A stretch of 41,597 bases of DNA from a virus (Duplodnaviria; Heunggongvirae; Uroviricota; Caudoviricetes). This document shows, one piece after another, positions 1 through 41,597 of the stretch. The position numbers were made by a program, and so were the translations under genes. The notes beneath the pieces are model-generated. The model searched no databases, had not been told where the DNA came from, and saw nothing but the letters and a program-made list of their open reading frames with translations. Where the stretch lies: the IMG/VR virus record IMGVR_UViG_2537561603_000003, positions 1 to 41,597 of that record, one strand, 5' to 3'. Numbering within the stretch: position 1 is the first letter of the stretch; each line of letters opens with the position of its first letter.

Positions 1-1074
1 TCATTTGTCGATTTCAATTTTGTCCCATTCCCGTCCACGGCTGTCCCTATACCGCGCCGCCATTGAATCTGATTTATGCCCGAGAAGACGTTGAGCAAAC
101 TTATCGCCAATCTGGTTCCGGTATAGCCTCGCTGACAGGCTACGCAGTTCATGGAATGTTGGCGGGTTTCCATCAAATGAGAGGCCAGATGCATTTCTCG
201 CCTTTGTAAAATACTTTGATACTGTTTTCGGGGAAAGCGGATCGTGATGCTTTGATGCGATTATAGTTTCACTGCTGCTGGCCTCCCTGCATTTCTGTAG
301 TGTATCAGCCAATGAGATATTGAGCGCGTCAATCGTTAGCGTTAGCGGAATGGCGAGTTTAGCCCCTGTTTTACTCTGTTTAATGTGAAGATGGTTGTCG
401 TTTATGTCTGACCATTTCATTCTGCACAAATCGCCGACTCTCTGCCCTGTAACGACGGCCAAATCCATCGCCAGCCTTAGCCAGATAGGGAGAGGTTTGG
501 CTGCATGGTAAATCTCGACATACTCATTAGCTGTCAGCCTTGAGCGCCTTACTTCTGACTTTGCTGTACGGGTTGCTGTTACCGGATTCGTTGCCACATG
601 CCCCTCGGCTATTGCTTCACGAAAAACGTCAACAAGGGTTGACCTGATTAATTTTGCGGAAGCTGCTTTACCTTCTGCTACGTAGGTGTTTATCATTGCT
701 GCCACTTCTTTCGTTGATATGTCAGTGAGCGGTTTGTCCGGCAATTTTCTTCGGATTGCCCTGATTTTGCTGGCGTAGTCGAGTAGAGTTTTCGGCCTGA
801 TCCCCCTTTCGGTGAGGATTGTTTCATATCGGTCAAGCCACACATGAAGAGTGATTGCGTCACCGCCTTTAATTCTGTCTATTAGTGATTTGCGTCCGCT
901 GTCTGAGAGTAACTCAATATTGGCCTGTATTGCTTCAGTGATTGCTATCCTCCTGTCTCGGCCTAAACCAAACTCTTTACCCGTCCTTGGGTCCCTGTAG
1001 CAGTAATATCCATTGTTTCTTATATAAAGGTTAGGGGGTAAATCCCGGCGCTCATGACTTCGCCTTCTTCCCAT
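1..1074 (-). CDS. int: Tyrosine integrase, lambda Int type
   Basis: 357-aa ORF starting MGRRRSHERRDLPPNLYIRNNGYYCYRDPRTGKEF, near-identical to lambda Int as recalled; ATG at 1072-1074; stop codon occupies positions 1-3. Confidence 0.95.
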   Translation of the reverse strand: MGRRRSHERRDLPPNLYIRNNGYYCYRDPRTGKEFGLGRDRRIAITEAIQANIELLSDSGRKSLIDRIKGGDAITLHVWLDRYETILTERGIRPKTLLDYASKIRAIRRKLPDKPLTDISTKEVAAMINTYVAEGKAASAKLIRSTLVDVFREAIAEGHVATNPVTATRTAKSEVRRSRLTANEYVEIYHAAKPLPIWLRLAMDLAVVTGQRVGDLCRMKWSDINDNHLHIKQSKTGAKLAIPLTLTIDALNISLADTLQKCREASSSETIIASKHHDPLSPKTVSKYFTKARNASGLSFDGNPPTFHELRSLSARLYRNQIGDKFAQRLLGHKSDSMAARYRDSRGREWDKIEIDK

Positions 1075-1270
1075 TTCTGATCCTCTTCAAAAGGCTACCT
1101 GTTACTGGTCGATTTAAGTCAACCTTTACCGCTGATTCGTGGAACAGATACTCTCTTCCATCCTTAACCGGAGGAGGGAATATCCTGCATTCGCGCACCC
1201 ATCGACGAACTGTTTCAAGGCTTCTTGGGCGTCGCTGGCGAGCGTTCCACTCCTGAAGTGTCAAGTACAT
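1052..1270 (-). CDS. xis: Excisionase
   Basis: 72-aa product MYLTLQEWNARQRRPRSLETVRRWVRECRIFPPPVKDGREYLFHESAVKVDLNRP matches lambda Xis; ATG at 1268-1270; 3' end overlaps int start as in lambda. Confidence 0.9.
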   Translation of the reverse strand: MYLTLQEWNARQRRPRSLETVRRWVRECRIFPPPVKDGREYLFHESAVKVDLNRPVTGSLLKRIRNGKKAKS

Positions 1271-1387
1271 CGCAAAGTCTCCGCAATTACACGCAAGAAA
1301 AAGCCGCATTGATGCGGCGATGGTAGGTCTGGATATCATTGAGCAATGAACAGGCCTCACCGAGTGTGAGGCGGTGTTATTTCATGG

Positions 1388-1732
1388 TTAGTCCTTGCGT
1401 AGCTCGCTGATTCTTCTGTAAGTCTCTGGTGCTTTGTTTCCGTGTATCTTCATTTCAGACTTCAACAGAGCAACGAGGGAATCCCATTCGTTGAGGATTC
1501 CTTTGAATGCCGGAACGCGCTTTGCAACCTTGTTGAATGAATCTCTGATTTCTGGAATCTGCTCAACAAGTGCAACGCATCGTCTGAAATCGGCTGCGTC
1601 ATGGGGAGCGCCGAAGTGATGACCATAGATATTCTTTTTCAGTCCACATGCGATTGAGGCAAGAGTTGCGCTACTGATGCCAACATCGCCAGTCGATTGC
1701 CATTTCAAAACCTTCATAGCCAAATCTGACAT
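1388..1732 (-). CDS. Hypothetical protein, 114 aa
   Basis: ORF with ATG at 1730-1732 preceded by a GGAGA-type RBS (complement of 1736-1741); no family recognised. Confidence 0.5.
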   Translation of the reverse strand: MSDLAMKVLKWQSTGDVGISSATLASIACGLKKNIYGHHFGAPHDAADFRRCVALVEQIPEIRDSFNKVAKRVPAFKGILNEWDSLVALLKSEMKIHGNKAPETYRRISELRKD

Positions 1733-1745
1733 TTCTTGTCTCCAA

Positions 1746-1768
1746 TAAAAAAACCGCCATCAGGCGGC
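1746..1768 (-). terminator. Putative intrinsic terminator inside the leftward operon
   Basis: Stem ccgcc (1754-1758) / ggcgg (1763-1767) with loop atca; on the minus-strand transcript it is followed by a 7-U run (plus-strand A run 1747-1753). Confidence 0.45.
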
Positions 1769-1833
1769 TTGGTGTTCTTTCAGTTCTTCAATTCGAATAT
1801 TGGTTACATTGTTTTCATATATGAATAAATAAA

Positions 1834-2013
1834 TTAGCTTTTTTCGTTGCCTTCGCGTTCTTTATTAATTTTGACAAAATCGTTTTTACCACGCTCTCCA
1901 AATGCGTCTTTAGAGTCGTTGTATCCGCAATCGCAGCACACATAATCATCAGACCATCCACGCATTGTTTTTTCTTTTGCAATATTTCCAGAACCGCATT
2001 TTGGACAAGACAT
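1834..2013 (-). CDS. Small zinc-ribbon protein, 59 aa
   Basis: Track ORF begins at a TTG; the internal ATG at 2011-2013 has a GGAGG RBS (complement of 2021-2025). Product MSCPKCGSGNIAKE...YVCCDCGY carries two Cys pairs (CPKCG, CCDCG). Confidence 0.55.
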   Translation of the reverse strand: MSCPKCGSGNIAKEKTMRGWSDDYVCCDCGYNDSKDAFGERGKNDFVKINKEREGNEKS

Positions 2014-2109
2014 ATCACTACCTCCAAAGCATGAGAGAGATGACAACGTAACATTGATTGGAGATTAACAATAGATTGCTGATGTAAAAGATATGTATAA
2101 GCTTAGCTA

Positions 2110-2757
2110 TCAAAGAGGAGGTTCTGGTAGTTGCATCCAGTCGGTTACATTGCGACTCTGTGTTTCGAAAAATTCATCACCATTGCGGACAATATCGAAA
2201 AACTCTCCGTCTCGATATTGCGCATAAAGAACGAATGCGCCATCACATAAAATAATTACGTGCTGACCATCATCTGGCATTAGCTCACTACAGCTTATCC
2301 AACCATCCGGAGTTACCGGAGAGTTGCCGGGTTCTTTAATGTGCAAACGAGGCTCACCATCTTTTGGTTCAGGCCACTGACGCTCCATGTTGATCTTCAA
2401 TTTATTTTCCATAGCAGCGGTAATTTCAGCATCACTGATACCGGCACGGCGCTGTGCATCCCACAACAGGAACTGCATATCAGCCCACTCGCTGAGATCG
2501 TCAGGTTCGGCTGCGGCTTCCAGAGCCTCTTTTGAGAGGTGTTTCAGTGGACCAATGGGGCCAACGCAGCCAAATGTGGAGTCAGACCATTTGGCATGCT
2601 CGTGGCGAACCCGCTCGCGTTCCAGTGAGGCGAGAGCGATTTTAAATGCTGTAAGCATGTGTGCTTGATCGTTGTCGAGTCCGAATGGCATTTCATCTCG
2701 TGCTGACTCAATACTGGTAATCGTATTTTGTAGCCATTCCATGGTAAAAGTGCTCAT
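2110..2757 (-). CDS. Prophage accessory protein, DUF550/dATP-dGTP pyrophosphohydrolase-like N-domain plus DUF551-like C-domain
   Basis: 215-aa ORF; ATG at 2755-2757 overlaps the upstream stop (ATGA). The C-terminal segment DGWISCSELMPDDGQHVIILCDGAFVLYAQYRDGEFFD resembles the DUF551 motif common in enterobacterial prophages. Domain names are from memory. Confidence 0.55.
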   Translation of the reverse strand: MSTFTMEWLQNTITSIESARDEMPFGLDNDQAHMLTAFKIALASLERERVRHEHAKWSDSTFGCVGPIGPLKHLSKEALEAAAEPDDLSEWADMQFLLWDAQRRAGISDAEITAAMENKLKINMERQWPEPKDGEPRLHIKEPGNSPVTPDGWISCSELMPDDGQHVIILCDGAFVLYAQYRDGEFFDIVRNGDEFFETQSRNVTDWMQLPEPPL

Positions 2758-3125
2758 CGTAAAATATCCTCTATACTGGTAAGCCCTTCATTATTTAGCC
2801 AGATCATTGCGTCATCCGGCAACTTGCTGTCTGGTTTTGCGTTTTTGAGAGAGGAACTCAGTCGCTTAATCCACATTGTCAGCTCAGTAATGCGCCTGTG
2901 TTTGCCTTCCAGCTCAACGCGCAGCCTCCCTACCGTTAGTGCAATATCCTCGTTCTCCTTGTCGCGGCGTTTGACGTATTGCTGGTTTCTTTCCCGTTCA
3001 TCCAGCAGTGCCAGCACAATCGATGGTGTTACCAGCTCATGGAAAAGGTCCGCGTCAAATCCCCAGTTGTCATGCATTGCCTGCTCTGCCGCTTCACGCA
3101 GTGCCTGAGAGTTAATTTCGCTCAC
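2754..3125 (-). CDS. Hypothetical early-left protein, 123 aa
   Basis: ORF with GTG start at 3123-3125 overlapping the upstream TGA stop (GTGA); helical and charged; occupies the lambda ea22/ea8.5 position. Confidence 0.45.
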   Translation of the reverse strand: MSEINSQALREAAEQAMHDNWGFDADLFHELVTPSIVLALLDERERNQQYVKRRDKENEDIALTVGRLRVELEGKHRRITELTMWIKRLSSSLKNAKPDSKLPDDAMIWLNNEGLTSIEDILR

Positions 3126-3343
3126 TTCGAACCTCTCTGTTTACTGATAAGCTCCAGAACTTCCTGGCAACTTGCACAAGTCCGACAACCCTGAACGACC
3201 AGGCGTCTTCGCTCATCTATCGGATCGCCACACTCACAACAATGAGTGGCAGATACAGTCTGGTAGTTCAGACGACGCATTTTTATTGCTGTATTGCGCT
3301 GTAATTCTTCGATTTCTGATGCTGAATCAATGATGTCTGCCAT
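3122..3343 (-). CDS. TraR/DksA-family C4 zinc-finger protein
   Basis: 73-aa product with CxxC-(17)-CxxC spacing (HCCECGDPIDERRRLVVQGCRTCASCQ), typical of phage TraR/DksA-like proteins; ATG at 3341-3343. Confidence 0.7.
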   Translation of the reverse strand: MADIIDSASEIEELQRNTAIKMRRLNYQTVSATHCCECGDPIDERRRLVVQGCRTCASCQEVLELISKQRGSK

Positions 3344-3441
3344 CTTCCATTAATCCCTGAATTGTTGGTTAATACGCTTGAGGGTGAATACGAATAATAA
3401 AAAAGGAGCCTGTAGCTCCCTGATGATTTTGCTTTTCATGT

Positions 3442-3753
3442 TCACCGTTCCTTAAAGACGCCGTTTAACATGCCGATTGCCAGACTTAAGTGAGTCGGTG
3501 TGAATCCCATCAGCGTTACCGTTTCGCGGTGCTTCTTCAGTACGCTACGGCAAATGTCATCGACGTTTTTATCCGGAAACTGCTGTCTGGCTTTTTTGAT
3601 TTCAGAATTAGCCTGACGGGCAATACTGCGAAGGGCGTTTTCTTGCTGAGGTGTCATTGAACAAGTCCCATGTCGGCAAGCATAAGCACACAGAATATGA
3701 AGCCCGCTGCCAGAAAAATGCATTCCGTGGTTGTCATACCTGGTCTCTCTCAT
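3442..3753 (-). CDS. Hypothetical protein in lambda orf60a position, C-terminally extended
   Basis: ATG at 3751-3753 overlaps the orf63 3' end by 20 nt, the same overlap as lambda orf60a/orf63; product is 103 aa rather than about 60. Confidence 0.5.
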   Translation of the reverse strand: MRETRYDNHGMHFSGSGLHILCAYACRHGTCSMTPQQENALRSIARQANSEIKKARQQFPDKNVDDICRSVLKKHRETVTLMGFTPTHLSLAIGMLNGVFKER

Positions 3754-3925
3754 CTGCTTCTGCTTTCGCCACCATCATTTCCAGCTTTTGTGAAAGGGAT
3801 GTGGCTAACGTATGAAATTCTTCGTCTGTTTCTGCTGGTATTGGCACAAACCTGACTCCAATTTGAGCAAGGCTATGTGCCATCTCAATGCTCATTCTTA
3901 ACTCAACAGGAGATGCTTTGTGCAT
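3734..3925 (-). CDS. Lambda orf63-like protein
   Basis: 63-aa ORF, 192 nt, with a 28-nt overlap onto the next gene, matching the lambda orf63 layout as recalled. Confidence 0.65.
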   Translation of the reverse strand: MHKASPVELRMSIEMAHSLAQIGVRFVPIPAETDEEFHTLATSLSQKLEMMVAKAEADERDQV

Positions 3926-4080
3926 ACAGCCCCTCGTTTATTATTTATCTCCTCAGCCAGCCGCTGGGCTTTCAGTGGATTTTGGATAACAGAAAGGCCG
4001 GGAAATACCCAGCCTCGCTTTGTAACGGAGTAGACGAAAGTGATCGCACCTACCCGGATATTATCGTGAGGATGCTTCAT
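3898..4080 (-). CDS. Lambda orf61-like protein
   Basis: Product [24 protein letters not shown]...; ATG at 4078-4080 overlaps the exo stop (ATGA at 4077-4080); the track ORF extends two codons further upstream. Confidence 0.65.
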
Positions 4081-4757
4081 CGCCATTGCTCCCCAAATAC
4101 AAAACCAATTTCAGCCAGTGCCTCGTCCATTTTTTCGATGAACTCCGGCACCATCTCGTCAAAACTCGCCATGTACTTTTCATCCCGCTCAACCACGACA
4201 TAATGCAGGCCTTCACGCTTCATACGCGGGTCATAGTTGGCAAAGTACCAGGCATCTTTTCGCGTCACCCACATGCTGTACTGCACCTGGGCCATGTAAG
4301 CCGACTTTATGGCCTCGAAACCACCGAGCCGGAACTTCATGAAATCCCGGGAGGTAAACGGGCATTTCAGCTCAAGGCCATTGCCGTCACTGCATAAACC
4401 ATCGGGAGAGCAGGCGGTGCGCATACTTTCGTCGCGATAGATGATCGGGGATTCAGTAACATTCACGCCGGAAGTGAACTCAAAGAGGGCTCTGGCGTCG
4501 TTCTCGTACTGTTTTCCCCAGGCCAGCGCCTTAGCGTTAACTTCCGGAGCCACACCGGTGCAAACCTCGGCAAGCAGGGTGTGGAAGTAGGACATTTTCA
4601 TGTCAGGCCATTTCTTTCCGGAGCGGGGTTTTGCTATCACATTGTGAACTTCTGAAGCGGTGATGACGCCGAGCCGTAATTTGTGCCACGCATGATCCCC
4701 CTGTTCGACAGCTCTCACGTCGATCCCGGTACGCTGCAGGATAATGTCCGGTGTCAT
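4077..4757 (-). CDS. exo: Lambda exonuclease (Red alpha)
   Basis: 226-aa product [65 protein letters not shown] matches lambda Exo; ATGA overlap with the bet stop. Confidence 0.95.
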
Positions 4758-5539
4758 GCAGCCACCTTCTGTTCAGAGGCTTTCTGTTTCAGGAATCCAA
4801 GAGCTTTAACTGCTTCGGCCTGTGTCAGTTCCGACGATGCGCGAATGTCGCGGCGAAATATCTGGGAACAGAGCGGCAATAAGTCGTCATCCCATGTTTT
4901 GTCCAGGGCAATCAGCAGAGTGTTAATCTCCTGCATGGTTTCATCGTTAACCGGAGTGATGTCGCGTTCCGGCTGACGTTCTGCAGTGTATGCGGTATTT
5001 TCGACAATGCGCTCGGCTTCATCCTTGTCATAGATACCCGCAAATCCGAAGGCCAGACGGGCACACTGAATCATGGCTTTATGCCGTAACATCCGTTTGG
5101 GATGCGACTGCCACGGCCCCGTAATTTCTCTGCCTTCGCGGGTTTTGAATGGTTCGCGGCGGCATTCATCCATCCACTCGGTAACGCAGATCGGATGATT
5201 ACGGTCCTTGCGGTAAATCCGGCATGTACAGGATTCATTGTCCTGCTCAAAGTCCATGCCATCAAACTGCTGGTTTTCATTGATGATGCGGGACCAGCCA
5301 TCAACGCCCACCACCGGAACGATGCCATTCTGCTTATCAGGAAAGGCGTAAATTTCTTTCGTCCACGGATTAAGGCCGTACTGGTTGGCAACGATCAACA
5401 ATGCGATGAACTGCGCATCGCTGGCATCACCTTTAAATGCCGTCTGGCGAAGAGTGGTGATCAGTTCCTGTGGGTCGACAGAATCCATACCGACACGTTC
5501 AGCCAGCTTCCCTGCCAGCGTTGCGAGTGCTGTACTCAT
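4754..5539 (-). CDS. bet: Single-strand annealing protein Bet (Red beta)
   Basis: 261-aa product [66 protein letters not shown] matches lambda Bet. Confidence 0.95.
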
Positions 5540-5544
5540 CCGTT

Positions 5545-5841
5545 TTATACCTCTGAATCAATATCAACCTGGTGGTGAGCAATGGTTTCAACCATGTACC
5601 GGATGTGTTCTGCCATGCGCTCCTGAAACTCAACATCGTCATCAAACGCACGGGTAATGGCTTTTTTGCTGGCCCCGTGGCGTTGCAAATGATCGATGCA
5701 TAGCGATTCAAACAGGTGCTGGTGCAGGCATTTTTCCATGTCGTCTGCCAGTTCTGCCTCTTTCTCTTCACGGGCGATCTGCTGGTAGTGACGCGCCCAG
5801 CTCTGAGCCTCAAGACGATCCTGAATGTAATAAGCGTTCAT
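5545..5841 (-). CDS. gam: RecBCD inhibitor Gam, short form GamS
   Basis: 98-aa product [37 protein letters not shown]...[10 protein letters not shown] matches lambda GamS; an AGGAG RBS sits just upstream. Confidence 0.9.
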
Positions 5842-5916
5842 GGCTGAACTCCTGAAAATGGCTGTGAAAATATCGCCCGCGAAATGCCAGGCTGATTAGG
5901 AAAACAGGAAAGGGGG

Positions 5917-6060
5917 TTAGTGAATGCTTTTGCTTGATCTCAGTTTCAGTATTAATATCCATTTTTTATAAGCGTCGACGGCCTCACGAAACATCTTTTC
6001 ATCGCCAATAAAAGTGGCGATAGTGAATTTAGTCTGGATAGCCATAAGTGTTTGATCCAT
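5917..6060 (-). CDS. kil: Host division inhibitor Kil
   Basis: 47-aa product [47 protein letters not shown] from the ATG at 6058-6060; matches lambda Kil as recalled. The track ORF is an upstream extension. Confidence 0.8.
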
Positions 6061-6193
6061 TTTTTGGGACTCCTGGCTGATTAAGTATGTCGATAAGGCG
6101 TTTCCATCCGCCACGTAATTTGCGGGTGATTCGTTCAAGTAAAGATTCGGAAGGGCAGCCAGCAACAGGCCACCCTGCAATGGCATATTGCAT
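6029..6193 (-). CDS. cIII: Protease inhibitor cIII
   Basis: Hand-translated from the ATG at 6191-6193: [54 protein letters not shown] (54 aa), near-identical to lambda cIII; overlaps kil as in lambda; absent from the track because it is under 60 aa. Confidence 0.8.
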   Translation of the reverse strand: MQYAIAGWPVAGCPSESLLERITRKLRGGWKRLIDILNQPGVPKNGSNTYGYPD

Positions 6194-6265
6194 GGTGTGC
6201 TCCTTATTTATACATAACGAAAAACGCCTCGAGTGAAGCGTTATTGGTATGCGGTAACGCCGCGC

Positions 6266-6634
6266 TCAGGCGGCTTTGATAGTCATATCATCTGAATCAA
6301 ATATTCCTGATGTATCGATATCGGTAATTCTTATTCCTTCGCTACCATCCATTGGAGGCCATCCTTCCTGACCATTTCCATCATTCCAGTCGAACTCACA
6401 CACAACACCATATGCATTTAAGTCGCTTGAAATTGCTATAAGCAGAGCATGTTGCGCCAGCATGATTAATACAGCATTTAATAAAGAGCCGTGTTTATTT
6501 AGTCGGTATTCAGAGTCTGACCAGAAATTATTAATCTGGTGAAGTTTTTCCTCTGTCATTACGTCATGGTCGATTTCAATTTCTATTGATGCTTTCCAGT
6601 CGTAATCAATGATGTATTTTTTGATGTTTGACAT
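6266..6634 (-). CDS. ea10: Lambda Ea10 protein
   Basis: 122-aa product MSNIKKYIIDYDWKASIEIEIDHDVMTEEKLHQINNFWSDSEYRLNKHGS... matches lambda Ea10. Confidence 0.85.
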   Translation of the reverse strand: MSNIKKYIIDYDWKASIEIEIDHDVMTEEKLHQINNFWSDSEYRLNKHGSLLNAVLIMLAQHALLIAISSDLNAYGVVCEFDWNDGNGQEGWPPMDGSEGIRITDIDTSGIFDSDDMTIKAA

Positions 6635-6652
6635 CTGTTCATATCCTCACAG

Positions 6653-6680
6653 ATAAAAAATCGCCCTCACATTGGAGGGC
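6653..6680 (-). terminator. Intrinsic terminator between the 293-aa gene and ea10 (tL-like)
   Basis: 6-bp GC stem gccctc (6663-6668) / gagggc (6675-6680) with loop acattg; the minus-strand transcript then has a 6-U run (plus-strand A run 6655-6660). Confidence 0.6.
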
Positions 6681-6822
6681 AAAGAAGATTTCCAATAATC
6701 AGAACAAGTCGGCTCCTGTTTAGTTACGAGCGACATTGCTCCGTGTATTCACTCGTTGGAATGAATACACAGTGCAGTGTTTATTCTGTTGTTTGCGTGA
6801 AAATGAAATCCGCCTAAGCGGG

Positions 6823-7704
6823 TTATGACCACTTTTTGTTTGGGTTTCGTTGGTGAGCGTGGTTTACAGGATTATTTGATATACCCCATAACTCTGACTC
6901 GCTTATCTCTACACGAGAGAAAGACCTGCTTTCTTTCAGTTCTTTTATAAACCTAGAACCTAAGATGACATCTATTGTACCAGAAAGTTCTTGTAAAAGA
7001 TCTTTGTTTTTTCTGAGGAAGAAAATATCTTCTTTATATTTAATTTTTACATAGAATTTATTCTGTATTTTTAATATATCAAAGCATGGCAGATATCTAT
7101 ATCCCTCATATTTTCGCCACTGCTTAACAATTATAACATCTCTTTCATTTACTGCATTAATCAGCCCAAGACCAAGTACAGGTATGAATATTCTATTGTC
7201 TGCCGAAAGCGTACAATTATCACCACCAGGCAAATATGTATAAATCATGTCGGAATTTTTATACGCATCAACGAATGCACGTAAGAAGCGTACATATTTT
7301 TGCCATCCGTTTATACCGAATTTACCATATAAGTATTCTTTATTTGTTAGAAGAAAACTATTTGTATCAGGATCCTTATCTACAGATCTGTCGATAAGAT
7401 CTCCAACTACGTTTACAAAGTCAAAGACAGAGTTTAATAAGAACAATTGTCTTTCAGTAGGGCGAATTTCAATTATGTAGCCTGGATGAAGACGATATTG
7501 CATCTGCTTACGAAGTATACCGAACGCTTGGGTCCGAGCATCTGAAAGCAACTTCTTGTCGCCATCGCCGTGAGCATTGTTTCTAATAAAACTGATATAA
7601 TTTACTAATTTTTCAGCCTCTTTTTTGTGTTTTTTTCGCTCTGATGCTGAGTCTATTGGTTTTGGTATGGACTTGTAATCAATCTTCTTCATTACGTACC
7701 TCAT
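6823..7704 (-). CDS. Hypothetical 293-aa protein in the pL operon, at the sieB/ral position
   Basis: ATG at 7702-7704 overlaps the N stop codon (ATGA); no TM segment and no motif recognised; AT-rich by eye. Confidence 0.6.
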   Translation of the reverse strand: MRYVMKKIDYKSIPKPIDSASERKKHKKEAEKLVNYISFIRNNAHGDGDKKLLSDARTQAFGILRKQMQYRLHPGYIIEIRPTERQLFLLNSVFDFVNVVGDLIDRSVDKDPDTNSFLLTNKEYLYGKFGINGWQKYVRFLRAFVDAYKNSDMIYTYLPGGDNCTLSADNRIFIPVLGLGLINAVNERDVIIVKQWRKYEGYRYLPCFDILKIQNKFYVKIKYKEDIFFLRKNKDLLQELSGTIDVILGSRFIKELKESRSFSRVEISESELWGISNNPVNHAHQRNPNKKWS

Positions 7705-8024
7705 GCCAATGGAATGGATTTCCCTTTAACCTTTTGTCTTCCTTGACAAGTTATACCGAACTCACCTGGCTTGCTATACCAAACTCGATGATTCTTGCGC
7801 TCAATACGTTGCAGGTTGCTTTCAATCTGTTCGTGGTATTCAGCCAGCACTGTAAGGTCTATCGGATTTAGTGCGCTTTCTACTCGTGATTTCGGTTTGC
7901 GATTCAGCGAGAGAATAGGGCGGTTAACTGGTTTTGTGCTTACCCCAACCAACAGGGGATTTGCTGCTTTCCATTGAGCCTGTTTCTCTGCGCGACGTTC
8001 GCGGCGGCGTGTTTGTGCATCCAT
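7701..8024 (-). CDS. N: Antitermination protein N
   Basis: 107-aa product MDAQTRRRERRAEKQAQWKAANPLLVGVSTKPVNRPILSLNRKPKSRVESALNPIDLTVLAEYH... matches lambda N; ATG at 8022-8024. The track ORF is an upstream extension. Confidence 0.9.
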   Translation of the reverse strand: MDAQTRRRERRAEKQAQWKAANPLLVGVSTKPVNRPILSLNRKPKSRVESALNPIDLTVLAEYHEQIESNLQRIERKNHRVWYSKPGEFGITCQGRQKVKGKSIPLA

Positions 8025-8182
8025 CTGGATTCTCCTGTCAGTTAGCTTTGGTGGTGTGTGGCAGTTGTAGTCCTGAACGAAAACACCCCGCGATTGGCAC
8101 ATTGGCAGCTAATCCGGAATCGCACTTCCGGCCAATGCTTCGTTTCGTATCATACACCCCAAAGCCTTCTGCTTTGAATGCT

Positions 8183-8213
8183 GCCCTTTTTCAGGGCTTA
8201 ATTTTTAAGAGCA
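8183..8213 (-). promoter_or_regulatory. nutL (boxA and boxB)
   Basis: The complement of 8183-8197 reads gccctgaaaaagggc (boxB hairpin); the adjacent taagagc (8206-8212) is the complement of a boxA-like GCTCTTA. The region is nearly identical to lambda nutL as recalled. Confidence 0.7.
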
Positions 8214-8257
8214 TCACCTTCATGGTGGTCAGTGCGTCCTGCTGATGGTTTAAAATT

Positions 8258-8325
8258 ACAAGAAAGATTGTATATTGTAAACAAGAAATATTGTAAAAAG
8301 AGGTGTGCAAAACAAACTCCATTGT
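8258..8325. promoter_or_regulatory. OL operators and pL region, 434 type
   Basis: Three 14-bp ACAA-N6-TTGT sites: acaagaaagattgt (8258-8271), acaagaaatattgt (8281-8294), acaaactccattgt (8312-8325). Confidence 0.6.
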
Positions 8326-8375
8326 TTTTAAACGGAAAATAGTTTGTTTTTTGGTTATTGAGATTGAGGTGGGGA

Positions 8376-9728
<1,353 letters not shown>

Positions 9729-9736
9729 GACATTCC

Positions 9737-9768
9737 CGTTCTTACACATCCCCGCCCTGAAAAAGGGC
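9737..9768 (+). promoter_or_regulatory. nutR (boxA-like and boxB)
   Basis: cgttcttac (9737-9745) is boxA-like; gccctgaaaaagggc (9754-9768) is the boxB hairpin. Confidence 0.7.
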
Positions 9769-9847
9769 ATCCAATTAAACCACACCTATGGTGTATGCAT
9801 TTATTTGCATACATTCAATTAATTGTTATCTAAGGAAATACTTACAT

Positions 9848-10141
9848 ATGGTTCGTGCAAACAAACGCAACGAGGCTCTACGAATCGAGAGTGCGTTGCT
9901 TAACAAAATCGCAATGCTTGGAACTGAGAAGACAGCGGAAGCTGTGGGAGTTGATAAGTCGCAGATCAGCAGGTGGAAGAGAGACTGGATTCCAAAGTTC
10001 TCAATGCTGCTTGCTGTTCTTGAATGGGGTGTCGTTGACGACGACATGGCTCGATTGGCGCGACAAGTTGCTGCGATTCTCACCAATAAAAAACGCCCGG
10101 CGGCAACCGAGCGTTCTGAACAAATCCAGATGGAGTTCTGA
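9848..10141 (+). CDS. cII: Transcriptional activator cII
   Basis: 97-aa product MVRANKRNEALRIESALLNKIAMLGTEKTAEAVGVDKSQISRWKRDWIPKFSMLLAVLEWGVVDDDMARLARQV... matches lambda cII; ATG at 9848. Confidence 0.9.
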   Translation: MVRANKRNEALRIESALLNKIAMLGTEKTAEAVGVDKSQISRWKRDWIPKFSMLLAVLEWGVVDDDMARLARQVAAILTNKKRPAATERSEQIQMEF

Positions 10142-10160
10142 GGTCATTACTGGATCAATC
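10084..10160 (-). ncRNA. oop: oop antisense RNA
   Basis: The complement of about 10084-10160 matches the lambda oop RNA as recalled (...ccagtaatgacctcagaactccatctggatttgttcagaacgctcggttgccgccgggcgttttttatt), including the terminal hairpin and U run at 10085-10104. Confidence 0.55.
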
Positions 10161-10173
10161 CACAGGAGTCATT

Positions 10174-11073
10174 ATGACAAATACAGCAAAAATACTCAAC
10201 TTCTGCAGAGGTAACTTTGCCAAACAGGAGCGTAATGTGGCAGATCTCGATGATGGTTACGCCAGACTATCAAATATGCTGCTTGAGGCTTATTCAGGCG
10301 CAGATCTGACCAAGCGACAGTTTAAAGTGCTGCTTGCCATTCTGCGTAAAACCTATGGGTGGAATAAACCAATGGACAGAATCACCGATTCTCAACTTAG
10401 CGAGATTACAAAGTTACCCGTCAAACGGTGCAATGAAGCCAAGTTAGAACTCGTCAGAATGAATATTATCAAGCAACAATGCGGCATGTTTGGACCAAAT
10501 AAAAACATCTCAGAATGGTGCATCCCTCAAAACGAGGGAAAATCCCCTAAAACGAGGGATAAAACATCCCTCAAATTGGGGGATTGCTATCCCTCAAAAC
10601 AGGGGGACACAAAAGACACTAATACAAAAGAAAAAAGAAAAGATTATTCGTCAGAGAATTCTGGCGAATCCTCTGACCAGCCAGAAAACGATCTTTCTGT
10701 GGTGAAACCGGATGCTGCAATTCAGAGCGGCAGCAAGTGGGGGACAGCAGAAGACCTGACCGCCGCAGAGTGGATGTTTGACATGGTGAAGACCATCGCA
10801 CCATCAGCCAGAAAACCGAATTTTGCAGGGTGGGCTAACGATATCCGCCTGATGCGTGAACGTGATGGACGTAACCACCGCGACATGTGCGTGCTGTTCC
10901 GCTGGGCATGCCAGGACAACTTCTGGTCCGGTAACGTGCTGAGTCCGGCTAAACTCCGCGACAAGTGGACCCAGCTCGAAATCAACCGTAACAAGCAACA
11001 GGCAGTCGTGACAGCCAGCAAACCAAAACTCGACCTGACAAACACAGACTGGATTTACGGGGTGGATCTATGA
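10174..11073 (+). CDS. O: Replication initiator O
   Basis: 299-aa product MTNTAKILNFCRGNFAKQERNVADLDDGYARLSNMLLEAYSGADLTKRQFKVLLAILRKTYGWNKP matches lambda O. Confidence 0.95.
   Translation: MTNTAKILNFCRGNFAKQERNVADLDDGYARLSNMLLEAYSGADLTKRQFKVLLAILRKTYGWNKPMDRITDSQLSEITKLPVKRCNEAKLELVRMNIIKQQCGMFGPNKNISEWCIPQNEGKSPKTRDKTSLKLGDCYPSKQGDTKDTNTKEKRKDYSSENSGESSDQPENDLSVVKPDAAIQSGSKWGTAEDLTAAEWMFDMVKTIAPSARKPNFAGWANDIRLMRERDGRNHRDMCVLFRWACQDNFWSGNVLSPAKLRDKWTQLEINRNKQQAVVTASKPKLDLTNTDWIYGVDL
10521..10650. repeat. Lambda-type replication origin (four iterons plus AT-rich tract) inside O
   Basis: Four tandem iterons of about 19-24 bp (catccctcaaaacgaggga, aaatcccctaaaacgaggga, ...atccctcaaattggggga, ...atccctcaaaacaggggga) followed by an A/T-rich stretch at 10608-10650. 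Confidence 0.8.
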
Positions 11074-11771
11074 AAAACATCGCCGCACAGATGGTTAACT
11101 TTGACCGTGAGCAGATGCGTCGGATCGCCAACAACATGCCGGAACAGTACGACGAAAAGCCGCAGGTACAGCAGGTAGCGCAGATCATCAACGGTGTGTT
11201 CAGCCAGTTACTGGCAACTTTCCCGGCGAGCCTGGCTAACCGTGACCAGAACGAACTGAACGAAATCCGCCGCCAGTGGGTTCTGGCTTTCCGGGAAAAC
11301 GGGATCACCACAATGGAACAGGTTAACGCAGGAATGCGCGTAGCCCGTCGGCAGAATCGACCATTTCTGCCATCACCCGGGCAGTTTGTTGCATGGTGCC
11401 GGGAAGAAGCATCCGTTATCGCCGGACTGCCAAACGTCAGCGAGCTGGTTGATATGGTTTACGAGTATTGCCGGAAGCGTGGCCTGTATCCGGATGCAGA
11501 GTCTTATCCGTGGAAATCGAACGCGCACTACTGGCTGGTTACCAACCTGTACCAGAACATGCGGGCCAATGCGCTGACTGACGCGGAATTACGACGCAAG
11601 GCTGCCGATGAACTGACCTGTATGACAGCGCGAATTAACCGTGGTGAGACGATACCTGAACCAGTAAAACAACTTCCTGTCATGGGCGGCAGGCCTCTAA
11701 ATCGTGTTCAGGCGCTGGCGAAGATCGCAGAAATTAAAGCTAAGTTCGGACTGAAAGGAGCAAGTCTATGA
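11070..11771 (+). CDS. P: Replication protein P (helicase loader)
   Basis: 233-aa product MKNIAAQMVNFDREQMRRIANNMPEQYDEKPQVQQVAQIINGVFSQLLATFPASLANRDQNELNEI matches lambda P; ATGA overlap with the O stop. Confidence 0.95.
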   Translation: MKNIAAQMVNFDREQMRRIANNMPEQYDEKPQVQQVAQIINGVFSQLLATFPASLANRDQNELNEIRRQWVLAFRENGITTMEQVNAGMRVARRQNRPFLPSPGQFVAWCREEASVIAGLPNVSELVDMVYEYCRKRGLYPDAESYPWKSNAHYWLVTNLYQNMRANALTDAELRRKAADELTCMTARINRGETIPEPVKQLPVMGGRPLNRVQALAKIAEIKAKFGLKGASL

Positions 11772-12058
11772 CGGGCAAAGAAGCAATTATTCATTATCTG
11801 GAGACGCACAAGAGCTTCTGTGCGCCGGACGTTGCCGCACTAACAGGCGCAACAGTAACCAGCATAAATCAGGCCGCGGCTAAAATGGCACGGGCAGGTC
11901 TTCTGGTTATCGAAGGTAAGGTCTGGCGAACGGTGTATTACCGGTTCGCTACCAGAGAAGAACGGGAAGGAAAGGTGAGCACGAACCTGATTTTTAAGGA
12001 GTGTCGCCAGAGTGCCGCGATGAAACGGGTATTGGCGGTATATGGAGTTAAAAGATGA
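11768..12058 (+). CDS. ren: Ren protein
   Basis: 96-aa product MTGKEAIIHYLETHKSFCAPDVAALTGATVTSINQAAAKMARAGLLVIEGKVWRTVYY matches lambda Ren. Confidence 0.85.
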   Translation: MTGKEAIIHYLETHKSFCAPDVAALTGATVTSINQAAAKMARAGLLVIEGKVWRTVYYRFATREEREGKVSTNLIFKECRQSAAMKRVLAVYGVKR

Positions 12059-12083
12059 CCATCTACATCACTGAGCTAATAAC

Positions 12084-12114
12084 AGGCCTGCAGGTAATCG
12101 CAGGCCTTTTTATT
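12084..12114 (+). terminator. Intrinsic terminator (tR2-like)
   Basis: aggcctgc (12084-12091) / gcaggcct (12100-12107) 8-bp stem, followed by ttttatt. Confidence 0.6.
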
Positions 12115-12131
12115 TGGGGGAGAGGGTAGTC

Positions 12132-12572
12132 ATGAAAAAACTAACCTTTGAAATTCGATCTCCGGCACATCAGCAAAACGCTATTCACGCAGTACAGCAA
12201 ATCCTTCCAGACCCAACCAAACCAATCGTAGTAACCATTCAGGAACGCAACCGCAGCTTAGACCAGAATCGAAAGCTTTGGGCTTGCCTTGGTGACGTCT
12301 CTCGTCAGGTTGAATGGCATGGTCGCTGGCTGGATGCAGAAAGCTGGAAGTGCGTTTTTACAGCAGCATTAAAGCAGCAGGACGTTGTTCCTAACCTTGC
12401 CGGGAATGGCTTTGTGGTAATAGGCCAGTCAACCAGCAGGATGCGTGTAAACGAATTTGCGGAGCTATTAGAGCTTATACAGGCATTCGGTACAGAGCGT
12501 GGCGTTAAGTGGTCAGACGAAGCGCGACTGGCTCTCGAATGGAAAGCGCGATGGGGAGATCGGGCTGCATGA
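12132..12572 (+). CDS. ninB: NinB recombination protein
   Basis: Product MKKLTFEIRSPAHQQNAIHAVQQILPDPTKPIVVTIQERNRSLDQNRKLWACLGDVSRQVEWHGRWLD matches lambda NinB; ATG at 12132. Confidence 0.85.
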   Translation: MKKLTFEIRSPAHQQNAIHAVQQILPDPTKPIVVTIQERNRSLDQNRKLWACLGDVSRQVEWHGRWLDAESWKCVFTAALKQQDVVPNLAGNGFVVIGQSTSRMRVNEFAELLELIQAFGTERGVKWSDEARLALEWKARWGDRAA

Positions 12573-13096
12573 CTATCAAATCAAATACGCCAGCACACGA
12601 CAAGGACTGCTGGCAAACGCCGCTTTGGCTTTTTGATGCACTGGATATTGAGTTTGGATTCTGGCTGGATTCGGCAGCGAGCGACAAAAATGCTCTGTGC
12701 GCTCACTGGTTAACTGAGGCCGACGACGCGCTAAATTCTGAGTGGATAAGCCACGGTGCAATCTGGAATAACCCACCGTACAGCAATATCAGGCCGTGGG
12801 TGGAAAAAGCCGCTGAGCAGTGCATACAACAGCGACAGACGATAGTGATGCTTGTGCCAGAGGATATGTCTGTCGGATGGTTCAGCAAGGCTCTGGAGAG
12901 TATTGACGAAGTTCGCATCATTACTGATGGACGGATTAATTTTATCGAACCATCGACAGGGCTGGAGAAGAAGGGAAACAGCAAAGGTTCCATGCTGCTG
13001 ATTTGGCGACCGTTCATCAGTCCTCGACGGATGTTTACTACCGTATCCAAAGCGGCATTGATGGCGATCGGGCAGGGCGTCAGGAGGGCAGAATGA
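12569..13096 (+). CDS. Phage DNA N6-adenine methyltransferase (Dam-like), in place of ninC
   Basis: 175-aa product with the N6-adenine MTase motif IV (WNNPPYS) and the [12 protein letters not shown]-region typical of the phage Dam family; ATG at 12569 overlaps the ninB stop (ATGA). Confidence 0.8.
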
Positions 13097-13275
13097 GACG
13101 ACAGCGACGAAGCATCACCGACATAATCTGCGAAAACTGCAAATACCTTCCAACGAAACGCTCCAGAAATAAACGCAAGCCAATCCCAAAAGAATCTGAC
13201 GTAAAAACCTTCAACTACACGGCTCACCTGTGGGGTATCCGGTGGCTAAGACATCGTGCGAGGAATACAAGGTGA
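13093..13275 (+). CDS. ninE: NinE-like protein
   Basis: 60-aa product [60 protein letters not shown]; ATG at 13093 overlaps the methyltransferase stop. Confidence 0.65.
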
Positions 13276-13442
13276 TTGACCCAAATCGAAGTTACGAACA
13301 AGAAAGCGTCGAGCGGGTTTTAACGTGCGCTAATTGCGGTCAGAAGCTGCATGTGCTGGAAGTTCACGTGTGTGGGCACTGCTGTGCAGAGCTGATGAGC
13401 GATTCGAATAGCTCGATGCACGAGGAAGAAGATGATGGCTAA
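13272..13442 (+). CDS. ninF: NinF-like zinc-binding protein
   Basis: GTG at 13272 overlaps the ninE stop (GTGA); product ...[55 protein letters not shown]. Start is uncertain (the track uses the GTG at 13230). Confidence 0.5.
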
Positions 13443-14046
13443 ACCAGCGCGAAGACGATGTAAAAACGATGAATGTCGGGAATGGTTTCACCCTGCATTC
13501 GCTAATCAGTGGTGGTGCTCTCTAGAGTGTGGAACCAAGATAGCACTCGAACGACGAAGTAAAGAACGCGAAAAAGCGGAAAAAGCAGCAGAGAAGAAAC
13601 GACGACGAGAGGAGCAGAAACAGAAAGATAAACTTAAGATTCGAAAACTCGCCTTAAAGCCCCGCAGTTACTGGATTAAACAAGCCCAACAAGCCGTAAA
13701 CGCCTTCATCAGAGAAAGAGATCGCGACTTACCATGTATCTCGTGCGGAACGCTCACGTCTGCTCAGTGGGATGCCGGACATTACCGGACAACTGCTGCG
13801 GCACCTCAACTCCGATTTGATGAACGCAATATTCACAAGCAATGCGTGGTGTGCAACCAGCACAAAAGCGGAAATCTCGTTCCGTATCGCGTCGAACTGA
13901 TTAGCCGCATCGGGCAGGAAGCAGTAGACGAAATCGAATCAAACCATAACCGCCATCGCTGGACTGTCGAAGAGTGCAAGGCGATCAAGGAAGAGTACCA
14001 ACAGAAACTTAAAAAACTGCGAAATAGCAGAAGTGAGGCTGCATGA
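13432..14046 (+). CDS. ninG: NinG recombination protein
   Basis: 204-aa product [42 protein letters not shown]... matches lambda NinG. Confidence 0.85.
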
Positions 14047-14708
14047 ATATCTACGAAAGAATTGATGGCAGCAAATACCGAAATATTTGGGTAGCTGGCG
14101 ACCTGCACGGATGCTACACGAACCTGATGAACAAACTGGATACGATTGGATTCGACAACAAAAAAGACCTGCTCATCTCGGTTGGCGATTTGGTTGATCG
14201 CGGTACAGAGAACGTCGAATGTCTGGAATTAATCACATTCCCCTGGTTCAGAGCTGTACGTGGAAACCATGAGCAAATGATGATTGATGGCTTATCAGAG
14301 CGTGGAAACGTTAATCACTGGCTGCTTAATGGCGGTGGCTGGTTCTTCAATCTCGATTACGACAAAGAGATTCTGGCTAAAGCTCTTGCCCATAAAGCAG
14401 AAGAACTTCCGTTAATCATCGAACTGGTGAGCAAAGATAAAAAATATGTCATTTGCCACGCCGATTATCCTTGTAACGAATACGAATTTGGAAAGCCAGT
14501 TGATCCTCAGCAGGTAATCTGGAACCGCGAACGAATCGGCAACTCACAAGACGGGATCGTGAAAGAAATTAAAGGCGCGGACACGTTCATCTTTGGTCAT
14601 ACGCCAGCAGTGAAACCACTCAAATTTGCCAACCAGATGTATATCGATACCGGCGCAGTGTTCTGCGGAAACCTCACATTGATTCAGGTACAGGGAGAAG
14701 TCGCATGA
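14043..14708 (+). CDS. ninI: Ser/Thr protein phosphatase (lambda NinI type)
   Basis: 221-aa product with calcineurin-like phosphoesterase motifs (GDLHG, GDLVDRG, GNHE), matching lambda NinI; it directly follows ninG, so no ninH is present. Confidence 0.9.
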
Positions 14709-15328
14709 GACTCGAAAGCGTAGCTAAATTTCATTCGCCAAAAAGCCCGATGATGAGTGACTCACCACGGGCCACGGCTTCTGACTCTCTTTCCGGTACT
14801 GATGTGATGGCTGCTATGGGGATGGCTCAATCACAAGCAGGATTCGGAATGGCTGCATTCTGCGGTAAGCATGAACTCGGCCAGAACGACAAACAAAAGG
14901 CTATCAACTATCTGATGCAATTTGCACACAAGGTATCGGGGAAATACCGTTGCGTTGCAAAGCTTGAAGGAAATACTAAGGCAAAGGTACTGCAAGTGCT
15001 CGCAACATTCGCTTATGCGGATTATTGCCGTAGTGCTGCGACGCCGGGAGCAAGATGCAGAGATTGCCACGGTACAGGCCGTGCGGTTGATATAGCAAAA
15101 ACAGAGCAGTGGGGGAGAGTTGTTGAGAAAGAGTGCGGAAGATGTAAAGGCGTCGGTTATTCAAGGATGCCTGCAAGCGCCGCATATCGCGCTGTAACGA
15201 TGCTAATGCCAAACCTCACCCAACCCACCTGGTCACGCACTGTTAAGCCGCTGTATGACGCTCTGGTGGTGCAATGCCACAAAGAAGAGTCAATCGCAGA
15301 CAACATTTTGAATGCGGTCACACGTTAG
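14705..15328 (+). CDS. Q: Late antiterminator Q
   Basis: 207-aa product [69 protein letters not shown] matches lambda Q. Confidence 0.9.
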
Positions 15329-15370
15329 CACCATGATTGCCACGGATGGCAACATATTAACGGCATGATA

Positions 15371-15399
15371 TTGACTTTTTGAATAAACTTGGGTAAATT
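15371..15399 (+). promoter_or_regulatory. Late promoter pR-prime with qut region
   Basis: -35 ttgact (15371-15376) and -10 taaatt (15394-15399) with 17-bp spacing; the flanking sequence matches lambda pR-prime as recalled. Confidence 0.7.
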
Positions 15400-15405
15400 T
15401 GACCA

Positions 15406-15598
15406 AACGATGGGTTAATTCGCTCGTTGTGGTAGTGAGATGAAAAGAGGCGGCGCTTACTACCGATTCCGCCTAGTTGGTCACTTCGACGTATCGTCTG
15501 GAACTCCAACCATCGCAGGCTGAGAGGTCTGTAAAATGCAATCCCGAAACAGTTCGCAGGTAATAGTTAGAGCCTGCATAACGGTTTCGGGATTTTTT
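15406..15598 (+). ncRNA. Lambda 6S-like short late leader transcript (pR-prime to tR-prime)
   Basis: Inferred from the promoter and terminator positions and from the lambda paradigm; start and end are approximate. Confidence 0.45.
15540..15598 (+). terminator. tR-prime intrinsic terminator
   Basis: Long hairpin aatcccgaaac...gtttcgggatt followed by ttttttat. Confidence 0.75.
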
Positions 15599-15996
15599 AT
15601 ATCTGTGTAACAGGTAAGAGCATTCTCCCTTATGGGGCTTGGCTTAAATGTATTGAGTGCTCTTTCCGTTGTGCTGAACTAAGCGAATACCGGAAGCAGA
15701 ACCGGATCACCAAATGTGTACAGGCGTCATCGCCGCCCAGCAACAGCACAACCCAAACTGAGCCGTAGCCACTGGCTATCCTGAATTCATCAGTGATAGT
15801 TACGCTGCGGCCTTCTAAACATGACCTTCGTGAAAGCGGGTGGCAAGAGGCTGCGCTAACAACCGCATGCCGTTTTGTCCGTGCATATCGGTCACGAACA
15901 AATCTGATTACTAAACACAGTAGCCTGGATTTGTTCTATCAGTAATCGACCTTATTCCTAATTAAATAGAGCAAATCCCCTTATTGGGGCTAAGAC

Positions 15997-16320
15997 ATGA
16001 AGATGCCAGAAAAACATGACCTGTTAGCCACCATTCTCGCGGCAAAGGAACAAGGCATCGGGGCAATCCTTGCGTTTGCAATGGCGTACCTTCGCGGCAG
16101 ATATAATGGCGGTGCGTTTACAAAAACAGTAATCGACGCAACGATGTGCGCCATTATCGCCTGGTTCATTCGTGACCTTCTCGACTTCGCCGGACTAAGT
16201 AGCAATCTCGCTTATATAACGAGCGTGTTCATCGGCTACATCGGTACTGACTCGATAGGTTCGCTTATCAAACGCTTCGCTGCTAAAAAAGCCGGAGTAG
16301 AAGATGGTGGAAATCAATAA
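15997..16320 (+). CDS. S: Holin S (S107 with S105 dual start)
   Basis: Product [67 protein letters not shown] matches lambda S; Met1-Lys2-Met3 dual-start motif. Confidence 0.9.
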
Positions 16321-16780
16321 TCAACGTAAGGCGTTCCTCGATATGCTGGCGTGGTCAGAGGGAACTGATAATGGACGACAGAAAACCAGAAATCATGGTT
16401 ATGACGTCATTGTTGGCGGAGAGCTATTCACTGATTACTCCGATCACCCTCGCAAACTTGTCACGCTAAACCCAAAACTCAAATCAACAGCCGCCGGACG
16501 TTACCAACTTCTTTCCCGTTGGTGGGATGCCTATCGCAAGCAGCTTGGCCTGAAAGACTTCTCTCCGAAAAGCCAGGACGCTGTTGCACTGCAGCAGATT
16601 AAGGAGCGTGGCGCTTTACCTATGATTGATCGCGGTGATATCCGTCAGGCAATCGACCGTTGCAGTAATATCTGGGCTTCACTTCCGGGGGCTGGTTATG
16701 GTCAGTTCGAGCATAAGGCTGACAGCCTGATTGCAAAATTCAAAGAAGCAGGCGGAACGGTCAGAGAGATTGAGGTATGA
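16304..16780 (+). CDS. R: Endolysin R (lytic transglycosylase)
   Basis: 158-aa product [58 protein letters not shown] matches lambda R. Confidence 0.9.
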
Positions 16781-17244
16781 GCAGAGTAACCGCGATTATC
16801 TCCGCTCTGGTTATCTGCATCATCGTCTGCCTGTCATGGGCTGTTAATCATTACCGTGATAACGCCATGACCTACAAAGAGCAGCGCGATAAAAAAGTCA
16901 GTGAGCTGAAGCAGGCGACTGCCACCATTACTGACATGCAGCAGCGCCAGCGTACTGCTGATGCACTCGATGCTAAATACACGAAGGAGTTAGCTGATGC
17001 GAAAGCTGAAAATGATGCTCTTCGGCGCAAGCTTGATAATGGTGGTAGGGTGCTCGTCAAAGGAAAATGCCCTGTGCCATCCTCAGCCGAAACCTCCAGC
17101 GCCTCCGGCATGGGCAATGATGCCTCCGTCGAACTCTCTCCAGTTGCTGGACGAAACGTTCTCGGTATCCGGGACGGAATCATCAGCGACCAAACAGCAC
17201 TGAGAACGCTTCAGGAATATATCAGGACACAATGCCTTCGATGA
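16777..17244 (+). CDS. Rz: i-spanin Rz
   Basis: 155-aa product [30 protein letters not shown]... with an N-terminal TM segment and a coiled-coil body; lambda Rz-like. Confidence 0.85.
16997..17203 (+). CDS. Rz1: o-spanin Rz1 (lipoprotein), embedded in Rz in the +1 frame
   Basis: Product [21 protein letters not shown]... has a lipobox (VVGC) and a Pro-rich segment ([11 protein letters not shown]), like lambda Rz1. Confidence 0.7.
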
Positions 17245-17419
17245 TAGCGATAATTTTTACTCATCATCCTTCACATTTGGCTCTGTAGACAGGATGGTGA
17301 TCACTTTTGGAGTGAATCCAGATTAAACATCTCATTGCTGATGCTTGATATTGAGCATCTTGCGCACGGTAAGGGGCTGCGTTGAAATAAGAGCCAGTCA
17401 TTACAAATACCAGGATTTT

Positions 17420-17443
17420 GCCTCGCATTCGCGGGGCTTTTTT
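17420..17443 (+). terminator. Putative intrinsic terminator downstream of the lysis cassette
   Basis: 7-bp stem (gcctcgc / gcggggc, one G-U pair) with loop auuc, followed by a 6-T run at 17438-17443. Confidence 0.45.
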
Positions 17444-17587
17444 ACATCTGAATTTCACCGCGCATCTCACGCGCATATTAACGAGAGCCTTTCAGTAAGC
17501 GAGCCTGAGAAATGCCGTTATAGGTGGCGACCTCTCTCGGGCGGCTTTTCTGTGAGACAGGCTCACTTTCTAAAAGGTAAAGACGCT

Positions 17588-18112
17588 ATGAATAATCCGT
17601 CAGTTATTCCGGCCTTTGACTTCCGAGAAATGGTGCAAGCTAAAAACGGAGAGGTCGTTACCACATCCAGAAAAGTTGCTACGTACTTCGGAAAGCGACA
17701 CGGTGATGTGCTCAGGAAAATCGAGCAGGTTAAGGCCGATTGCTCAAGAGAGTTTAGCCAACGCAATTTTGCGTCGGCTGATTATATCGATGAGCAGGGT
17801 AAGGTTCGCCCGATGTATAGCCTGACGAAAGATGGCTGGATCATGGTTGTTATGGGATTCACCGGGAAAGCTGCTGCGGCTATCAAAGAAAGCTACATTT
17901 CAGCGTTCAACTGGATGTCTGAGCAACTTAGCCGTCGCCTGGCCATGGGTGAAGAAATGCAGCACCGCTACGCCATCAAAGAAACGCGCTCAAAGTTGAA
18001 GGGAACGATCGGTAGCCGGTTGATGAATGAGCGGAAGAAAGAGAAGCGCGTTCTTGAGCTCGAGCATGAGCACATCATGCAGGTGACGCAGCCAGAATTG
18101 CTGATTGGCTGA
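17588..18112 (+). CDS. Rha-family phage regulatory protein
   Basis: Product MNNPSVIPAFDFREMVQAKNGEVVTTSRKVATYFGKRHGDVLRKIEQ... has the N-terminal Rha signature; ATG at 17588 with an AAGG-type RBS. The track ORF is extended upstream. Confidence 0.7.
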   Translation: MNNPSVIPAFDFREMVQAKNGEVVTTSRKVATYFGKRHGDVLRKIEQVKADCSREFSQRNFASADYIDEQGKVRPMYSLTKDGWIMVVMGFTGKAAAAIKESYISAFNWMSEQLSRRLAMGEEMQHRYAIKETRSKLKGTIGSRLMNERKKEKRVLELEHEHIMQVTQPELLIG

Positions 18113-18178
18113 TTGACATTACAGAAACTCTTCACTGAGGTGCTTGGACAATGGCGCACCTAACGATGCGCCTAAAAC

Positions 18179-18439
18179 TCAACCCCTGTTGAAATTCTCT
18201 TTTGCTTCATTAATGAGATCTGAAGCGATCCGAAAGCTATTAGGGTTGGAATTGCTAATCAAACCTTTAACTGTTTCTTCTAATTCAATCAGCGCCTGAT
18301 TGCTGTGCGCAGACCTTGCAACGTTAGTCAATAAGGCAACCAAAATTGCCTCATGGGCAATGGCATGTTCTTTATCAGTTGTTTCTATGCGAAGCGGGCT
18401 GTTGGATGATCGTAGGCTTGTTTGGTTGAACGAAGACAT
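18179..18439 (-). CDS. Hypothetical 86-aa protein
   Basis: ATG at 18437-18439 with a strong AGGAGG RBS (complement of 18443-18448); predicted helical; no family recognised. Confidence 0.5.
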   Translation of the reverse strand: MSSFNQTSLRSSNSPLRIETTDKEHAIAHEAILVALLTNVARSAHSNQALIELEETVKGLISNSNPNSFRIASDLINEAKENFNRG

Positions 18440-18492
18440 TCTTCCTCCTATATGTCATTGGTAATTTTAACCGCCTTTGAAGGTATAACACT

Positions 18493-18699
18493 ATGTCCGA
18501 CATCTACCAAATCACGCTAACCACCCAAACAGGCGAAACCTTCACTGGCAAGATGTCACGACGTCAGCATGAGCTGGTTAATGGCTTTGTGCCGCTGGCG
18601 ACCGAGACAGGCGAGTAGCTGTACTTTGCTCCTGGTGATGCGAAGCGCGTGCAGTTCACGCCAGTAGCGGCAGGACAGACAGAGCAAACGACGGAGTAA
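18493..18699 (+). pseudogene. Small ORF interrupted by an in-frame amber codon
   Basis: ATG at 18493, 41 sense codons (MSDIYQITLTTQTGETFTGKMSRRQHELVNGFVPLATETGE), TAG at 18616-18618, then 26 more in-frame sense codons to TAA at 18697-18699. Confidence 0.3.
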
Positions 18700-18796
18700 C
18701 CTATGGCTAACGATGGCGAGCCTAGGTAATGTCCGCCAATTATCTTTCCCGACTCTGGCAACTGGCATCCATGAGCCTTTTTACATATGCTGAGTA

Positions 18797-19702
18797 TTAA
18801 CTGATATATCCATGAGCTTTGAGATAATTTTCCGCAATAATTATACCTACTGGATTGATGACTAGTGAGTCAAGTTCTGTAAGGGTTGAAATACCAAAAG
18901 AGTCGAGAACTAATTTTGTAGCTGGGAATGCTTCATAAAATGATGCATCAGATGTAAGAGTGTCATAACCCGTTCTTTTTGATAATAACTCTAAGTAATT
19001 GATATTATATATTTTATCTGAGAAAAATACGCCTTTAATTTCTAATAGCTGCTGATTTAGGCGTTTGAGGGTGAAATGTTCTCCAAGAAATTTTATATAA
19101 TCTGTTTCATAAACAGCATACATTGACCTATGGATCATGTAATTTTCTTCCAAGGAAATGTTAGGTAGTGAAAAATGAGTACTTTTTTTCTCTGCAAGTT
19201 CTGTGATATTTATACTTCCTATCATCTTATTGATTGAACGTAAAAAATATACAAATGCCAAAAACTTAATATCATTAGTGGTCAGTCTGGATGTTGTATC
19301 TAACGCTTGATCGATCAAAATGCTTTGGTCTTCTTGATCGTTTTCAATTTTAGTAACTATTAACTCCTTAAGAAGTTCTGATTTTGCATCAAACCCCTTT
19401 CTTGCGACCTGAACGACTGCTTGATTGAGGGTGTACTGAATATCGGGATCAGCGAGTTTTGCTCTTAGTTTTTCATCAACATCTTTAGATAGTTTTTCTG
19501 CAATTTGGTGACCAAATTCTTGAGCCCGTGAGTCGACTAAAGCGAATGCATCTTCACGAAGCGAAGCCATTTCACTTTTGACCATTAACTGGCAAATAGC
19601 CATGACCTCAGTAGTGGTGTTGCCAAAGTAGGCATCACCTGTAACTTGTATAGCTGAGGAGTTATCACCCACACTTTGACCGGATTTCTCGAATAAGCTC
19701 AT
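18797..19702 (-). CDS. Hypothetical 301-aa protein of the antisense accessory island
   Basis: ATG at 19700-19702 overlaps the stop of the upstream membrane-protein gene (ATGA); AT-rich by eye; no motif recognised. Confidence 0.6.
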   Translation of the reverse strand: MSLFEKSGQSVGDNSSAIQVTGDAYFGNTTTEVMAICQLMVKSEMASLREDAFALVDSRAQEFGHQIAEKLSKDVDEKLRAKLADPDIQYTLNQAVVQVARKGFDAKSELLKELIVTKIENDQEDQSILIDQALDTTSRLTTNDIKFLAFVYFLRSINKMIGSINITELAEKKSTHFSLPNISLEENYMIHRSMYAVYETDYIKFLGEHFTLKRLNQQLLEIKGVFFSDKIYNINYLELLSKRTGYDTLTSDASFYEAFPATKLVLDSFGISTLTELDSLVINPVGIIIAENYLKAHGYIS

Positions 19703-19944
19703 TCTTTGTCCCTTTCATTAATAGTTATGTTGCCACCAATTTGTATACCGCTAGAGTTATCGCCGATTGTTTGGCTAACACCTTGCTCTTTAGCTTTGTT
19801 GCTTTTTAGATTTGCTAAGGCTGTTAGAAAAACGACCAAACTCGCTAATGCTGCTAGCGCTGTGGATAATGTTTGACTGGTTATGGCTTGATAGCCAAAG
19901 CCTAAAGCCGAACAAAAAGATACAAATACGATTAATTTTCTCAC
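19699..19944 (-). CDS. Small 2-TM membrane protein, about 81 aa
   Basis: Two hydrophobic helices (LIVFVSFCSALGFGY and LSTALAALASLVVFLTALANL); proposed GTG start at 19942-19944 has a GGAGA RBS. The track start (GTG at 20001) would overlap terS. Confidence 0.5.
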   Translation of the reverse strand: MRKLIVFVSFCSALGFGYQAITSQTLSTALAALASLVVFLTALANLKSNKAKEQGVSQTIGDNSSGIQIGGNITINERDKE

Positions 19945-19965
19945 GAAAATCTCCAGAGATAAAAC

Positions 19966-20517
19966 ATGGCACTTACTGACAAGCAAGAAATGTTCTGTCA
20001 CGAGTACCTCATCGATTTAAACGCCACGCAAGCGGCTATTCGGGCGGGGTACAGCGCAAAGACAGCTAACCGTACCGCATCCGAAAACTTGTCAAAACCT
20101 GACATCAAGTTAAGAATCGCCGAACTGAAAGCGCAACGCAATGATCTTGTTGGTATTAATGCAGAATATGTACTTAATCGCCTTCTTGAAATCGACCAGA
20201 TGGATGTGCTCGACATTCTCCTGCAAAACGGTGAGCTAAAACCCATTAAAGACTGGCCTAAGGTATGGCGCACAACGCTATCAGGAATGGATGTCGTGGA
20301 GATGGTATCCGCAGATAGCGCCGCACTTCTGAAGAAAATCAAATGGCCTGATAAGGTTAAAAACCTTGAGTTACTTGGGCGCCATGTTTCTGTTCAGGCG
20401 TTTAAAGACAACGTCAAAAATGAAGTGACTGGCGCTGATGGAGGACCAGTCAGAACAGAAATTACCAACTTAACGCCGGAGCAGGCTGCAGAGGCGTATA
20501 GAAAAATGATGGGCTAA
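19966..20517 (+). CDS. Terminase small subunit
   Basis: 183-aa product [57 protein letters not shown] has the N-terminal HTH region typical of small terminase subunits; directly precedes the large subunit. Confidence 0.8.
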
Positions 20518-20519
20518 GT

Positions 20520-22142
20520 ATGCCGTTACCATTCCCCTTCGATTTTAAACATCCTGATTACCAGATGGTTTTTGAATGGCGGATGGAACGCCTACAGCGC
20601 ATTCGCCAGAATCCTGAAATATTGCCTGCACTAAAACAGTTTTACCGAACCAATCCGGCTCAGTTCATCATCGACTGGGGCATGACAACGGACCCGCGTA
20701 ATATTGATTATGGCCTGCCGGTGACCATTCCGTTTTTACTCTTCCCTAAGCAGGAGGAGTGGATCCACTGGATTATGGAACGCTGGGGCAATCGGGAGAA
20801 TGGTATTACCGAAAAATCCCGTGAAATGGGGCTCAGTTGGACCGCGATCGGACTGGCCTGCTCGCTTTGTCTCTTCAACAAAGAAATGGTTATCGGTTTC
20901 GGCTCCCGTAAAGAGGAATACGTCGATAGCACCGGTGACCCGAAAGCATTGTTCTGGAAGGCGCGCAAGTTCGTGGAAACACTACCTGTAGAGTTTCGCG
21001 GTTCGTGGAGCGAGAAGAAGCACGCGCCATATATGCGTGTTGAGTTTCCTGAAACTGGTGCCGTTATCAAAGGCGAGGCTGGCGATAATATTGGTCGTGG
21101 TGACCGTACCACGCTTTATCTGGTTGATGAGGCTGCATTCCTTCAGCGTCCTCTGCTGATTGATGCGGCGTTGTCACAAACGACGCGTTGCCGTATCGAC
21201 CTGAGTTCAGTTAACGGCATGGCTAACCCGTTCGCTCAGAAGCGTCATGGCGGGAAGATACCGGTATTCACATTCCACTGGCGGGATGATCCTCGCAAGG
21301 ATGAAGAGTGGTATCGCAGGGAATGCGAGAAAATCGATAATCCGGTGGTGGTGGCACAGGAACTTGATCTGAACTACAGCGCATCAGCGGAAGGCGTCCT
21401 GATTCCATCCGAATGGGTACAGGCTGCCGTTGATGCGCATATCAAACTGGGTATCCAGCCAACAGGCAAACGACTTGGCGCGATGGATGTCGCTGATGAA
21501 GGCAGGGACAAAAATGCCTTTTCCACCCGTCATGGCTTCCTCCTGGAAAATGTGCGGGAATGGTCTGGTGTGGGCAGCGACATTTATCAGTCCGTCGAGA
21601 AGGTCTTCGGTTTTTGCGAACAGGACAACCTCGAAGAGTTTCGCTTTGATGAGGACGGGCTGGGCGCTGGCGTTCGCGGCGATGCACGCGCTATCAACGA
21701 ACTGCGTAACGCTGCGCGCCGACCGTCAATACTCGCCACACCGTTTCGAGGTAGTGGCGCGGTATTTGATCCGGATGATGAAGCTGTTCGCGGGGACAAC
21801 GGGCAAGCCGCACGTCTGAACAAGGACTTCTTCGCTAACGCCAAAGCCCAGAGCTGGTGGCGGTTACGTAAACTTTTCCAGAACACCTACCGTGCCGTGG
21901 TTGAGGGCATGGCCTACAACCCGGACGAAATCATCTCAATCAGCAGCGCCATGGCGAGCAAAGACAAACTCATCATCGAGCTGTCGCAGCCGACCTACTC
22001 CATTAACGGCGTGGGGAAAATCGTTGTTGATAAACAGCCTGACGGCACCAAGTCGCCGAACCTCGCCGACTCGGTGATGATCAGCTACGCGCCAATGAAT
22101 TCAGCCCTGAACATCTGGGAGCTGCTAGGGAGACAGGCCTGA
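20520..22142 (+). CDS. Terminase large subunit
   Basis: 540-aa protein with an N-terminal ATPase-like region and a C-terminal nuclease-like region; position between terS and portal; not lambda gpA-like. Confidence 0.8.
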
Positions 22143-23608
22143 TGGCACGAAACAAGCAAGCCTCTCAGCGAACGGCACAGGCCACCGCTGATGGCTATGA
22201 GAACTTTGTCGCCCGCGTGGGGATGCAGACGCCTAACCAGCACTCAGCATCGACCTACCGGGCTAACTTCACCAGCCGCAACCGCATGCTGGTGGAATGG
22301 TCCTATCGTTCGTCCTGGATCATCGGCGAAGCGGTCGACGCTATCCCGGACGATATGACCCGGAAAGGCATTCGCATCACTTCGGAGATTGACGCCAAAG
22401 ACCGTGGCACCCTGGAAGCGCAGCTGGATGAGTTGCAGATCTGGGATGCGCTGAACGACGTGCTGAAATGGTCGCGTCTCTACGGCGGCGCGGTTGGCTT
22501 CATCATGATTGAGGGGCAGGCACCAATGACCCCGTTGCGGCTCGAAACCATTGGAGAAGGCAAGTTTAAGGGCATTCTCCCGCTCGACCGCTGGATGATT
22601 AACCCGGTGCTGACCCGCCGCATTAAAGAGATGGGGCCGGACCTGGGTAAACCTGAGTTTTACGACGTGGTGACCACTGCAACGGGCATCCCGGCCTGGC
22701 GCATCCATCACAGCCGCCTGATTCGCTTTGATGGCGTCACGCTGCCATTTCAGCAGAAGATGACCGAGAACGAATGGGGAATGTCGGTTGTAGAGCGTAT
22801 CTGGGATCGTCTTACCGCGTTCGACAGCGCTACTGTCGGCGCGGCGCAGCTGGTCTACAAGGCGCATCTGCGTACCTACAGCGTGGAGAAGCTACGTGAG
22901 CTTATCGCACTTGGTGGTCCTGCGTATGAAGCGTTGCTGAAGAATATCGACCTGATTCGACAGTTCCAGAGTAATGAAGGCATGACGCTCATGGACTCGC
23001 GGGATAAGTTTGAAACCCATCAGTACAGCTTCAGTGGTCTGGATGACATCCTTTCGCAGTTTGCAGAACAGATTAGTGGCGCTGTTGGTATCCCACTGGT
23101 GAGGTTGTTCGGACAGTCCCCGAAAGGATTTTCTACCGGTGATGCAGACCTTGCCAACTATTACGACCGGGTAAGCTCGTTACAGGAGAGGCGTTTACGT
23201 CTTCCGGTGCGGCGGATACTGGACATCATGCATCGTTCGGAGCTTGGCAAGCCGCTGCCGGACGATTTCACGTTTGAGTTTAACCCGCTCTGGCAAATGT
23301 CTGATGTCGATCGCTCAACGGTGGCGTTAAACACTACCAACGCAATCAGTACGGCGCTGGGTGATGGTCTGATGACACTGAAAGCCGCTATGACTGATTT
23401 GCGCGAAAATTCTGACGTAACCGGCATCGGGGCATCCATTACCGACGAGGACATCGAGAATGCCGAAGATGAAGCGCCGCCCGGCATCGGCGAACCTGAT
23501 GACGAACCGCAGGAACCGTCAGGCGGAAATCCGCTATCGAACCAGCCTACGCAGGATAGCGCGGGCGGTCGGAGACATCGTAAATGGTCGCTACGATGGT
23601 TCAAATGA
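22142..23608 (+). CDS. Portal protein
   Basis: 488-aa protein immediately after terL (TGATG junction) with an acidic C-terminal tail; call rests on gene order and size. Confidence 0.7.
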   Translation: MARNKQASQRTAQATADGYENFVARVGMQTPNQHSASTYRANFTSRNRMLVEWSYRSSWIIGEAVDAIPDDMTRKGIRITSEIDAKDRGTLEAQLDELQIWDALNDVLKWSRLYGGAVGFIMIEGQAPMTPLRLETIGEGKFKGILPLDRWMINPVLTRRIKEMGPDLGKPEFYDVVTTATGIPAWRIHHSRLIRFDGVTLPFQQKMTENEWGMSVVERIWDRLTAFDSATVGAAQLVYKAHLRTYSVEKLRELIALGGPAYEALLKNIDLIRQFQSNEGMTLMDSRDKFETHQYSFSGLDDILSQFAEQISGAVGIPLVRLFGQSPKGFSTGDADLANYYDRVSSLQERRLRLPVRRILDIMHRSELGKPLPDDFTFEFNPLWQMSDVDRSTVALNTTNAISTALGDGLMTLKAAMTDLRENSDVTGIGASITDEDIENAEDEAPPGIGEPDDEPQEPSGGNPLSNQPTQDSAGGRRHRKWSLRWFK

Positions 23609-24233
23609 CAGTATCACGGAAATTATTGAGGCGCTGGAACGCTACAGTGAAATCATCACCCCCTGGGCGACAAAGGTCGCGGAAAACTTTACTGCGGACC
23701 TAACCCGGCAGAACGAGAAAGTTTGGCGGCAACACAGCAAGAACATCAGTCGCGAGCTCCGCAATCTTGTGGAAAGCGCTCCTGTGGGCCAGGTGATGCA
23801 ATCCATCATCGCCGAACAGGTCAAGTACATCAAATCGCTCCCCCTCGAGGCGGCTGACAGGGTGTACGACATCCAGAATCGGGCGATAGAAGCTGTTGTG
23901 ACCGGTGGGAGAGCAGAACATTTTGCTAAAGAAATAGCCGCATCGGGTGATATAGCAAAGTCCAGAGCTGACCTGATTGCCCGTACTGAACTTGGACGTG
24001 CAACCGGCGCGCTGGATCAGGCGCGTGCGCTGTCAATTGGTTCGAATGGTTATATCTGGCGTACAGCCGAAGATGGTGACGTCAGGCATTCTCATCGGGA
24101 AATGGAAGGTAAATTTGTCGAATGGGGCAAACCTCCAACGCTTGACGGCATGACCGGTCACGCTGGCGAGTTCCCGAATTGTCGCTGTTATAAAGAAATC
24201 GTTTTCCCCACCTCCCAATCTTATCCCGCCTGA
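23460..24233 (+). CDS. Head morphogenesis protein (Mu F / SPP1 gp7-like)
   Basis: C-terminal region ...GSNGYIWRTAEDGDVRHSHREMEGKFVEWGKPPTLDGMTGHAGEFPNCRCY is typical of this family. Start is uncertain (ATG at 23460, 23469 or 23499); the ORF overlaps the portal 3' end. Confidence 0.65.
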   Translation: MPKMKRRPASANLMTNRRNRQAEIRYRTSLRRIARAVGDIVNGRYDGSNDSITEIIEALERYSEIITPWATKVAENFTADLTRQNEKVWRQHSKNISRELRNLVESAPVGQVMQSIIAEQVKYIKSLPLEAADRVYDIQNRAIEAVVTGGRAEHFAKEIAASGDIAKSRADLIARTELGRATGALDQARALSIGSNGYIWRTAEDGDVRHSHREMEGKFVEWGKPPTLDGMTGHAGEFPNCRCYKEIVFPTSQSYPA

Positions 24234-24247
24234 ATCGCAGGTAACCC

Positions 24248-25468
24248 ATGAAATATTTTTTCAATACCCGGCTGGGAGAAACCCGCTACCAGCTGGCTGA
24301 CGGCTCGTTGCTGTGCAAAGACGTGCCGATAGGACGAACAGGTAAGCAGCTCTATGGTGCTGATGACCTGCCAAAACTGAAACCCGATAAGTTCGGTGAA
24401 ATAGTCGTCACGCGTTCTCCTGAGCAGGTATTCCATCCGACCACGCTTGCCTCATTCGAAGGGATGAGCATCACGATTCTGCATCCTGAAGATGAAAACG
24501 GGAATGTGCGGCTGGTAAATCCCGAGAACTGGAAAGAGCTTGCTGTCGGGCACCTCCAGAATGTCCGGCGCGGGACGGGTGAGCAGTCTGATTTGATGCT
24601 GGCTGACCTTATCGTCAAAGACGAAAACGCCATTCAGCTTATCGAAGATGGCCTGCGCGAAGTGTCGTGCGGCTATGACGCGGAGTACGAGCAGACCGAG
24701 CCAGGTAAAGCTGAGCAGGTCGATATTACCGGAAACCATGTGGCTCTTGTCCCTAAAGGCAGAGCCGGAAATCGTTGTGCAATTGGAGACAGAGACACAA
24801 TGGCAAATCAAAAGAAAAACTGGTGGAACCGCATGCGTGCGGCCATCAAGACAGGAGATGCCGACACCATGAACGAACTGGTGGAGTCGGCCCCCGCATC
24901 GGTTACAGGAGATGAGGGGGATTTGCCGCAGGGCGTTAATCTCAATATCAACCTGTCCCCGCAGCAACCACTACCGGACAAAGCACCAGAGATGGGTGGA
25001 GGTCCAACCGGCGACAGTGATGATGACCTCAAAACATTACTGAAAGCCCTGCTGGCTAAGCTGGAAGGAAATGCCACGGGCGATAACGATAATAAGCCTG
25101 ACGATAATCCGACCGGTGACGGCGAGGACGATGAAGAGGAAACCACGATTACTGGTGACTCAGCCTGGCGTGCCGAAGTTATCGTTCCGGGTATCGATCT
25201 GAGCCGTAAGATGAAACCGACCGAGTTCAAACGCGAGGTTCTGGCTTCCGCAGATAAAACGCTGGTTCGCCAGATCGTCGGTGATGCGGATATCCGCAAA
25301 TTGCCGAAACAATCGGTCGACATGGCGTTTAATGCCGTGTCTGAGATTGCCAAAGGGCGAAACACCCGCGCCACCACCGGCGATGCACAGCGCCCAAACA
25401 TGGGCATGACCAGTATCGCTTCCCTGAACAAACAAAACGCTGAATTCTGGGCAAACCGTAAAGGGTAA
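24248..25468 (+). CDS. Putative prohead protease/scaffold protein
   Basis: 406-aa protein between the head-morphogenesis and capsid genes, with an acidic low-complexity middle (GDGEDDEEE); functional call is by position only. Confidence 0.45.
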   Translation: MKYFFNTRLGETRYQLADGSLLCKDVPIGRTGKQLYGADDLPKLKPDKFGEIVVTRSPEQVFHPTTLASFEGMSITILHPEDENGNVRLVNPENWKELAVGHLQNVRRGTGEQSDLMLADLIVKDENAIQLIEDGLREVSCGYDAEYEQTEPGKAEQVDITGNHVALVPKGRAGNRCAIGDRDTMANQKKNWWNRMRAAIKTGDADTMNELVESAPASVTGDEGDLPQGVNLNINLSPQQPLPDKAPEMGGGPTGDSDDDLKTLLKALLAKLEGNATGDNDNKPDDNPTGDGEDDEEETTITGDSAWRAEVIVPGIDLSRKMKPTEFKREVLASADKTLVRQIVGDADIRKLPKQSVDMAFNAVSEIAKGRNTRATTGDAQRPNMGMTSIASLNKQNAEFWANRKG

Positions 25469-25471
25469 AAA

Positions 25472-25978
25472 ATGAATAATGTATTTCTGTACCGGATGCC
25501 TGTTGGCATTGCCGGGGCTATCTCTCGCCCGCAGGACTTAACCGTCGAACCGGTGGTCCTTAAATCCGATAACGCCTTCGCTGCCTATGGCCTGGCTGGT
25601 AAATACGATGATGACGGTTTTTTCGTGCCGCTGGCAGATGGTGATACCGCAGACAAGGTGAAGGGGATCTACGTGCGCCCTTATCCGACCACGTCGCAGC
25701 CGGACATGGTTCGCCAGGTGGGAACAGGCAAGAACTTCCCTGGCGACGCCATGAAGCGTGGCTACGTGACTGTTAATCTCGGTTCTGATTTTGATGCCAG
25801 CACCATCAAAAAAGGCGACCCGGTATACGTTGTCGTCTCCACTGATGAATCCATCAAAGTGCCGCTGGGTGGATTCATGTCCACGTCAGTCAGTGGCAAA
25901 AATGTGGTGCTGACCAACGCTGAATTCACAGGTGCCGGTGATGCTGACGGCAATGCAGAAATTTCCTGGAAGATTTAA
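25472..25978 (+). CDS. Head structural protein (decoration or scaffold-like)
   Basis: 168-aa ORF directly upstream of the major capsid gene; by position. Confidence 0.4.
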   Translation: MNNVFLYRMPVGIAGAISRPQDLTVEPVVLKSDNAFAAYGLAGKYDDDGFFVPLADGDTADKVKGIYVRPYPTTSQPDMVRQVGTGKNFPGDAMKRGYVTVNLGSDFDASTIKKGDPVYVVVSTDESIKVPLGGFMSTSVSGKNVVLTNAEFTGAGDADGNAEISWKI

Positions 25979-25989
25979 GGAACAGACGA

Positions 25990-26931
25990 ATGATTACTTT
26001 TGATCAGGCAACCGTTGACAGCTCTGGTGCCTTTCTCATCGGGGAGCTGGAGCGACTCGACCAGACGCTGAACCTGCCACTGGTGGGGTACACCTGGACC
26101 CGCGATATCCAACTGCGTGAAGATGTCTCCATCGCAGATGACATTTCCAGCTGGACGAATACCAGCTTCGCCGCTGCGGGTACTGGTGCAAATCCGAATG
26201 GCAAAAACTGGGTAGGCAAAGACTCAACCGCTATTGCTGGCGTGAACGTGGATATCGGCAAATCCGGTAACCCGCTGAACCTGTGGGGGATGGAACTTGG
26301 CTGGACGGTCATAGAATTGCAGGCTGCTCAGCAGGTCGGCCGCCCGATTGATACGCAGAAGTATGACGGTATGCAACTGAAATGGCAGATGGATAACGAT
26401 GAACAGGTATATGTTGGCGATTCCGCATTAAACCTGAAAGGCCTTGTTACCCTGGACGGCGTGCCTGTCAACAACGCTGCCAAAACGTGGGCAACCTCAA
26501 CACCGGACGAAATCCGCGCAAGCATTAACCAGGTGCTGTCTGATGCGTGGGCCGCTTCCGGTTACTCTGTGGTTCCGCGTGATTTGCTGATCCCGCCTGA
26601 GCAGTTTGCTCTGTTGTCCAGCATTATCGTTTCATCTGCGGGTAACCAGTCCCTGTTGACGTACCTTCAGACCAACACCATCAGCTATCACCAGAACGGT
26701 GTTCCGCTGAATATCCGCGCGGTTAAATGGCTGAAAGGCCGTGGTGTGGGGAATAAGGATCGCATGGTTGCGTACACCAACGATAAAAAATACGTCCGCT
26801 ACCCGCTGGTTCCGCTTCAGAGCGTGCCGGTGCAGTATCGCGGTCTGTATCAGATCGTCACTTACTACGGCAAGCTGGGTGCAGTCGAGCCAGTGTACAA
26901 AGAAACTCTTTCGTACGTTGATGGCATTTAA
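25990..26931 (+). CDS. Major capsid protein
   Basis: 313-aa ORF at the expected place in the head module; size and composition fit a major capsid protein; not lambda gpE-like. Confidence 0.65.
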   Translation: MITFDQATVDSSGAFLIGELERLDQTLNLPLVGYTWTRDIQLREDVSIADDISSWTNTSFAAAGTGANPNGKNWVGKDSTAIAGVNVDIGKSGNPLNLWGMELGWTVIELQAAQQVGRPIDTQKYDGMQLKWQMDNDEQVYVGDSALNLKGLVTLDGVPVNNAAKTWATSTPDEIRASINQVLSDAWAASGYSVVPRDLLIPPEQFALLSSIIVSSAGNQSLLTYLQTNTISYHQNGVPLNIRAVKWLKGRGVGNKDRMVAYTNDKKYVRYPLVPLQSVPVQYRGLYQIVTYYGKLGAVEPVYKETLSYVDGI

Positions 26932-26971
26932 CAGCCATATGGCCCCTGGCGGGGCCATTAAGGATGACCCG

Positions 26972-27193
26972 ATGGCAAAAAATAATGCAGTAATACACGT
27001 ACATACCCCGTTTGTGCTCACGCTTCCCGACGGTTCGCGGCGCGAGTTTGTTAAAGGCCGTCATGCTGTGGAGGAAGACGTTGCCACGCACTGGTTCACT
27101 CGTGCGCACGCGGAAGTATCCGTTGGCAAAGCCACAGACGCGCGTAACGAGGTAAAAAATGCCAAAGAATCAAAGTCTGCCAGCGGTAAGTGA
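26972..27193 (+). CDS. Small head-associated hypothetical protein
   Basis: ATG at 26972 with an AAGGA RBS (26960-26964); 73 aa. Confidence 0.4.
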
Positions 27194-27566
27194 TTTTCGC
27201 CGCGACTTCCCGCAGTTTGCTGACCCTGCCAAATATCCCGAAGCGCAAATCCAGTTTCGTCTGAATCTGGCCGATGAACTGCTGAGCGAAAACGTCACCG
27301 GCAAAAAGTTGTTTCCGTACTTTGCCGGATTGTTCGTTGCACACTACATGACGCTCTGGGCGGCAGACAGCCGGGCGATGCTGGCTGGCGGGCCGGGCGG
27401 TTCAACCAATGGTGTTCAGTCCTCAAAGTCCGTGGATAAGGTAAGCGTCAGTTATGACACCAGCGCGACGCTGAATCCTGATGCAGGTTTCTGGAATAAC
27501 ACCCGATATGGCGCTGAATTTTATCAGTTGATCACGATGTTCGGTGCAGGTGGTCGCCAGCTATGA
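27159..27566 (+). CDS. Head-tail connector/completion protein (putative)
   Basis: 135-aa ORF in a run of overlapping genes between capsid and tail; by position. Confidence 0.45.
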
Positions 27567-28117
27567 GTTTCAAAAGCGGTGTAACAACGAGGGTGGATAA
27601 CGCTAAGGCCATTCTGGATGCGCTCAGATCGTTAACCAAAAAAGATGTGCTGGTCGGCATCCCTTCGGAAGACAGCGAGCGGGATGATGTTCCGTTTGGT
27701 AATGCGGGCATCGGTTACCTCAACGAATACGGCTCACCAGAGCAGAACATCCCGCCACGACCTCACCTGGTCCCCGGCGTTAAATCGGCAGAAGAGCAGA
27801 CGGTGCCGCAGCTCAAAGCCGCGGCGCAGGCTGCTCTTGATGGTAATGCTGCGGGAGCAGAAAGCGCACTCAACCGTGCCGGAACGCTGGCCGCTAATGG
27901 CGTCAGGCGTTACATGACCATTACCGGCTTTACGCCGCTTGCTGACAGTACTGTTGAAGCCCGGGCTCGTCGGGGGCGCAAGGGGGCAACACTGGAACTT
28001 GCCCGGCGTGCTGCTGGCGAATCTCCGGGAACCGATCTGGCGAAACCATTAATTGATACCGGGCAATATCGCAGAGCTATTACCCATGTTGTGAGGGATA
28101 AAAATGCCGACTCTTGA
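27563..28117 (+). CDS. Virion structural protein (putative)
   Basis: 184-aa ORF with ATGA-type coupling to the previous gene. Confidence 0.45.
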
Positions 28118-28493
28118 TGTAACAGATGTGCTTTTTGACCCCGATTTTTGCGACTTCAATTTGTGGGTAACACGCCGAGTGCAAACGGTGGATGAGGACG
28201 GGATCGGCAGCGACAGCGAAGTTAAAAAGCAGTTTGCCGGAGTCGTTACTGTTGATCGCTCTCTGGAAAACCGTCGTATGCAGGCCGGGCAGGTAATCAG
28301 TGGTGCAATTCTGATTGTGACGACTGAGCGACTGACGCAGGGACAGACTGGCCGTGATGCCGATATCGTGACGTATCAGGACCGTGATTATCGTGTGACC
28401 TTCGTCGACCCGTATACAGCTTATGGTGCCGGATTCGTTCAGGCGCATTGTGAGGTGATGCCGTTTGATGGGGGAACTCCGGTTGAGCAATAA
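28104..28493 (+). CDS. Virion structural protein (putative)
   Basis: 129-aa ORF, tightly packed. Confidence 0.45.
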   Translation: MPTLDVTDVLFDPDFCDFNLWVTRRVQTVDEDGIGSDSEVKKQFAGVVTVDRSLENRRMQAGQVISGAILIVTTERLTQGQTGRDADIVTYQDRDYRVTFVDPYTAYGAGFVQAHCEVMPFDGGTPVEQ

Positions 28494-29031
28494 CACCAGT
28501 ACAGAGCGCGGATGGTTAATACCAACCAGTGGCGATCCGGATTATGACGAAGCGCTCGACAGGCTGTTAAGCCAGTGGATGCGTAACGTTTCCGGTCTGT
28601 CTGCCGGGATGGTTCGCCCGCGCTGGCAGAAAGAGCAGCCACCACTGCTACCGGTTGAAACGAACTGGTGTGCGTTTGGGGTTATCGGATGGTCAGGTGA
28701 TGACAGTCCTGCATTCATCAGACAGGCCGATGATGGCTCTCAGCTCTGGCGGCATGAAACGATTGAGTGTATGGCTTCGTTTTATGGTCCGGCGGGGATG
28801 GTGTATGCGTCCCGGTTTCGTGACGGTATATCTGTACCGCAGAACAACGCAGCACTGAATGCGCTGGGGCTGTCTCTTGGCGATTACACAGGTCTGACTC
28901 CCTTCCCTGAACTTATTAATCAGCAATGGGTCCGCCGCTACGATATGACGGTGCGTCTGCGCCGGAAGGTTGTGCGCGAGTACGGTATTAAATCGCTGGT
29001 GGAAGCACCAGTCATCTTTTTCGGAGATTAA
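28468..29031 (+). CDS. Virion structural protein (putative)
   Basis: ATG at 28468; the track start at 28465 is a TTG. Confidence 0.45.
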   Translation: MGELRLSNNTSTERGWLIPTSGDPDYDEALDRLLSQWMRNVSGLSAGMVRPRWQKEQPPLLPVETNWCAFGVIGWSGDDSPAFIRQADDGSQLWRHETIECMASFYGPAGMVYASRFRDGISVPQNNAALNALGLSLGDYTGLTPFPELINQQWVRRYDMTVRLRRKVVREYGIKSLVEAPVIFFGD

Positions 29032-29034
29032 GCT

Positions 29035-30180
29035 ATGGCACAGGGCTTGCCTGTATCAAACGTTGTTAATGTTGATGTGATCATGTCGCCGCGTGCAGCA
29101 TCAGGGCGAAATTTTGGTGCATTACTCATTCTCGGCCCGTCCACAATCATTCCGGTAAGTGAGCGCATTCGCCGTTATTCTGCCGCGGAAGATATTGGAA
29201 AAGATTTTGGCGTGGAATCACCAGAATATAAGGCTGCGCAGGTGTTTTTCTCACAATCACCGAAACCTCAGGAGGTTTTTGTTGGTCGTTGGGTGAAAAC
29301 GAAGGGAGACAGCGAACAGGCCACGCCTGAGACGCTGGAGCAGGCTGTGAATGCCATGCTTGATTATACTTCATGGTATGGGCTGGGGATTGCAGACGAT
29401 GCAGATATTCCGGATGCAGACTGGCTGAAAGTGGCTGCGGCGATCGAATCCTCTTCTGTAAGCCGTATTCTGGCGATTACGACAAGCGATGAGAAATGCC
29501 TGCAGACTGCATCCAGCGATGATTTGGCATCAAAACTGAAAACCGCCGGATATTCACGCAGTTTTATTCAGTATTCATCGGGTAATAAATACGCTGCGTT
29601 ATCTGCATTTGGCCGGGCATTCACGGTTAATTTCAATGGCAGTAATACCGCGATTACGCTCAAGTTTAAGCAGGAGCCGGGTGTCGGGTATGAAACACTG
29701 ACAGTCAGCCAGGCATCGGCACTTGATGCAAAAAACTGCAATGTGTTCGTGTACTACCAGAATGATACAGCTATCCTCCAGCAGGGAGTGATGGCTAACG
29801 GCGATTTCTTTGATGAACGCCACGGCCTGGACTGGTTACAGAATTATGTGCAGACCAACCTCTATAACCTGCTTTATACCAGCACCACGAAGGTTCCCCA
29901 GACTGAAGCCGGTATTACCCGACTGTTATCAAATGTAGAAAAATCACTGGATCAGGCCGTTCAGAATGGACTGATTGCTCCGGGCGTATGGAACGGTGGC
30001 GACCTTGGTCAGTTGTCATCAGGTGACACGCTGCCCAAAGGTTATTACGTATACGCCCAGCCGCTGGATGAACAGGCACAATCAGAACGTGAAGCCCGTA
30101 AGGCTCCGGTGATTCAGGCTGCAATAAAACTTGCAGGCGCGGTTCATTACGCTGACGTACAGATTAACGTTGTTCGCTAA
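29035..30180 (+). CDS. Tail sheath-like protein (putative)
   Basis: 381-aa ORF directly upstream of a tube-sized gene, a chaperone-sized gene and the tape measure gene, the gene order of contractile tails. Confidence 0.5.
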
Positions 30181-30190
30181 GGGGAAGTGA

Positions 30191-30631
30191 ATGTCTACCT
30201 ATTCTTTTATGGATGTCACTGCGACGCTGACCGGGCCGACCGGTTCGATTGACCTCGGGTACGGTTCGGCAAGTTCTGAAGAGGGGATTGTGGTTGCGAT
30301 GGGCGGTCCTAAAAACACCATGACCATCGGTGCTGATGGCGAAGTGATGCACAGCCTCCATGCAGATAAAAGCGGGACGATTACCGTTAACCTTCTGAAG
30401 ACATCACCGACAAATAAAAAATTGTCGCTGGCGTATAACGCACAGAGCCAGTCTTCTGCCACATGGGGGAATAACGTTATTGTGATCCGAAACAAGGTCA
30501 GCGGCGACATCATCACAGCACGCAGTGTTGCGTTCCAGAAACAACCGGATAACGCCAACGCTAAAACCGGTAATACGATGCCGTGGGTGTTTGACTGCGG
30601 CAAGATTGACCAGGTTCTCGGGGAGTTTTAA
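30191..30631 (+). CDS. Tail tube protein (putative)
   Basis: 146-aa ORF following the sheath-like gene; by position. Confidence 0.45.
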   Translation: MSTYSFMDVTATLTGPTGSIDLGYGSASSEEGIVVAMGGPKNTMTIGADGEVMHSLHADKSGTITVNLLKTSPTNKKLSLAYNAQSQSSATWGNNVIVIRNKVSGDIITARSVAFQKQPDNANAKTGNTMPWVFDCGKIDQVLGEF

Positions 30632-30634
30632 TAC

Positions 30635-31087
30635 ATGGAATTCGAAATCAAAGGCGTGAAATATCGCACGGCAAAACTCAGCGTTTTTGACCAGCTGAAA
30701 GTGATCCGCAAACTTTTGCCGGTACTGGCGGGAATGATGTCAGATTTCGGGAGCATTCGCTCCCGTTTGCCTGCTGACGGCAAAATCGACACCGTGAAAT
30801 TCGAGCACTTAAAACCGGTGTTTGAAACCATGCTCCCGCGTATCGCTGAGGAACTGTCTTCCCTGACCGAAGATGACACCAGTGCGATTATTCATCCCTG
30901 TCTTGCGGTGGTATCGCGGCGTCATATGGACGGATGGGTTCCGGTATTTACCCAGGGCGAACTGATGTTTGATGATATTGACTTGCTGGTCATGCTGCAG
31001 CTGGTGGCGCGGGTGGTCGCCGATTCGCTGGGAAATTTTTTGCCTACACCCCTTACCAGCACGACGCAGAGCCTGCAACAGGGCTGA
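30635..31087 (+). CDS. Tail assembly chaperone (putative)
   Basis: 150-aa acidic protein immediately upstream of the tape measure gene. Confidence 0.45.
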   Translation: MEFEIKGVKYRTAKLSVFDQLKVIRKLLPVLAGMMSDFGSIRSRLPADGKIDTVKFEHLKPVFETMLPRIAEELSSLTEDDTSAIIHPCLAVVSRRHMDGWVPVFTQGELMFDDIDLLVMLQLVARVVADSLGNFLPTPLTSTTQSLQQG

Positions 31088-31264
31088 CGTTTAACAGCCT
31101 GCCGGACGGGCTGTCCTACCTTCTCAATCCGGTTGACGCCGGGTTAATTCCTTATACAGCACTTAAAGATGGCTCTGTCGATTTGTACGATATTGCTCTT
31201 TTGAATGACCATCTGGCGGTAAAAGCGGATAACCAGCGGCGCATTGAGAAATGGAGAGAGGATA

Positions 31265-33253
31265 ATGATCGCTGAAACTATTAAAGATTTCCTCGTCTCG
31301 CTTGGCTTCAGTGTGGATGATGCAGGAGCGAAAAAGTTCGGTTCTGTCCTCGCCGGTACAACTGCAAATGTCATCAAAATGGGACTGGCCGTTGAAGGAG
31401 CTGCGCTGTCCGTGGTGGCCTTCACGGCTAAGATCGCCTCCGGCCTGGATAATCTTTACTGGGCGTCACAGCGCACCGGCGCGACAGTCCAGGGAATTCA
31501 GTCTATTGGCTATGCGGTTTCGCAGGTTGGCGGCAGCGTGGACGCTGCGCGATCTTCTCTGGAAAGCCTCTCCCGGTTTATTCGTAACAATCCCGGTGCA
31601 GAAGGCTTTCTGAATCGCCTGGGCGTACAGACCCGTGATGCCAGCGGTAACATGCGTGACATGGCCGCTATCTTTACGGGCGTTGGACAGAAACTCAGCA
31701 GCATGCCGTATTACCGGGCTAACCAGTATGCGCAGATGCTGGGCATTGACGAAAATACCCTTATGGCGATGCGTCGGGGTGTGGGTGGCTTCTCCGGGCA
31801 GTACAGCGCAATGGCGAAAGCTATCGGCTTCAATGCTGACGAGGCGGCCAGAAGCTCCAACAAATTTATGACCTCCCTGCGTGAGTTTGGCGCGATGGCA
31901 GGCATGGCCCGTGACAAAATCGGCTCTAATCTTGCGGGTGGGCTTGCGGGTTCGCTGGACACCCTGCGCCGCCATATCCTGGACAACTTCCCTCGTATCG
32001 AGCAGACCCTGACGAAAGCCATAAAAGGCATTCTGGCGCTCGGGGATATTATCGGGCGGCTGTTCTTCAGACTGATTGAAGGAACATCAAGCCTCATCAC
32101 CTGGTGGCAATCGCTGGATAAGCAAACGCGGGAGTTGATCTCGCTGTTTGGCGCACTGACGATTGCGCTGCGCATTCTGAACAGTACGTTCTGGATGTCG
32201 CCGATTGGCCTCATTACCGCGCTGGCGGCGGGTATTGCCCTCCTGTGGGAGGACTATCAGATCTGGAAGGAAGGCGGCGACAGCCTGATTGACTGGGGCA
32301 AGTGGAAACCGGAGGTCGATGCCGCGCTGAAGATGGTTCGTGACCTTAAAACGACCGTTAACGACCTGGCGAAAGCGCTGGCGAAACTACTCAATATTGA
32401 CCCCAAATCATGGTCCCTGAAGTGGGATTTCAGCAACTTCATCGACCAGATGGGCGAATTCAGCAAAATGCTGAACATGATCGCCGACCTGCTCAACGCT
32501 ATCAAAGATGGCCGCTGGGCTGATGCCGTCAGCATCGGCAAACAGATACTTAATCAGGGCAGCGAAAATCCGTCAGCGATGCCGATGGTTACAGACAGCG
32601 CTAACAGTACTGCCGACTGGATTAAAGAGCACTGGGGATTCGATCCCCGCAGTGTGGGCCGGACGGTACGCGGCTGGTTTGGTGATGATGAGCCGGAACA
32701 ACATGCACAGGCTACGAAACGAGGAGAACGGAATAACAATCCGGGAAACCTTAATTTTGCTGGTCAGGCGGGGGCTTCTCTTGAACGCCCGGGCGGGCGA
32801 TTTGCCAGATTCGAAACTGCCTTTGATGGATTACGGGCTCTTGCTCGTCAGTTAATGTTGTATGCCGGACGTGGAATAAACAGCGTGGAGAAAATTATCT
32901 CTACCTGGGCGCCTGCGTCTGATAATAACAACACAACTGCGTATATCAGGGCTGTATCGCAACGACTGGGAGTGGATCCCCGGGCTGCCCTGAATATGAG
33001 CGATCCGCAAACCATGTCAGCATTGATGAGCAGCATTATCCAGCATGAAAATGGAAGAAATATCTATTCTCAAGAGCTGATTAATAAGGCTGCCGTGGCG
33101 GGAATTAGTGGCAAAGTGACAGAGGTTAACCAGCAAAATACCTACCACATTTACGGTGGCGGAGATCCGCACGCTGTCGGTAATGAGGTTGCACGTCGGC
33201 AACAGTCTGCAAATGCTCAGGTCATGCGAAGTAATCAGGTGAGGGTGAGTTAG
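31265..33253 (+). CDS. Tail tape measure protein with C-terminal lysozyme-like region
   Basis: About 662 aa from the ATG at 31265 (RBS GAGAGAGGA); helical and Ala/Gly-rich with hydrophobic segments; the C-terminal part (…SDPQTMSALMSSIIQHENG…) looks like a peptidoglycan-hydrolase-type domain. Confidence 0.65.
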   Translation: MIAETIKDFLVSLGFSVDDAGAKKFGSVLAGTTANVIKMGLAVEGAALSVVAFTAKIASGLDNLYWASQRTGATVQGIQSIGYAVSQVGGSVDAARSSLESLSRFIRNNPGAEGFLNRLGVQTRDASGNMRDMAAIFTGVGQKLSSMPYYRANQYAQMLGIDENTLMAMRRGVGGFSGQYSAMAKAIGFNADEAARSSNKFMTSLREFGAMAGMARDKIGSNLAGGLAGSLDTLRRHILDNFPRIEQTLTKAIKGILALGDIIGRLFFRLIEGTSSLITWWQSLDKQTRELISLFGALTIALRILNSTFWMSPIGLITALAAGIALLWEDYQIWKEGGDSLIDWGKWKPEVDAALKMVRDLKTTVNDLAKALAKLLNIDPKSWSLKWDFSNFIDQMGEFSKMLNMIADLLNAIKDGRWADAVSIGKQILNQGSENPSAMPMVTDSANSTADWIKEHWGFDPRSVGRTVRGWFGDDEPEQHAQATKRGERNNNPGNLNFAGQAGASLERPGGRFARFETAFDGLRALARQLMLYAGRGINSVEKIISTWAPASDNNNTTAYIRAVSQRLGVDPRAALNMSDPQTMSALMSSIIQHENGRNIYSQELINKAAVAGISGKVTEVNQQNTYHIYGGGDPHAVGNEVARRQQSANAQVMRSNQVRVS

Positions 33254-33840
33254 TGGATATTCTCTCTACACTTTTTCATCAGCAGAGCAGAAAAATAGGA
33301 ATAATTGTTCCCAGTGTTGTTATTTCAGAGAAGCATACAGATATGCTTGAAATAACCGAGCATCCGGTAGAAGTCGGGGCCGCTGTCGCTGATCATGCCT
33401 ATAAAAAACCGTCAGAAGTGGTGATGGAGGTTGGTTTCGCCGGTGGCGGCGCATTGCTGGATTTTGCCAGTAATCTGACGGCTACCAGCCTGCTCGGCCT
33501 GAGTCCTCAGCAGACGTATCAGGAGCTACTGGATCTGCAGGAAAGCCGTATCCCCTTCGATGTGGTAACCGGTAAACGACTGTACAGCAACATGTTGATC
33601 CGGGCGCTGGAAGTGACGACGGACAAGACAACCGAAAACATCCTGTCCGCCGTTCTTACCCTGAGGGAGGTCCTTATCTCCCGGACACAGCAGATTACCG
33701 TCGCGGATAAAACCAATATGAAGGAAGGGGCCAGCACCTCGGCGGTACAGAACAGCGGCAACAAAACCACAAAACCTCCAGATACTTCACTGCTGAAAAG
33801 CATCACGGGTAACGTGGCGTCATTACTGGGGGGCGGCTAA
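33253..33840 (+). CDS. Tail/baseplate protein (putative)
   Basis: 195-aa ORF with GTG start overlapping the tape measure stop. Confidence 0.4.
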   Translation: MDILSTLFHQQSRKIGIIVPSVVISEKHTDMLEITEHPVEVGAAVADHAYKKPSEVVMEVGFAGGGALLDFASNLTATSLLGLSPQQTYQELLDLQESRIPFDVVTGKRLYSNMLIRALEVTTDKTTENILSAVLTLREVLISRTQQITVADKTNMKEGASTSAVQNSGNKTTKPPDTSLLKSITGNVASLLGGG

Positions 33841-34142
33841 TGACAATTCAGGAAATTCCGCTGACAGCGGACAACCAGCAGTTCAGCATCGTCCTGGGTG
33901 GTGTCACCTGGCGGATTAGCATCATATGGCGCGATCTTTACTGGATTATGGACCTGCTGAATGACAGAGGGGAGCCGGTAATCTCCGGTATTCCTCTCGT
34001 CACTGGCGCTGATCTGCTGGCGCAGTACGCCTGTATGGGGCTTGGTTTTAAGCTGTTGGTGGTCTGCGATGACAACACACAGGATTATCCCACGAAAACT
34101 GACCTGGGCGGTCGCAGTCATTTACTGGTATCAACGGAGTAA
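33840..34142 (+). CDS. Tail/baseplate protein (putative)
   Basis: 100-aa ORF; ATG at 33840 overlaps the previous stop. Confidence 0.4.
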   Translation: MTIQEIPLTADNQQFSIVLGGVTWRISIIWRDLYWIMDLLNDRGEPVISGIPLVTGADLLAQYACMGLGFKLLVVCDDNTQDYPTKTDLGGRSHLLVSTE

Positions 34143-34144
34143 GC

Positions 34145-35206
34145 ATGTCACAGAACTGGATGAGACATTTCGAGCTGCAGCTTGTGGACGGGAACGGTCA
34201 GGGAATTGAGCTAAGTGATTTTAAAGTCACCTTTACGATCGACTGGTTCAACATCAGCAGTGCGTCCCGGGTAGGGACTATCAAAATTTATAACCTCTCG
34301 GCAGATACTGTGAACCGAATCACCGGGCAGGAGTTTTCGAAAGTGCGTCTGATTGCGGGTTACGACGGTATCGCGCCGGAGGTATCGGCCAGCGACGTCG
34401 GGACCGTGCGGGAAGTCGACGCGGCGGATGTGGGCCAGAGTGATGGCCGCAACTATGGGATGATTTTCAGCGGCGAAATTCGTTACTCGGTAACAGGAAA
34501 AGACAGCCCCATTGATTCTTACGTTCTGATTCAGGCTGCCGATACGGATCTGGCTTTTGCCACCAGCATAACTTCGCAGACGCTGGCGGCCGGTTATACG
34601 GTCGCAGACGTGAATCGCGCGCTGATGAAAGACTTCGAGGCCAAAGGCGCGACTGAAGGTCTGACGCCTGAAATGCCTGCTACCGTTTTCCCCCGGGGCC
34701 GGGTGCTATTCGGCATGACACGTCATCTTATGGATAACGTGGCCGGACAATGTGGCGCAACATGGCAGTTCGTGGATGGTCAGCGCCAGATGGTGGCGAA
34801 TAACGAATATGTTCACGACGCGATTGTGCTCAACAGTGCCACGGGGCTTATCGGTATGCCACAGAAGACTATCGGCAACGGCGTAAACGTCCGCGCGCTG
34901 ATTAACCCGAACATCCGGGTTAACGGGCTCATTAAGCTGGATCAGGCTTCAGTATTCCGCACCGCGCTGTCGAACAACCATATCGCGATGGCCGGCGGGC
35001 AGATCACCGACCAGAACACGGACGGAAATATCACGCTCAGCGGCACCACATCGCAGCCTGCCAGCATCGCAACGGATGGCGTTTATATTGTGCGCGGGAT
35101 TATGTACACTGGCGATACAAGGGGCCAGGCGTGGTACATGGATATGATGTGCGAAGCGCGTGGCGCGGCGGATCTGTATACGCAATCGGCTTTGCAAAGG
35201 GGATGA
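34145..35206 (+). CDS. Baseplate hub-like protein (putative)
   Basis: 353-aa ORF located between the tape measure and spike genes. Confidence 0.45.
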   Translation: MSQNWMRHFELQLVDGNGQGIELSDFKVTFTIDWFNISSASRVGTIKIYNLSADTVNRITGQEFSKVRLIAGYDGIAPEVSASDVGTVREVDAADVGQSDGRNYGMIFSGEIRYSVTGKDSPIDSYVLIQAADTDLAFATSITSQTLAAGYTVADVNRALMKDFEAKGATEGLTPEMPATVFPRGRVLFGMTRHLMDNVAGQCGATWQFVDGQRQMVANNEYVHDAIVLNSATGLIGMPQKTIGNGVNVRALINPNIRVNGLIKLDQASVFRTALSNNHIAMAGGQITDQNTDGNITLSGTTSQPASIATDGVYIVRGIMYTGDTRGQAWYMDMMCEARGAADLYTQSALQRG

Positions 35207-35209
35207 GCA

Positions 35210-35551
35210 ATGAGGGGTATTATTTTTCTGTTAGCTGTCTTTTCTGCGTGCAGCGCGTGGGCGGATGGCTTCACGGTTAAATGCGGTGGCTACACTATGG
35301 TTGCAAACCAGGGCGAGTTATCGACAATCAACGGTGAAAGAGTTACCTCTCAAAAAATCACCGAACTGGGTACCAATGGTTTGAAAGTAGACATGGGGCT
35401 TATGCCTGCCAAAGACGGTAACAACTACGGCTTTGAATACATTCGTCGCCCTGGTACCGAAACGCGATTCCTTAATGTCCAACTGCTGCAGAACAGCATG
35501 GATGCGCCGAAAATCATCGGTTCCTTTCCATGCAAAAAGATTGTTGATTAA
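35210..35551 (+). CDS. Secreted 113-aa protein (moron in the baseplate cluster)
   Basis: N-terminus MRGIIFLLAVFSACSAWADGF is a signal peptide (possible lipobox FSAC or AWA-D cleavage); starts 4 nt after the previous stop. Confidence 0.55.
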   Translation: MRGIIFLLAVFSACSAWADGFTVKCGGYTMVANQGELSTINGERVTSQKITELGTNGLKVDMGLMPAKDGNNYGFEYIRRPGTETRFLNVQLLQNSMDAPKIIGSFPCKKIVD

Positions 35552-35604
35552 TCACTCGTAATTATAATGTGATACTTCTACTTTCACGATAAGGAATTTG
35601 TCGC

Positions 35605-35844
35605 ATGTTCGGATTTGATAAATTAATAACTCCAAAAATCATCAACGTTCTGTATGGCATCACAATGTTACTTCTGGTTGTTGCCGCCATTATAACGTTT
35701 GTTAATGGGAAGGCTGCTGGCGCTTTAGTGCTTTTGTTATGTGCTGTATTTTGCCGAATATTCTTTGAGTGCATCATGGTTTCATTTAAAAACAATGAGT
35801 ATCTTCGCCGAATAGCTGAAGCGTTAGAAGCAAACAAGCAGTAA
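35605..35844 (+). CDS. Small membrane protein, 79 aa, two predicted TM helices
   Basis: ATG at 35605 with an AAGGAA RBS (35591-35596); hydrophobic stretches VLYGITMLLLVVAAIITFV and ALVLLLCAVFCRIFF. Confidence 0.5.
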   Translation: MFGFDKLITPKIINVLYGITMLLLVVAAIITFVNGKAAGALVLLLCAVFCRIFFECIMVSFKNNEYLRRIAEALEANKQ

Positions 35845-35862
35845 TGAAACTTCAATAATGAA

Positions 35863-35884
35863 CCCGCCACCCGGCGGGTTTTTT
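35863..35884 (+). terminator. Intrinsic terminator after the moron pair
   Basis: cccgcc (35863-35868) / ggcggg (35873-35878) stem with loop accc, followed by tttttt (35879-35884). Confidence 0.7.
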
Positions 35885-35903
35885 GCTTTCTGGAGCCTAC
35901 TAA

Positions 35904-36656
35904 ATGGCAGTATCTGACCAGACCCGCAGCGGCGACCTTGCCGAAACATTCAAATCTGAACGGGAAACAACAAAGAACCAGATCCGTGTCGCCTTGCCTG
36001 GCATTGTTCAGTCATTCGATCCCGACGCGGTGACGGCGGTTGTGCAGCCAGCTATCCGTTCGGTTGAAAAGGATAACGACGGTAACCGCATTACCAAAAA
36101 TTACCCGTTGCTGGTGGATGTGCCAGTGGTATTTCCGCGCGGCGGAGGCTGTACGTTGACTTTTCCGGTTAAAGCCGGGGATGAGTGTCTTGTCGTTTTT
36201 GCCGATCGTTGTATTGATTTCTGGTGGCAGAGCGGTGGGATACAGGAGCCGGTCGATGACAGAATGCATGATTTATCGGATGCATTTTGTATTGTCGGTC
36301 CCCAGTCGCAGGCGAGGAAGATTAGCGGTATTAATACCAGTGTCACACAGTTGCGTAGTGACGACGGCAGCACCTATTTTGAGCTTAATCCTGATACCCG
36401 GAAAATTAAAATTGTCGCCCCGGGTGGTCTTGATGTGGTTGCCCCTCTGGCTGATTTTTCTGAGAAAGTAACCATTCATGGCCTGTTAACCTGGATGGGG
36501 GGCATGGTGGGGTCTGTTGTTTCTGGTGTGGCTTCAAAAATCACTGGTGCTGTTGAGTTCTTGGGGAGCGTTAAGGCTAACGGCAAGCCAATCGATGATA
36601 CGCACACTCATGGCGGTGTTCAGCGCGGTGGAAGCAATACCGATGGGGTAAACTGA
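35904..36656 (+). CDS. Baseplate spike protein (gpV-like)
   Basis: 250-aa protein with a C-terminal HTHGG...GG segment as in gpV-type spike tips; TGGAG RBS upstream. Confidence 0.55.
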   Translation: MAVSDQTRSGDLAETFKSERETTKNQIRVALPGIVQSFDPDAVTAVVQPAIRSVEKDNDGNRITKNYPLLVDVPVVFPRGGGCTLTFPVKAGDECLVVFADRCIDFWWQSGGIQEPVDDRMHDLSDAFCIVGPQSQARKISGINTSVTQLRSDDGSTYFELNPDTRKIKIVAPGGLDVVAPLADFSEKVTIHGLLTWMGGMVGSVVSGVASKITGAVEFLGSVKANGKPIDDTHTHGGVQRGGSNTDGVN

Positions 36657-37009
36657 TGCGATACAGACGTGAAGACGCCGATGGCGATTACACCTTTGGC
36701 AGCGGTGATGACACCTGGCTGATTAACTCACCGGAGGCCGTGGCGCAGGCGGTAAAAACGCGATTCGAATTGTGGTATGGGCAATGGTTTCTCGACACCA
36801 CCGAGGGGACTCCGTGGATCCAGTCCGTGCTGGGCAGGCAAAAACCGGAAACTTACAACCTGGCGATCAGAAAACGCATTCTGGAAACGCGGGGCGTTAA
36901 ATCAATCCTCTCTTTCAATACGACGGTGGATACCACGACCCGACGTGTCATGTTTTCCGCTGAAATCGACACTCTCTATGGAATAACGACTGTTACATCG
37001 GAGGCGTAA
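36656..37009 (+). CDS. Baseplate protein (gp25/W-like, putative)
   Basis: 117-aa ORF between the spike and J-like genes. Confidence 0.45.
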   Translation: MRYRREDADGDYTFGSGDDTWLINSPEAVAQAVKTRFELWYGQWFLDTTEGTPWIQSVLGRQKPETYNLAIRKRILETRGVKSILSFNTTVDTTTRRVMFSAEIDTLYGITTVTSEA

Positions 37010-38208
37010 TGGCTCTGAACCTTGATTCTCTCGGTTTATCTGCAAAGGTAACCGCGGAGGGGATCAGTGCGCCTGATTATCAGACGATACTCAGCACCCT
37101 GATTAGCTATTTTCAGCAGATTTATGGCAGTGATGCCTACCTCGAACCGGACAGCAAAGACGGCCAGATGGTGGCTCTGATGGCGCTGGCGATTCATGAT
37201 GCCAATAATATGGCGATAACTGTCTACAACTGTTTTTCACCGGCAACCGGCTATGGGGCTGCACTGACCAGTAACGTGAAAATAAATGGTATTTCACGTA
37301 AAGGCGCGACGAACTCTACGGTTGATTTGCTTCTTACAGGAACTGCCGGAACAACCATCATTAATGGCAGCGTGAAAGACAGTAATAATGTGATATGGCG
37401 TTTGCCTGCTTCAGTGGTGGTCGGCGTGGATGGTACAGTGATGGCGACCGCAACATGTTCCGTCAGTGGTGCAGTGGCGGCGCTGGCTGGAACTATCACT
37501 GAAATTAATACGCCAACCCGTGGCTGGGTTTCGGTAACTAATCCTGCTGCGGCTACTGTTGGCTCTCCGGCAGAAACTGATGCTGAGTTACGTATCCGCC
37601 AGTCGCAAAGTGTTGCATTGCCATCAATAACCCCATTTGAAGCACTGGATGGTGCTGTTTCTAATGTTACCGGTGTAACCCGCCACAAACTCTATGAAAA
37701 CGATACTGGTTCGGAGGACGGTAACGGGTTACCGCCACACTCTGTTGCTGTAATTGTGGATGGCGGTGATGTGACGGATATTGCTCAGGCTATCAGAGGG
37801 AATAAAGGCCAGGGGACAGCCACTCACGGTACAACATCCGTTACGGTTCCGGATAAATACGGCAATCCCCATGTAATCAAATTCTCGCGTTCCAGTGATG
37901 TACCTGTTTATGCCCGGATTAAATTAAAAGTTTTTACGGGTTATACCTCACAGATAGGGCAGCAGATCCAGCAGGCTATTTCCGACTATATCAATAGTCT
38001 GACGATCGGTGATTCGGTCCTTTTAAGTCGCATTTACTCACCGGCGAATCTTGGCGTGGTGAGTGGCGGGAATGCACGCTATTACGATATTCAGGAACTG
38101 ACGATTGGGAAATCCCCGGGGGCTTTGTCGTCATCAAACATTGATATCAGATATAACGAATCTGCGTCCTGTACCCCGGTAAATATCGTTATAACGGTGG
38201 AATCATGA
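37009..38208 (+). CDS. Baseplate J-like protein
   Basis: 399-aa protein at the canonical position before the tail fibre genes. Confidence 0.55.
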   Translation: MALNLDSLGLSAKVTAEGISAPDYQTILSTLISYFQQIYGSDAYLEPDSKDGQMVALMALAIHDANNMAITVYNCFSPATGYGAALTSNVKINGISRKGATNSTVDLLLTGTAGTTIINGSVKDSNNVIWRLPASVVVGVDGTVMATATCSVSGAVAALAGTITEINTPTRGWVSVTNPAAATVGSPAETDAELRIRQSQSVALPSITPFEALDGAVSNVTGVTRHKLYENDTGSEDGNGLPPHSVAVIVDGGDVTDIAQAIRGNKGQGTATHGTTSVTVPDKYGNPHVIKFSRSSDVPVYARIKLKVFTGYTSQIGQQIQQAISDYINSLTIGDSVLLSRIYSPANLGVVSGGNARYYDIQELTIGKSPGALSSSNIDIRYNESASCTPVNIVITVES

Positions 38209-38885
38209 GCAAATACACCGAACTAATCACAAACCATCACGCCACCAAACCTAAATTTCTTGCGCATGTTGATCTGATGACCCGGCCACTTATTGATGTT
38301 GCGGCTGCCACCAGAGGGCTGATTACTGCATTTGATATTGACTCTGCGGTTGGTATGCAACTTGACATTCTGGGATTGTGGATCGGACGTAGCCGTGTTG
38401 TCAGCCAGCCTATTTCAGGTGTCTATTTCAGCTGGGATACCGACGGGCTTGGATATGATCAGGGTGTATGGCAGGGGCCATATGATCCTGATTCTGGATA
38501 CATGTATCTCAGCGATGAAACTTATCGTGTCATTCTTAAAGCGAAGATTGCGATTAATAACTGGGACGGACGGAATGATTCGCTTCCGGCAATTCTTGAC
38601 GCGGCAACAGCAGGATCCGGGCTGCGAATGCAGATAGTCGATAACCAGGACATGACGATATCGGTCTGGGTCTTTCCTGATACTGATATTTCAGATGTAT
38701 CGCGTGAGTTAATTGCGGCAATTAAACAGGGGTATCTCACAGTAAAAGCCGCCGGGGTATGGGCGGGTGGCATTGAAACACCTTCGGTGGAAACCCCATC
38801 GGAAGGCTCAAAATTTTTTGGTTTTGATATGGATAACGAATTCATCAGTGGTTTTGATGTAGGAGCATGGGGAGTATTACTCTGA
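38205..38885 (+). CDS. Tail/baseplate protein (gpI-like, putative)
   Basis: 226-aa ORF coupled (ATGA) to the J-like gene. Confidence 0.45.
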   Translation: MSKYTELITNHHATKPKFLAHVDLMTRPLIDVAAATRGLITAFDIDSAVGMQLDILGLWIGRSRVVSQPISGVYFSWDTDGLGYDQGVWQGPYDPDSGYMYLSDETYRVILKAKIAINNWDGRNDSLPAILDAATAGSGLRMQIVDNQDMTISVWVFPDTDISDVSRELIAAIKQGYLTVKAAGVWAGGIETPSVETPSEGSKFFGFDMDNEFISGFDVGAWGVLL

Positions 38886-39622
38886 TGGCGAAAAATGACT
38901 TTAAAGCGTTTGCAACGGGTAAAAATGCCAATGTTATGTCGCAGGAGGAATGGGAAGCGTTGCCTGCGCTTTTATCCGGATTTACAGCAGGGAAAGCATC
39001 CAGTGCGCAAGTCAACAAGGCTATTCGGCAGGCCAGCTTTATCGCGGCAGCGCTGGCGCAGTACACCGCCAACAAAAGCGGGCTGGATGTACTTGATGAT
39101 GGTGATCTGAACGGGTTCATTATCAAAATGACCACCGCGTTCGGTAAGGATTTCCAGGCGCTTGATGCCACGCTGACGGCACTGGCATCACTAACGGGTG
39201 CAGCTAATAAATTGCCATATTTCAATGGCAATGACACCATGGCCCTGACTGGTCTAACGGATATTGGCCGCACTGTTATTGGTAGCCCGGATGCAGGTGC
39301 AGCGCAGAACAATCTAGGGTTTTCATTTAATGGAACAATAAATTCATTTGTTTCAAAAGGGCCGGGATTGCTGATTAAACAGGGTGGGAAAGTCACGGCA
39401 CCTGATGGTACGGGAAACTCCCTTGTAATCAATTTCCCAATTGCATTTCCGAATGGTTGTGTTGATTGTTTTGCTATATTTGAGGATGGTGTCCCGAACC
39501 AAACACCATTTGAGATATCCATCGTTCCTGAAAATAATAGAATGATAGTCTTTATTTTGAGCACAGGTGGTTCAGTTTTCTTCAATAACAGATCATTACG
39601 TTGGATGGCTGAGGGGTTTTGA
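38885..39622 (+). CDS. Tail fibre protein
   Basis: Segment TLTALASLTGAANKLPYFNGNDTMALTGLTDIGRTVIG resembles the conserved motif of lambda Stf / P2 H-type fibres (…ALAGLSTAKNKLPYF…); ATG at 38885 overlaps the previous stop. Confidence 0.7.
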   Translation: MAKNDFKAFATGKNANVMSQEEWEALPALLSGFTAGKASSAQVNKAIRQASFIAAALAQYTANKSGLDVLDDGDLNGFIIKMTTAFGKDFQALDATLTALASLTGAANKLPYFNGNDTMALTGLTDIGRTVIGSPDAGAAQNNLGFSFNGTINSFVSKGPGLLIKQGGKVTAPDGTGNSLVINFPIAFPNGCVDCFAIFEDGVPNQTPFEISIVPENNRMIVFILSTGGSVFFNNRSLRWMAEGF

Positions 39623-39623
39623 T

Positions 39624-40067
39624 ATGATGAATTACAACTATTATTACAGTCCAAAAATGAATAGCTTTTACCCAGCAGATCTTCGCAAGCGATATGAACA
39701 GGCTGGTTCATGGCCCTCCGATGCGCTTGGGATTAGCGATGAGATATTCAACCAGTATTCAGTTTCCCCGCCAGCAGGAAAAATAAGAGTATCGAGCGGT
39801 GATGGATTGCCATCATGGGGAGAAATCCCTCCGCCCACTCATGAAGAGCAAAAAGCTATGGCGGTTTCAAAAAAACAATCACTGATTGATCAAGCTAATG
39901 AATACATAAATGGTAAACAATGGCCGGGTAAAGCGGCGCTTGGGCGTCTAAAAGATGAAGAATTGGAAAGATATAGTATTTGGCTAGATTATCTTGATAC
40001 ATTGTATGCTGTAGATATTTCTACAGCACCAGAAATTATTTGGCCCACTTCGCCAGAAAAATTGTGA
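39624..40067 (+). CDS. Tail fibre assembly chaperone (Tfa)
   Basis: Product MMNYNYYYSPKMNSFYPADLRKRYEQAGSWPSDALGISDEIFNQY... is a typical Tfa N-terminus; starts 2 nt after the fibre stop. Confidence 0.8.
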   Translation: MMNYNYYYSPKMNSFYPADLRKRYEQAGSWPSDALGISDEIFNQYSVSPPAGKIRVSSGDGLPSWGEIPPPTHEEQKAMAVSKKQSLIDQANEYINGKQWPGKAALGRLKDEELERYSIWLDYLDTLYAVDISTAPEIIWPTSPEKL

Positions 40068-40078
40068 CAGAGCCTAAT

Positions 40079-41104
40079 TTAGGCTCGTGCTTCCTTTCTT
40101 AAAAATAAGGACCTCAATATCGAATTTTTCTCTATGAAATGCCAACACAACATAGCCATTGCAAGATTTAACAAAAAGACAAGTATCCAACTAGCAATAC
40201 CGTGAGTTCTTAAGAATGTATCTGGATTTCTGTCCAGATACATTAGCAATGGCAGCTGCATCAAATAAAATGAATAGCTGATGTCACCCAAATAAATAAG
40301 GCAAGATGTTAATATGTTTTTGGTTATTTCTAGGTTTCCCAAATAACATATAATTAATGCAAGTGTTGGTATTATTAAGTAGTTTGTATCCATGTTAACA
40401 TCGGATAGTGTGGTAGCATAAAAAAACATAGTCACAGAAATATAAAAAGTAATATTATTTATTCTTTTCCCATTTATGAAATACATGGCTGCACATATTC
40501 CGACAATAAATTCAGGAAGCCTAAAAATCGGAGTGGCGTAGTAAACGGAACCCACGGTTGGCCCACCAATAATCAGAGAAATTGGAACAAGCACAGCAGA
40601 AAAACCGTATGCAAAAAGTGTTATGAAAATCAAGTTGTCTTTATTTATTATCTTTAGTATATAAGGGAATAAAGAATAAAAAAACATCTCAACTGATACT
40701 GACCAGGTTCCACCAAAATTCCACAGGCTGAATGATTGGTATATCCATGCCTGCATACATACTAAATATAGGACTAAGCATGATATAATTTGCCCTGAGG
40801 TTAAATTGTCAGTAAAAAGAAATGGGAATGATATAATTCCGCAGCATAAATAAGCTGGGTAAATTCTTGCTATTCTTTTTTTAAAGTAATCAAGCAACTG
40901 AGAATCATAATAATTGTATGTAAGGACAAATCCAGAAAGCATAAAGAATATGCTCATTCCTATTGCCCCGTTTGAAATGGTTTTATTTAAATGAGAACCA
41001 AAGTCAACTGGGGCTCGCATATTGATATGAAAAATAAATACATAAAATGCAGCAAAGAACCGCAATATGGTGATGCCATCCATTTTGTTTTTTGATGAAT
41101 TCAT
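40079..41104 (-). CDS. Integral-membrane acyltransferase (acyltransferase-3 / O-antigen acetylase-like)
   Basis: 341-aa polytopic membrane protein; N-terminus ...GITILRFFAAFYVFIFHIN... is the signature start of acyltransferase-3 family enzymes (Oac/OafA type); very AT-rich; antisense to the tail genes. Confidence 0.75.
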   Translation of the reverse strand: MNSSKNKMDGITILRFFAAFYVFIFHINMRAPVDFGSHLNKTISNGAIGMSIFFMLSGFVLTYNYYDSQLLDYFKKRIARIYPAYLCCGIISFPFLFTDNLTSGQIISCLVLYLVCMQAWIYQSFSLWNFGGTWSVSVEMFFYSLFPYILKIINKDNLIFITLFAYGFSAVLVPISLIIGGPTVGSVYYATPIFRLPEFIVGICAAMYFINGKRINNITFYISVTMFFYATTLSDVNMDTNYLIIPTLALIICYLGNLEITKNILTSCLIYLGDISYSFYLMQLPLLMYLDRNPDTFLRTHGIASWILVFLLNLAMAMLCWHFIEKNSILRSLFLRKEARA

Positions 41105-41164
41105 CTGATAATCTCACTTAACGATGTTAGAAAGCATTTTAACTTTAATTGTATTTTAGGTATA

Positions 41165-41281
41165 GAGTTTCAGAATCGAAAGGTTGTGAGGAAGGCGGGG
41201 GAAACGTGCCAGCGTGTGGCAATCATTTACGACGTCGGCGTTTCGACACTCTACCGAAAATTCCCGGTAGGTAGTGGATAG
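41165..41281 (+). pseudogene. 3' remnant of a Pin/Gin/Hin-type DNA invertase gene
   Basis: Frame reads ...EFQNRKVVRKAGETCQRVAIIYDVGVSTLYRKFPVGSG-stop; the VAIIYDVGVSTLYxxFP segment matches the C-terminal HTH of serine invertases as recalled. No catalytic N-domain upstream. Confidence 0.55.
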
Positions 41282-41330
41282 ACATGATGCAGGCTGCCGG
41301 TAAATGTTTAGGCTGGCAGCCTGCACAATT

Positions 41331-41597
41331 TTACAGCCCAACTTGGCGAACTGTCGGGAACTCAGATACCAGCCACATATCGGCCTCTTCAAACATATCC
41401 TCCAGCATGCGGTTCAGCTTTTCCCGATCGCTTTTACTGGCATCGCTATTCAAGCCGTTCGCCTGCATCGGCTTCACCCTTACTTCGGCATCAGGGAAGA
41501 TCTGGTGCACTCGTTTCGTCAGCTCTGCCAGAATAATTTCTCTGGCCCCTTCGAGCCCCTCTACATTTCGCTTGTCATAAACCAGTTCAACGAACAT
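41331..41597 (-). CDS. DinI-like protein
   Basis: 88-aa product MFVELVYDKRNVEGLEGAREIILAELTKRVHQIFPDAEVRVKPMQANGLN...MWLVSE with the DinI-family pattern; ATG at 41595-41597 is the last codon of the window. Confidence 0.65.
   Translation of the reverse strand: MFVELVYDKRNVEGLEGAREIILAELTKRVHQIFPDAEVRVKPMQANGLNSDASKSDREKLNRMLEDMFEEADMWLVSEFPTVRQVGL

What the first reader, a model, noticed from the sequence alone, without database searches (positions are those of the whole stretch)
6653..7704. Unassigned 293-aa gene translationally coupled to N, occupying the sieB/ral slot of the pL operon
The ATG at 7702-7704 overlaps the N stop codon (ATGA), so the protein is made from the earliest leftward transcript. 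Lambda carries superinfection-exclusion and anti-restriction genes (sieB, ral) at this position; neither is present here. The protein has no TM helix and no motif I can assign, and the gene is AT-rich by eye relative to N and ea10. It is followed by an inverted repeat and a strong terminator (6653-6680). This is the best single-gene candidate for an undescribed defence, abortive-infection or anti-defence function.
Basis: partly seen in the sequence, partly recalled or inferred. Interest (0 to 1): 0.75.

Follow-up and report, generated by a model that had tools for sequence, protein, structure and literature searches.

The report
Nun-tailed, TnpB-like phage exclusion protein
The gene after N in this phage-434-like genome encodes a protein that joins a nucleic-acid-recognition domain shaped like the front half of the RNA-guided nuclease TnpB to the exact 14-residue peptide that phage HK022's Nun protein uses to jam RNA polymerase, so it is most likely a new kind of transcription-blocking weapon against competing phages.

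Summary
The ORF is real. It lies 8 nt after the N stop, in the slot where lambda has sieB/ral.

The last 14 residues (VNHAHQRNPNKKWS) are identical to HK022 Nun 96-109, the segment that plugs the RNA polymerase cleft. The phage 434 GenBank record already calls the orthologue "Nun C-terminal peptide-containing protein", but no study of it was found.

New here:
- The tail's key residues are invariant in homologues down to 36% identity, despite synonymous DNA changes.
- Distant relatives carry a different conserved tail (GGLPSLGKRR). Some sit inside BREX operons, between BrxC and PglX.
- The slot after N commonly holds Nun-tailed genes.

Best reading: a Nun-type transcription-arrest exclusion factor with a new targeting module. 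Its target is unknown and nothing has been tested experimentally. It is a new variant of a known kind. Interest 0.74.

The parts
6823..7692 (-). Coding sequence of the 289-aa protein, stop codon included. The longer 293-aa reading starts at 7704.
   Evidence: ORF list. PHROG 12139 covers residues 5-293 of the long form, E = 9e-205. 99.3% identical to phage 434 CPT_434_48 / UMO75312.1. The P0001 cluster has 1042 members of 289 aa.
7699..7702 (-). GAGG Shine-Dalgarno for the 7692 start. It overlaps the N stop codon and suggests translational coupling to N.
   Evidence: Sequence read. An RBS is annotated at the same place in phage 434.
7495..7692 (-). Residues 1-66: a basic N-terminal helical hairpin (helices 16-38 and 43-65). 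It is specific to the Nun-tailed lambdoid subfamily.
   Evidence: AF2 model md610fa47217a, pLDDT about 86-97 across this part. Absent from the short distant relatives (alignment A2). Net charge +8.
7033..7494 (-). Residues 67-220: a core with TnpB/Cas12 REC-lobe topology. Strand 72-77 is followed by four helices (80-145), then a strand-rich part (152-217) with a flanking helix (183-196). It holds the family motifs L.P..Q..L..F, FLL.NK, CS(I/L)S..N and RY..F.
6868..7032 (-). Residues 221-275: two C-terminal helices, then a disordered linker. The linker contains the motif ESRSFSRVEISES (254-266), which is also conserved in the relatives that carry the other tail.
   Evidence: AF2 secondary structure, with pLDDT below 50 for residues 249-282. 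Alignments A1 and A2.
6826..6867 (-). Residues 276-289, VNHAHQRNPNKKWS. This is identical to HK022 Nun residues 96-109, the segment that binds the RNA polymerase cleft and arrests it.
   Evidence: Translation. PHROG 5632 (Nun-like) hit on 274-293. BLASTP against Nun. The only PDB hit is 6ALG chain N. N, H, H, R, K, K and W are invariant in homologues down to 36% identity. The roles of these residues come from PMC5386594.
6800..6822 (-). A short hairpin CCGC-TTAG-GCGG followed by ATTTCATTTT, immediately after the stop codon. It is a degenerate copy of the intrinsic terminator that follows almost every Nun-tailed gene.
   Evidence: Comparison of 3' flanks in 20 or more loci. Most carry ...cccgcttcggcgggttttttatt.
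6733..6780 (.). Inverted repeat in the conserved boundary sequence downstream of the gene.
   Evidence: the repeat finder. The region is shared with lambda, Stx phages, Sf6 (annotated 'boundary sequence') and HK022, whatever gene lies upstream.
6652..6682 (-). Intrinsic terminator in front of ea10.
   Evidence: Terminator scan: 8-bp stem with 5 G-C pairs, then TTTTTTAT. Annotated as a terminator in phage 434.
7701..8024 (-). Lambda-type antiterminator gene N (107 aa, starting MDAQTRRRERRAEKQAQW...). The target gene is coupled to it.
   Evidence: The same N-then-gene order is seen with four different N arginine-rich-motif (ARM) types.
8183..8197 (-). nutL boxB hairpin GCCCTGAAAAAGGGC of the lambda type. 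The phage uses the very RNA site that HK022 Nun attacks, so the target gene cannot be aimed at that site.
   Evidence: Hairpin found. nutL is annotated at the same place in phage 434.

Best explanation
The gene encodes a two-module transcription-arrest (exclusion) protein that is made with N from the earliest pL transcript.

Module 1 (residues ~1-260) is a basic, folded domain. Its core has the WED+REC ('REC lobe') architecture of TnpB/Cas12. In those enzymes this part recognises the TAM/PAM DNA duplex and part of the guide RNA. The nuclease half is missing. I infer that this module is the targeting device and binds a specific DNA or nascent-RNA feature.

Module 2 is a flexible linker ending in the 14-residue Nun peptide. 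[quoted passage not shown] I infer that the protein delivers this plug to elongation complexes transcribing a target, most likely a competing phage, in the way Nun does to lambda. Recognition would be by a folded domain instead of an arginine-rich helix (ARM) binding boxB.

The phage's own transcription would be spared because the target feature is absent from it. The target cannot be lambda-type boxB, which this phage itself uses.

Shown: gene anatomy, tail identity and its conservation, fold resemblance, and genomic context. Inferred: polymerase arrest, nucleic-acid binding, and the identity of the victim.
For: Tail:
- It is identical to Nun 96-109, and the only PDB relative is Nun in the arrested elongation complex (6ALG).
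- Nun 87-109 contains all known determinants of arrest, and removing the last 13 residues abolishes RNAP binding (PMC5386594).
- N97, H98, H100, R102, K106, K107 and W108 are the residues that contact RNAP, RNA or DNA. Their equivalents are invariant in family members down to 36-47% identity.
- The coding DNA differs at synonymous sites among those members, which argues for purifying selection and against a passenger sequence.

Fold and composition:
- AF2 model with pLDDT 82.8 and pTM 0.77, with a disordered tail.
- Foldseek against PDB and BFVD also puts TnpB-type proteins first.
- The topology matches the published WED/REC map.
- All family members are basic, pI 8.9-10.6.

Context:
- The gene follows N within -4 to +8 nt in about 30 of 35 loci, across four N ARM types.
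- In two loci (L002, L080) it sits directly after the repressor, where HK022 has nun.
- Bona fide Nun and other Nun-tailed ARM proteins occupy the same post-N slot in other phages.
- The 3' flank is shared with HK022 nun.
- One phage (L006) carries both a 434-type gene and an ARM-type Nun-tailed gene in tandem.
- Distant relatives lie in BREX operons and defence islands.
Against: - There is no experimental evidence of any kind for this protein.
- Only 14 of the 23 Nun residues seen in the polymerase cleft are shared. H93 and R94, which contact upstream DNA, are replaced.
- The TnpB-like assignment rests on a predicted model. Foldseek E-values are not significant (0.089 for PDB, 0.0045 for BFVD). 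Profile-profile sequence comparison is weak (P 0.011 local, 3e-4 global, probability 4-17%).
- No Pfam, NCBIfam or PADLOC model matches.
- HK022 Nun acts from the prophage. Here no separate promoter was found (promoter-like sites are no more frequent than in shuffles), so the protein may be made only during lytic growth.
- Relatives with a different tail show that the core domain can work without the Nun peptide.
- The target is unknown.
Confidence: 0.55

Rival explanations
1. The biochemistry is the same (polymerase arrest through the Nun tail), but the victim is the host or the phage itself. The protein would be an early host-transcription shut-off factor or a brake on the phage's own early transcription. 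Polymerases modified by N would escape.
For: The gene is tightly coupled to N, with no promoter of its own detected, so it is made at the very start of lytic growth. Nun in excess arrests complexes without nut, and its overexpression kills E. coli (PMC4124055). Lambda N traverses the RNAP hybrid cavity (PMC9378689), the region through which the Nun tail threads, so N-modified complexes could be immune. That last step is my inference.
Against: Two diverged homologues (L002, L080) sit in phages with no N gene in the early operon. The post-N slot elsewhere holds Nun-tailed proteins whose ARMs differ from the resident N, which points to competitors as targets. A large, conserved recognition domain is not needed for non-specific shut-off.
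Confidence: 0.2
2. The Nun tail is functionally irrelevant here. It would be kept only because recombination between phage modules runs through the shared 3' boundary sequence. The protein would act through its folded domain alone, for example as a DNA-binding regulator or a defence component unrelated to RNA polymerase.
For: The tail-coding DNA and the downstream flank of the window are almost identical to those of HK022 nun, so a recombination joint lies at the start of the tail. Relatives with the same core carry a different tail.
Against: The tail's key residues are invariant in homologues of 36-47% identity whose tail DNA and flanks have diverged, with many synonymous changes. In a scan of viral contigs the tail occurs only at the C-terminus of Nun-like or 434-type proteins, apart from one evidently spurious match.
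Confidence: 0.13
3. It is an RNA-guided protein. A nuclease-less TnpB derivative would use an omega-RNA-like guide to find its target and then block transcription there.
For: TnpB/Cas12 REC-lobe-like fold. Nuclease-dead TnpB derivatives exapted as regulators are known (PMC10691335).
Against: The RuvC and TNB parts are absent altogether, and with WED they hold most of the omega-RNA scaffold in TnpB. No Rfam family and no conserved non-coding region lies next to the gene. The stop codon is followed at once by a terminator in nearly all homologues, which leaves no room for a 3' guide. The BREX relatives are packed between neighbouring genes with gaps of 20-35 nt.
Confidence: 0.05
4. It is an anti-defence protein: a phage copy of a BREX-associated component that interferes with BREX or another host defence.
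For: Distant relatives are encoded between brxC and pglX in BREX operons. The slot holds the anti-restriction gene ral in lambda.
Against: Identity to the BREX relatives is only about 16-20% and the tails differ. E. coli BREX systems are not known to include such a component (my own knowledge). The Nun tail points to RNA polymerase, not to BREX proteins.
Confidence: 0.05

Closest known systems
HK022 Nun transcription termination/arrest factor (PDB 6ALG; PHROG 5632)
   Same: The C-terminal 14 residues are identical and include every residue shown to matter for arrest. The gene sits in the same neighbourhood: at or just after the N position in the early leftward operon, with the same 3' flank. 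The likely role is the same, blocking transcription of a rival.
   Different: Nun is 109 aa, largely unstructured, and finds its target through an N-terminal arginine-rich helix (ARM) that binds lambda boxB RNA. This protein is 289 aa and has a folded domain of about 250 residues with no ARM. It lacks Nun residues 87-95 (H93, R94). It lives in a phage that itself uses lambda N and boxB, so its target must differ.
TnpB / Cas12 RNA-guided nucleases (e.g. ISDra2 TnpB, PDB 8H1J/8BF8) and nuclease-dead derivatives (TldR-type repressors, sigma-associated TnpB)
   Same: The predicted fold of residues ~67-220 has the WED barrel with a four-helix REC insertion between the first two strands. The proteins are basic. 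Like the dead derivatives, it would bind without cutting.
   Different: There is no RuvC, no TNB zinc finger, no sign of a guide RNA, and no significant sequence similarity. The known exapted TnpBs keep the RuvC domain in an inactivated form, whereas here it is absent. Fusion to a polymerase-arrest peptide has not been described in the papers I could search.
Lambda sieB and ral (occupants of the same slot)
   Same: Same position between N and ea10. All are accessory genes of the early leftward operon concerned with phage-phage or phage-host conflict.
   Different: No sequence or architectural similarity. SieB is a membrane-associated abortive-infection protein and Ral modulates type I restriction (my own knowledge).
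Unnamed BREX-embedded relatives (P0026, P0032, P0033 and others)
   Same: They share the core domain and the S.SRV(D/E)(F/I) linker motif (profile E down to 1e-16 or better), are basic, and have a short conserved C-terminal peptide after a disordered linker.
   Different: The tail is GGLPSLGK(R/K)R rather than the Nun peptide. They have a different N-terminal extension, or none. They are encoded in betaproteobacterial (Dechloromonas, Burkholderia) or metagenomic defence islands rather than in lambdoid phages.

Membership tests
Nun family (HK022 Nun, PHROG 5632) | C-terminal arrest segment with N97, H98, H100, R102, K106, K107 and W108 at the extreme C-terminus | tested here: met
   VNHAHQRNPNKKWS is identical to Nun 96-109. 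These residues are invariant in all 434-type homologues.
Nun family (HK022 Nun, PHROG 5632) | [quoted passage not shown] | tested here: not met
   Similarity to Nun is confined to the last 20-50 residues. The N-terminus is a folded helical hairpin plus a TnpB-like core.
Nun family (HK022 Nun, PHROG 5632) | Small protein of about 70-125 aa, largely unstructured | tested here: not met
   289 aa, with 236 residues at pLDDT of 70 or more. In the viral scan, ARM-type Nun-like proteins are 67-123 aa.
Nun family (HK022 Nun, PHROG 5632) | Arrests RNA polymerase translocation, and is relieved by rpoC R322H, D264G or D329G | not testable with these tools
   Needs in vitro transcription or genetics.
TnpB/Cas12 superfamily | REC lobe: WED OB-type barrel with a helical REC domain inserted between strands 1 and 2 | tested here: met
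TnpB/Cas12 superfamily | RuvC nuclease domain (D-E-D) and TNB/zinc-ribbon domain | tested here: not met
   After the WED-like part, the model shows only two helices and a disordered tail. There are no PF01385 or PF07282 hits in any of 29 family members, even at E of 10 or less.
TnpB/Cas12 superfamily | Detectable sequence homology to TnpB (PF12323/PF01385) | tested here: inconclusive
   hhalign against 82 TnpB N-terminal halves gives a local P of 0.011 (32 columns; strand 1 plus the first REC helix, in register). Global alignment is colinear over 156 columns with P of 3e-4 and probability 17%. There are no Pfam hits.
TnpB/Cas12 superfamily | Associated guide (omega or CRISPR) RNA | tested here: not met
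   No Rfam match near the gene. A terminator follows directly after the stop codon in most homologues. This is absence of evidence only.
BREX system component | Encoded within a brxA-brxB-brxC-pglX... operon | tested here: not met
   The window gene lies between N and ea10 of a lambdoid phage. Only distant relatives lie in BREX operons. No PADLOC model matches either the phage protein or the BREX relative.
Lambda SieB / Ral | Sequence similarity to sieB or ral | tested here: not met
   Lambda aligns only to the flanks, and its sieB and ral region has no counterpart here. The only PHROG hits are 12139 and the Nun tail.

The most novel reading that the evidence does not exclude
The phage protein and its BREX-embedded relatives would define an unrecognised family of nuclease-less TnpB REC-lobe derivatives. 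Each would couple sequence-specific DNA or RNA recognition to a short, exchangeable C-terminal 'plug' peptide.

In lambdoid phages the plug is the Nun peptide. It would give programmable, site-specific arrest of RNA polymerase on rival genomes, possibly sparing N-modified polymerases.

In BREX operons a second plug (GGLPSLGKRR) would engage another machine. That could be part of the long-sought step by which BREX stops phage development.
Probability: 0.2. Interest if true: 0.9.

Novelty: new variant of a known kind. Interest (0 to 1): 0.74.

Why it matters
**Generalising Nun.** Nun has been treated as a one-off curiosity: a single small protein that excludes a single phage. This gene sits in the classical phage 434 and in about 2% of complete E. 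coli genomes (117 of 5426). It shows that the Nun arrest peptide is a portable effector, attached either to many different arginine-rich helices or to a large folded recognition domain.

**A new use of the TnpB scaffold.** If the domain really derives from the TnpB REC lobe, this would be a different kind of TnpB exaptation: the recognition half alone, fused to a polymerase-arrest peptide.

**Tools.** It could give transcription researchers a targetable roadblock that acts from inside the polymerase.

**BREX.** The relatives inside BREX operons offer a new, testable handle on how some BREX variants act.

Tried and rejected
- **Family libraries.** Pfam, NCBIfam and PADLOC scans of the protein gave no hits. 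A Pfam scan of all 29 family members at E of 10 or less found nothing consistent.
- **First AF2 run.** With a 4-sequence alignment the model was unusable (pLDDT 54). It was replaced by a 29-sequence alignment.
- **PDB sequence search.** The family profile found nothing. The GGLPSLGKRR tail also matches nothing solved.
- **afdb50.** This fold library was unavailable.
- **Rfam.** No RNA family lies near the gene, so the guide-RNA idea was set aside.
- **Genome scans.** The search for related loci with the broad alignment failed because no block was conserved enough. The narrower alignment gave only three genomes.
- **Context of distant relatives.** Look-ups for P0012, P0013, P0018 and P0021 returned short or uninformative contigs.
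- **Separate promoter.** Promoter-like sites are no more frequent than in shuffled sequence, and none lies between the N start and the gene start.
- **Literature.** Searches linking Nun with TnpB, BREX with TnpB, or 'Nun-like' proteins found no study of this protein. The genome announcement for phage 434 does not discuss it.
- **Lambda boxB as target.** Rejected, because the phage itself depends on lambda-type N and boxB.

Full report
**What is there**

The window is a lambdoid (pro)phage with phage 434 immunity. Its early region is about 95% identical to phage 434 and lambda imm434, and 98.7% identical to 434 across 6600-8150. An ORF of 293 codons runs 6823..7704 on the minus strand.

The start actually used is more likely the ATG at 7692:
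- It has a GAGG Shine-Dalgarno six bases upstream.
- The PHROG family profile begins there.
- The phage 434 record annotates that 289-aa form with that ribosome-binding site.
- The main protein cluster, with 1042 member sequences, is 289 aa.

Either way the gene begins within a few bases of the end of N. There is no terminator between pL and the gene, and no promoter-like site between the N start and the gene start. The protein should therefore be made with N from the first leftward transcript.

Lambda aligns to N and to ea10 but not to the gene, and has sieB and ral there instead. The gene has 30-38% G+C against about 50% for N. Downstream lie an inverted repeat (6733-6780) and an intrinsic terminator (6661-6682).

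The last 14 residues, VNHAHQRNPNKKWS (6826-6867), are identical to residues 96-109 of the HK022 Nun protein. The only solved protein chain they match is Nun in the arrested elongation complex, 6ALG (E = 1.4e-5).

In that structure only Nun 87-109 is ordered. [quoted passage not shown] N97, H98, H100, R102, K106, K107 and W108 make the contacts. Nun lacking its last 13 residues neither binds nor arrests RNA polymerase (PMC5386594).

The annotators of the phage 434 genome noticed the resemblance and named the orthologue 'Nun C-terminal peptide-containing protein'. Their announcement does not discuss it, and I found no paper that does.

**Is the tail functional or a recombination scar?**

The family is small. 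A search of 5.8 billion proteins gave four clusters, and an exhaustive profile search added a few more. Members range down to 36-47% identity. All end in VNHAH.R...KKW(S), and the residues just listed are invariant.

Their tail-coding DNA differs at many synonymous positions and their flanks differ. The peptide is therefore under purifying selection.

In the window itself, the tail DNA and the next ~100 bases are almost identical to those of HK022 nun, whereas the DNA just upstream of the tail is unrelated. In E. coli phages, nun and this gene thus behave as alternative cassettes sharing a 3' joint.

I scanned viral contigs for DNA encoding the tail. Apart from one evidently spurious match (a 767-aa composite ORF with the motif internal), it occurs in only two architectures. 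One is small proteins of 67-123 aa with very diverse arginine-rich N-termini (ARMs). The other is this 289/290-aa type.

**The rest of the protein**

There were no Pfam, NCBIfam or PADLOC matches. A first AF2 model from four sequences was poor. With 29 family members the model reached pLDDT 82.8 and pTM 0.77, with residues 249-282 disordered.

Fold searches all point to the same superfamily:
- Foldseek against PDB: ISDra2 TnpB ranks first, but weakly (E 0.089, probability 0.93).
- Foldseek against BFVD: giant-virus TnpB/Fanzor-type 'transposases' rank first (E 0.0045).

The order of elements in the model is:
- a strand at 72-77;
- four helices at 80-145;
- a strand-rich part at 152-217 with a flanking helix at 183-196.

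This is the published arrangement of the TnpB REC lobe, a WED barrel with the four-helix REC domain inserted between strands 1 and 2. In TnpB that lobe forms the cleft that reads the TAM duplex (PMC10097598).

At the sequence level the link is weak. hhalign against 82 TnpB N-terminal halves aligns the first strand and helix in register (P 0.011). In global mode it gives a colinear alignment over the whole lobe (P 3e-4, probability 17%). There is no RuvC or TNB domain.

I therefore describe the core as TnpB-REC-lobe-like. I do not file the protein as a TnpB. All members are basic (pI 8.9-10.6), which fits nucleic-acid binding but does not prove it.

**Relatives with another tail**

The profile search also found about 20 proteins of 213-326 aa that share the core motifs (L.P..Q..L..LF.GP, FLL.NK, CSIS..N, RY..F) and a linker motif S.SRV(D/E)(F/I). 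They end in a different, equally conserved peptide, GGLPSLGK(R/K)R.

Three of them (P0026, P0032, P0033) lie between brxC and pglX in operons whose other genes PADLOC recognises as BrxA, BrxB, BrxC and PglX. Others lie beside a DISARM-like helicase/MZB/PLD set, or among plasmid-type partition and replication genes in Dechloromonas and Burkholderia.

The core domain therefore recurs in conflict loci with exchangeable C-terminal peptides. I could not identify the partner of the second peptide.

**Genomic context of the Nun-tailed form**

In about 30 of 35 loci the gene follows an N gene with a gap of -4 to +8 nt. This holds with four different N ARM types. In two loci (L002, L080) it follows the repressor directly, with no N, which is the position of nun in HK022.

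True Nun sits just after N in Stx1 phages and PA28. In other enterobacterial phages the resident N is followed, a few bases later, by an 88-aa protein with a lambda-N-like ARM plus the Nun tail, and sometimes by a second Nun-tailed ORF. One phage (L006) carries a 434-type gene and an ARM-type Nun-tailed gene in tandem. Nearly all these genes are followed at once by an intrinsic terminator, which is degenerate in the window.

The slot after N is thus a general home for Nun-tailed genes whose recognition parts differ from the resident N. That is what would be expected of weapons aimed at rivals.

**Most likely mechanism**

The folded, basic, REC-lobe-like domain recognises a DNA or nascent-RNA feature of a competing element. 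The flexible linker then lets the Nun peptide enter the cleft of the polymerase transcribing that element and stop its translocation, as Nun does on lambda.

The target cannot be lambda-type boxB, because this phage has lambda-type N and nutL. I give 0.55 to 'acts by Nun-type polymerase arrest directed at foreign nucleic acid'.

**Rivals**

- Host or self as victim (0.2). The same arrest chemistry would be used for host shut-off or self-regulation, perhaps with N-modified complexes immune. Lambda N crosses the hybrid cavity, and excess Nun is non-specific and toxic.
- Passenger tail (0.13). This is weakened by the conservation data.
- RNA-guided action (0.05). There is no RuvC, no guide RNA and no room for a 3' guide.
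- Anti-BREX or anti-restriction role (0.05).

**Novelty and limits**

The tail resemblance is already recorded in GenBank. As far as the searchable literature shows, the following are new:
- purifying selection on the tail;
- the TnpB-REC-lobe-like fold without a nuclease;
- the BREX-embedded relatives with a second tail;
- the 'Nun-tail slot' after N.

Everything about activity is inferred. The fold assignment rests on a predicted model, and the sequence link to TnpB is not significant.

Noticed in passing
L049 3011-3595, L060 (minus strand), L100 (minus strand), L039 3343-4063 (coordinates): In several enterobacterial lambdoid contigs the order is repressor, then a small N-like ARM protein, then (about 3 nt later) an 88-aa protein. 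That protein has an N-terminus close to the lambda N arginine-rich motif (MDAQARRREKRK...) and a C-terminus that is the Nun tail. L039 has a second, overlapping Nun-tailed ORF with yet another ARM. Nun-tailed proteins seem to carry the ARMs of other phages' N proteins.
   Followed up: partly
L006 8001-8873 and the ORF starting 163 nt downstream: One metagenomic prophage carries a 434-type (TnpB-like) Nun-tailed gene and a 102-aa ARM-type Nun-tailed gene in tandem after its N gene. Each is followed by its own terminator.
   Followed up: partly
L007-L011 and L013 (e.g. L010 3128-16559): An unusual BREX operon: BrxA-BrxB-BrxC, then the 276-288-aa relative with tail GGLPSLGKGR, then PglX, two unassigned proteins (376 and 423 aa), an HSP70-family protein (610 aa) and a second PglX-like methyltransferase. 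PADLOC does not recognise the relative, the two unassigned proteins or the HSP70.
   Followed up: partly
C-termini of P0010-P0036 (alignments A2-A5): A strongly conserved C-terminal peptide, GGLPSLGK(R/K)R (variant GG.(I/V)E.GK(K)R), has no match among solved structures. Its partner is unknown.
   Followed up: partly
window 6800-6822, and the 3' flanks of loci: Almost every Nun-tailed gene, of either ARM or 434 type, is followed within a few bases of its stop codon by a canonical intrinsic terminator (cccgcttcggcgggttttttatt-like). In the window, phage 434 and HK022, this hairpin is degenerate.
   Followed up: no
P0008 (96 aa): A database protein joins the first 23 residues of Bet ([23 protein letters not shown]) to the last 73 residues of the 434-type protein. 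It is presumably a prophage deletion running from bet to this gene. IS1-disrupted and truncated copies also occur in E. coli genomes.
   Followed up: no
window 6148-6206 (-): Rfam Lambda_thermo, the cIII thermoregulator RNA element, at 88.5 bits. It is the only Rfam family reaching its gathering score in the window.
   Followed up: no
window 8376-8852 (-): A 158-aa ORF overlaps the end of the 434-type cI gene. It corresponds to the phage 434 'Hex' repressor-protection protein as annotated in OL657226, whose annotators note a disputed start codon. No terminator was detected between it and pL on the minus strand, so read-through from pRM into N and the target gene in lysogens cannot be excluded.
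   Followed up: no
window 6823-7692 compared with complete E. coli genomes: The gene is present in 117 of 5426 complete E. coli genomes, always on the chromosome. In 83 of them the match covers at least 80% of the gene, and one strain (Rb-23) is 100% identical. RefSeq annotates it everywhere as a hypothetical protein.
   Followed up: partly

Follow-up and report, generated by a model that had tools for sequence, protein, structure and literature searches.

In animals (RHIM) and fungi (HET-S/NWD2), amyloid signalling is an established route from an immune receptor to an effector of cell death. For bacteria, the same motif at the C-terminus of an effector and at the N-terminus of a receptor encoded by the adjacent gene is the defining signature of amyloid signalling sequences (Dyrka et al. 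2020, 10.1101/2020.01.06.895854). Earlier bacterial motif surveys linked such signalling to NLR/Bell pairs of filamentous bacteria, and the one bacterial demonstration to date concerns Bab/Agp of E. coli ECOR25, where a BASS11 motif pair drives abortive infection (10.1101/2024.11.07.622273). In HET-S/NWD2 of Podospora anserina, the genes are likewise adjacent and the N-terminal motif of the receptor matches the C-terminal prion-forming motif of a membrane-acting effector. A different two-gene system, RexAB of phage lambda, is believed to consist of a sensor and a membrane effector that causes abortive infection; RexB has four transmembrane helices and is an ion channel.

The gene pair described here resides in a lambdoid E. 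coli prophage, represented by a stretch of 41,597 nucleotides (the window), in antisense orientation, with the lysis genes on one side and terS on the other. The relevant features are the following:

18797..19702, minus strand: gene 2, encoding a 301-aa protein of the LPO_1073/Vpar_1526 family (WP_000051489.1; ORF, NF045477, PF28206)
19699..19944, minus strand: gene 1, with a GTG start, encoding WP_001228633.1, a helical hairpin of the inner membrane with 81 aa (ORF and PGAP)
19951..19954, minus strand: GGAG ribosome-binding site, 6 nt 5' of the gene 1 GTG (read from the sequence)
19699..19702, minus strand: ATGA stop/start overlap, translational coupling (read from the sequence)
19807..19935, minus strand: two transmembrane helices of the 81-aa protein, about residues 4-21 and 25-46 (hydropathy and AF2)
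19717..19776, minus strand: motif of the putative effector, SQTIGDNSSGIQIGGNITIN, spanning residues 57-76 and having G-I-Q-I-G as its core (translation; hhalign to the N-terminus of the partner)
19622..19681, minus strand: motif of the putative receptor, GQSVGDNSSAIQVTGDAYFG, residues 8-27 (translation; N-terminal in the entire family)
19253..19621, minus strand: conserved helical N-domain of the 301-aa protein, residues 28-150, common to most family members (profile matches)
18800..19252, minus strand: variable C-domain, residues 151-301, AT-rich and mosaic, the proposed sensing domain (identity, dS, GC)
18113..19946, no strand: variable cargo slot between rha and terS, holding the pair, a second antisense ORF of 86 aa and a pseudogene

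The pair resembles Bab/Agp in the adjacency of the genes in a prophage or defence island of an E. coli host, in a membrane-targeting effector of about 100 aa with a C-terminal motif of about 20 residues, in the receptor motif at the extreme N-terminus, and in the proposed logic that leads from sensor assembly through motif templating to membrane damage. It differs in that a classical two-helix transmembrane hairpin replaces the Bell/'Babybell' domain with its MEPIS-type N-terminus and in that function has been demonstrated for Bab/Agp, whereas our pair is known from sequence and models. The residues quoted for BASS11 (I87-G88-S89-V90, Q92, D99-N100), the only positions through which the comparison was made, are out of register with SQTIGDNSSGIQIGGNITIN, and the motif studied here probably belongs to a different family. 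On our best reading, the sensor fold would be new relative to Bab/Agp and the effector would be a transmembrane hairpin. BASS/FASS pairs as a whole differ on both sides: here, the receptor is neither an NLR/STAND NTPase with repeats nor a TGP protein as in Agp, and the effector is an 81-aa two-helix hairpin (N-terminus MRKLIV..., no Pfam match) instead of a Bell/HeLo-like, TIR, CHAT or hydrolase domain, as judged from Pfam and the AF2 model. HET-S/NWD2 is eukaryotic, its receptor is a STAND NTPase with WD repeats, its effector has a HeLo pore-forming domain, and HET-S carries a two-rung pseudo-repeat where our effector candidate has a single copy of about 20 residues.

Lambda RexAB shares with our locus the two-gene layout in a prophage, with a soluble protein of about 280-300 aa and a small membrane protein. 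RexAB, however, is located in the immunity region. Membership of the pair in RexAB was rejected, as no Rex model matched in PADLOC and two transmembrane helices are present instead of the four of RexB. We know of no terminal motif common to RexA and RexB.

Organization of the locus and its two proteins

The two minus-strand genes, their ATGA overlap and their antisense orientation to the late operon, all noted in the preliminary description, are borne out by the sequence, and a 4-nt overlap of the ATGA type recurs in most Enterobacterales loci of the pair. The longest mechanical ORF of the small gene extends to 20001; based on the PGAP call and the 81-aa homologues the start was set at 19944. 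This leaves 21 nt between the start of the small gene and the terS ATG and therefore no space for an intergenic promoter. A promoter scan together with a relaxed scan of the 300 nt upstream on the minus strand revealed no sigma-70-like promoter reading leftward from terS, and no terminator for the pair was recognised in a sequence scan. The block had also been described as AT-rich. A dip in GC content to 0.31-0.34 is indeed present in windows across 18750-19500, between flanks of about 0.46-0.51 (lysis/Rha region) and 0.45-0.58 (terS/terL), but it covers mainly the 3' half to two-thirds of the gene for the 301-aa protein, while the small gene has a GC content of 0.39-0.43. Among 5,426 E. coli genomes, no more than 13 carry the complete cargo slot. 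Homology to sister prophages restarts at 19947, and one of these prophages holds an unrelated antisense gene of 78 aa in the same slot.

For the 81-aa protein, the AF2 model has helices at residues 2-23 and 26-55 followed by a disordered tail (56-81), and hydropathy finds the same two segments, in agreement with its earlier designation as a protein with two transmembrane helices. Positive charges are found at the N-terminus (MRK) and after the second helix (KSNKAKE), and by the positive-inside rule both ends are predicted to be cytoplasmic. Its 31 homologues are nearly all 81 aa long (56-93% identity). Values for dN/dS of the small gene range from 0.13 to 0.52, and both genes of the pair are under purifying selection (omega 0.13-0.5). 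Scans of Pfam, PADLOC and NCBIfam returned nothing significant for the small protein; the only match in PADLOC was a weak one to the CBASS 2TM effector model (E=0.035), and similarity to holin phrog_565 was sub-threshold (E=0.083).

The 301-aa protein had been described as having no recognisable motif. This is wrong: it belongs to the LPO_1073/Vpar_1526 family, matching NF045477 with 98.3 bits (cut-off 45) over residues 27-295 (model positions 1-244 of 257), and PF28206 is annotated on this protein and on all 63 homologues, with which the PGAP name agrees. The family, which is named but uncharacterised, splits into at least 1,542 groups when clustered at 50% identity. Literature searches for LPO_1073, PF28206, WP_001228633.1 and WP_000051489.1 found nothing, and Vpar_1526 occurs in the literature only in a proteome table of Veillonella parvula membrane fractions (PMC5491611). 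The NF045477 model begins downstream of the N-terminal motif. An all-alpha structure is predicted by AF2 (pLDDT 79.9, pTM 0.78), for which no structural relatives were found. Pfam domains are absent from the protein at E<=1, as are P-loop motifs from the family alignment. In sequence searches of the PDB, neither the two families nor the motif found a relative. As a side observation, the N-termini of nanobodies (QVQLVESGGGSVQAGGS) were matched by chance in the PDB-sequence searches with E values of about 3-9.

The two halves of the 301-aa protein have diverged to different degrees. The majority of the best 150 profile matches span only residues from about 5 to 160, and homologues that are about 80% identical in the N-domain share 30-37% identity in the C-half, where dS is 3-5 times the value of the N-half. 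The C-domain is modelled with a pLDDT of about 90 and has a GC content of 0.31-0.34. Positive selection through point mutations was rejected for this domain, as omega is about 0.3 and the surplus divergence is also synonymous; the latter points to recombination as its source. Such a mosaic C-domain matches the expectation for a sensing domain.

The shared terminal motif

The tail of the small protein had been reported to recur at the N-terminus of the 301-aa protein, and this holds: QTIGDNSSGIQIGGN (residues 58-72 of the small protein) and QSVGDNSSAIQVTGD (residues 9-23 of the large protein) are identical at 9 of 15 positions (BLASTP E=6e-5, single comparison), and a profile-profile comparison of both families with hhalign aligned 20 columns with a probability of 93.8% (E=1.7e-7). 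In the small protein, the motif lies at the C-terminal end, and in the large protein, the product of the adjacent gene, it lies at the extreme N-terminus; 44 pairs are in register. In the monomer models it is disordered in both proteins, i.e., in the tail of the small protein (AF2) and in residues 1-27 of the large one, where pLDDT is below 50. Q (2.98-fold), N (2.21-fold), G (2.11-fold), I (1.60-fold) and V (1.43-fold) are enriched, L (0.19-fold) and K (0.74-fold) are depleted and P is absent (0). In terms of composition ratios, this fits the bias reported for BASS motifs (about 20-25 residues; Q/N/G/V/I up, P/L/K down).

The two copies of the motif co-vary. Cognate motifs reach a BLOSUM score of 42.7 compared with 31.5 for non-cognate pairs (permutation p<=5e-5), and rare residues common to cognate motifs number 23 compared with 11.5+-3.2 (p about 8e-4), values that shared genome composition and shared descent could partly inflate. 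The preliminary description suggested duplication as one origin of the repeat. At the DNA level, the two motif-coding stretches are identical at 31 of 60 nt and one conserved serine is encoded by AGC in one and by TCA in the other, which makes a recent duplication unlikely; recent duplication and gene conversion were both rejected on the low nucleotide identity, and co-variation is thus attributed to selection and not to recent conversion. Judged by these sequence comparisons, motif sharing is no accident but a co-varying trait of the whole family.

In the small protein, the centre of the motif resembles that of RHIMs. The core of the small protein, NSSGIQIGGN, agrees with RIPK1 (NSTGIQIGAY) at 7 of 10 positions and with RIPK3 (NCSGVQVGDN) at 6 of 10. 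Of 35 motifs of small partners, 21 contain the pattern G-φ-Q-φ-G, compared with none of 35 receptor motifs. The receptor side is devoid of the first glycine (A-φ-Q-φ-G), and most family members have I-Q-A-G. Pfam RHIM (PF12721) is the sole Pfam match of the tail, with E=0.088 and 12.8 bits, below the cut-off of 20, and it was obtained for one of 32 motif sequences. RIP kinases were absent among the matches when the motif was searched against PDB sequences. With RHIM, fungal PP and BASS3, the motif has in common the G-I-Q-I-G centre (in the small protein), a length of about 20 residues, enrichment in Q/N/G/V/I and the pairing of an effector C-terminus with a receptor N-terminus; the proteins that carry it here, however, are neither Bell/NLR proteins nor kinases. 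On a motif this short, homology and convergence with RHIM would look alike.

Partnership, genomic contexts and fusions

The partnership of the two genes is nearly invariant. Among 65 loci for which upstream DNA exists, about 64 have a gene for a protein of 63-100 aa with one or two transmembrane helices that abuts or overlaps the Vpar_1526 gene on its upstream side, and the C-terminal tail of this protein bears the motif found at the N-terminus of its partner. Such loci occur in prophages of Enterobacterales and also in metagenomes from soil, freshwater and marine sources. A scan of genome contigs with one of the alignments yielded two loci only, and no homologue of the 301-aa protein turned up by tblastn in 50,697 genomes of isolated phages. 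The pair persists in decayed Serratia prophages. One relative occupies the validated P2 gpA-gpQ defence hotspot, others adjoin a fused PARIS AriAB (E=1e-138) or HsdS of a type I restriction-modification system, and relatives are also found in islands unrelated to phages.

Fused forms are informative with regard to the upstream partner. In P0197 and P0218, an HNH nuclease of the CBASS/SAVED/Shedu type (E=1e-18 to 1e-28) stands in front of the motif region in place of the membrane protein, and in P0223 and P0206 transmembrane helices are fused directly before the motif and the domain. The HNH portion of P0197 and P0218 is the same module as in the CBASS endonuclease, SAVED-HNH and SduA models, and small effectors with two transmembrane helices are a recurrent defence output. 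In contrast to CBASS and Shedu, cyclase, SAVED and DUF4263 partner are all absent here, and the small protein reaches only E=0.035 with the CBASS 2TM model. A further link to a catalogued candidate is provided by PDC-S47 of PADLOC, which weakly matches 14 of 70 relatives over about 65 N-terminal positions, i.e., motif and first helix (best E=1.3e-6). It differs from our pair in being listed as a single-gene candidate, without membrane partner or shared motif. The 301-aa protein itself matched none of the PADLOC models at E<=1, PDC-S47 included, and literature searches for PDC-S47 found nothing.

Proposed function and alternatives

We lean, with moderate confidence, towards reading the pair as a self-contained cargo module of the prophage, in which a sensor and a membrane effector would protect the lysogen against other phages by amyloid-type motif templating, with abortive infection or exclusion as the outcome. 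The sensor would be the cytoplasmic 301-aa protein, its disordered N-terminal motif being followed by the helical N-domain and by the fast-recombining C-domain, which would read a phage cue. The 81-aa two-helix membrane hairpin with its cytoplasmic tail ending in the shared motif would be the effector. Upon activation, the sensors would gather and their N-terminal motifs may build a beta-sheet nucleus, amyloid-like and of the RHIM-type G-φ-Q-φ-G, that acts as a template for the hairpin tails, or recruits them, through an amyloid contact. Clustering of the hairpins would then cause a membrane lesion by which the infected cell is stopped. Note that the fused forms retain the motif region, which counts against pure templating in trans, where the motif would not be required. 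The sensor/effector abortive-infection layout proposed in the preliminary description survives as the best reading from the P2 hotspot, the PARIS and restriction-modification neighbours and the HNH fusions; its modelling on RexAB does not, there being no homology to RexA or RexB and a membrane protein with two transmembrane helices.

Among the alternatives, the one that survives best, though we regard it as rather unlikely, is a constitutive membrane-tethered complex, in which the motif is an ordinary beta-strand zipper that docks the 301-aa protein on the hairpin. The complex would act without cell death, for instance in superinfection exclusion by blocking DNA entry or as a membrane-proximal sensor. 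The direct fusions of transmembrane helices in P0223 and P0206 are in line with tethering, as is the detection of Vpar_1526 in V. parvula membrane fractions (PMC5491611); an obvious domain for oligomerisation or catalysis is missing from the sensor, and a prophage location suits exclusion genes. A plain anchor, however, leaves unexplained why the motif is rich in N, Q and G, free of P and nearly so of L, RHIM-like in composition and disordered in both models. Moreover, the defence nuclease found in place of the membrane protein in P0197 and P0218 argues for an effector, rather than an anchor, as the upstream partner.

It appears still less probable that the pair is an addiction module, a toxin-antitoxin-like system or a moron serving host fitness, with the small protein as a holin-like toxin and the large one as its inhibitor, in prophage maintenance or an envelope function. 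A small hydrophobic protein coupled to a larger partner recalls membrane-toxin modules, the sub-threshold similarities of the transmembrane region to the CBASS 2TM effector and the holin PHROG point the same way, and so does persistence in decayed prophages. A co-varying terminal motif is not normal in such modules, though, the neighbours are defence loci, and through the HNH fusions the family takes part in architectures of the defence type. Since toxin-antitoxin and defence roles are compatible, this alternative partly merges into the sensor/effector reading. A lysis or packaging accessory (antiholin, spanin regulator or terminase helper) encoded between Rz/Rz1-rha and terS is very improbable: several unrelated prophages do have the pair beside their lysis cassette and terS, but in all prophages seen it runs antisense to the late genes, is missing from sister prophages that share the lysis and terS genes, is rare among E. 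coli genomes and without homologue in the isolated phage genomes, has relatives in the P2 hotspot and in non-phage islands, and a holin-type role was rejected given the marginal phrog_565 match, the antisense orientation and a lambda-family holin already present upstream.

Taken as a module of sensor and membrane effector, the two genes probably form a system, hitherto undescribed, for suicide or exclusion in response to phages. If this is true, amyloid signalling would extend to a far larger, phage-carried family that crosses phyla, it would operate with the smallest parts yet described, i.e., an 81-aa effector and a 301-aa NTPase-free sensor, and the motif core of the pair would be nearly that of human RIPK1. 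The Vpar_1526/PF28206 family and the PADLOC candidate PDC-S47 would gain a function. More tentatively, the pair may stand for a large overlooked class of minimal two-gene immune modules that is present in several phyla and common in prophage defence hotspots, in which an NTPase-free sensor with a new fold signals to a two-helix effector, or to a fused HNH nuclease, via a single RHIM-like, prion-type rung of about 20 residues. Were this broader reading true, RHIM-type amyloid signalling would be a common, NLR-independent form of phage defence in ordinary unicellular bacteria and their phages.

The pair of antisense genes and its slot in the prophage

The window spans an entire lambdoid prophage of E. 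coli, with two minus-strand genes sitting between rha and terS. Its landmarks are as follows.

1-1074: integrase
8777-9409: CI-like repressor
about 15.9-17.2 kb: lysis genes, followed by rha
18797-19702, minus strand: large gene, 301-aa ORF
19699-19944, minus strand: small gene, 81-aa ORF starting at GTG, with a GGAG six nt before it
19966-20517: terS, followed by terL

The two ORFs overlap by ATGA. NCBI annotates both of them in strain Rb-23, where the DNA is identical (WP_001228633.1 and WP_000051489.1), which confirms the gene layout of the preliminary description. The AT-rich island reported there proved smaller than proposed: GC content is 0.31-0.34 at 18750-19500 compared with roughly 0.45-0.58 in the flanks, but this block covers the 3' two-thirds of the 301-aa gene and not the whole island. 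No recognisable promoter was found upstream of the pair, and likewise no terminator. Since the small gene starts only 21 nt from the terS ATG, any promoter would lie inside terS. The pair and the late operon converge, which could silence the pair upon induction of its own prophage.

The rha-terS slot is a site of variable cargo. Homology to sister prophages resumes at 19947, of the 5,426 complete genomes of E. coli only 13 have the content of the window's slot, and sister prophages with the same terS carry an unrelated 78-aa antisense gene instead. In E. coli Ecol_224 (NZ_CP018948.1; locus L035, 2759-2995) this gene encodes the soluble protein WP_047672399.1; terS is near-identical to that of the window and the 78-aa gene is equally far from its start. 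As unrelated cargo keeps the same distance, the slot may possess a fixed leftward expression signal for whatever it holds.

The slot also contains an 86-aa antisense ORF (18179-18439, minus strand; WP_000093956.1, hypothetical) without Pfam or PHROG match, whose only PADLOC match (MTase_II, E=9e-4) is weak and probably spurious. A PGAP pseudogene with an internal stop lies at 18493-18699 (plus strand); it resembles phrog_6581 over its first 41 codons (E=1.8e-20), and pieces of the segment, 85-92% identical, are found in 27 further E. coli genomes. PGAP also calls a frameshifted hypothetical gene just past the Rz-type lysis gene (17232-17385, plus strand; 2633-2786 of locus L001). In the early-left region, a 293-aa ORF between the RecT/YqaJ recombination genes and the repressor (6823-7704, minus strand) has no Pfam or PADLOC match and is a possible accessory or exclusion gene. 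At the right prophage end, antisense to the tail genes, an Acyl_transf_3 acyltransferase (40079-41104, minus strand; E=3.8e-26) looks like an O-antigen-modifying lysogenic-conversion gene.

The large protein and its conserved membrane partner

The 301-aa protein had been described as devoid of recognisable motifs. This is contradicted by a score of 98.3 bits against a cut-off of 45 on NCBIfam NF045477 ('LPO_1073/Vpar_1526 family protein') and by a precomputed assignment to Pfam PF28206. Vpar_1526 is named only in one paper, among uncharacterised proteins from Veillonella parvula membrane fractions. Among 1.84 billion cluster representatives, a profile search matched 1,542 at E<=1e-3, of which 559 reached E<=1e-10. 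Among the best 150 matches listed, most cover only residues about 5-160, indicating a family with a conserved N-terminal half and variable C-terminal halves. The AF2 model is all-alpha (pLDDT 79.9, pTM 0.78) with residues 1-27 disordered; no meaningful neighbour turned up among solved or viral structures, and PDB sequences yielded no relative.

Purifying selection acts on both genes (omega 0.13-0.5). Several homologues share 93% of the motif and about 80% of residues 28-150 with the window protein and only 30-37% of residues 151-301. In close homologues synonymous divergence is 3-5 times higher in the C-half (18800-19252) than in the N-half (19253-19702), with dS values of 0.216 vs 0.043 and 2.0 vs 0.70. 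The breakpoint near residue 150 coincides with the GC drop and, together with the raised dS, argues for exchange of the C-domain by recombination at this point, as would be expected of a specificity or sensing domain.

An 81-84-aa gene lies directly upstream in every Enterobacterales homologue examined (Serratia, Klebsiella, Providencia, Enterobacter, Pantoea and IMG/VR contigs). When distant relatives from IMG/VR and metagenomes, 25-50% identical to each other, are included, the gene immediately upstream encodes a protein of 63-100 aa and one or two TM helices in ~64 of ~65 loci with upstream DNA; the lone exception, L052, has an apparently degraded copy. A variant locus in metagenome Ga0102591_1000101 (L063, 2236-4880) has one small TM-plus-motif gene, followed by two Vpar_1526 paralogues in tandem (2501-3355 and 3362-4219) that both have the motif at the N-terminus, and then by a gene for a 219-aa TM protein without family match (4221-4880). 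In the model of the window's 81-aa protein, helices 2-23 and 26-55 form a hairpin and the tail is disordered; positive charges at both hairpin ends would place this tail in the cytoplasm. The protein is most likely a membrane effector.

A motif common to both proteins

The noted likeness between the C-terminal tail of the small protein and the N-terminus of the large one is real (9/15 identities in the window, BLASTP E=6e-5). All pairs carry the 20-residue pattern x-Q-x-V-x-x-[GN]-S-x-[G/A]-I-Q-A-G-[GR]-[DN]-[VI]-x-[IV]-x in both partners, and exactly these 20 columns align in a profile-profile comparison of the two families (E=1.7e-7). For 35 dereplicated pairs, cognate motifs score higher than non-cognate ones (BLOSUM 42.7 vs 31.5; identities 8.7 vs 6.9 of 20), a value reached in 0 of 20,000 permutations, and column-rare residues are common to both partners 23 times compared with 11.5+-3.2 expected (p about 8e-4); note that permutation tests of this kind can be inflated by common descent and by a common genome composition. 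Y-Q-A replaces I-Q-A in both partners of L032, and N-V-x-Q-V occurs in both partners of L075, L076 and L081. Duplication had been offered as one possible origin of the likeness. The window's motif-coding stretches are identical at only 31/60 nt and encode one conserved Ser by AGC in one copy and TCA in the other, which speaks against recent duplication or gene conversion and for maintenance at the protein level.

Relative to background, the motif is enriched in Q (3.0x), N (2.2x), G (2.1x), I (1.6x) and V (1.4x), depleted in L (0.19x) and K (0.74x), and free of Pro. Bacterial amyloid signalling sequences (BASS) show the same bias, being rich in Q, N, G, V and I, poor in K, P and L, and ~25 residues long. 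The geometry also agrees, with the motif at the effector C-terminus and receptor N-terminus of adjacent, overlapping genes, the criterion by which BASS motifs were found (10.1101/2020.01.06.895854). The quoted residue positions of BASS11, the motif of the E. coli abortive-infection pair Bab/Agp, do not fit.

The window's small protein carries G-I-Q-I-G, an instance of the G-φ-Q-φ-G common to RHIM, fungal PP and bacterial BASS3 and forming the core of the RIPK1/RIPK3 amyloid. Its NSSGIQIGGN matches RIPK1 NSTGIQIGAY at 7/10 and RIPK3 NCSGVQVGDN at 6/10 positions, and the RIPK decamers (confirmed against PDB chains 9hr6_A and 7dac_A) match each other at 4/10. RHIM is the sole Pfam family matching the tail, below threshold (E=0.088, 12.8 bits vs cut-off 20; 1 of 32 motif sequences). 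G-φ-Q-φ-G occurs in 21 of 35 small-partner motifs; its first Gly is always replaced by Ala or another residue on the receptor side. The relation to RHIM is therefore treated as resemblance, not membership. The best PDB sequence matches of the motif profile were nanobody N-termini (QVQLVESGGGSVQAGGS; E 3-9, non-significant), a chance likeness to two consecutive Ig beta-strands.

Genomic contexts and proposed function

The genomic context of the pair points to defence. It lies antisense between lysis cassette and terminase in the window and in unrelated prophages, including Klebsiella loci with Terminase_2/Terminase_6N and Providencia loci with Terminase_4/TerL and HNH, and persists inside decayed prophage remnants in Serratia. 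In L031 it sits between P2 gpA and portal gpQ, an interval shown experimentally to be a hotspot holding anti-phage systems (PMC9122126). Neighbours at five further loci are:

L083: P2-type portal
L075: fused PARIS AriAB gene (E=1e-138)
L088: type I R-M specificity subunit
L052: serine recombinase
L038: Fic protein

Two representatives of the large protein's family (P0197 and P0218) are fusions: an HNH nuclease, the one in the CBASS, SAVED-HNH and Shedu effector models (E=1e-18 to 1e-28), makes up their first ~110 residues and precedes the Vpar_1526 domain, with a degenerate motif region in between. P0223 and P0206 have TM helices fused in front, P0223 with two motif copies in tandem. The PADLOC candidate PDC-S47 was matched weakly by 14 of 70 diverse family members. 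The RexAB-like sensor/effector reading of the preliminary description, whose observations held up, is supported in part: context favours it, but the window proteins matched no PADLOC model (PADLOC 2.0.0).

We lean towards a sensor/effector defence reading and infer each of its functional steps. The 301-aa protein would be a cytoplasmic sensor, the 81-aa hairpin a membrane effector with its tail in the cytoplasm, and the common motif the wire linking them. On the model of Bab/Agp in E. coli and HET-S/NWD2 in fungi, sensor molecules would gather in response to a phage cue and build a cross-beta nucleus from their N-terminal motifs; the tails of the effector would be templated on this nucleus, and the hairpins, once clustered, would breach the membrane. 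That the motif contact is truly amyloid or prion-like is possible but less likely than not. The main rival, a constitutive beta-zipper that holds the large protein at the membrane, for instance in superinfection exclusion, would also use the common motif; we judge it unlikely. A toxin-antitoxin-like or other moron role is less probable still, and a lysis or packaging accessory role, despite the position between these genes, very improbable.

No paper describing the pair was found in the literature. Returning to the sensor/effector reading, the HNH fusions suggest that a nuclease, too, can be driven by this sensor through proximity. On balance, we regard the pair as a probable effector/receptor module of the amyloid-signalling type, whose sensor family is new and whose effector is a TM hairpin.

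Follow-up and report, generated by a model that had tools for sequence, protein, structure and literature searches.

Phage T4 encodes two proteins that act against superinfecting phages, Imm in the inner membrane and Sp, an envelope protein that inhibits the gp5 tail lysozyme; they block the injection of superinfecting DNA and the muralytic activity at the tail tip. In HK97, the small inner-membrane protein gp15 is the product of a moron in the tail operon. It is expressed from the prophage and excludes DNA entry after adsorption, leaving the outer-membrane receptor untouched, and its inhibition depends on the tail region of the phage (PMC3594210). Hotspots of anti-phage systems have been described in P2 and P4 prophages (Rousset et al. 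2022, PMC9122126).

The locus described here lies between the baseplate hub gene and the spike gene of an Escherichia coli prophage. It is of a known kind, a moron locus and prophage hotspot, and both of the gene families in it are uncharacterised. A literature search for prophage defence hotspots in baseplate or tail genes found no description of this locus or position in this phage group, and a search for DUF4282 (PF14110), the family of one of the two genes, found no paper.

The window (the whole stretch of 41,597 nucleotides that was analysed) is a lambdoid, SEN34-like prophage of E. coli Rb-23 whose tail is contractile. It showed 100% identity to the chromosome of that strain over the region searched, and the prophage adjoins torT. 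The region was matched by 346 of 5426 complete E. coli genomes, and the locus belongs to a common group of enterobacterial prophages. The prophage carries lambda-type regulation genes for a CI-like repressor, NinG, the Q antiterminator, holin S and Rz. The Q gene is at 14705-15328 (+ strand; PF03589, E=3.7e-56), with NinG, holin S and Rz nearby, and the complete lysis cassette of S, endolysin and Rz is at 15997-17244. A moron for an O-antigen-type acyltransferase is found at 40079-41104 of the same prophage.

The tail genes are of the SEN34/Brunovirus type, in the order sheath, tube, tape measure, Dit-like, Pam3-gp18-like plug, hub, spike, gp25-like, J, I, fibre, and fibre assembly protein. 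The hub gene (34145-35206, + strand; phrog_196 'baseplate hub', E=4.5e-88; Pfam E217_GP41, E=1.5e-5) bounds the accessory locus on the left. The anchor on the right is the spike gene (35904-36656, + strand), with the PF18352 N-terminal domain (E=1.7e-44), a GpV Apex motif, and the PGAP name 'membrane-puncturing spike protein'. The tape measure gene (31244-33253, + strand) is named 'lytic transglycosylase' by PGAP. In the Pfam scan, this protein matched PhageMin_Tail alone, at an E value of 2.5e-4 that is below the Pfam cut-off, while precomputed hits placed an SLT domain (PF01464) in the tape measures of two relatives (loci L191 and L275).

The original prediction had placed a pair of small genes, unlike virion parts, between hub and spike. 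Both are present on the + strand, ORF113 at 35210-35551 and ORF79 at 35605-35844, and each has family support (phrog_3443 for the former, DUF4282 and phrog_12129 for the latter). We are highly confident in the architectural and evolutionary statements on the locus made below, which were read from sequence. As an overall explanation, we propose that the late tail operon of this SEN34-like prophage contains an accessory locus of two tiers with envelope exclusion roles, and we consider this proposal somewhat likelier to be right than wrong. The products of ORF113 and ORF79 probably alter the host cell envelope; that they do so for exclusion is a tentative reading, to which we give rather less than an even chance.

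ORF113, the gene at what we call position 1, starts with an ATG 4 nt past the hub stop codon and has the ribosome-binding site (RBS) AAGGGGA. It matched phrog_3443 with E=1.4e-47. Its homologues fell into 396 clusters, all called 'hypothetical' and, where the source was named, all from Enterobacterales. In a profile search of 1.8 billion representative proteins, 40 clusters were matched. Some giant proteins (P0211, P0235, P0246, and others) were matched in multiple repeats; these matches seem due to chance or driven by repeats of the fibre-like kind, and were not relied on. ORF113 had no match in Pfam (hmmscan at E≤1) or NCBIfam, PADLOC gave no match for ORF113 or ORF79, and sequence searches of the PDB with the ORF113 and DUF4282 families gave no match. 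Judged from these matches, ORF113 is a real gene of an orphan family.

The clear signal peptide predicted for the 113-aa protein corresponds to residues 1-18 (nt 35210-35263, + strand). Its sequence is MRGIIFLLAVFSACSAWA, followed by DG, with predicted cleavage between AWA and DG, and it has the basic n-region, the hydrophobic h-region and the small residues at -3 and -1 of a Sec/SPase I signal. The cleavage site is conserved among 44 family members: alanine is found at -1 in 44 of 44 and at -3 in 41, with valine in the other three. The signal region itself evolves faster, with 49% identity between members as compared to 80% in the mature part. Two cysteines, C25 and C108, are invariant in the family. 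The possible lipobox of the original prediction did not hold up: judged against the consensus [LVI][ASTVI][GAS]C, the window protein has phenylalanine at the -3 position of the lipobox, and the candidate cysteine, C14, is present in just 4 of the 44 members, so that this is not a lipoprotein family. ORF113 thus appears to be a Sec-exported, probably disulfide-bonded periplasmic protein.

A first AF2 model of ORF113, based on close homologues only, was unusable (pLDDT 54). When a divergent subfamily was added to the input, the pLDDT rose to 78.7, and ORF113 was predicted to be a small 8-stranded beta-barrel, soluble in the periplasm. Features of an outer-membrane barrel were absent. Among the structural matches of the barrel, avidins, Cap15 and haemoglobin-linker barrels scored above PliC/MliC, and the Foldseek result was not significant.

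A first survey of about 100 loci was biased because the loci were fetched via ORF113 itself, and a second survey of 78 loci was therefore ascertained through the hub (≥95% identical). In the first set, which includes many Enterobacterales genera, the order was plug, hub, ORF113-family gene, a variable slot of 1-1844 bp, terminator and spike. The ORF113 homologue was at most about 20 nt past the hub in all these loci, and the hub was always directly upstream. In the hub-ascertained set, position 1 held an ORF113-family gene in 70 of 78 loci. The remaining eight carried substitutes, namely an unrelated secreted protein of about 150 aa in four and an unrelated lipoprotein of 241 aa in the other four. 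In a Hafnia relative, position 1 was empty. The presence of unrelated exported proteins in 8 of 78 loci suggests that the tail does not need ORF113 and that the gene is accessory and does not encode a virion part. What persists at position 1 is an exported protein, not ORF113 itself.

The gene was not added recently; ORF113 is found with the hub across Enterobacterales, and a second subfamily, 27-43% identical, occupies the same position. The sequence of ORF113 turns over much faster than that of its neighbours: ORF113 proteins were only 54-55% identical where hub and spike were 95-98% identical. In Pseudescherichia vulneris, four tandem cassettes were found, each with a C-terminal (3′) fragment of the hub gene and an ORF113-family gene. 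The last 12 residues of the hub covaried with the ORF113 allele slightly more strongly (rho 0.77) than upstream hub segments did (0.65-0.69), a difference that linkage alone would suffice to explain.

The promoter scan listed no promoter for ORF113, and there is no room for one in the 4 nt after the hub stop. With such a start, ORF113 is probably made together with the hub. A moron would be expected to be absent from close relatives and to have its own promoter, and neither was found for ORF113, a family gene being present in 70 of the 78 loci.

This tight tie to the hub raises the alternative that ORF113 works with the hub, either in tail assembly or as a minor component of the virion, and that ORF79 is an unrelated passenger. 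The start so close to the hub stop, the lack of an own promoter, the persistence behind the hub in 70 of 78 loci and across genera, and the 80% conservation of the mature part would all suit it. Tails assemble in the cytoplasm, however, and ORF113 has a conserved cleavable Sec signal (AxA) and a pair of invariant cysteines, as is typical of proteins with a periplasmic disulfide. Near-identical hubs and spikes are also found with unrelated exported proteins or, in Hafnia, with nothing, and ORF113 diverges far faster than its neighbours. We regard this explanation as the least probable of those weighed here. As a possible analogue, we considered E217 gp42, the product of an open reading frame (ORF) that separates hub and spike in a relative with a solved structure; it was rejected, as it has no signal peptide.

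ORF79 (35605-35844, + strand) was confirmed as a 79-aa protein with two transmembrane (TM) segments and a good RBS, AAGGA at 35591-35595, 9 nt before the ATG. It matched Pfam DUF4282 (PF14110) over residues 2-71 with E=1.2e-10 and 42.2 bits against a cut-off of 27, in agreement with the PGAP name, and phrog_12129 with E=8e-48. Hydrophobic stretches correspond to TM1 at about residues 12-33 and TM2 at about 38-60. Two parts are conserved in the DUF4282 alignment, an N-terminal FxFDKLITPKI and, at and past the end of TM2, RIFFEC...FKNNEYLRRIAE, whereas the loop between the TM segments is variable. The conserved RIFFEC segment begins with two invariant charged residues in TM2, R51 and E55. By the positive-inside rule, ORF79 is predicted to have both termini inside, which would leave its conserved parts in the cytoplasm. 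An antisense ORF of 102 aa (35562-35870) was considered as a gene and rejected; it has no family support, whereas the sense ORF79 has Pfam and cross-genus support.

ORF79 is absent from most relatives; among the 346 complete E. coli genomes with a match to the region, the whole arrangement is present in just 57. The same slot between hub and spike holds DUF4282 genes in Pectobacterium and in Hafnia, in the latter without ORF113. Elsewhere, DUF4282 genes were found at no fewer than five other prophage positions, and most of these genes abut tape-measure genes. In two cases the gene is flanked by I-like and J-like genes, at the site of the HK97 morons gp22 and gp23, and in Pantoea the homologues come directly after a holin-lysozyme-Rz cassette. 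One chromosomal homologue had no prophage around it. Most DUF4282 genes elsewhere are preceded by a promoter-like element and followed by a hairpin terminator. Under the moron criteria of Juhala and Hendrix, ORF79 shows insertion between adjacent genes, deviant base composition (GC 0.36-0.42) and a downstream terminator, and on these sequence features it is the true moron of the locus. The predicted moron pair can thus be accepted for one gene: ORF79 (slot GC 0.38 against 0.56 in the hub; 57 of 346 genomes) is a moron, while ORF113, with its presence in 70 of 78 loci, is not a typical one. That the genes do not look like virion parts was borne out for both, ORF113 being exported and replaced in 8 of 78 loci and ORF79 having the sequence features of a moron, and neither should be annotated as a structural protein.

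Class II holins resemble ORF79 in its 79-aa size, two TM segments, predicted N-in/C-in topology and charged C-terminus. ORF79 might accordingly be a membrane-active effector (a holin, pinholin, antiholin-like protein or small abortive-infection toxin) that does not block DNA entry; the position of the Pantoea homologues next to a lysis cassette and the invariant charged R51 and E55 within TM2 point the same way. We think this very unlikely. No holin family was matched in Pfam at E≤1, the prophage already has its full cassette of S, endolysin and Rz, most homologues are in tail modules and not in lysis modules, and a toxin expressed constitutively from a prophage would be costly.

A sigma-70 promoter-like element for ORF79 was found at 35541-35568 (+ strand), with TTGTTG at 35541-35546 as the -35 element, a 16-nt spacer, and TATAAT at 35563-35568 as the -10 element. 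It has 9 of 12 matches; the -10 is perfect and the -35 is weak (3/6). The promoter scan, in the interval 35552-35604 that the original prediction had proposed for a promoter, listed no site, and this can be explained by the 3/6 matches of the -35, which are below the per-hexamer threshold. The proposed interval thus contains the perfect -10, and the weak -35 lies outside it.

The final codons of ORF113 (ATT GTT GAT TAA) coincide in part with the -35. The C-terminal 'IVD' that these codons specify was present in 17 of 17 loci with DUF4282 and in 0 of 86 without it. In the Hafnia locus (L275), which has no ORF113, the 9-mer ATTGTTGAT was also found, some 60-70 nt before the ATG of the DUF4282 gene. 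The distribution of 'IVD' and the shared 9-mer suggest that the left junction of the DUF4282 cassette, with the putative promoter, lies inside the 3′ end of ORF113. Judged from these junctions, the -35 region travels with the DUF4282 cassette.

The strong intrinsic terminator that had been predicted after the two genes was found at 35860-35889 (+ strand) including the T-run, with its hairpin at 35860-35881. It reads GAACCCGCC-ACCC-GGCGGGTTT followed by the T-run, forming a 9-bp stem with 6 G-C pairs and a 4-nt loop (folding energy -15.5 kcal/mol), and lies 16 nt past the ORF79 stop and directly upstream of the spike RBS. The motif was found once in the window and in none of 100 shuffles. It does not belong to the two genes, as had been supposed. 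A comparable hairpin and T-run were present in 93 of 100 related loci with any cargo, empty slots included; stems are conserved among them and loops differ. The comparison of loci marks the terminator as a conserved backbone element, not brought in by ORF79. Since the prophage encodes Q, late transcription should read through it. By analogy with lambda biology, transcripts begun inside the locus should stop there, and Q-modified late transcription would continue to the spike and wedge genes.

The slot between position 1 and the terminator has the features of a prophage variable hotspot: its flanks are conserved, its alternative cargoes are many, and they include a known defence gene. Its GC content was 0.36-0.47 across loci as compared to 0.52-0.58 in the hub gene. 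We counted at least 25 cargo architectures among relatives. One of the cargoes is the known defence gene PD-Lambda-1 (E=1.4e-82, PADLOC); others are frequent two-gene modules, one with a weakly HEPN-like second gene, a DUF2335 membrane protein, and secreted proteins. Some slots hold nothing, and in two of them (L163 and L172) the terminator stands alone in 61-63 bp.

The two genes had been predicted as a single unit. They could, then, form one two-component envelope system, on the model of T4 Sp with Imm or of an i-/o-spanin-like pair: they are adjacent on the same strand, one product would be periplasmic and the other in the inner membrane, and DUF4282 is combined again with an ORF113-family gene, there of the other subfamily, in a distant prophage of Pectobacterium. 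The composition of the slot speaks against such a unit. ORF113 alleles 97-100% identical to each other were found with many different cargoes, and the gene occurs with 25 or more other cargoes or with none; both genes together are in just 57 of 346 E. coli genomes. DUF4282 is alone in the Hafnia slot and is also found in unrelated tail modules and beside lysis cassettes. The junction of its cassette inside the ORF113 3′ end, moreover, implies a separate acquisition. A joint system is thus a quite remote prospect.

In the two-tier explanation that we prefer, ORF113, as the first tier, would be co-produced with the hub, exported by Sec, cleaved past AWA, and folded as a disulfide-bonded periplasmic barrel. 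It would have no part in tail assembly and would most likely act in the cell envelope, during infection or lysogeny, against related incoming phages. Its target might be the periplasm-exposed injection machinery, that is, the tape measure lytic transglycosylase, the hub or the spike, with the tape measure of the window as a candidate, or alternatively an envelope factor needed by incoming phages. The second tier, ORF79, would be a mobile cassette of promoter plus gene inserted between ORF113 and the conserved terminator. If expressed from the repressed prophage, as we infer it may be, ORF79 would block the entry of superinfecting DNA at the inner membrane, like HK97 gp15 or T4 Imm.

The rapid turnover of ORF113 alleles and their replacement by other exported proteins fit a role in an arms race. 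Several points weaken the exclusion reading. ORF113 has no promoter of its own and may therefore be made only late in infection, which fits poorly with protection of a lysogen. The putative promoter of ORF79 has 9 of 12 matches with a weak -35. By sequence comparison, neither protein has a homologue among the exclusion and defence proteins that have been characterised. In the predicted topology, DUF4282 has its conserved parts in the cytoplasm and a variable periplasmic loop, unlike what would be expected of a protein that meets a tail tip in the periplasm. The chromosomal homologue outside any prophage suggests that the family may have a housekeeping role.

That chromosomal homologue could equally point to a physiological role, and the two products might be lysogenic-conversion factors for the animal host or for stress (serum resistance, adhesion, envelope stress tolerance), on the model of Lom and Bor, and not anti-phage factors. 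Both products are envelope-bound, the position is typical of morons, and the same prophage has its O-antigen-type acyltransferase moron. The original prediction had named Cor and Lom as the kind of factor to expect, but neither protein showed homology to Lom/Ail, Bor or Cor (Pfam, E≤1). ORF113 would be soluble in the periplasm and not exposed on the surface; it lacks a conserved lipobox and outer-membrane barrel features. Moreover, the slot also carries a known anti-phage gene and the two-gene modules with a weakly HEPN second gene, and DUF4282 genes cluster beside genes of the injection apparatus. Conversion is, in our judgement, an improbable explanation, though a better one than a membrane effector.

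Two linked ideas extend the exclusion reading, and we offer them as unlikely: the ORF113 family would be a class, so far unrecognised, of hub-tied periplasmic barrels for 'tail-tip immunity', and DUF4282 would be a widespread inner-membrane block of channel formation by the tape measure. If so, each ORF113 allele would disarm the injection apparatus of one particular tail variant, exchange of alleles would proceed by cassettes that join a hub 3′ end to a barrel gene, and the four tandem cassettes of P. vulneris would be an analogue of the orphan toxin-immunity arrays known elsewhere. A block of channel formation by DUF4282 would explain its recurrence beside tape-measure, Dit, hub and J genes in five or more tail architectures.

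Apart from these ideas, the locus offers a new hotspot that can be mined for defence and exclusion genes, bounded by the hub 3′ end on one side and by the terminator and spike RBS on the other. The frequent uncharacterised two-gene modules in the slot, some with a weakly HEPN-matching second gene, are among its contents. The analysis also provides a concrete hypothesis for two orphan families, phrog_3443 and DUF4282.

Among the known systems, Cor, Llp, Lom and Bor are similar in being phage-encoded, exported, envelope-altering proteins from late or tail regions, Cor and Llp blocking the receptor FhuA. They differ in type, Lom being an outer-membrane barrel and the other three lipoproteins, whereas the ORF113 family has no conserved lipobox and is predicted to form a soluble periplasmic barrel. 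PliC/MliC proteins share with ORF113 a small size of about 100 aa, a periplasmic location and an 8-stranded beta-barrel, which in ORF113 is predicted. An inhibitor of a phage lytic transglycosylase would suit an exclusion factor; ORF113 had no MliC match in Pfam (E≤1).

The locus resembles T4 Imm and Sp in that an inner-membrane protein is combined with a periplasmic one, and the tape measure of this phage has the annotation 'lytic transglycosylase'. ORF113 and ORF79 are, in contrast, not inherited as a pair; T4 is virulent, and its imm and sp are not tail-cluster genes. Pfam scans found no Imm family for ORF79 and no family whatever for ORF113.

HK97 gp15 and ORF79 are both small inner-membrane proteins encoded in a lambdoid tail operon near tape-measure and tail-tip genes, and each gene has an intrinsic terminator at its 3′ side. 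Both also have chromosomal homologues, YebO for gp15 and the one homologue for DUF4282. They differ in size, gp15 having 62 aa and ORF79 having 79 aa with two TM segments, and an hhalign comparison of the DUF4282 family alignment with gp15 showed no sequence relationship (probability 0.2%, E=0.31).

As in the P2 and P4 hotspots, many low-GC cargoes alternate at one fixed site with conserved phage genes on either side, and one of them is a validated defence gene (PD-Lambda-1). Most of the cargoes here, DUF4282 included, are uncharacterised. The present hotspot is further distinguished by its host, a SEN34-like phage, by its position from hub to spike inside the baseplate genes, by the semi-fixed gene for an exported protein before the slot, and by the shared terminator that closes it.

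The slot between the hub and spike genes held alternative cargoes among the related loci (L plus a number; coordinates after a colon are those of the locus). In L012 and L184-L187 (e.g., L012:4434-5660), the cargo was a 408-aa protein with a T5orf172/MUG113 domain that matched PD-Lambda-1, a validated defence gene, at E=1.4e-82. Two-gene modules were frequent in this slot (31 loci: L017:4474-5633, L021, L124-L149 and others). Their first protein, with a length of either 243 or about 260 aa, was followed by a protein of 123-142 aa common to the modules; one member of this shared second family (L220, 131 aa) matched HEPN weakly (E=2e-3). The modules are candidates for uncharacterised defence or toxin-antitoxin pairs.

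In another relative (L166:3353-3718), the variable slot was occupied by a gene for a secreted two-cysteine protein of 121 aa, with FKCGD near the start of its mature part and a cysteine 4 residues from the C-terminus. Judged by eye, it resembles a distant paralogue of ORF113, the predicted two-cysteine beta-barrel protein encoded after the hub gene. If it is one, two consecutive barrel-type genes would be present at that locus. In the deposited annotation of Salmonella phage SEN34, the ORF113 homologue SEN34_20 (L001:3110-3451) has 77 aa and lacks a signal peptide. Its frame is open from a TTG start; translated from there, the precursor has the full 113 aa, including a signal peptide of typical form, and the annotation appears to be truncated.

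Four cassettes were found in tandem upstream of the spike gene in Pseudescherichia vulneris NBRC 102420 (L015:1-2900). Each unit consisted of a C-terminal fragment of the hub (~65-97 aa) followed by a gene of the ORF113 family, and these secreted-protein genes came from two divergent subfamilies. The array is similar to the orphan toxin/immunity arrays of other systems. Alternatively, it may represent recombination scars, with the conserved 3' end of the hub gene as the anchor.

In some relatives, the junction of the spike gene with the gp25-like gene was a second site of insertion. About 800 bp were present there in L012 (about 6373-7181), an ORF whose 45-aa product includes a hydrophobic stretch in SEN34 (L001:4774-4911), and an insertion at 5690-5919 in L189. 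The site was empty in the window, where the two genes abut at 36656.

A terminator-plus-RBS module, ACCCGCTCCGGCGGGTTTTTT(A)ATGCCCGGAG, was nearly the same in L004:6243-6290 and, upstream of the spike gene, in L018 and L180-L185. It lies 3' of the DUF4282 gene in Klebsiella siphophage-type prophages and 5' of the spike gene in SEN34-like prophages. The module may be a common boundary sequence used for cassette exchange.

Directly after the tail-fibre assembly gene, on the opposite strand, was an Acyl_transf_3 family acyltransferase gene (40079-41104, minus strand) of very low GC content (0.28-0.37), which looks like a serotype-converting moron. It was followed by a DinI-family gene (41331-41597, minus strand) at the prophage end, adjoining torT.

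The tape measure gene of the window (31244-33253) was named lytic transglycosylase by PGAP. PF01464 (SLT) was among the precomputed hits for the tape measures of two relatives (L191 and L275), and a domain scan of L100 identified it in an SLT-domain protein. Judging from these annotations, a lytic transglycosylase is linked to the tape measure of this SEN34-like tail type. DUF4282 genes directly adjoin an SLT-domain protein of this kind (gap of 0-1 nt) in three IMG/VR loci.

A DUF4282 homologue with 62% identity was also found in an ordinary chromosomal neighbourhood (L276:5001-5240, AP025685.1). It was flanked by a LysR regulator with a ring-hydroxylating dioxygenase operon on one side and an acetyltransferase gene on the other, with two methyltransferase genes farther out. 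This chromosomal homologue stands to the prophage DUF4282 gene as YebO does to the superinfection-exclusion protein gp15 of HK97.

Follow-up and report, generated by a model that had tools for sequence, protein, structure and literature searches.

An AT3-only acyltransferase gene beside an invertase stump at the tail-fiber end of an Escherichia coli prophage

Phage O-antigen acetylases and the right end of the prophage

The closest described counterparts to the locus reported here are serotype-converting enzymes of temperate phages. Oac (OacA) of Shigella phage Sf6 O-acetylates the O antigen and thereby converts the serotype. It consists of an acyltransferase-3 (AT3) domain only and is ∼335–340 aa long; its gene lies near the prophage end, convergent with the tailspike gene, with a terminator hairpin between the two. 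GtrC of Salmonella phage BTP1, a protein of the OafB type, also has an AT3 domain, and is encoded in a gtrA-gtrC pair that is likewise convergent with the tailspike gene. BTP1 GtrC acetylates the rhamnose of the O antigen and in this way blocks the tailspike of BTP1, and its role in phage exclusion is documented (PMC9558356). Other substrates of AT3-only enzymes include ECA, glucans, capsules, and Nod factors (PMC9558356).

The stretch of DNA analyzed here (the window, 41,597 nt) is a whole Escherichia coli prophage, inserted between torS and torT (by its coordinates in strain Rb-23), and its final 2.8 kb is found, at 100% identity, in the complete chromosomes of three E. coli strains (Rb-23, TUM14697, and 1002W03). 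The early region is lambda-like, with int, xis, exo/bet/gam, N, a cI-like repressor gene, O/P, nin genes, Q, and lysis genes, while the virion module is of another type and encodes a baseplate (spike protein, baseplate J, and a DUF2612 wedge), a short fiber, and Tfa. The acyltransferase locus is found at the far right end of the prophage, right before a DinI-family gene and the host gene torT.

The tail fiber gene (38885–39622, plus strand; 245 aa) encodes a C-terminal Gp53-like_C domain (Pfam). Its N-terminal third, to ∼39230–39270, is common to prophages of the same lineage (94–95% DNA identity), and its C-terminal, receptor-binding part is particular to this module, with GC content down to ∼0.39–0.44. 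The next gene (39624–40067, plus strand) encodes the tail fiber assembly protein, Tfa (147 aa; Pfam Caudo_TAP, E 1.3e-30). It is followed on the minus strand by the acyltransferase gene (40079–41104; 341 aa, ATG start), which was delineated as an open reading frame and assigned by Pfam, PHROG, and PGAP; it is more AT-rich than the window as a whole (GC content 0.33 versus 0.488). The first-pass annotation had placed an antisense, AT-rich acyltransferase-3 gene after the fiber and Tfa genes, and the reading frame is exactly there.

Between the convergent tfa and acyltransferase stops, folding identifies a hairpin (40071–40087) with a 7-bp stem, GAGCCTA-ATT-TAGGCTC, which overlaps the acyltransferase stop codon. 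Although it is not among the matches of a consensus terminator scan, it folds at −13.5 kcal/mol on the minus strand (z −3.8; plus strand, z −1.9), is placed as the annotated terminator between the Sf6 tailspike gene and oac, and is probably a terminator shared by tfa and the acyltransferase gene. On the other side, an AT-rich spacer of 90 bp (41105–41194), delimited by sequence comparison, precedes the acyltransferase start, followed by an invertase pseudogene (41195–41281, plus strand), a strong 11–14-bp hairpin (41288–41325; −28.2 kcal/mol, z −5.2), and, last before the prophage ends on the right, the DinI-family gene (41331–41597, minus strand; PGAP and Pfam), which has the same orientation as the acyltransferase gene.

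The gene therefore has the layout of the phage O-antigen acetylases, in that it is carried by a temperate phage, beside and convergent with receptor-binding genes, and near a prophage end. The likeness to Sf6 extends to the order of receptor-binding gene, hairpin, and convergent acyltransferase gene. However, Sf6 is a P22-like podovirus with a tailspike, in which oac adjoins int, whereas the window phage has a baseplate, a fiber, and Tfa, and its acyltransferase gene adjoins the invertase stump and dinI.

The invertase stump and the fiber switch of related prophages

The slot occupied by the acyltransferase gene, with its flanks, is also that of the invertible tail-fiber segments (G with Gin in Mu, C with Cin in P1, P with Pin in e14), represented in this comparison by prophages of APEC37 and ECONIH4; the flanks in common are the constant fiber N-terminus, Tfa, the 3′ end of the invertase, the terminator, and dinI. 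In the APEC37 prophage, which has the same baseplate genes as the window, the order is fiber (plus), Tfa (plus), Tfa′ (minus), an alternative fiber C-terminus, Sv′ (minus), and recombinase (plus), and perfect 15-nt inverted cores, TTGGTTTGGGAGAAG and CTTCTCCCAAACCAA, are located inside the fiber gene and just 5′ of the recombinase gene. The ECONIH4 prophage has the same cassette design, with a Mu-type baseplate, and then dinI.

Similarity to the 186-aa recombinase of ECONIH4 begins sharply at 41195 (residue 157) and extends as far as the stop codon at 41281, with 90% identity in protein and 87.8–88.6% in DNA. The DNA similarity goes on past this stop, via a shared hairpin, and through dinI (88.6% over 403 nt). 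The segment matches Pfam HTH_7 (E 6e-6; 26.7 bits against a cut-off of 23.8), and PGAP annotates it as a partial gene without an N-terminus. Its 28 codons (residues 157–184 of the 186-aa homolog) are the only part of the invertase present; the first 156 codons are gone from the window, and with them the resolvase catalytic domain and its active-site serine. These alignments identify 41195–41281 as the stump of a gene for a Pin/Gin-type serine invertase, with only the C-terminal end left. The first-pass annotation was right in reporting an invertase remnant, as its alignment to invertases is significant from 41195 to 41281, but had assigned it ∼38 codons from 41165; the in-frame translation of 41165–41194 has no similarity to invertases.

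The stretch is short, and a 31-codon open reading frame with a GTG start (41186–41281) lies in frame with it, both of which would suit a coincidental match, or a small HTH protein that is functional and no stump of a switch. We consider this reading very nearly negligible, given that the DNA identity is to the 3′ end of a full-length invertase and continues into the terminator and dinI, that the HTH_7 match is above the Pfam cut-off, that an intact system is found in this slot in a same-lineage prophage, and that a sister allele (described below) has a longer stump with in-frame stops. Chance similarity, specifically, failed the alignment test.

The similarity of the window to its lineage ends at ∼39230–39270 (after ∼115–128 fiber codons) and resumes at 41195 (invertase) or 41325 (dinI). 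The intervening, window-specific block (∼39270–41194) comprises the receptor-binding end of the fiber, Tfa, and the acyltransferase, and the GC content along it changes from ∼0.50 to 0.39–0.44 (fiber end and Tfa) and then to 0.30–0.37 (acyltransferase). No complete E. coli genome, and no contig read, has this fiber C-terminus, this Tfa, or this acyltransferase without the other two. In A41 and 1223, two further prophages of the lineage, both the invertase and the acyltransferase are missing, which indicates that the tail module varies at this end.

Unlike the Mu/P1/e14-type segments, the window has no antisense pair of alternative fiber and Tfa genes (the antisense slot is filled by the acyltransferase gene), no crossover sites, and no invertase catalytic domain. 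The crossover core pattern AAACCNNGGTTT has no match near the fiber genes of the window, the 23–25-nt crossover sites of two relatives score at least as well against shuffled sequence as against the window, and the position equivalent to the left crossover site is degenerate; the residual crossover sites near the fiber genes for which the first-pass annotation had suggested a search were thus not found. The inversion system of the window is dead, and the fiber is fixed in one form. The proposal in the first-pass annotation that the acyltransferase gene had replaced the fiber-switching system agrees with the intact cassette and invertase of APEC37 in the same slot. Together, these comparisons support the view that the acyltransferase gene took the slot of the silent cassette half, a crossover site, and the complete invertase in an ancestor of the tail module.

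A minor observation concerns the break in the invertase, where the minus strand of 41166–41194 contains TTCCTCACAACC-TT, which resembles the outer half and core of the crossover sites of relatives. The match to the comparison site in ECONIH4, CTCTCACAAACC-TT, requires a 1-nt gap; ungapped, it amounts to 15 of 24–25 positions, no better than in shuffled sequence.

A sister allele, here called B-type (WP_000204789.1; 341 aa, 57% identical to the window protein), is present in 66 of 5426 complete E. coli genomes (∼1%). It occurs in BL21 and other B strains, in a decayed prophage at the lambda attachment site, as well as in NRZ14408, in a prophage with the baseplate lineage of the window, and in 3-72, in a prophage with a Mu-type tail at tRNA-Pro. 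At every locus examined, the order is that of the window: Tfa (plus), acyltransferase (minus), and truncated invertase (plus). However, the B-type invertase stump begins at residue 134–138, as opposed to 157, and bears in-frame stops; its DNA is 85–89.5% identical to pinE-type genes and ∼70% identical to the ECONIH4-type gene, to which the window stump is 88% identical. The DNA between stump and acyltransferase gene, as well as the Tfa, is unrelated to that of the window. Because the two alleles abut stumps of different invertases, the architecture arose at least twice, and the loss of a fiber-inversion system to an acyltransferase gene is a tidy example, in two independent versions, of a phage that has given up its host-range switch.

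That two alleles of only 57% identity lie next to stumps from separate invertase lineages, each truncated at its own residue, could also suggest a recurrent, selected swap of the silent cassette half and invertase for a receptor-modifying acyltransferase, by which host-range switching is traded for receptor masking; we regard this reading as rather doubtful. In a bolder version, capture of the gene may have been aided by the inversion machinery, through recombination at or near crossover sites, for which the half-site-like TTCCTCACAACC-TT, at a score equaled by shuffled sequence, would be the candidate trace.

A second, unrelated AT3 gene, of 381 aa, is also present in the decayed BL21 prophage at the lambda attachment site and in its relatives (loci L014, 9385–10530; L016; and L008, 3088–4233), 1.8 kb from the B-type acyltransferase gene, with a 445-aa open reading frame without a Pfam match between the two.

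The acyltransferase, its relatives, and its proposed role

The product of the gene at 40079–41104 is confirmed as an intact, AT3-only membrane acyltransferase. It matches Pfam Acyl_transf_3 (PF01757) at 92.4 bits, against a cut-off of 31 (E 3.8e-26), with residues 10–321 covering profile positions 3–325 of 326, and PHROG 3333, “O-acetyltransferase” (E 2.6e-40); PGAP names it “acyltransferase family protein” (WP_001088918.1). No SGNH domain was found with Pfam, and the protein is therefore termed AT3-only, like Sf6 Oac. Searches with NCBIfam equivalogs and PADLOC models returned no match. The sequence has the motifs R15-X10-H26, F53FMLSGF59, R77-I-A-R80, and S135-V-S-V-E139. In OafA/OafB, Lag-1, and Oac, the R/K-X10-H motif in the first transmembrane helix, FFxLSGF, and RxxR are functionally important (PMC9558356). 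In an alignment of 35 homologs (37–79% identity to the window protein), R15, H26, F53, F54, L56, S57, G58, F59, R77, S135, S137, and E139 are invariant, and R80, the second arginine of RxxR, is kept in at least 90% of the sequences. The segment M50-S-I-F-F-M-L-S-G-F59 departs from the pattern V-x-x-F-F-x-(I/V/L)-S-G-(F/W/Y) at only one of its 10 positions, where it has M instead of V.

The AlphaFold model is all-helical (pLDDT 91.7, pTM 0.90), and its best fold matches are HGSNAT and GWT1. These two proteins have in common the multi-helix transmembrane acyl-transfer fold of the TmAT superfamily (PMC12423673), and the model of the window protein has this fold as well.

The best matches among phage serotype-converting O-antigen acetyltransferases (Sf6 Oac, BTP1 GtrC, and phiV10 Oac) are 22–29% identical to the window protein, a likeness at the level of the family only. 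Sf6 Oac is only 22% identical, although its R-X10-H, FFxxSG, and RxxR motifs line up with those of the window protein in pairwise alignment. The AT3 part of BTP1 GtrC is 25% identical, and BTP1 GtrC differs further in being a 640-aa protein with a fused SGNH domain, compared with 341 aa and no SGNH domain here. Among sequenced phage genomes, there is no relative of the acyltransferase at 30% identity or above, and neither homology searches nor pairwise alignments revealed close kinship to an acetyltransferase with a proven O-antigen acceptor. The description “Oac/OafA-like” in the first-pass annotation accordingly suits an AT3-only membrane enzyme, but does not extend to close homology (22–25% identity to the nearest characterized O-antigen acetylases, and no NCBIfam equivalog). 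Since no characterized acyltransferase is close, the acceptor sugar cannot be read from homology.

Gene neighborhoods provide a second line of comparison. We inspected 43 loci with relatives at 35% identity or above (34 viral contigs and 9 others), and the downstream neighbor was nearly always convergent. Among the 30 distinct immediate downstream neighbors, 10 are Caudo_TAP proteins and at least 7 more have fiber or spike domains. A 79% homolog follows a fiber gene in a lambdoid Enterobacter prophage, a 55% homolog follows a gpG-like Tfa in a P2-like prophage, and homologs at 57–58% follow Tfa. At 46% identity, one homolog is found between int and the fiber genes of a Phytobacter prophage, and another is preceded by gtrA and convergent with a 739-aa protein just 3′ of the baseplate genes. 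Relatives with 35–79% identity therefore occupy the same position in lambdoid, P2-like, and other prophages. Some relatives at 40% identity are lone chromosomal genes without phage context.

On a short metagenomic contig (L011, 307–4872), three AT3 genes occur consecutively: the first encodes a protein 69% identical to that of the window, the second a 369-aa AT3 protein, and the third a 612-aa AT3-SGNH protein.

The spacer at 41105–41194 is presumed to hold the promoter and ribosome-binding site of the acyltransferase gene. Neither invertases nor the sequences that precede other alleles resemble it, and the similarity to the 79% and 69% alleles ends ∼15 nt 5′ of the ATG. A promoter scan of the spacer returned no site of 9/12 or better, and sequence inspection found only a weak TTCTGA-16-TACAAT on the minus strand. 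The hairpin at 41288–41325 is followed by a T-run on the plus strand, which identifies it as the terminator of the invertase; on the minus strand no U-run follows, so that dinI transcripts may read through toward the acyltransferase gene.

The empty promoter scan and the very low GC content, along with the confinement of fiber C-terminus, Tfa, and acyltransferase to one another's company, would be consistent with a passenger gene that has no role in the lysogen, either silent (through AT-rich silencing or for lack of a promoter) or non-functional, and linked to the fiber-Tfa module. Against this, the frame is intact, and the catalytic motifs are invariant or nearly so across homologs. All six of the alleles compared are full length, at 32–35% GC irrespective of host, and dN is 0.135 relative to the 79% allele, far below dS, as synonymous sites are saturated; this combination indicates purifying selection on the acyltransferase. 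The exact protein occurs in 239 blocks of a public assembly collection, and the module of dinI, stump, acyltransferase, Tfa, fiber, and baseplate is found at two chromosomal sites, by torT and by a murR/yfhB-side locus, from which it follows that prophages integrated at different chromosomal positions share a circulating tail module. Moreover, the sister allele outlived the decay of its BL21 prophage, and the co-oriented dinI, with no U-tract after the intervening hairpin, would allow read-through. We therefore hold the passenger reading to be quite improbable.

The explanation we favor, with fair though not high confidence and by analogy with the described systems, is that the gene is a moron whose AT3 product acylates a surface polysaccharide, most likely the O antigen, and acts in lysogenic conversion or receptor masking. 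As envisaged, an accessory, AT3-only inner-membrane enzyme of a temperate E. coli phage would be expressed from a weak promoter in 41105–41194 or by read-through from dinI. The acyl group, most likely acetyl from acetyl-CoA, would move from the cytoplasm via a ten-helix pore, and would be placed at the periplasmic face on a sugar of a surface polysaccharide, of which the LPS O antigen is the likeliest. The altered surface structure would be the target of the fixed fiber of this phage and of related phages, and the modified surface would protect the lysogen from the latter. The family, fold, motifs, purifying selection, position, and replacement of the switch are established by the comparisons above; the acyl donor and acceptor, the expression of the gene by the lysogen, and phage exclusion are all drawn from analogy, and the “O-antigen/serotype conversion” label of the first-pass annotation is on the same grounds plausible.

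An active enzyme could instead have another acceptor, such as the LPS core, ECA, capsule or colanic acid, or periplasmic glucans; phage adsorption might or might not be affected. The B-type allele is intact in E. coli B/BL21 although the surrounding prophage has decayed, and B strains are rough and without O antigen, so that the acceptor could be another surface glycan; a literature search found no described function for the B-type acyltransferase. The family-level similarity to O-antigen acetylases and the lone chromosomal relatives at 40% identity point in the same direction, and the AT3 family as a whole covers many acceptors (PMC9558356). On the other hand, the position by receptor-binding genes is consistent across many tail types and matches that of the proven Sf6 Oac and BTP1 GtrC, and the partner of one relative is GtrA, which forms part of O-antigen modification operons. 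We consider an acceptor other than the O antigen possible, if on the unlikely side.

Should the enzyme acylate the O antigen or another receptor glycan, prophages that carry it would change the surface chemistry of E. coli, with effects on phage susceptibility, serotyping, and possibly immune recognition. No new principle is involved, as this was already established by Sf6 oac and BTP1 gtrC; the gene is better described as an uncharacterized addition to the familiar phage genes for lysogenic conversion and receptor masking, with an acceptor sugar that we infer. The clade to which it belongs lies beside receptor-binding genes in several tail types and has no characterized member that we found, and it offers a practical marker for finding receptor-modification genes.

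Other accessory genes in the prophage

Additional low-GC or antisense genes were observed elsewhere in the window. Amid the baseplate genes, a two-gene insert of low GC content (35210–35844; 0.36–0.40) encodes two proteins, one of 113 aa, which has no Pfam match and a signal-peptide-like N-terminus, and a DUF4282 membrane protein of 79 aa. The same slot is filled in prophages of the lineage by a YafO toxin and a hypothetical protein (APEC37 and 1223) or by other open reading frames (A41), and looks like a second hot spot for accessory genes. On the minus strand at 18797–19944, an antisense gene pair separates the lysis genes from the terminase genes, and encodes a 301-aa protein (PGAP “LPO_1073/Vpar_1526 family”) and an 81-aa open reading frame; neither matched Pfam or PADLOC, and the pair may be further accessory or defense cargo. 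Lastly, PGAP flags as frameshifted both the lambda O-like replication gene at ∼10194–11073 and torS, which lies beside the integrase end, just left of the window in Rb-23; these flags may reflect a replication-defective prophage, or assembly errors.
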